Assembly (NCBI GenBank): GCA_049459795.1
Contig: JBMUDS010000004.1
Location: forward strand, 12,890-36,889
Source of the DNA: Candidatus Nanopelagicaceae bacterium
Lineage (GTDB): Bacteria; Actinomycetota; Actinomycetes; Nanopelagicales; Nanopelagicaceae
Direction: 5' to 3'
Length of the DNA: 24,000 nt
Below are positions 1 through 24,000 of the stretch, piece after piece. A model generated the notes under the pieces. That model did not search any database. It saw nothing but the letters and a program-made list of their open reading frames with translations, and had not been told where the DNA came from. Position 1 is the first letter of the stretch. The number at the start of each line of letters is the position of its first letter. The position numbers and the translations under genes are program-made.

Positions 1-1071
1 GTCAGCAATGGAATAAGAAGAGACCAAGCCATCCTTTTCGCGATCCTCCGGAATGTGGGCTAGACCCGCCATATGAGCACGCTTAGGCTGCAGATTCGGT
101 AGTGGCTTTCCATCAACTAGGACTTGACCACTCATTCGAGCTCTCATCGAACAGATCGCTTCAACGAGTTCTCTCTGTCCATTTCCTTCGACGCCTGCAA
201 TCCCGAGAATCTCTCCAGAACGTACTTGTAAGGAGATTCCCTGTACGGCCTCCAATTTCCTGTCGTCCAAGACATGCAAATCTGTAATCTCCAGGGCAAC
301 GCTCTTCGGTGCAGCGACATCTTTTTGCACCTGGAGCACGACTTCTCTACCTACCATCATCTGAGCCAAGTCGGCCTCGTCGCTTTCCTTGGGAGTGGTG
401 GTGCCAGCTAGTTTTCCGCCCCGGAGAACGACAATTCGATCGGCTACGGCGATGACTTCCCGCAATTTATGAGTGATGAAGAGGATACCTACGCCACGAG
501 ATGCAAGATTTCGAAGCACCGTGAGTAACTCATCGGTCTCTTGCGGAGTCAAAACTGCCGTCGGTTCATCAAGGATCAGAAGGTCGACGTCCTTTCGCAA
601 CGCTTTAAGAATCTCCACGCGTTGAGCAGTTCCAACCGGGAGGTCTTCGACGATTGCGTCGGGATCCACCTCTAGTCCGTACTTTTCCACCAGGGAGATG
701 ACCTCATTGCGAGCACGCTTCATGCTGATGAAGCCTGCTCTTCGTGGCTCGTCACCAAGGATGATGTTCTCGGTCACACTCATCACTGGTACCAACTGAA
801 AATGCTGATGAACCATTCCGACGCCACGTTTGATGGCACTCGCTGTATCACCGAATTCGAGTGTCTCGCCCTTGATACGAATCTCACCGGAGTCTGGTCG
901 AACGAGACCGAAGACGGCCTTTACGAGAGTGGACTTTCCAGCGCCATTCTCACCAAGGAGAGCGACGATCTCACCGGCCTTGACATCAAGCGAGATAGAG
1001 TCGTTGGCTTTGACGGTGCCAAAGCTCTTAGTGATGTTCTTGATTTCCAGGAGTGAAGTCATGTCTTTCAT
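1..1071 (-). CDS. ABC transporter ATP-binding protein, tandem-ATPase type (nucleoside/sugar importer family); 3' end runs off the window
   Basis: My own translation of the minus strand from ATG at 1071 gives MKDMTSLLEIKNITKSFGTVKANDSISLDVKAGEIVALLGENGAGKSTL (Walker A), then LPVGTAQRVEILKAL (ABC signature-like) and LLILDEPTAVL (Walker B). A second ATPase domain then begins (LQVRSGEILGIAGVEGNGQ). The frame stays open to position 1 (357 codons). The start ATG overlaps the upstream permease stop as ATGA, with GGAG 5 nt upstream. This gene is missing from the supplied ORF track because no stop codon lies inside the window. Confidence 0.9.
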   Translation of the reverse strand, partial: MKDMTSLLEIKNITKSFGTVKANDSISLDVKAGEIVALLGENGAGKSTLVKAVFGLVRPDSGEIRIKGETLEFGDTASAIKRGVGMVHQHFQLVPVMSVTENIILGDEPRRAGFISMKRARNEVISLVEKYGLEVDPDAIVEDLPVGTAQRVEILKALRKDVDLLILDEPTAVLTPQETDELLTVLRNLASRGVGILFITHKLREVIAVADRIVVLRGGKLAGTTTPKESDEADLAQMMVGREVVLQVQKDVAAPKSVALEITDLHVLDDRKLEAVQGISLQVRSGEILGIAGVEGNGQRELVEAICSMRARMSGQVLVDGKPLPNLQPKRAHMAGLAHIPEDREKDGLVSSYSIAD

Positions 1072-2048
1072 GCTTTCTCCTTCTCGTATGGCTGTCCTTC
1101 AGCGGCTGGGGGCCTAACTTTGCCTGCAGCAACTGCAAGTACGACGATGGTAAGAACATAGGGGAGCATGTTGATGAATTGTTGAGGGATGTTGATCACT
1201 TCATCGATCATCAGCTGATTCGTAACCGCCTGGGCAAGGCCGAAGAAGATGGCAGCAGCAAATGCTCCAAGTGGGTTCCATCGTCCGAAGATCATGATTG
1301 CAAGGGCGGTGAAGCCTTTGCCTGCGGTAAAGCCTCGTTCGAAGATTCCGACCCACTCCAATGCCAAATAGGAACCAGCCAGTCCACCAACCGCACCGGC
1401 GATGGTCACATTGAGGTAGCGAAGCCTGGTTACCGATACGCCTGCAGTGTCTGCACTACTTGGATGCTCACCTACAGACCTGGAGCGGAGTCCCCAAGGA
1501 GTCTTATATAGCGCAAACCAAAGGGCAAAGATGAAGAAGATGCCGAAGTAGGTGATGGGTCCGTGGAAGTTGAGGATAGGGCCCACGACGGGGATGCCAG
1601 CAAGCCACGTGAGGTCGAATTGAGGGAGCGTCGTTGGAATGGAATAACCCTGGCGATAGAGGAAGGAGGTTAGGCCTGCTGCCAGAATATTGATGATGAC
1701 TCCTGCGATGATCTGATCCATCTTCCAAGTCACAGACATGAGAGCGAGTAGAAGTCCTACCACTACTCCAGTCAAGACACCCGCGATGAGTCCGACGACA
1801 GTGTCTTCGAAGATCGCGGCCACGAAGAAGGCGGTGAATGCGGAGACCAGCATCGTTCCTTCGATGCCAATGTTGACGATTCCTGTGCGTTCACAGAGGA
1901 CTCCCACCATGGCGGCCAGTGCAAGCGGAAGTGCTAAGGGAATAGCGCTGTAAACGACTGATGTAGTTACAAGATCATTCTGTGAGTAGAAATAGGCGAA
2001 GAGAGCAATCGAGAGAATAGTTACGATTTTTGAGGTTGAGAGTCGCAT
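1068..2048 (-). CDS. ABC transporter permease (BMP/nucleoside-type importer, second permease)
   Basis: 326-aa highly hydrophobic multi-pass protein. Its start overlaps the upstream permease stop (TAATG at 2046-2050) and its stop overlaps the ATPase start, so it is operonic with the SBP and ATPase. Confidence 0.85.
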   Translation of the reverse strand: MRLSTSKIVTILSIALFAYFYSQNDLVTTSVVYSAIPLALPLALAAMVGVLCERTGIVNIGIEGTMLVSAFTAFFVAAIFEDTVVGLIAGVLTGVVVGLLLALMSVTWKMDQIIAGVIINILAAGLTSFLYRQGYSIPTTLPQFDLTWLAGIPVVGPILNFHGPITYFGIFFIFALWFALYKTPWGLRSRSVGEHPSSADTAGVSVTRLRYLNVTIAGAVGGLAGSYLALEWVGIFERGFTAGKGFTALAIMIFGRWNPLGAFAAAIFFGLAQAVTNQLMIDEVINIPQQFINMLPYVLTIVVLAVAAGKVRPPAAEGQPYEKEKA

Positions 2049-3103
2049 TAGTTACCCCACCCGCTCGTCAAGGAGACACCGGACTCTTTTCGTCGAAGTA
2101 AACGCGCTAGAAGTGGAGCGCTGACGAAAAAGAGAATCATGGCCAAGAGCAAGTCAACGAGTTCTGGCGCGACACCTGCTTCGAATTGCATCGTTGATCC
2201 ACTTGCTCGCATGCCACCGATGAGGATCGCTGCCGGAATGACTCCCAATGGATTCGCTCGGGCGAGAAGTGCGACCGTGATCCCATCGAATCCGAGTCCA
2301 GCATTGAAAGCTGGCTCGAAACGACCAACGATACTTTGTGTCTCGATAGCTCCTGCGATTCCGGCGATTGCCCCGCCTGCAACCATTGCTGCGACGACAG
2401 TTAGTTTCACTGGGACGCCGGCATACCAGGCGGCGTTCTTGTTCTTTCCAACAGTTTCAATTCTGAAACCTGAGGTGGTGTTGCCAAGGAACCACCACAT
2501 TCCATAGGCGATTGCCACGGCGATGAAGAATCCGAATGGCAGTCCAAAGATGTCTGGGATTCGCGCCGTATCGGATATCGCAGGCGTTCTTGTCAGTGGC
2601 TGATCAGGTTCCTTAAATGGCCGGGATGCAAGAAAATCTGCGAGAGCGATCACAATGCTATTGAGCATGATTGTTGTGATGACTTCATGGACCCCGCGGT
2701 AGGCCTTGAGTGCCCCTGCAATGAATCCGACAAAAGCACCGAAGAATGCTCCGAAAAGAATGGCTACCGGAATGTGGATCAAAGTGGGTAGCTCAAGTGA
2801 GTAGCCGGCCCACGCTGAAGCCAAGGCACCGGATATGAGTTGACCTTGGGCGCCGATATTGAAAAGACCAGCACGTAATCCGATCGCAACTGCCAGGCCA
2901 CTAAGCACAAGTGGTGTCGCTTTGGCCAGAGTCGTTGCGATCCCGTCCCATGATCCGAAAGCAGTCGAGAAAAGCGCTGAATACGCAGTGAGAGGGTTGA
3001 TGCCCTGGACGTAAACCAGGATGGCTCCGAAGAAGAGCGCAACAACGATCGAAAGTAAGGGGACGGTAAAGGAACCTAGGTTTAATCGTGAAGTCCGCAC
3101 CAT
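2048..3103 (-). CDS. ABC transporter permease (BMP/nucleoside-type importer, first permease)
   Basis: 351-aa multi-pass membrane protein with GAGAAGG 5 nt upstream of the ATG at 3103. It is translationally coupled to the next permease. Confidence 0.85.
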   Translation of the reverse strand: MVRTSRLNLGSFTVPLLSIVVALFFGAILVYVQGINPLTAYSALFSTAFGSWDGIATTLAKATPLVLSGLAVAIGLRAGLFNIGAQGQLISGALASAWAGYSLELPTLIHIPVAILFGAFFGAFVGFIAGALKAYRGVHEVITTIMLNSIVIALADFLASRPFKEPDQPLTRTPAISDTARIPDIFGLPFGFFIAVAIAYGMWWFLGNTTSGFRIETVGKNKNAAWYAGVPVKLTVVAAMVAGGAIAGIAGAIETQSIVGRFEPAFNAGLGFDGITVALLARANPLGVIPAAILIGGMRASGSTMQFEAGVAPELVDLLLAMILFFVSAPLLARLLRRKESGVSLTSGWGN

Positions 3104-3170
3104 GTGTGCCTTCTCGCTCTCACGGTTTCGAAGAAAAGTTAAAGCCTTGAGTCCGAAAGAAGACTCTATG

Positions 3171-3210
3171 TCGAAAGGAGGAGGCGCCTTGTGACACCTC
3201 CTCCTTTCGA
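3171..3210 (-). terminator. Perfect 14-bp stem-loop between the SBP gene and the permease genes (partial terminator or mRNA-stabilising hairpin)
   Basis: tcgaaaggaggagg (3171-3184) pairs perfectly with cctcctcctttcga (3197-3210), with a 12-nt loop. It lies 34 nt downstream of the SBP stop on the minus strand and is followed by only an interrupted U-rich stretch. Confidence 0.5.
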
Positions 3211-3243
3211 TCCGCGATCAGGAATGACCGCATTTAGGTTTCG

Positions 3244-4275
3244 TTAGAGGGTGACTCCAGTTTTCACAGTACCTGCGAGAACTTTGGGAGTGATTGCCTT
3301 AACTTTCTTCTTCACCGAAGCAGGAATCTTCGACTTGAAAGCATGGTAAGGCGCCAAACCGACGTCACCAAAGACGTTTCCACCCTTGAAGCTGCCGTCC
3401 TTTGCCGACTTGATGATGTCACTTACACCCTTGTCAATGAGCTTCATCGCTGAGGTGACGAGACATGGTCGGGCTTCTGGCACGGTGTTCCACTGATCGG
3501 AGTCGACTCCAATGCAGTAAGCACCCTTCTTCTTCGCAATACGAAGAAGTGCTCCATTACCGGTGTTGCCACCAGCACCGAAGATCACGTCAAATCCTTG
3601 GGAGAGGAGTTGCTGTGCAGTTGCCGCACCCCAAGCAGGATCATTGAATGCATTGTCTGGAGCGTGATAGATCAAGCGAGTTGCTGGATATTTCTTCTTG
3701 AGCTCCTTAGCTGCATATGCAACACCATTTCGGTATCCCTCACCGAAGTAACGGACTGGTGGAACTGTGTCAGTTCCAAGCACTGCACCAGTCTTGCCAG
3801 TCTTGGTGAGATGACCAGCGAGATAGCCTGCAAGGAAGCCTGCCTTATCCTCAGGGAAGACCAAGCCTGCAAGGTTTGTTACTGCTGCACCTTGGAACTG
3901 GTCCACGCCGATGAACTTGACGTTGGGATATTGGTTTGCGGCAGTTGTGATGGCTTCTGCCATGAGGAAGCCGACGCCAATAACAATGTCGTATCCCTTA
4001 GTTGTGAACTGCGCGATGTTAGCGGCATAGTCTTTTGGATCGGTTGTTTCGATGTACTTCGCGAAACCACCAACTGCCTTTGCACCACGTTGAGCACCGG
4101 TCCATGCAGACTGGTTGAATGACTTGTCATCTACTTTTCCTGTGTCGGTGACAAGACCGATGCACATTACGGTGCCCTTTCCGCAATCTGCTTCTGTAGC
4201 TGCTTTCGAAGGTGCAGCAAAACCTAAGGTTGCAAGTGCAACTGCAGCCATTACAGCTGTAATGCGCTTGATCAT
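3244..4275 (-). CDS. BMP-family ABC transporter substrate-binding protein (PnrA/Med/NupN-like, probable nucleoside binding)
   Basis: Full-length resemblance to basic-membrane-protein family SBPs (LVTDTGKVDDKSFNQSAW..., GVGF, IGVDSDQ). I prefer the ATG at 4275 (MIKRITAVMAAVALATLGFAAPSKA signal peptide) because GAGAGGAGA lies directly upstream. The ORF-track start at 4338 adds 21 unlikely residues. Confidence 0.85.
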   Translation of the reverse strand: MIKRITAVMAAVALATLGFAAPSKAATEADCGKGTVMCIGLVTDTGKVDDKSFNQSAWTGAQRGAKAVGGFAKYIETTDPKDYAANIAQFTTKGYDIVIGVGFLMAEAITTAANQYPNVKFIGVDQFQGAAVTNLAGLVFPEDKAGFLAGYLAGHLTKTGKTGAVLGTDTVPPVRYFGEGYRNGVAYAAKELKKKYPATRLIYHAPDNAFNDPAWGAATAQQLLSQGFDVIFGAGGNTGNGALLRIAKKKGAYCIGVDSDQWNTVPEARPCLVTSAMKLIDKGVSDIIKSAKDGSFKGGNVFGDVGLAPYHAFKSKIPASVKKKVKAITPKVLAGTVKTGVTL

Positions 4276-4460
4276 GGATCTCCTCTCAAAGGTCCAAAAT
4301 TTCACTATGAAACTCAGGACTAACCGATCGATTAACAATCACGTTAGGGAAGGCTCCGGATGAACGGCGCGAATGATTGTGTGCGTGAATCCTAGGGTTG
4401 AGGGGTGAACTTTCTCATGCACGGCACATCACGGATTTATTACGGGAGCATATGAATTTT

Positions 4461-4485
4461 CTTAAGCCTCAACTAGAGGTTTAAG
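4461..4485 (-). terminator. Stem-loop 3 nt downstream of the topoisomerase gene stop (possible terminator, atypical)
   Basis: cttaagcctc / gaggtttaag form a 10-bp stem with one mismatch (A-C on the minus-strand RNA) and a 5-nt loop. No U-tract follows on the minus strand. Confidence 0.3.
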
Positions 4486-4488
4486 GCA

Positions 4489-6006
4489 CTATGCGACACA
4501 GCGAGTCCTTCGTGGCGTGGCGAATCGCCGCGCCAGTTCATCTAGCTCTACTGCGACTTGGGTGCGAATCGCCTCCTCGCTTCCGAGAAGTGCAATAAGA
4601 GCCTTGATCGCAGCTTTCAGCTCTGCTGATTCTTTGTCGAGTTCGATCTTGGAGACTTTGGTGAGTCGTCTGAGAGGCATGTCGAGAATGTAGGTCGCTT
4701 GATCGTCATCGAGCTTGAATGTCTTCATCAAGGATGATTTTGCGACCGTGGCATCTTCGCTACCACGGATGATCTTCACTACCTTGTCGATATCGACGAT
4801 CGCTTTGAGAAGACCTTCGACCAACTTAAGGCGTTCCTCTGATTTTCGCTTGCGAAACTCGGAGCGACGTCGGACTACCTCGATGCGATGATCGATGAAG
4901 ACCTGAAGCAATTCCTTCAATCCTAAGGTTCTGGGTTTGCCATCGACCAGTGCGACGGCATTGATTGCGAATTGATCTTCAAGTGGTGAGAGTTTGTAAA
5001 GCTGTTCTAGGACTTTCTCTGGTTCATAACCATTCTTGATCTCGATCACGACGCGAGTGCCATTTTGGCCGTCGGATAGGTCGATGATGTCCGAGATCCC
5101 TTGCACTTTCTTCGACTTCACAAGCGCCGAGATCTTCTCGACGACTTTCTCGGGACCGATGGTGAAAGGGAGCTCCGTGATGGTGAGTCCTTGTTTCCTG
5201 CTAGTCACCTTTCCGATCTCGACTGTGGCTCGAATCTGGAACGAACCTTTACCGCTCGCATAGGCTTCGGCTACACCATCCAGTCCATGGAGTTCACCGC
5301 CGGTCGGGAAGTCTGGACCTGGAACGAATTTCATCAACTGCTTGAGGGTCGCCTTTGGATTCTCGATCAAGAACCGAGTCGCCGCGATCACTTCGCCGAG
5401 ATTATGTGGCGCCATGTTGGTCGCCATACCGACTGCGATACCACTACCGCCATTGACCAAGAGATTCGGGAAGGCCGCTGGGAGCACCAAGGGTTCAAGA
5501 AGTTGACCGTCGTAATTCGCTCCGAAATCGACGGTCTCCTCATCCGCCTCATCGACCATCGCCATCGCAGCTGGTGCAAGTTTCGCTTCGGTGTAACGCA
5601 TCGCAGCTGGCCCAGCATCGAGCGAACCGAAATTCCCATGTCCATCGATCAACGGCAATCGCATCGAGAAGTTCTGTGCCATTCGTACAAGTGCGTCGTA
5701 GATCGCACCATCACCATGAGGATGGAGCTTTCCCATCACTTCACCGACCACGCGAGCGCTTTTTACATGGCCACGATCTGGTCGAAGTCCCATCTCCACC
5801 ATTTGATGCAAGATCCTTCGATGCACCGGTTTTAATCCATCACGCGCATCAGGAAGGGCGCGGGAATAGATGACTGAGTAGGCATACTCCAAGAAAGACT
5901 CAGACATTTCGGAGGAGACATCGATGTCGATGACTCTGCCGGCATCTTCGCCAGGCTTCGGACCTTGAATCTTGGATTTAGTTGCTGTCGTCGACTTCTT
6001 CGGCAC
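4489..6006 (-). CDS. Type IIA DNA topoisomerase subunit A (GyrA/ParC family), N-terminal breakage-reunion domain only; no C-terminal beta-pinwheel domain
   Basis: Family motifs are present: RALPDARDGLKPVHRRIL, HPHGDGAIYDALVRMAQ (QRDR-equivalent) and the catalytic Tyr in AAMRYTEAKL (Y138, codon 5593-5595), followed by the tower and coiled-coil regions. The protein ends at ...FATPRRTRCVA*, which matches the conserved RRT motif at the NTD/CTD junction. It has a GTG start. It is not next to gyrB/parE or dnaA-region genes. Confidence 0.85.
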   Translation of the reverse strand: MPKKSTTATKSKIQGPKPGEDAGRVIDIDVSSEMSESFLEYAYSVIYSRALPDARDGLKPVHRRILHQMVEMGLRPDRGHVKSARVVGEVMGKLHPHGDGAIYDALVRMAQNFSMRLPLIDGHGNFGSLDAGPAAMRYTEAKLAPAAMAMVDEADEETVDFGANYDGQLLEPLVLPAAFPNLLVNGGSGIAVGMATNMAPHNLGEVIAATRFLIENPKATLKQLMKFVPGPDFPTGGELHGLDGVAEAYASGKGSFQIRATVEIGKVTSRKQGLTITELPFTIGPEKVVEKISALVKSKKVQGISDIIDLSDGQNGTRVVIEIKNGYEPEKVLEQLYKLSPLEDQFAINAVALVDGKPRTLGLKELLQVFIDHRIEVVRRRSEFRKRKSEERLKLVEGLLKAIVDIDKVVKIIRGSEDATVAKSSLMKTFKLDDDQATYILDMPLRRLTKVSKIELDKESAELKAAIKALIALLGSEEAIRTQVAVELDELARRFATPRRTRCVA

Positions 6007-6036
6007 GGGGTGGATTCTGCCCTGGACTAGTGGCGA

Positions 6037-6969
6037 TTATGGGGATTTAGGTGGGCGGGCGCCGATAAGTTCGACACATCGCCCTGCGATCAGATTTCCA
6101 TTCTGAAGTGCTCGCGGCAGGTCACGATCCTTGATCCATGAGGCAATGAAACCCGCAGCGAAACTATCGCCAGCGCCGGTACTGTCGATGGGTTGGCGGC
6201 GCTCCTGTTTGTCCTCGGAGATGACACCAGAGGCGGAGTCGAAAGCCAGGGATCCCAAATCATTCCGCTTGATCACGATAGTAGATGCCAGTGGAGCAAG
6301 TTTTTCAAAGACCTGGTCGAGTTCATGTGAATGATCTTCCGCCAGATAACGTGCCTCCGATTCATTAAGCAGCATGACATCGCTTCGTGGCAATACTTTT
6401 AGGATCGTCTCACGATCTGCGAATGTAGACATCGTTCCTACCGATGCAGGATCGAAGAACGATGGAATCCCAGCGTCACGAAGGTGCGCGAATATCTCCA
6501 AGACTCCCTGGTGTGATCTCTTATTGAAGAGTGCATATCCGGAGATGTAGGCGGCCGAATAACCCTCGAGCGGTGGAAGGTCTCTGGCAGTCAGTCCCGC
6601 ATTAGCCCCTGAATCCGGGAACATGGTCCGTTCGCCACTCCTGTCGACGAGGACCACGACCGTTCCTGTAGATAGGTCTTTCACATCGCGACGATGGCAA
6701 TGGACTCCGAGCCCTTCAAGTTCATCGACCAGGGCGAGACCTACGGAGTCATTTCCAATCCGGCAGACCAGCTCCGGTTGAGCATCCGATGTCGCCAGCC
6801 ATGCCGCCACGTTCGCTGCGGCACCGCCGCCAGCCGTCACCACTTTGGATGGAGTATCGCTTCCATAGAGAAGTGTGGAGAAACCATCTCGACCACCATC
6901 GATATCGAGTTTCACGATGACATCGAGCGCGATATCACCAATGCAGAGCACGCGGTGGTTTTGTGTCAT
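6037..6969 (-). CDS. psuK: PfkB-family carbohydrate/nucleoside kinase, probable pseudouridine kinase
   Basis: PfkB signatures GGGAAN and DSTGAGDSFAAGF are present. It starts 2 nt after the psuG stop, matching the psuG-psuK pairing known from E. coli yeiN-yeiC. Substrate assignment is by context only. Confidence 0.65.
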   Translation of the reverse strand: MTQNHRVLCIGDIALDVIVKLDIDGGRDGFSTLLYGSDTPSKVVTAGGGAAANVAAWLATSDAQPELVCRIGNDSVGLALVDELEGLGVHCHRRDVKDLSTGTVVVLVDRSGERTMFPDSGANAGLTARDLPPLEGYSAAYISGYALFNKRSHQGVLEIFAHLRDAGIPSFFDPASVGTMSTFADRETILKVLPRSDVMLLNESEARYLAEDHSHELDQVFEKLAPLASTIVIKRNDLGSLAFDSASGVISEDKQERRQPIDSTGAGDSFAAGFIASWIKDRDLPRALQNGNLIAGRCVELIGARPPKSP

Positions 6970-6971
6970 TG

Positions 6972-7868
6972 TCAGTTACTCATCTTGCTATAACTGACGG
7001 CTATTCGGGCAGCAAGTCGTGCATTCTCCTTGATGATCAGAGTGTTGACCCGTAACGATTCGCCGTTACTGTTCCTGTGGAAGTACTCCAATAGAAAAGG
7101 TGTCACGCCCTTGCCGACGACGCCCTGGATCTCTGCCGCAGCGAGCCCCTTCTCCAAGAGATCATCATGGAGCTTGCGATCCATAGGTTCTGAAACAGGT
7201 TGGGCGACGATGAGGGCTGCGGCATGAGTGCGGCTGCACATGACATCTGCGATCGCTTCACCGCTCTCGAGACGATATTCCAACGGATACCCACTGTCTT
7301 GAAGGTAAAAACCTGGGAATCGGTCGGTCTGATAGCCAACGAGCGAGATGCCTAGAGTTTCAAGACGCTCGAGTGTTGCAGCGATATCGAGGATCGACTT
7401 CACTCCAGCGCAGACAACTGTGATCGGAGTCTGAGCAAGTTGCGTGAGGTCAGCCGATTCATCGAAACTTGTCGCGGCGCCTCGATGCACTCCGCCGAGA
7501 CCACCCGTGGCAAAAGTCGAGATCCCAGCCTTCCAGGCAAGGTATGAGGTCGATGCGACAGTTGTCGCTGCTGACTTCTTGGATGCGATCAACATTGGCA
7601 AATCGCGCGTGGATGCTTTCGTGATGTCATCACGTTCCGATAGCTCGATGAGTTGTCGATCACTCAATCCGATATGCACTCGGCCATCGAGGATTGCGAT
7701 CGTTGCGGGAACCGCTCCTTCCTCCCTGACGATCGATTCCACTTCTCGGGCGACATGCAAGTTGCTTGGACGAGGAAGACCGTGAGCGATGATCGTTGAT
7801 TCGAGTGCGACGACGGGCCTCCCTTCGCTGAGGGCGGCTTGGACTTCCGTCGAATTGATGAGATCCAT
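6972..7868 (-). CDS. psuG: Pseudouridine-5'-phosphate glycosidase
   Basis: The 298-aa protein has the typical N-terminus (VQAALSEGRPVVALESTIIAHGLPRP), ATIAILDGRVHIGL and TGGLGGVHRG, matching the PsuG/YeiN (indigoidine synthase A-like) family. Confidence 0.88.
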   Translation of the reverse strand: MDLINSTEVQAALSEGRPVVALESTIIAHGLPRPSNLHVAREVESIVREEGAVPATIAILDGRVHIGLSDRQLIELSERDDITKASTRDLPMLIASKKSAATTVASTSYLAWKAGISTFATGGLGGVHRGAATSFDESADLTQLAQTPITVVCAGVKSILDIAATLERLETLGISLVGYQTDRFPGFYLQDSGYPLEYRLESGEAIADVMCSRTHAAALIVAQPVSEPMDRKLHDDLLEKGLAAAEIQGVVGKGVTPFLLEYFHRNSNGESLRVNTLIIKENARLAARIAVSYSKMSN

Positions 7869-7888
7869 GGGTTTGAGTCTTCCATGAG

Positions 7889-9061
7889 TTGTTTGATAGT
7901 GGAATTGATCTACCTGCTGTGAAGTGCTGGCAAGATAGCGATGTGAGCGAATCGCTGGGTCCTGCCGCGATCACTCGTTCCATCTTTGCCTCATTAGGAA
8001 CCGAAGAGAGCAATCCTCTTTCCATTCCGAGTTCGTCGGGCCCAGAAGTTCTACTCCTGGTCGACGGTTTCGGATCCTTCATCCTTGATGATTTCGCCGA
8101 CGCCGTTCCTGCTATTTCATCCGAGACAACGTCGTATCGATCCAATCTCGCTTCCCATTTCCCGACAACGACGGTCACGAATCTCACGAGTCTGGGGACA
8201 GGTGAGTTGCCGGGAATTCATGGCATGGTCGGCTACACCATGCGAATTCCCTTCGCGCAAGAAGGCACCCCGCAATTGCTCAATGGTCTGAAATGGGATC
8301 CTCGTATCGATCCAGTGACATGGCAACGACAACCCACGCTCTTCGAACGAGCAACCAAGCGCGGAATCCGAGTAAGTCACATCGCCTCACGAAGGTATGA
8401 AGGAAGCGGATTCACAGAAGCTGCCCTTCGGGGTGCTCATTACATTCCGGCGGCCAGCGACGAAGAGATCCTTGCGGGGCTGGAGATCGCAACTGGTCAA
8501 GGATCCTCATTCACCTATCTCTATCTCAATGATGTCGATGAAGCAGGGCATGGTCATGGCGTGGGAAGTGAGAAGTGGCGGGGGTCCCTTCAGCGAATCG
8601 ATGCACTCGTGGGGAAGATCGCGGCTGCGCTCCCGCGCGGCGGACGACTATGGATCACTGCCGATCACGGCATGGTCAATGTAGGGGAGAAGGTGATTCT
8701 CGGTGATGGGAATCAACTCCTCGAAGGTGTCGAACTACTTGGCGGTGAACCTCGAGCCCGGCACCTCTATCTCAAACGTGGTCTATCTGAGAATCTCCAT
8801 ACCGAAGAGTGCGAAAGAGTGATTACGCGATGGCGAGATTTCTTCGGCGATCGGATCATGATGATGCGCCCGAATGACGCCTACGGTGATGAGATCCATC
8901 CAGATCACAGAGAACGTATCGGTGATCTCATCGCTATCCCTACCGATGACACGGTCCTTATCGAAGCCGAGCGAGCAGAGATGCAATCACGGATGGTTGG
9001 ACATCATGGCGCTATGACTGAGATCGAGAGGATGATCCCACTTCGACTTCTAGAGAAGTAA
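7889..9061 (+). CDS. Alkaline-phosphatase superfamily protein, type I phosphodiesterase/nucleotide pyrophosphatase (NPP)-like
   Basis: Metal and nucleophile motifs are present: LLVDGFG, HFPTTTVTNLTSLGTG (Thr nucleophile region), DVDEAGHGHG and ITADHGM. The TTG start at 7889 is uncertain; an in-frame GTG at 7919 is an alternative. No obvious signal peptide. Confidence 0.75.
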   Translation: MFDSGIDLPAVKCWQDSDVSESLGPAAITRSIFASLGTEESNPLSIPSSSGPEVLLLVDGFGSFILDDFADAVPAISSETTSYRSNLASHFPTTTVTNLTSLGTGELPGIHGMVGYTMRIPFAQEGTPQLLNGLKWDPRIDPVTWQRQPTLFERATKRGIRVSHIASRRYEGSGFTEAALRGAHYIPAASDEEILAGLEIATGQGSSFTYLYLNDVDEAGHGHGVGSEKWRGSLQRIDALVGKIAAALPRGGRLWITADHGMVNVGEKVILGDGNQLLEGVELLGGEPRARHLYLKRGLSENLHTEECERVITRWRDFFGDRIMMMRPNDAYGDEIHPDHRERIGDLIAIPTDDTVLIEAERAEMQSRMVGHHGAMTEIERMIPLRLLEK

Positions 9062-9083
9062 TCTGCGAAGCAGTCAGACCAGA

Positions 9084-10301
9084 TCAGAACTCTGTGCGAA
9101 GCGAACGAGTTAAGAGCACGACTAACGCTGTCCCGCTCAAGATGGTCGCAAGGACGATGTAGGTCCCACCGACGCCGAATTCCTCAACCGCCCATCCTGA
9201 CAAGATCATGCCGAGTGGTGGTGCGGCATAGAAAGTAGCCAATTGCACTCCGAAGACCCGCCCTTGTTCATTCTCTTGTATCCGCTCTTGGATCAGCGAC
9301 GTGATCAATGGATTGAAAGGTCCCCAAAATAGCCCGAGTGCGAATGCACTGATCGAGAGGATGACCATGGGTGGAAGTAGAGCCATGGGAAGAATGCTGA
9401 TCGCTGTACCGATCATGATGATGCGGACCAAGGTACGTCGCCTGATCCGCTTCATGAGTGATCCATAGCCAAAAGCGCCGAGCGTCGATCCAGCGGCCAA
9501 TAAGGAGATGACGATCCCTAACTCTGTAGGTGCATTCTTCGCTTCGAAGTAGGTCGGCAGGATGATCGCCTCAGTCGGAAGATAGACGGCTGCAATGATG
9601 AGGATCGAGATGGTGATGGTTCTAAGCAGACGATCCCGCCAAAGTGCGATGAAGCCGCGAGCAAGTCCTTTGGAGAATGAAGTCGCGGAGTCAGCACCAT
9701 CGATCAGTTCAGTAGAAGTGCGTTCGCTCACTTTGAGCAGTGCGATAGCGAGCGAAGAGAAGATGAAGAGTCCACCTGCGGCCCAGAACGAATTGATGAC
9801 ACCGAATCCGGCGATCAACCAGGCACCTAGCGCCGGACCTGCGACCCATCCGATCCCAAAGATGCCTTCATGGATTCCGTTCAATTGATTCTGATCGATA
9901 CCTGTCGCACGTGAGGCATCGACGAGCAGCGTCTTTCGCGCTGTATATCCGGCTGGGTCGAAGAGTGCTCCAAAGATGGCCAGGAGAAGAATCGTGAGAT
10001 TCTCCAAGCCGATCCAGTAGTAGAAGAGAGGGAATGCGAAGACGGAGAGTGCGGATAGAAGATCTGAGACGATGCTGACGAAACGTCGACCCGTATGGTC
10101 AATGATCCAGCCTGCAACAGGAGAGATGATCAACGGCGGAAGAGATGCCAATGCGACGACGACACCGGCAAAGAGTGGCGAATCTGCTTCTTTGAGAATG
10201 AGCCACGGAATTGCGATGGTGACCATCGCATTGCCGAGGCCTGAAGCAAGATTGGCGCTTTGAAGCAACACGGCAGGAAGCAACCGCCGCTTTGCATCCA
10301 T
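9084..10301 (-). CDS. MFS transporter (12-TM, MFS_3/enterobactin-exporter-like architecture)
   Basis: 405-aa polytopic protein whose N-terminal half resembles MFS efflux proteins (GNAMVTIAIPWLIL..., PVAGWIIDHTGRR loop 2-3 motif). It begins 33 bp downstream of the heliorhodopsin stop on the same strand. Confidence 0.8.
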   Translation of the reverse strand: MDAKRRLLPAVLLQSANLASGLGNAMVTIAIPWLILKEADSPLFAGVVVALASLPPLIISPVAGWIIDHTGRRFVSIVSDLLSALSVFAFPLFYYWIGLENLTILLLAIFGALFDPAGYTARKTLLVDASRATGIDQNQLNGIHEGIFGIGWVAGPALGAWLIAGFGVINSFWAAGGLFIFSSLAIALLKVSERTSTELIDGADSATSFSKGLARGFIALWRDRLLRTITISILIIAAVYLPTEAIILPTYFEAKNAPTELGIVISLLAAGSTLGAFGYGSLMKRIRRRTLVRIIMIGTAISILPMALLPPMVILSISAFALGLFWGPFNPLITSLIQERIQENEQGRVFGVQLATFYAAPPLGMILSGWAVEEFGVGGTYIVLATILSGTALVVLLTRSLRTEF

Positions 10302-10334
10302 AGGTGGACGCTACCGCTTAGAAGTTGATGGTTG

Positions 10335-11120
10335 CTAAATTGCGCTCGTCGCTAAGACGCCGCCGAATATCTGCCACGCCAGCGCACTTTTTGCGATGAA
10401 TGAGAGTGTGATGTAGAGACGTTCGCCCACGAGGTAATCGGCGAATCGCCCGATCCGCTTGTATTGCAGCCATTGGACGATGGCGAAGGAATTGAAGAAT
10501 ATGAACAGCGAGAAGACGACACCATAGACAAAGCCCGGTGCTTCTCCGCTTCCGCCGGGCGAGAAGAGCAACCAGAACATCGCTATCCAGGGAATGATGC
10601 CTGCGATACATCCAAACCAGAATGGCAATAGACCACCTTTTCCTGGTTCTTCGTACTTCTCCTGCAACCAGCCAAAGAGGATCATCGCCACATTGACTCC
10701 GGCGATTGCGATCAATGCAATCACATCCCACACCGCATTGATGAGCGAGATCAAGACGATCATGAGAGTCGACGAGATGGAATACTCGATCCATCGAGCG
10801 ATATTCCGCTGGTTTCGCAGATCGTTACCGTAAGTTTTGAAACCAGGGCCGACGATCCAGAAATGAGCGAGAGCGCTCAACAGGGAAAATGTGGCCACAC
10901 CGAGTGCCACCGGGAAGTCGAAGAGGGTGACGCTCTCGAATTCAGCACCTGGAACGGGCGCATCTTTGAGGTAGTTGACCGAAACCGGAAGTGCGAAGTC
11001 ATTGGCAAGGAGAAGGATCGCCACGCCTTGGATCAAGTGGAAGATTCCTGCGATCAGGTTGTAGCGGCGAAGCCCAGCGAGACGCTCTGCCGGGATCGTG
11101 AGTGGAACTGCAGCCGCCAT
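10335..11120 (-). CDS. Heliorhodopsin (7TM retinal-binding photoreceptor, inverted topology family)
   Basis: 261 aa with 7 hydrophobic helices. It is collinear with my recollection of heliorhodopsin 48C12: YNLIAGIFHLIQ, LANDFALP, NIARWIEYSISSTLMIVLIS, AMILFGWLQEKY, LLPFWFGCIAGIIPWI, PGFVYGVVFSLFIFFNSFAIVQWLQYK, GERLYITLSFIAKSALAWQIF. The Schiff-base Lys K244 (codon 10389-10391), counterion Glu E112 (10785-10787), His28 and His86 are all present. Confidence 0.93.
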   Translation of the reverse strand: MAAAVPLTIPAERLAGLRRYNLIAGIFHLIQGVAILLLANDFALPVSVNYLKDAPVPGAEFESVTLFDFPVALGVATFSLLSALAHFWIVGPGFKTYGNDLRNQRNIARWIEYSISSTLMIVLISLINAVWDVIALIAIAGVNVAMILFGWLQEKYEEPGKGGLLPFWFGCIAGIIPWIAMFWLLFSPGGSGEAPGFVYGVVFSLFIFFNSFAIVQWLQYKRIGRFADYLVGERLYITLSFIAKSALAWQIFGGVLATSAI

Positions 11121-11125
11121 GATTA

Positions 11126-11131
11126 CTCCTT
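11126..11131 (-). promoter_or_regulatory. Shine-Dalgarno (AAGGAG) for the heliorhodopsin gene
   Basis: Minus-strand AAGGAG lies 5 nt upstream of the ATG at 11120. Confidence 0.6.
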
Positions 11132-11173
11132 GATCTAACTATCAATTGCTTACGAGAAGCAACGAGATCACGT

Positions 11174-12058
11174 TTACTTCTCGGGTCCCTGGTTCTCCTT
11201 GCGGGTACCAAACATGATGTCATCCCATGATGGAATGGAGACTTTTCGCTTGACTCCGTCACGACGTGCGTCAGAAGGAATCTCTACATCGAGTTCAAGT
11301 TCATCAGAGAGTTCCTGATCCAGATCGAGGTTACCTTCATCGACTACCTGACTCTTCTCATCAAGGTCGGCAGTGTCATCGAGATACTCATCGATCGATG
11401 CAACAGTCGGAGTGCTTCTGATCGAGATCAAACGGGGAGGCGCTTCCTCGCTACGTATCGGACGAACCACAGCTTCGATGGGAGCCGGTTCCTCATCCAT
11501 GATCCACCTGGCGCCATCATCATCGCTCTCGATCCGACGTTTCGTACTCTCGAACCGCCACGTCGCATTTCCTTTTCCGTCACGGGTCGGATACTCGAGC
11601 AGGATCTGCCATGTGCCGTCTTCGTTGCGGTATGCATTCCACTCGCAATTCTTCATATCGACGCCACGAGGAGAGAGTTTGGCCTCAACTACCTCATTGA
11701 GAGTCGACTTCAACTTCTTGATCTCGGCCTTTTGTGCGAGCGAGATGATGTAGGAGCGCTCTTGGAGGATCGGATGCGAGTACCGCTCGATCTTCTCCAT
11801 GGAGACTCGGCCATTCTCGGAGATGCTCTCCATGCTTTCGCCAGCACGGAGTCGTGCTTGGAGTTCCTTGATCGAGATCTCAGTGGTGGGTTCATTCGCG
11901 ACTGATCTGAGCGGCGTAGGAGATGGCTGATTGATCAAACTTCGCAAGTAGTCATTGATGCGAAGCTGATAGGAATTGCCATCGAGGTCGTGGAGTTCCA
12001 GTGAATCTCCATCTTCGCTCCGCCCAACTGTGCGGAGGTCTTTCTGTTGCTCGCTCAT
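11174..12058 (-). CDS. sepH: Septation protein SepH (DUF3071 family, actinobacterial FtsZ-associated)
   Basis: The N-terminus MSEQQKDLRTVGRSEDGDSLELHDLDGNSYQLRINDYLRSLI matches the DUF3071 pattern. An acidic low-complexity linker follows, then the conserved C-terminal RKVSIPSWDDIMFG motif. The ORF-track version (to 12424) runs antisense through the divergent IMPase gene and is rejected. In-frame ATGs at 12076 and 12082 are alternative starts. Confidence 0.8.
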   Translation of the reverse strand: MSEQQKDLRTVGRSEDGDSLELHDLDGNSYQLRINDYLRSLINQPSPTPLRSVANEPTTEISIKELQARLRAGESMESISENGRVSMEKIERYSHPILQERSYIISLAQKAEIKKLKSTLNEVVEAKLSPRGVDMKNCEWNAYRNEDGTWQILLEYPTRDGKGNATWRFESTKRRIESDDDGARWIMDEEPAPIEAVVRPIRSEEAPPRLISIRSTPTVASIDEYLDDTADLDEKSQVVDEGNLDLDQELSDELELDVEIPSDARRDGVKRKVSIPSWDDIMFGTRKENQGPEK

Positions 12059-12134
12059 CAGAGCCAAGATTGCCATAAGCATCCCGGGATTAGGGTGAGG
12101 CAGCGGGTCGGAATTCGAGTGCTCCCCTTGAAAT

Positions 12135-12938
12135 GTGCGAGAGAATGAAGGTGTGGAGCAACATTCGAAACTTCTTGACCTCGCGCTAAGAGTCAGCACT
12201 GAGGCAGGAAGGTTCCTCTCGAAACGACCAGCGAACTTCGATATCGAGAGCAAGTCGACCGTGATCGATATCGCCACGCAGATGGATCGAGAGGCAGAGT
12301 CGATGATCGTCGATGCGATCCTCAGCGAGAGAGGCGATGACGGCATCATCGGAGAAGAAGGTGCGTCGCGCCCGAGCAGGTCGGGTTTCACCTGGGTCAT
12401 CGATCCACTGGATGGCACAGTCAACTATCTCTACGACCTCCCGGGATGGTGTGTATCGGTGGCCTGCAAGGACCCATCGGGCACCGTTGTCGGCGTCGTG
12501 TATGCGCCGACTCTCAATCTTGATTCGAATTCTGAGGTGATCTGGTCAGCTATGCGTGGCGGTGGTGCATTTAGGAATGGAAGAGCCATTCGCGTCAGTG
12601 ATGAGAGTGAGATTGAAGGCGCGCTGATCGGTACGGGTTTCGCGTACTCCATGGAAGTTCGCAAGAGCCAAGTACGTGTGATCAACGATCTCCTTCCCCG
12701 ATGCCGAGATATCAGACGGATGGGAGCCGCAGCAGTCGATCTCTGTCACGTTGCCTCAGGCGCGCTCGATGCATATTTCGAAGTCGGTTTGAAGGAATGG
12801 GATAAGGCTGCAGGAGCATTGATCATCACAGAGGCAGGTGGTGTGGTCTCGGGCGGTGAAAGTGAGAGTTCACGTTTTGTCGCAGCCAACCCAGGTCTTC
12901 ACGAACGGCTGAAGGAGTTCTTGTCCGACTACGTATGA
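12135..12938 (+). CDS. Inositol monophosphatase family protein (SuhB/ImpA/HisN-like)
   Basis: Family motifs GIIGEEG, WVIDPLDGTVNY and KEWDKAAGALI are present. The start is GTG at 12135, with an alternative GTG at 12153. Exact substrate cannot be called. Confidence 0.85.
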   Translation: MRENEGVEQHSKLLDLALRVSTEAGRFLSKRPANFDIESKSTVIDIATQMDREAESMIVDAILSERGDDGIIGEEGASRPSRSGFTWVIDPLDGTVNYLYDLPGWCVSVACKDPSGTVVGVVYAPTLNLDSNSEVIWSAMRGGGAFRNGRAIRVSDESEIEGALIGTGFAYSMEVRKSQVRVINDLLPRCRDIRRMGAAAVDLCHVASGALDAYFEVGLKEWDKAAGALIITEAGGVVSGGESESSRFVAANPGLHERLKEFLSDYV

Positions 12939-12993
12939 GGAATAGCGGCGTGAGGAATAGCGGCGTGAGGAATAGCGGCGTGAGGAATAGCGG
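12936..12993. repeat. Perfect 15-bp tandem repeat, 3.9 copies (tgaggaatagcggcg)
   Basis: Copies at 12936-12950, 12951-12965 and 12966-12980, plus a 13-nt partial copy at 12981-12993, with no mismatches. The first TGA is the IMPase stop codon. Confidence 0.97.
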
Positions 12994-13124
12994 AATCCTC
13001 GCTCAGATTCGATTGATTTTGGGGCGATTCGCACCCTCACCCTTACCTGTGGCAAGATACGCGGGCTAAAGAGATCGACCCACTAGCGGTCGTTGAACAT
13101 GTCGAGTGAAACCCAGAGGTTGCC

Positions 13125-13625
13125 ATGAACGTCCTTGATTCTGTTGATGTCGCGTCGTTGCGAAAGGACGTACCTGCGTTTCGCCCTGGTGATGAACTGA
13201 AGGTCCACGTTCGAGTCATCGAAGGTAACAAGAGTCGTGTCCAGGTCTTTCAGGGGATAGTTATCGCTCGTCAAGGTTCAGGTGTGCGCGAGACCTTCAC
13301 AGTTCGCAAGATCTCCTATGGTGTTGGCGTCGAGAGGATCTTCCCGGTCCATGCGCCGGTAATCGAGAAGATCGAAGTGGTTCGTCTTGGTGAGGTACGA
13401 CGAGCGAAGCTCTATTTCCTCCGTGACCTCCGCGGTAAGGCTGCGAAGATCCGTGAGCGCCGTGGGGCTGAAGGACTGGTCCCTGCAACTGGCGTTGCCG
13501 TGACTGAAGCAGAAGTCGCAGCGGTCCTCGATGAGGTTCCAGCGATCGTTGAAGAGACACCAGTTGCGGCTGAGGCTGTCGCCGAGACTCCGGCGGAAGA
13601 GAGTTCTGAAGAGACAAAGGCGTAA
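13125..13625 (+). CDS. rplS: 50S ribosomal protein L19 with an approximately 50-aa acidic Ala/Glu/Val/Pro-rich C-terminal extension
   Basis: Residues 1-113 are canonical bL19 ([18 protein letters not shown]..., [45 protein letters not shown]). AGAGG lies 5 nt upstream of the ATG. The tail spans 13464-13622. Confidence 0.93.
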
Positions 13626-13655
13626 GCGCCTTCGCGCCTGCCTCGGCTTCACTTC

Positions 13656-14333
13656 ATGAGTGCACATCGGAAGAGTTCACTTCTTCGCGAGTTGCCGATC
13701 TTGGTCGCGATCGCGGTCATCGTCTCGATCATCATCAAGACCTTCTTGGTTCAGTTCTTCTATATCCCTTCCGGTTCCATGGAGAACACACTGCTCGTCA
13801 ATGATCGAGTGGCGGTGAACAAGTTCGGGAATTTCATTTCAGAGGTCGGTCGCGGCGATGTCGTGGTCTTCCGCGACACCGCTGGATGGTTACCGGAGGA
13901 GTCGAATGACTTCGGGTCAGGTGTGCGCGACCGTATCCGTGAAGGTCTGGTCTTCATTGGAATCCTGCCGGACCCTGCGAAGCAATATTTGATAAAACGA
14001 GTCATCGGCGTAGCGGGCGACACGATCGTCTGTTGTGATCAAGATGATCGGCTCACCATCAATGGGGTCGCCGTCGATGAGCCATACATCTTCCCGGGCG
14101 ACAAGGCGAGTGAATCCGAGTTCGAAGCCATCGTCCCCGACGGCTACATCTGGGTCATGGGAGATCATCGTGGCGCTAGTGCAGATTCACGTTTTCATCG
14201 CGACGATGCGAACGATGGTTTTGTTCCGCTCTCTGCCGTGACGGGTAGGGCTGTGGCGATCGTCTGGCCGATCAAGAACATCACCATCCTTTCTCGATAT
14301 GACGGGTTGGTCATGGGAGATGTCACCAAGTAA
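13656..14333 (+). CDS. lepB: Signal peptidase I
   Basis: It has an N-terminal TM anchor, the catalytic Ser box IPSGSMENTL, the KRVIGVAGD Lys box and GDHRGASADSR. Confidence 0.92.
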   Translation: MSAHRKSSLLRELPILVAIAVIVSIIIKTFLVQFFYIPSGSMENTLLVNDRVAVNKFGNFISEVGRGDVVVFRDTAGWLPEESNDFGSGVRDRIREGLVFIGILPDPAKQYLIKRVIGVAGDTIVCCDQDDRLTINGVAVDEPYIFPGDKASESEFEAIVPDGYIWVMGDHRGASADSRFHRDDANDGFVPLSAVTGRAVAIVWPIKNITILSRYDGLVMGDVTK

Positions 14334-14991
14334 GTCTCGCTCCTCACGCCAACGGAGTTGGATAGAGGATTCACTCTTCGAACATGGCCTCACGACGATT
14401 GCCGGTGTCGACGAGGCTGGGCGCGGCGCGTGCGCTGGACCTCTCGTCATTGCTGCGGTGGCAATCGATAGGGAAAGGCACCTATCGATGAAGGAGTCCT
14501 TGGCGAAGATACTCGAACGATGGGGGACTCTCGACAGTAAAGCAATGAAGGAAGAGCTTCGCGAGAGTGTCTTCGAAACTCTTCACAAGAATGTCATTGC
14601 CGTAGAAGTGGTCACTATCTTGTCTCAAGAGATAGATCGACATGGTTTGCAAGAGATGAATACGAGTGGTATGCGCCGCGCTCTCTCACAGATCACGATC
14701 CCTATCGACTATGCATTAACTGACGGTTACGCAATCGAAGGGCTCGATATGCCTTCGCTCGCTATTTTGAAAGGAGATGCTGTCTCTATGGCGGTGGGTG
14801 CTGCATCGATCGTGGCAAAGGTGACGAGGGACCGGCTCATGATCGAATGGGACCGACTCCATCCCGAGTATGGCTTTGCACGTCATAAGGGTTATTCGGC
14901 TCCGGCGCACATCGCCGCCATCAAGGAACATGGCATTCTCCCCATACATCGTCGCTCTTATTCGAACATCGCGGCGATCATCAACGCCTAA
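14299..14991 (+). CDS. rnhB: Ribonuclease HII
   Basis: IAGVDEAGRGACAGPLVIAAV (DEDD catalytic motif region), DSK and HKGYSAPAH are present. The start is ambiguous (ATG at 14299 or 14320); both overlap the lepB 3' end. Confidence 0.9.
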   Translation: MTGWSWEMSPSKSRSSRQRSWIEDSLFEHGLTTIAGVDEAGRGACAGPLVIAAVAIDRERHLSMKESLAKILERWGTLDSKAMKEELRESVFETLHKNVIAVEVVTILSQEIDRHGLQEMNTSGMRRALSQITIPIDYALTDGYAIEGLDMPSLAILKGDAVSMAVGAASIVAKVTRDRLMIEWDRLHPEYGFARHKGYSAPAHIAAIKEHGILPIHRRSYSNIAAIINA

Positions 14992-15066
14992 TTCACAATC
15001 GATCGCCACCCACAGAATCTCCCTCTCGCAAGGAGCGCGAACTTTGATCTAGCCAAGGATCTCGCC

Positions 15067-15429
15067 ATGGCGCGAAATAGCGAAGCACGTTTGATTGGCA
15101 TGATCGGTGAGGCGATTGCCGAGCGATATCTGATCGATGGCAACCTCGCCATCGTCGACCGGAACTGGCGATGCGACGACGGAGAGATCGACCTGATCGC
15201 TCGCGATCCGATGGGTGAGATCGTCATAGTCGAAGTGAAGACCAGGTCATCTGGGCGCTTTGGCGTCGGCAGTGAGGCGATCACAGCAGAGAAATATCGC
15301 CGGCTCCACCAGTTGGCAAGAAGGTGGTGCAAAGCCAGAGGAATCACTGTGGATTATCGCGTCGATGTGATTTCCATCGACGGACTCACTCTGCCGAAGG
15401 TGACCCACTTGAAACGAGTGATCCTGTGA
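15067..15429 (+). CDS. yraN: YraN family protein (UPF0102, predicted endonuclease fold)
   Basis: The 120-aa protein has GEAIAERYL..., RNWRCDDGEIDLIARD and IVIVEVKTR, the typical YraN pattern and size. Confidence 0.85.
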   Translation: MARNSEARLIGMIGEAIAERYLIDGNLAIVDRNWRCDDGEIDLIARDPMGEIVIVEVKTRSSGRFGVGSEAITAEKYRRLHQLARRWCKARGITVDYRVDVISIDGLTLPKVTHLKRVIL

Positions 15430-16955
15430 TTGGACGGACTCAATCTGTGGCGTTGCATGGGATTGACGGTGAGATCGTGACCGTTGAAGTGGATATCGCT
15501 CCCGGTATTCCTTCCTTCGCACTACTGGGCCTTCCTGATTCTGCTCTCTCTGAATCACGAGAGCGGGTAAGGAGTGCGCTGACGCATTCTGGATTCCTTT
15601 GGCCACAAGCGAGGATCACTGTCTCGTTATCGCCAGCGTGGTTGCCGAAGACCGGCTCTGGATTCGATCTTTCGATTGCGATTGCGATTCTGGTCGCAGA
15701 TGGAAGACTCGATGGTGGGCTGACGGAAGGGCTTTTGCTTCTCGGCGAACTATCACTTGACGGACGAATCCGTCCTGCCCGAGGGATCGTTCCAGCGTTG
15801 TTGATCGCGCAGCGCAAAGGGATTAGGCGTGCGATCGTCCCTGAAGGGGATCGCCATGCTGCTCGACTCATTGAAGAGGTCGAATCCTTCGGCGTGAGCA
15901 CATTGCGCCAGGCGATATCTGTGATTTCCGGAAATATCCAGGAAGAGTTTTACGTAGCGAGTGAGATAGAAGCAATGTCGCATCCCACCCCATTGGATCC
16001 CCAGCACGACTTCGCTGATGTCGCCGGACAAGAAGAGGCGATCGAATTCTTAACCGCAGCCGCGGTCGGTAGGCATCATGTCTTGATGATCGGACCGCCG
16101 GGAACTGGGAAGACGATGCTGGCAGAGCGGATTCCGACCATCCTCCCACCACTCGATCGGAGTGAGATTTTGGAGGTGAATGCGATTCACTCCATCGTCC
16201 AACCCCTAGATGCGATTCGTCTCGTTCCACCATTCATCGCACCACATCACACCACGACGAAGGTCGCTCTCATCGGCGGTGGCTCTCAGATGATTCGACC
16301 TGGGGCAGCATCCCAAGCGCATCATGGTGTGCTCTTCATCGATGAGGCCCCTGAGTGCGATCCAGGAACGCTTGATGCTCTCAGGCAACCGATTGAGTCA
16401 CAGCGAATCTCTATCTCAAGGGCCAGTGGCACGTACCACTTTCCGGCCACCTTCATGTTGGTGCTTGCAGCAAATCCTTGTCCCTGCGGCCGCCTCGTTG
16501 GCCGCGGACGCGGTTGCACCTGTACCTCCGTTCAAGTAAGACGATACTTACAGCGACTATCGGGTCCGCTCCTTGATCGAATCGACATCACAATGAAGGT
16601 GGATTCCCTCAATCGGAGTGCATTTCAGAAGAATCGTTCAACCCTCGATAGCGCGACACTGAGGAAGCGTGTCCAAGATGCACGCGAAATCGCACGTGAA
16701 CGTTTTCACGGCGAGAGCTTCCAACTCAATGCGGATATACCGAGTGAAGCGCTCCGTGGCAGGTACCGCCCCGAGAAGCGAGCGATGGCACACCTCCTTG
16801 ATCTCTTAGACGATGGAGCGATCAGTGCTCGCGCACTCCATCGAATCATCCGTCTCGGATGGAGTTTCGCGGATCTCGCCGCGAAGGAGGTGCCAGGAGA
16901 CGAAGAGATCACACGTGCGATCGAGATGAAACAGGATCTTGCAGGTTCGCTATGA
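15426..16955 (+). CDS. comM: YifB/ComM family Mg-chelatase-like AAA+ ATPase
   Basis: It has a Lon-protease-like N-domain (HGIDGEIVTVEVDI), Walker A (GPPGTGKTM) and Walker B (GVLFIDE). It also has a Cys cluster (NPCPCG...GCTC) and a C-terminal Mg-chelatase domain. I place the start at GTG 15426, which overlaps the yraN stop (GTGA). The ORF-track start at 15324 lies inside yraN. Confidence 0.88.
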   Translation: MIGRTQSVALHGIDGEIVTVEVDIAPGIPSFALLGLPDSALSESRERVRSALTHSGFLWPQARITVSLSPAWLPKTGSGFDLSIAIAILVADGRLDGGLTEGLLLLGELSLDGRIRPARGIVPALLIAQRKGIRRAIVPEGDRHAARLIEEVESFGVSTLRQAISVISGNIQEEFYVASEIEAMSHPTPLDPQHDFADVAGQEEAIEFLTAAAVGRHHVLMIGPPGTGKTMLAERIPTILPPLDRSEILEVNAIHSIVQPLDAIRLVPPFIAPHHTTTKVALIGGGSQMIRPGAASQAHHGVLFIDEAPECDPGTLDALRQPIESQRISISRASGTYHFPATFMLVLAANPCPCGRLVGRGRGCTCTSVQVRRYLQRLSGPLLDRIDITMKVDSLNRSAFQKNRSTLDSATLRKRVQDAREIARERFHGESFQLNADIPSEALRGRYRPEKRAMAHLLDLLDDGAISARALHRIIRLGWSFADLAAKEVPGDEEITRAIEMKQDLAGSL

Positions 16956-17773
16956 CGTTGGATGCTGAGATGGAAGCGAGGTTGCAACTCTTCGATTCGA
17001 CTCTTCCAGGAGATAAGCGGATGGCAGATCAGATCCTCGAGCACGGTGCGATCGCCACTCGAGATCAACTTCACTCGGTGCGGAAGTTCCGCAGTGGTGA
17101 TGAGATATTGGAAGAGATTCATTCCGCTAAGGCGCGGTTCCTCATTCCCGGTATGGCGACATGGCCCTCTGGTTTCGCAGATCTCATGGTTCCTCCGATA
17201 GGGCTCTGTATCAGGGGAGTACTTCCGCACCTTCAGAGTGTTGCCTTAGTCGGTACGCGAAATCCCACACACTATGGGCTCAAAGTCTCACGATTGATCT
17301 CATCAGGACTTGTCGATCATGGGTTCGCCACGGTGAGCGGTGGCGCGCTCGGCATCGATACCGAGGTGCACCGGAGCACTTTGGATAGTGAGGGAATCAC
17401 GATCGCTATCTTGGGTAGCGGGCTCGCGGTCGAGTATCCCGCGTCGAATCGTCGCCTTTTCGAAGAGATCTCAGAACACGGAGCGGTTATCTCTGAAGTA
17501 ATGCCACATGTCACTGCGCGACCGGAACGCTTCTTGACCCGGAATCGACTGATCGCAGCGATAGCTTCAGCGACCGTCGTCATAGAGGCAGCCCATCGAA
17601 GTGGATCGCTACGGACCGCTCGAGATGCAGCGGAACTTCTTCGCCCTGTGATGGCGATTCCTGGGTTGATCACATCGCCGACGAGCGAGGGGTGCCATCG
17701 TTTGATCTCGGATCGAAGTGCCGAGATCGTCACTTCCGTCACGGATGTGGTCGCAATGATCTCTCCACTTTGA
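16952..17773 (+). CDS. dprA: DNA-processing protein DprA (Rossmann-fold core; short form)
   Basis: SVALVGTRNPTHYG, VSGGALGIDTEVHR and FLTRNRLIAAIASATVVIEAAHRSGSL are present. The ATG at 16952 overlaps the comM stop (ATGA). The ORF-track start at 16859 lies inside comM. Confidence 0.88.
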   Translation: MTLDAEMEARLQLFDSTLPGDKRMADQILEHGAIATRDQLHSVRKFRSGDEILEEIHSAKARFLIPGMATWPSGFADLMVPPIGLCIRGVLPHLQSVALVGTRNPTHYGLKVSRLISSGLVDHGFATVSGGALGIDTEVHRSTLDSEGITIAILGSGLAVEYPASNRRLFEEISEHGAVISEVMPHVTARPERFLTRNRLIAAIASATVVIEAAHRSGSLRTARDAAELLRPVMAIPGLITSPTSEGCHRLISDRSAEIVTSVTDVVAMISPL

Positions 17774-17817
17774 ATCACGTGTTCGGTCACTAAACGAAGC
17801 GGAGTTAGAGTTCTCCT

Positions 17818-18726
17818 GTGTTCAAGTCGGGGTTCGTCGCGATCATCGGTAGACCCAACTCCGGAAAATCAACGCTGATTAACGCGCTCCTTGGAAACAA
17901 GGTGACGATCACTTCACAACACCCCAACACGACCCGTAACGCAATACGTGCCATATTGACCACCGATGGATATCAGGCGGTACTCGTCGATACACCTGGG
18001 ATACATAAGCCGAAGACGTCACTTGGTAGAGAGCTCAATGCGATAGCGAAGGAATCGACGGAATCGGTGGATATCGTGATCTTCACTCTCCCTGCAGACG
18101 AGAAAGTAGGCAAGGGCGATAACTTCATCGCACGCTCGATCGCCGATCTTCGAGGGAGTAAGAAGTTCTGCATCGTCACCAAGATCGACACGGTCGGAAA
18201 GGATCGAGTGCTCCAGGCGCTTGCGGATGCCGCGCGACTCGCGGCGGAGAATGACTTCACCTGGGACGAGATCGTTCCGATCTCCGCGATCAAGGGGGAG
18301 CAACTCTGGATCGTCCAAGATCTGATCGAGAAATATCTACCTGAGGGCCCTGCTTACTACCCACCAGAGACCGTTGTCGATCTTGATCAAGAGACGCGCA
18401 TCGCCGAAGCGATTCGGGAGGCGACCATTGTCGGCACCCTTGAAGAGCTACCTCATTCGATCGCTGTGATGGTCAATGAGATCGAAGAGCGAAGCGAGGA
18501 GTTGGTCGCGATCGATGCCACTATCTTCGTCGAGCGGGAGAGCCAGAAAGGGATCATCGTCGGTAAGGCAGGCGCCAACATCAAGAAGATCGGGACGATC
18601 GCACGACCTACAATCGAGTTGATCGTGGGCAAGCGCGTCTATCTTTCGTTGACGGTTTCGGTCGCTTCGAAGTGGCAGAGAGATCCCAAGGCATTACGTC
18701 GGTTCGGCATCGTCCGAGAGAATTAA
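17818..18726 (+). CDS. era: GTPase Era
   Basis: G1 (GRPNSGKST), G2 (TTRN), G3 (DTPG) and TKID (G4) motifs are followed by a C-terminal KH domain (IVGKAGANIKKIG). GTG start. Confidence 0.92.
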   Translation: MFKSGFVAIIGRPNSGKSTLINALLGNKVTITSQHPNTTRNAIRAILTTDGYQAVLVDTPGIHKPKTSLGRELNAIAKESTESVDIVIFTLPADEKVGKGDNFIARSIADLRGSKKFCIVTKIDTVGKDRVLQALADAARLAAENDFTWDEIVPISAIKGEQLWIVQDLIEKYLPEGPAYYPPETVVDLDQETRIAEAIREATIVGTLEELPHSIAVMVNEIEERSEELVAIDATIFVERESQKGIIVGKAGANIKKIGTIARPTIELIVGKRVYLSLTVSVASKWQRDPKALRRFGIVREN

Positions 18727-19610
18727 CCGACGGGCGGCGTCGGTTTTCGACTAGCGAGGAACGAACCGAGCAGAACTAAGACGATTCCGAGCGTCATCGT
18801 TCCAGTCACGGGCTCTTTCAAGATGAGCGCCCCCATCAGTACTGCTACAGCGGTATTGATATAGACCGTCAATGAGGCGCGAGCCGGGCCGATGATGGAG
18901 AGAACTTTGAAGAAGACGATGAATGCGAGAGCGGTACAGACCGCGCCGAGTATGAAGACGCTCGCGATCGCATCGGTCGGAGGTACGGGAGTCGGAAGCA
19001 CGAAGAAGAGTGTTGGCAGATAGACCAAAGTCGCAACAGAGAGAGCGATTGCATTGATCGCAAGACCGGAGACCTCAGGGATCTTGTTATTGATCATCGA
19101 GACCGAACCGGCATAGAAGAGTGCAGCGATAAGGAGCATGGCGACAGCAATCAACTGCTCTGCGAATGTCGCACCTTCACCGACACCGTCGAATCCGACC
19201 AAGAAGAAGACTCCGATGAAACCCGTTCCAAGTCCGATGACACGCTTCCCATGCCAGACGGTCTTATCGCCATAAAAGTAAGCGAAGATCGAAGCCCATA
19301 GTGGCACTGTGGCAATCAGCAGGGCAGCAGTACCTGATGGCACGGTCTTCTGTCCGGTGGCGATCAAGAACCATGGAATGACCATCTCCCCGATACCGAA
19401 GAGTGCGATCACCTTCCAATGTTTCAAAGCAGGGATGAGAACGCCTCGGTAGTGAGCGATCGGCACCAAGATCAACGAAGCGATCAAGACTCGAGTGAAG
19501 ACGATCAGCGTCACGGGTGCCTCTGATTCGACGGCGATCTTGGTGAAGAAATAGGGAATGCCCCATAGGAATCCGATGAGCAGGAAGAGTGCCCACGCCT
19601 TCTTCGTCAA
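18723..19610 (-). CDS. EamA/DMT-family transporter (10-TM drug/metabolite transporter superfamily)
   Basis: The 295-aa polytopic protein has the duplicated five-helix EamA-like organisation. It uses a TTG start with GGAG 5 nt upstream. Confidence 0.8.
   Translation of the reverse strand: MTKKAWALFLLIGFLWGIPYFFTKIAVESEAPVTLIVFTRVLIASLILVPIAHYRGVLIPALKHWKVIALFGIGEMVIPWFLIATGQKTVPSGTAALLIATVPLWASIFAYFYGDKTVWHGKRVIGLGTGFIGVFFLVGFDGVGEGATFAEQLIAVAMLLIAALFYAGSVSMINNKIPEVSGLAINAIALSVATLVYLPTLFFVLPTPVPPTDAIASVFILGAVCTALAFIVFFKVLSIIGPARASLTVYINTAVAVLMGALILKEPVTGTMTLGIVLVLLGSFLASRKPTPPVG
18726..18747 (+). terminator. Candidate intrinsic terminator for era, embedded in the 3' coding end of the convergent EamA gene
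   Basis: accgacg (18726-18732) pairs with cgtcggt (18738-18744) across a 5-nt loop, followed by ttt (18745-18747). The stem is short, so support is modest. Confidence 0.4.
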
Positions 19611-19691
19611 TTGTTCTCCATCAATTCCCTGATTTTTCCCGCCAGTAGTTGCTGTTCCGATGAGACGAGGTCTCGAGTCTAATCAGTCGAT

Positions 19692-20882
19692 TCACTCGAC
19701 CAGTGCACGATAGAGATCGCGAGTCTGTTCCGCGATCCGATCCCATCTAAATTCTCTTTGTACTCGCTCACGCCCTGCCTTTCCATATCTCGCTCGCCGC
19801 TGATCATCCGCGTATAGGAGATTGATGGTCTCTGCGAAATCGAATTCGAAATCCTCGGGTTTAAGGGAGAGTGGAACCAGATCTCCCGTCACCCCATGCA
19901 TCACTACTTCAGGGATACCGCCGACACTTGTGGCGATCACCGGGCACTCGCATGCCATCGCCTCAAGATTGACGATACCTAACGGTTCGTAGATGGAGGG
20001 ACAGAGAAAGACTTCAGCATGAGTGAGCAACTCAGTCAATTCATCGTGAGTGAGCATCGATGGAAAATGCCAGATGTTCTTGCGCTCTTCTTTCAATTCA
20101 TGGATCAGTGTCTCGATCTCGCTACCGATCGCAGGCTCATCTGGGTTGCCTGCAGCGACAACCAAACCAAGGTCAGGTGTCACTCGTCGCCACGCTCGAA
20201 GAAGATGTGCGAGACCTTTCTGTCTTGTGATGCGTCCGACGAAGAGAGCGAAGGGTCCCTTGATCTCGGCTCGAGTCTGGAAATCCATCGAAGGATTAGG
20301 TGCGAACCGGTTGCTATCGATGCCGTTGTAGATCGTCTTCACCTTCGAAGAGTCAAGGAAGGGGTAGCTCTTCAAGACGTCTTCGCGCATCCCATCACTG
20401 ACAGCGATGATCGCGTCCGCATTTCGATAGGTGCTCTCTTCGATCCATGACGAGATCGCATATCCAGATCCGAGTTGTTCTGCCTTCCACGGCCGCAATG
20501 GTTCGAGCGAGTGGGCAGTTATGACATGAGGGATTCCTATGGCACGCCGCACCAGTTCACCTGCGAAATTGGCATACCAGGTATGCGAGTGGACGAGATC
20601 GATACTCGCACCTCGCCCGATTGCCATGGCGATGTCGTGATCGATCAGCATCGTCGCAAGCGCAGGATTGACCTTCCTCGATCCCTCATCCAAGGAAGGA
20701 TCCAAACTGTAGCCGTGGGCATCGTCGCGCGGACCATCGAAGCAATGAACATCAATGGTCAGAGAACCCTTCTCTGAGAGTGAACGTAATGCAGCCACTA
20801 AGTTGTTCACATGTACTCCAGCGCCACCATAAACCTTTGGTGGCCACTCGCGTGTGACCATTCCGATCCTGAGCGCTGACAT
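19692..20882 (-). CDS. glgA: GT4-family glycogen synthase / alpha-maltose-1-phosphate synthase (actinobacterial GlgA/GlgM type)
   Basis: The N-terminus MVTREWPPKVYGGAGVHV, the GT-B C-terminal motifs (FVGRITRQKG, CPSIYEPLGIVNLEAMA) and the divergent pairing with glgC match the mycobacterial arrangement. Confidence 0.85.
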   Translation of the reverse strand: MSALRIGMVTREWPPKVYGGAGVHVNNLVAALRSLSEKGSLTIDVHCFDGPRDDAHGYSLDPSLDEGSRKVNPALATMLIDHDIAMAIGRGASIDLVHSHTWYANFAGELVRRAIGIPHVITAHSLEPLRPWKAEQLGSGYAISSWIEESTYRNADAIIAVSDGMREDVLKSYPFLDSSKVKTIYNGIDSNRFAPNPSMDFQTRAEIKGPFALFVGRITRQKGLAHLLRAWRRVTPDLGLVVAAGNPDEPAIGSEIETLIHELKEERKNIWHFPSMLTHDELTELLTHAEVFLCPSIYEPLGIVNLEAMACECPVIATSVGGIPEVVMHGVTGDLVPLSLKPEDFEFDFAETINLLYADDQRRARYGKAGRERVQREFRWDRIAEQTRDLYRALVE

Positions 20883-20889
20883 GAGTAGA

Positions 20890-20895
20890 ACTATA
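20890..20895 (-). promoter_or_regulatory. Candidate -10 box (TATAGT) for a leaderless or near-leaderless glgA transcript
   Basis: Minus-strand TATAGT ends 7 nt upstream of the glgA ATG (20882). There is no Shine-Dalgarno sequence in between. Confidence 0.35.
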
Positions 20896-20935
20896 AGTCA
20901 GTGGATTACCTCTATCTTCGCGGAAATACCATCGT

Positions 20936-20941
20936 TAGACT
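20936..20941 (+). promoter_or_regulatory. Candidate -10 box (TAGACT) for a leaderless glgC transcript
   Basis: TAGACT fits the actinobacterial TANNNT pattern and ends 6 nt upstream of the glgC ATG (20948). There is no Shine-Dalgarno sequence. Confidence 0.35.
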
Positions 20942-20947
20942 CTCGAT

Positions 20948-22171
20948 ATGGTGAGCCGGAATAAACCGCTTGGAATCGTCCTTGCTGGTGGCGAAGGTAA
21001 GCGATTGATGCCGCTCACTGCTGACCGTGCGAAACCTGCGGTTCCCTTCGGTGGCTCTTACCGACTCGTTGATTTCGTACTTTCGAATCTCGTCAATGCT
21101 GGCATGACTCGCATCGCAGTTTTGACGCAGTACAAGTCACACTCGCTCGATCGCCACATCACCACGACTTGGCGGCTCTCCTCACTCCTTGGAAATTACA
21201 TAACGCCTGTTCCGGCACAACAGCGTCTTGGCCCTCGGTGGTATACCGGAAGTGCCGACGCGATCTTGCAGAATTTCAATCTCATCCAAGACGAACGCCC
21301 CGAACACGTACTTGTCTTCGGAGCGGATCACGTATATCGAATGGATCCCGACCAGATGTATCGAGAGCATCGTGAGAGCGGCGCCGGTGTCACGGTGGCC
21401 GCTATACGAGTACGACGTTCTGAAGCCCATGAATTCGGCGTGATCGAATTGGCTGAGGATGGTGTGACGATCAAGGCATTCCACGAGAAGCCTTCCGATC
21501 CTCCTGCGATGCCGGGAAACCAGGAGTATTCCTTAGTCTCAATGGGTAACTACATCTTCCGACGCGATGCGATGGAAGAAGCGCTCCTAGCCGATGCGGC
21601 TGACCCCGAGAGTCGACACGACCTCGGTGCCAACATCATCCCGATGATGACGAGACAAGGTCGCGCACGCGCATACGACTTCGCGCATAACCGAGTGCCA
21701 GGCGAGACCGATCGTGATCGTGGCTACTGGCGGGATGTCGGGACGATCGACGCTTATTACGAAGCACATATGGATCTCGTCTCGGTCCACCCGATCTTCA
21801 ATCTTTACAACGATGAGTGGCCATTACTGACGAACCCTCCGTCATTGCCGCCGGTCAAATTCTCGAATTATGGATCCGCACAAGAATCGATCGTCGGCGC
21901 GGGATCCATCATCGCTGGCGGGACGCTCTTCCAAAGTGTCGCTTCCTATGATGTGCAGCTAGGTCAAGGCTCTAGGGTCGAAGGCACTGTAGTCATGCCT
22001 TCGGTTCGGATCGGCGCGCATGCCCAGATCCGGAATGCCATTCTCGACAAGAATGTGGTCATCGATGAGGGCGCAACAATCGGCTTCGACCCAGAGCGTG
22101 ATCGGGAGAGGTTCACTGTCTCTGAAAATGGGATCGTGGTGGTCGGAAAAGGCGTACGAGTAACGCGCTAG
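20948..22171 (+). CDS. glgC: Glucose-1-phosphate adenylyltransferase
   Basis: [48 protein letters not shown] and a C-terminal left-handed beta-helix region are present. Confidence 0.93.
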
Positions 22172-23772
22172 AGCTTTCCGAGCGAGAGTCTCTCCAAGAC
22201 CTCTTCTGCACGTACCTTCAATTGGTCGAGATCCTTCAACCGATCCAATCCGCGAACCTGCTGTGCGATTCGATGGTTTCGCTTGAATTCCTCTCGATTC
22301 CGATCAAGGAAATCCCAGTAGAGAGTCGTGAAGGGACATGAATCAGGTTCGCTTCTCGTCTTGGGGTCGAAGACACACCCCTTGCAATAGTTCGACATTC
22401 GCGAGATGTAGGCACCGCCCGCTGCATAGGGCTTCGTCATCATCCGCCCACCATCTGCATGGACCCCCATGCCGATGACATTAGGAACCATCACCCAGTC
22501 ATACGCGTCGATGAAGACTTCGGACATCCAATCAAGAAACTCCTCAGGTTCAATGGCTGCAAGAAGTGCAAGATTCGATAGCACCATAAGGCGTGGGATG
22601 TGATGAACCCAGGACCTCTCACGAATGTCGGTGACGATTCCACGGACACATGACATCTCGGTCTTCTCCGGTTCGTGGAACAAGGGGAGGAGCGATCGGT
22701 GTGCGTTCAACTGGTTCTCGTGTCGATATCGCTCACCGAAGTACCAATAGATTCCATGGACATATTCCCGCCATCCGATGATCTGTCGGACGAAGCCTTC
22801 GATGGAGGAAAGAGGAACATCGCCTGCCTCGAATCTCTCGATCGCTCCATCGAGCACTTCTTGAGGGTGAAGGAGTCCATTGTTGAGATACGGACTAAGA
22901 AGCGAATGATGAACCTGCCAACTCTCTTCTGACCGGGGCATGGCATCTTCGAGTGGTCCAAAGCCCGTCAGGTGGTGATCAAGGAAGTGTTGGAGTTGTC
23001 GCAGCGCACCGGTACGAGTGGTCGCCCAGGTTCCCGTCGGGTCATCGCCCCAAAGATTCGGGAAGTTCGCTCGCAATTCCGAGAGCACCTCTTGATCGAT
23101 CTCATCGCGGTGGTGCTCGAGATACGGCGGCCACTGATATCCCTTGGGAGGTGGCAGGCGATTCTCATGATCGAGATTCCATGCGCCACCAAGGGGTTGG
23201 TTTCCATCCATCAAGATATTGAGACGGGTTCGTTGCGCTCGATAGAAGTTCTCCATCAGTAGCGACTTCTTAGAAGTGGCCCACTCGGCGAAGACTTCAC
23301 GCGGAGTGAGGAAGAGATCCGATGCGGTGATCTCGAATCCGCACTCTCGAAGTGTGCGATTCAATCGGATCGAGGCCGGCTGCATGGCAATCCTCGAGGC
23401 GCCTTTTGAATTCGGGAAGAGGGAATCGATTTCTGAAAATGCGCTTTCGAAGCTCTCTGATTTCAAGTAGCGAACTCGATATCCAGACTCTACGAGGGAG
23501 AGAGCAAAGTGTCGTGCTGAGGCGATGAGAAAGAAGATGCGCTGAATATGCCACCGCTTGCCACGTAGTTTCTCATGATTTTCGACGAAGACGATGAGAT
23601 CTCGATCCTTATCAGCATCGCGGATGATCGAACTTCGAAGCCAGAGCTGATCGAATGCAATGAAGCGGATCGCCTGGATGTGATCATCGCAACCTTCGCA
23701 AGGCAGGCTCTCCATGAATGGCATGACCCTAACGCTAGACTGCTCCCGTCGAAGATGACTAGTTGATTCCAT
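22168..23772 (-). CDS. Cryptochrome/photolyase-family protein of the Fe-S bacterial type (FeS-BCP / CryPro; probable (6-4) photolyase or CryB-like)
   Basis: It shows a COG3046-like photolyase-related architecture. Four Cys (C375, C463, C466, C479 in ORF numbering) have spacing C-x87-C-x2-C-x12-C. That is the same spacing as the [4Fe-4S] ligands I recall for PhrB/CryB. The start is uncertain: ATG at 23772 leaves only 21 bp to the divergent pfk gene, so in-frame ATGs at 23724 or 23715 may be used. Confidence 0.82.
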
Positions 23773-23793
23773 GATACGAAAGAGATCGTGACG

Positions 23794-24000
23794 ATGAAGT
23801 TCGGTGTGCTAACTGGCGGCGGAGATTGTCCGGGCCTCAATGCTGTGATTCGTTCCGTCGTTCGCAAGGGCGTGAAGGAGTACGGCTACGAGTTCGTAGG
23901 TTTCCGTGATGGATGGAAAGGACCTCTCGAGGGCTTGACGATGCCGCTCGATATCAAGGCGACGCGCGGGATTCTTCCCCGCGGCGGGACCATCCTTGGT
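23794..24000 (+). CDS. 6-phosphofructokinase (ATP- or PPi-dependent), 5' fragment running off the window
   Basis: My own translation from ATG 23794 gives MKFGVLTGGGDCPGLNAVIRSVVRKGVKEYGYEFVGFRDGWKGPLEG...RGGTILG, the canonical PFK N-terminus. It is absent from the ORF track because no stop lies inside the window. Confidence 0.88.
   Translation, partial: MKFGVLTGGGDCPGLNAVIRSVVRKGVKEYGYEFVGFRDGWKGPLEGLTMPLDIKATRGILPRGGTILG

Follow-up and report, generated by a model that had tools for sequence, protein, structure and literature searches.

A heliorhodopsin gene between sepH and a Tap-like MFS gene in a Nanopelagicaceae bacterium: family identity, gene neighborhood, and candidate partners

The cellular role of heliorhodopsins (HeRs) is unsettled, and a locus that defines the partner of an HeR is therefore valuable. 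Regulation of a partner protein has been described for three HeRs: AbHeR from Actinobacteria bacterium IMCC26103 acts on glutamine synthetase (GS) (PMC9529153), TfHeR from Trichococcus flocculiformis enhances photolyase (PMC9769723), and OcHeR from Ornithinimicrobium cerasi acts on the ABC exporter OmrDE (PMC11109279). These three interactions were all published by closely related author groups. In its nadE-glnA-HeR operon the AbHeR gene comes third, and K216, K217, and K220 of the protein are required for GS binding, which is of weak affinity (Kd 6–100 µM; PMC9529153). HeR 48C12, which originates from a freshwater actinobacterial fosmid and has been solved structurally (PDB 6su3, 6su4, 6uh3, and 9ljj), does not pump ions (PMC9529153), whereas a viral HeR, V2HeR3, transports protons (PMC9448325). 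In addition, residues of the lateral fenestration have been proposed as a carotenoid-binding site (preprint 10.1101/2025.11.27.691015). HeR has been reported in all cultivated isolates of Nanopelagicales (PMC12817590).

Here we analyzed an HeR gene and its surroundings in a 24-kb stretch of DNA, the whole of which is referred to as the window. The product (designated as the window HeR) is related to 48C12 and AbHeR, and its gene is flanked by sepH on the 5' side and by an MFS gene on the 3' side. This locus does not define a partner. It does, however, contribute to a context map of HeR genes in Nanopelagicales, in which GS, TerC, DPRP, TrkH, VKOR/GSDH, and SepH/MFS neighborhoods track HeR phylogeny, and it adds a Tap-like MFS as a previously unlisted class of HeR neighbor.

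Family identity and topology of the window HeR

The 261-aa ORF is real (Table 1), and we regard it as virtually certain that it encodes an HeR. The initial annotation had assigned it to this family and suggested a profile-HMM comparison, which gave a full-length match to Pfam PF18761 (Heliorhodopsin; 309.5 bits, E = 1.8e-92, profile positions 1–242 of 242, cut-off 26.7). The HeR equivalog of NCBIfam, NF038020, was matched at 306.6 bits (positions 1–244 of 244, cut-off 100), and both curated cut-offs were thus exceeded. The 48C12 structures 6su3 and 6uh3 were matched with E values of about 5e-84. Heliorhodopsin was the sole Pfam family at E ≤ 1, the type-1 rhodopsin family (Bac_rhodopsin) giving no match, and the PDB matches at E ≤ 1 were exclusively HeRs. 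On these grounds we rejected assignment to the type-1 rhodopsins or to a different 7TM family, and the annotation had likewise set the protein apart from type-1 rhodopsins. The sequence blocks that it had quoted (YNLIAGIFHLIQ, LANDFALP, NIARWIEYSISS, ILFGWLQEKY, LLPFWFGCIAGIIPWI, PGFVYGVVFSLFIFFNSFAIVQWLQYK, and GERLYITLSFIAKSALAWQIF) are all present in the translation, as are R13, R18, R19, H28, H86, E112, and K244.

The window HeR is 57% identical to 48C12 over 243 aligned residues. The solved chain of 48C12 aligns near-gaplessly with residues 13–257, the gaps being a 2-residue indel and a 1-residue offset in ECL1, one residue at the end of TM2, and two residues in ECL3. H23, H80, E107, S237, and K241 of 48C12 align exactly with H28, H86, E112, S240, and K244, which bears out the reading of the lysine, the glutamate, and the two histidines as family residues. 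E112, H28, and H86 are invariant across 30 close homologs. N101, W105, Y108, S112, N138, M141, W163, F206, Q213, and W246 of 48C12 are likewise kept, and the residues of the retinal pocket are identical in the two proteins.

Table 1. Positions of the features discussed, numbered from the first nucleotide of the window
Feature	Position	Strand	Basis
HeR CDS	10335..11120	minus	ORF, 261 codons and TAG stop
Shine-Dalgarno sequence AAGGAG, 5 nt 5' of the HeR ATG	11126..11131	minus	direct sequence reading
K244 codon, retinal Schiff-base Lys (48C12 K241)	10389..10391	minus	48C12 alignment, codons checked
S240 codon, completes the SxxxK motif with K244 (48C12 S237)	10401-10403	minus	48C12 alignment, codons checked
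E112 codon, Schiff-base counterion (48C12 E107)	10785..10787	minus	48C12 alignment, codons checked
H28 codon (48C12 H23)	11037..11039	minus	48C12 alignment, codons checked
H86 codon, second conserved His (48C12 H80)	10863-10865	minus	48C12 alignment, codons checked
ICL3 basic cluster K221-R222-I-G-R225, equivalent of AbHeR K216/K217/K220	10446..10460	minus	L086 alignment, codons checked
MFS gene, 405 aa, MFS_3/DHA3 type, 33 nt 3' of the HeR stop	9084..10301	minus	PF07690, PF05977
TAGCGT (TANNNT, -10-like), 6 nt 5' of the MFS ATG	10308..10313	minus	sequence reading
sepH (septation protein, DUF3071), ends 53 nt 5' of the HeR start	11174..12058	minus	PF11268
DPRP gene (photolyase-related), about 11 kb and 11 large ORFs from HeR	22168-23772		PF04244

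The hydropathy segments agree with seven TM helices, and the alignment with 48C12 indicates the seven-TM fold with a long ECL1 beta-hairpin. An AF2 prediction gave seven long helices and a two-strand element (residues 47–48 and 64–65); its three-dimensional model was of low confidence (mean pLDDT 50.4, pTM 0.39), the input being a shallow alignment of 30 sequences with homologs 79–98% identical. When the cytoplasmic and extracellular loops were assigned by homology to 48C12, 12 Lys and Arg residues fell in the N-terminus and ICL1–3 versus one in ECL1–3 and the C-terminus. An inverted, N-in topology, as the initial annotation had proposed, is predicted from this charge distribution.

Taken together, the protein is very probably a canonical, functional-looking HeR of a freshwater Nanopelagicaceae-type actinobacterium, with the signature of the full-length fold. 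By analogy with the characterized relatives 48C12, TaHeR, AbHeR, TfHeR, and OcHeR, it would bind all-trans retinal, absorb green light (about 550 nm), undergo a slow photocycle, and pump no ions. A role as an energy or transport photoprotein, either harvesting light through a xanthophyll antenna taken up from outside or conducting protons as V2HeR3 does, is highly improbable. F206, N207, and A210 of the 48C12 fenestration are conserved as F209, N210, and A213, together with an identical FWFGCIAG segment, in which the counterparts of the Cv06 Phe, Cys, and Gly were placed by inspection; these residues are those of the site proposed for carotenoid binding. However, the antenna proposal comes from an unreviewed preprint that names no use for the harvested energy, V2HeR3 is a member of a remote viral subgroup, and 48C12, with its identical pocket residues, is established not to pump ions. 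Families of carotenoid or retinal biosynthesis and type-1 rhodopsins are not represented among the 20 large ORFs of the window, consistent with the earlier remark that crt and blh genes are absent there.

Host, gene neighborhood, and its conservation

NCBI MAGs already include a protein identical to the window HeR, named "heliorhodopsin HeR [Candidatus Nanopelagicaceae bacterium]", and about 8000 homologs were found. MAGs of Nanopelagicaceae/Nanopelagicales are the closest genomes, and all related loci come from Actinomycetota. A monoderm host is indicated by these loci, by the MAG naming, and by the neighboring sepH, which is specific to actinobacteria. The window HeR, a light-sensing retinal membrane protein whose host is an abundant freshwater actinobacterium, is genuine, typical, and already annotated, and its clade is the one that has been sampled most heavily among HeRs. 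The initial annotation had given this locus its top interest weight, a ranking that we do not retain: the exact protein has been deposited under the name HeR, and the freshwater actinobacterial clade to which it belongs is very large and well sampled.

The sepH product matches the SepH equivalog NF040712 at 186 bits (cut-off 40); gene callers choose its 294–302-aa form. The spacer between sepH and the HeR gene is 13–59 nt in the clade's six genomes where the sequence is readable, that is, the window and five relatives, and is shortest in L090 (13 nt), where it is too short for a promoter. The HeR gene has its own Shine-Dalgarno sequence, and a GGAG-type motif lies at the equivalent position in the related loci L013, L017, L089, L090, and L091. 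The two genes are probably co-transcribed. These features would fit an HeR that works with the upstream SepH and couples cell division to light, which we consider extremely unlikely. The sepH-HeR arrangement is restricted to one clade, SepH is a core actinobacterial protein whose gene has many unrelated neighbors, and it diverges quickly (64% identity, versus 87% for HeR), unlike a tightly co-evolving pair. No literature linking HeR with SepH or DUF3071 was found in the searchable library.

On the other side of the HeR gene, the nearest family of the MFS protein is the multidrug efflux family Tap (NF052575), matched over the full length at 267 bits, which is below the 625-bit cut-off; TIGR00900 was matched at 202 bits. 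No Shine-Dalgarno sequence precedes the MFS ATG. The TAGCGT hexamer at this place is possibly a promoter of a leaderless transcript: TA(G/A)CGT-N6-start also precedes the MFS gene in L013, L017, and L089 and is missing from L090 and L091. A consensus scan of positions 8900–12600 detected no sigma-70-like sites, such a scan being uninformative for an actinobacterium. The same region contained two terminator-like sites, both intragenic and at the frequency of shuffled sequence, and the HeR-MFS spacer contained none. Rfam and tRNA scans of the 24-kb window gave no matches. Apart from a Bmp/PnrA-type uptake system (1068–4338), which lies 6 kb from the HeR gene, the window contains no ABC system. 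We also considered a horizontally acquired island around the HeR gene and rejected it; GC content is flat over the window (0.49–0.56), and the entire block is collinear in related genomes.

The order sepH-HeR-MFS is limited to a single clade of genus level, whose members have a collinear 12-gene block from RNase HII to a ParC-like gene. Identities between the window and L013 were 87% for HeR, 88% for L19, 76% for InositolP, 74% for MFS, and 64% for SepH. HeR is as conserved as the ribosomal protein L19 and is thus under strong constraint. Its location, in contrast to its sequence, is fluid. HeRs at 57–89% identity occupy at least six distinct neighborhoods that track HeR phylogeny, sister HeRs adjoining VKOR/GSDH, a photolyase-like gene, TrkH, TerC, or glutamine synthetase. 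A trio of fasciclin, VKOR, and GSDH genes follows the HeR gene in 18 other genomes. In the tree, the 57–60% relatives form the Planktophila/GS-linked group, and the window HeR falls in the VKOR/GSDH-SepH/MFS radiation.

The MFS protein is a candidate partner by virtue of its gene order. By analogy with OcHeR, the HeR could act as a light-dependent modulator of this adjacent Tap-like (DHA3-type) transporter, with which it would be co-made and associated in the membrane, and thereby alter the efflux of drugs or metabolites; we regard this as unlikely. HeR and MFS share one strand, their spacer lacks terminator-like sites, and its length stays within 33–50 nt in six genomes, in which HeR identity falls to 84% and that of MFS to 67%. 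The affinity of the MFS protein to Tap and the published regulation of a multidrug exporter by an HeR (PMC11109279) point in the same direction, and MFS relatives at 62% identity adjoin the fasciclin-VKOR-GSDH trio, which hints at an older association of HeR and MFS with one region. However, the adjacency occurs in one clade and is attributable to vertical inheritance of the collinear 12-gene block. HeRs 79–87% identical to the window protein have no MFS neighbor, and MFS relatives at 57–62% identity occur in four different contexts without an HeR neighbor; in the 9.9 kb read around one such relative outside the clade (P0106/P0177 contig), no adjacent HeR was present. The TANNNT element 6 nt before the start, combined with the missing Shine-Dalgarno sequence, suggests an independent leaderless MFS transcript. 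Furthermore, MFS is absent from the ten recurrent classes of HeR neighbors in a survey of 448 HeRs, and literature on HeR with MFS, efflux, SepH, or DUF3071 consisted of incidental co-mentions and the known ABC-exporter paper. The narrower proposal that HeR was recruited in this genus-level lineage to put a proton-coupled, Tap-like MFS efflux pump under light control, possibly with SepH expressed alongside, is quite doubtful. If true, it would be the first rhodopsin regulating a secondary transporter and would place a second, mechanistically different transporter class beside the single published case of an HeR and an ABC exporter.

Cytoplasmic face and candidate partners encoded elsewhere

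We compared six HeRs from SepH/MFS contexts with 18 from VKOR/GSDH contexts. No position combined a fixed residue in the former with a different residue in 80% or more of the latter, and accordingly no HeR residue specific to the MFS context was identified. Identity of the cytoplasmic face between the two contexts was 80%, versus 83% overall. Such a comparison is blind to partner binding through conserved surfaces. ICL2 is 83–100% identical across all groups, with 'QEKYEEPGKGG' being nearly invariant.

With moderate confidence, and by analogy with the described systems, we favor a non-pumping photoregulator that acts via protein partners. Most likely, the window HeR would serve as a photosensor in which light alters the cytoplasmic face (ICL2 and the basic ICL3), and the altered face would directly bind, and so modulate, at least one partner protein. 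The gene order does not appear to specify the partner, and any single named protein is an unlikely choice when taken by itself. The initial annotation had described the partner as not known, which was fair, and the synteny comparisons gave no answer. The ribosomal-protein-like conservation and the fluid location point to a conserved, unlinked partner or to a function independent of neighbors. Because HeR is conserved to the level of L19 and its cytoplasmic face is independent of context, a conserved protein encoded elsewhere is a likelier partner than the adjacent MFS.

Among unlinked proteins, GS is the best-documented candidate in Nanopelagicales. Binding and light activation of a GS encoded elsewhere, which would couple nitrogen assimilation to light, is rather unlikely for the window HeR. 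Its relatedness to AbHeR (L086) is in favor of this, and so is the finding that HeR immediately follows NadE-GlnA in 20 of 21 loci assigned to the AbHeR clade group. All three positions required for GS binding in AbHeR (PMC9529153) are basic in the window HeR, unlike in the DPRP, TrkH, and TerC groups, where the middle one is Glu or Gln, and ICL2 is almost invariant between groups. On the other hand, basic residues in ICL3 are also expected from the positive-inside rule and are conserved family-wide, so K221, R222, and R225 are shared with the AbHeR group but common across HeRs and not specific to it. ICL1 and the N-terminus are 36–37% identical to those of GS-group HeRs, the affinity of AbHeR for GS is weak, and the GS arrangement is restricted to the clade of 57–62% identity. 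Directly 5' of the window HeR gene lies sepH instead of glnA or nadE, and no GS gene occurs in the 24-kb window, so there is no linkage within it.

The TfHeR precedent would suggest, again by analogy, that the HeR assists the photolyase-type DPRP protein, as TfHeR enhances photolyase. Photolyase is a recognized class of HeR neighbor with experimental support (PMC9769723). In L029, L031, and L033 (HeR 79% identical), DPRP directly follows HeR in the same orientation, and in L042 (HeR 73% identical) it directly precedes HeR; these are the four loci in which the adjacency was found. The DPRP of the window shares 55% identity with that of L033 across the full length. In the window, however, some 11 kb with 11 large ORFs separate the two genes, and HeRs of the E group have KEVGRWKD in ICL3, versus KRIGRFAD in the window HeR. 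To our knowledge, PF04244 proteins are not the photolyase class that was tested with TfHeR. Assistance of DPRP is very unlikely.

Comparison with known heliorhodopsin systems

Among the characterized HeRs, TaHeR from a Thermoplasmatales archaeon (PDB 6is6 and 7clj) is of the same family and is matched over its full length (E = 6e-48); it is archaeal, much more distant, and uninformative on partners. In the TfHeR-photolyase system, relatives of the window HeR with 73–79% identity adjoin DPRP, whereas the window has an ortholog of that gene, 55% identical, which is not adjacent. OcHeR-OmrDE resembles the present locus in that an actinobacterial HeR gene has, in the same orientation, a neighbor encoding a putative multidrug efflux transporter (PMC11109279). 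However, the transporter in O. cerasi is a heterodimeric ABC exporter that is encoded in the operon and up-regulated, while the neighbor here is a secondary, Tap-like MFS whose linkage to HeR is lineage-restricted and which may have its own promoter.

AbHeR comes from the same order, Nanopelagicales, and is 58% identical to the window HeR; the two have near-identical ICL2 loops, and at the three basic ICL3 positions required for GS binding the window HeR has Lys, Arg, and Arg. They differ in gene order, with nadE-glnA preceding HeR in the one case and sepH and MFS flanking it, with GS absent from the window, in the other. The window HeR and 48C12 belong to different sub-clades and differ in ECL1, ICL1, and the N-terminus, but they are collinear over their full length, and both come from freshwater actinobacteria.

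Identity of the heliorhodopsin

The heliorhodopsin (HeR) gene is preceded by a strong Shine-Dalgarno sequence, AAGGAG, located 5 nt upstream of its ATG, as read from the sequence. All blocks and residues on which the initial annotation had based its assignment were found in the translation, and the heliorhodopsin identity was confirmed by Pfam, NCBIfam, and PDB matches. PF18761 (Heliorhodopsin) matched the product end to end (309.5 bits, E = 1.8e-92), and no other family was found in the Pfam search at E <= 1. The NCBIfam equivalog 'heliorhodopsin HeR' scored 306.6 bits (cut-off 100), and all six PDB matches were heliorhodopsins, led by structures of the crystallized prototype 48C12 (6su3, 6uh3, and 9ljj, E ~5e-84) and followed by the archaeal TaHeR (6is6, 6e-48).

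Residue positions were transferred through a HMMER alignment to 48C12 (57% identity over 243 aligned residues). The equivalences claimed earlier hold: the Schiff base lysine K244, the counterion E112, and the histidines H28 and H86 align with 48C12 K241, E107, H23, and H80, respectively, and S240 corresponds to S237. N101, W105, Y108, S112, N138, M141, W163, F206, Q213, and W246 of 48C12 are matched by identical residues. The lateral fenestration/carotenoid site residues named in a 2025 preprint (48C12 F206, N207, and A210 plus the counterparts of Cv06 Phe, Cys, and Gly; 10.1101/2025.11.27.691015) are all kept, the Cv06 counterparts being placed by inspection in the FWFGCIAG segment. When the 48C12 topology is applied, the loops carry 12 Lys+Arg on the cytoplasmic side versus one outside, in agreement with the inverted N-in topology proposed previously. 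AlphaFold2 run from a shallow alignment predicted seven long helices, with a short hairpin within extracellular loop 1, but this model was set aside because its pLDDT was only 50. Taken together, these results show a canonical HeR whose chromophore site is intact and whose predicted topology is N-in.

By analogy with characterized relatives, this HeR would bind all-trans retinal, absorb green light, and cycle slowly without pumping, and it would likely pass the light signal on, via its conserved cytoplasmic face, to one partner protein or several. We consider this generic model of a non-pumping HeR relaying light to partners reasonably probable, and an antenna or transport role (PMC9448325) very doubtful.

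Gene content of the window

Genes of the window in plus-strand order
Order	Gene or product	Position	Strand
1	Bmp/PnrA-type ABC uptake system		
2	GyrA/ParC-like protein, 505 aa	4489-6006	-
3-4	PfkB kinase, then IndA-family protein (Pfam Indigoidine_A)	6037-7868	-
5	Type-I phosphodiesterase		opposite to 3-4
6	MFS transporter	9084-10301	-
7	HeR, 261 codons (ORF reading)	10335-11120	-
8	sepH	11174-12058	-
9	Inositol monophosphatase	12135-12938	+
10-12	L19, signal peptidase, RNase HII		
13-15	YifB/ComM, DprA, Era-type GTPase with KH domain		
16-18	EamA, GT4 glycosyltransferase, nucleotidyltransferase		
19	Photolyase-related protein (DPRP), 534 aa, PF04244 (photolyase/cryptochrome-related)	22168-23772	-

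No carotenoid, retinal, or type-1 rhodopsin genes are present within the window; its gene annotation thus bears out the reported absence of carotenoid/retinal biosynthesis genes. The GyrA/ParC-like protein consists of the DNA_topoisoIV domain alone, lacks the C-terminal beta-pinwheel domain, and covers positions 2-476 of the 738-position NF004044 model. The short form is not a frameshift product, because the next gene is only 150 nt away; a product of approximately 506 aa is likewise called in the related genomes L089-L091, and this streamlined lineage may be characterized by a type II topoisomerase A subunit devoid of this domain. The adjacent Indigoidine_A and PfkB genes, which we take to be the usual pseudouridine-catabolism pair of PsuG glycosidase and PsuK kinase, are kept in the collinear block, adjoining the phosphodiesterase gene. 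An upstream TTG would extend the sepH frame to 416 aa (11174-12424, -), but gene callers in eight identical contigs pick 294-302 aa; the short form, starting with the ATG at 12058, is more plausible because the longer reading would run into the divergent gene for inositol monophosphatase.

Neighborhoods and candidate partners

To survey gene contexts, the window neighbor proteins were mapped onto 80 species-level loci, flanking ORFs were clustered, and recurrent clusters were annotated. At least six contexts were found among the loci examined; L089-L091 were located through the MFS transporter.

Contexts of HeR genes (L-numbers, related loci)
Context	Arrangement	Occurrence	HeR identity to window
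A	sepH-HeR-MFS	window's species, L013, L017, L089-L091	84-100%
B	nadE-glnA-HeR-leuA-recO-uppS	includes strain IMCC26103	57-62%
C	amine oxidase, cyclase, TerC, HeR, NmrA/DUF2867		68-71%
D	HeR, then VKOR/GSDH/fasciclin in varying order	18 genomes	75-87%
E	HeR-DPRP		73-79%
F	HeR-TrkH		80-82%

In a neighbor-joining tree, the contexts coincide with HeR clades, and five of the six context-A proteins are monophyletic, nested within the context-D radiation. Genes for membrane transport or ion homeostasis (TrkH, TerC, SbtA-like, cytosine/purine permease, and MFS) recur directly beside HeR in several independent contexts, e.g., L019, L020, and L065 (HeR-TrkH) and L043-L063 (TerC(-)-HeR).

The sepH, HeR, and MFS genes run in the same direction with spacers of 53 nt (sepH-HeR) and 33 nt (HeR-MFS), and no terminator-like hairpin lies between them in the window. 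The MFS protein most resembles the Tap multidrug efflux family (a full-length match at 267 bits, under the equivalog cut-off) and the TIGR00900 H+-antiporter subfamily. The adjacent transporter is an unlikely HeR partner, and light-gated efflux through it is quite unlikely. HeR is still adjacent to MFS orthologs at 81, 74, and 67% identity; however, these loci are collinear with the window over all 12 genes, RNase HII through the ParC-like gene, and vertical inheritance therefore explains the kept adjacency. Relatives at 62% identity lie in Germane(-)-MFS-fasciclin(-)-VKOR-GSDH(-) and those at 57-60% in two further contexts, all without HeR. The 62% relatives (L092, 3649-7473; L098, 2668-6491) are directly upstream of the fasciclin/VKOR/GSDH trio, a slot held by HeR in 18 other species-level genomes (L011, L015, L016, L022, and others). 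This thin evidence hints that HeR and MFS formerly occupied the same variable region, with one or the other gene in place.

No Shine-Dalgarno sequence precedes the window MFS gene. TAGCGT (TANNNT) is located exactly 6 nt before its ATG, within 10302-10313 (-), a geometry typical of actinobacterial leaderless-mRNA promoters. L013, L017, and L089 share the TA(G/A)CGT-6 nt-start arrangement, with the remaining spacer diverged, whereas L090 and L091 lack it. TAGCGT is a possible separate promoter, judged from sequence; if it is real, the MFS gene would be expressed, in part or wholly, independently of HeR. Comparison of the HeR proteins gave no position that is invariant in context A and carries another residue in 80% or more of context D. 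The cytoplasmic face is 80% identical to context D, about the level of the whole protein (83%), and intracellular loop (ICL) 2 is 83-100% identical to that of the window HeR across all context groups. Between the window and L013, HeR (87%) equals ribosomal protein L19 (88%) in conservation, whereas MFS (74%) and SepH (64%) evolve faster. The ortholog contexts, the possible separate promoter, the lack of a HeR signature, and the constraint on HeR speak against the neighboring MFS being a partner specifically co-adapted to HeR, and these tests give no positive sign that the sepH-HeR-MFS arrangement is functional.

Other candidates were weighed as receivers of the relayed signal. Glutamine synthetase (GS) is a somewhat improbable partner. 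In AbHeR from strain IMCC26103, ICL3 residues K216, K217, and K220 are required for GS binding (PMC9529153). The window HeR has K221, R222, and R225 at these positions, unlike contexts C, E, and F, in which the middle position is E or Q. No GS gene was found within the window. For DPRP, a very unlikely partner, an ortholog is immediately downstream of HeR in L029, L031, and L033, and the full-length window protein shares 55% identity with that of L033, yet its gene is 11 kb from HeR in the window. SepH is an extremely improbable partner: in L090 a gap of only 13 nt separates the end of sepH from HeR, so co-transcription is likely in the clade, but nothing tying HeR to SepH was found in the literature searched.

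Comparison with known heliorhodopsins

An identical protein, named 'MAG: heliorhodopsin HeR [Candidatus Nanopelagicaceae bacterium]' at NCBI, is encoded on at least 13 contigs (NCBI, JGI, ENA, and Logan). A word-index homology search yielded 7979 relatives at significant scores, the best 120 all being at least 79% identical. Among GTDB contigs with one genome per species, 189 stretches encode a relative, and Nanopelagicales or unclassified freshwater Actinomycetota account for the vast majority of the 80 examined. Every cultivated Nanopelagicales isolate in a 2025 study is reported to have one actinorhodopsin and one heliorhodopsin (PMC12817590), and a HeR gene is therefore expected in a genome of this order. 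The analysis confirms the observation and supports its interpretation, but the feature is an ordinary one that was known before. Published neighbor classes are recovered in contexts B, C, D, and E, namely GS and NAD synthetase, TerC, GSDH, and photolyase (PMC11109279, PMC8612252). MFS is missing from the ten recurrent neighbor classes in a survey of 448 HeRs, and the lineage-restricted sepH-HeR-MFS(Tap-like) arrangement is the sole new element.
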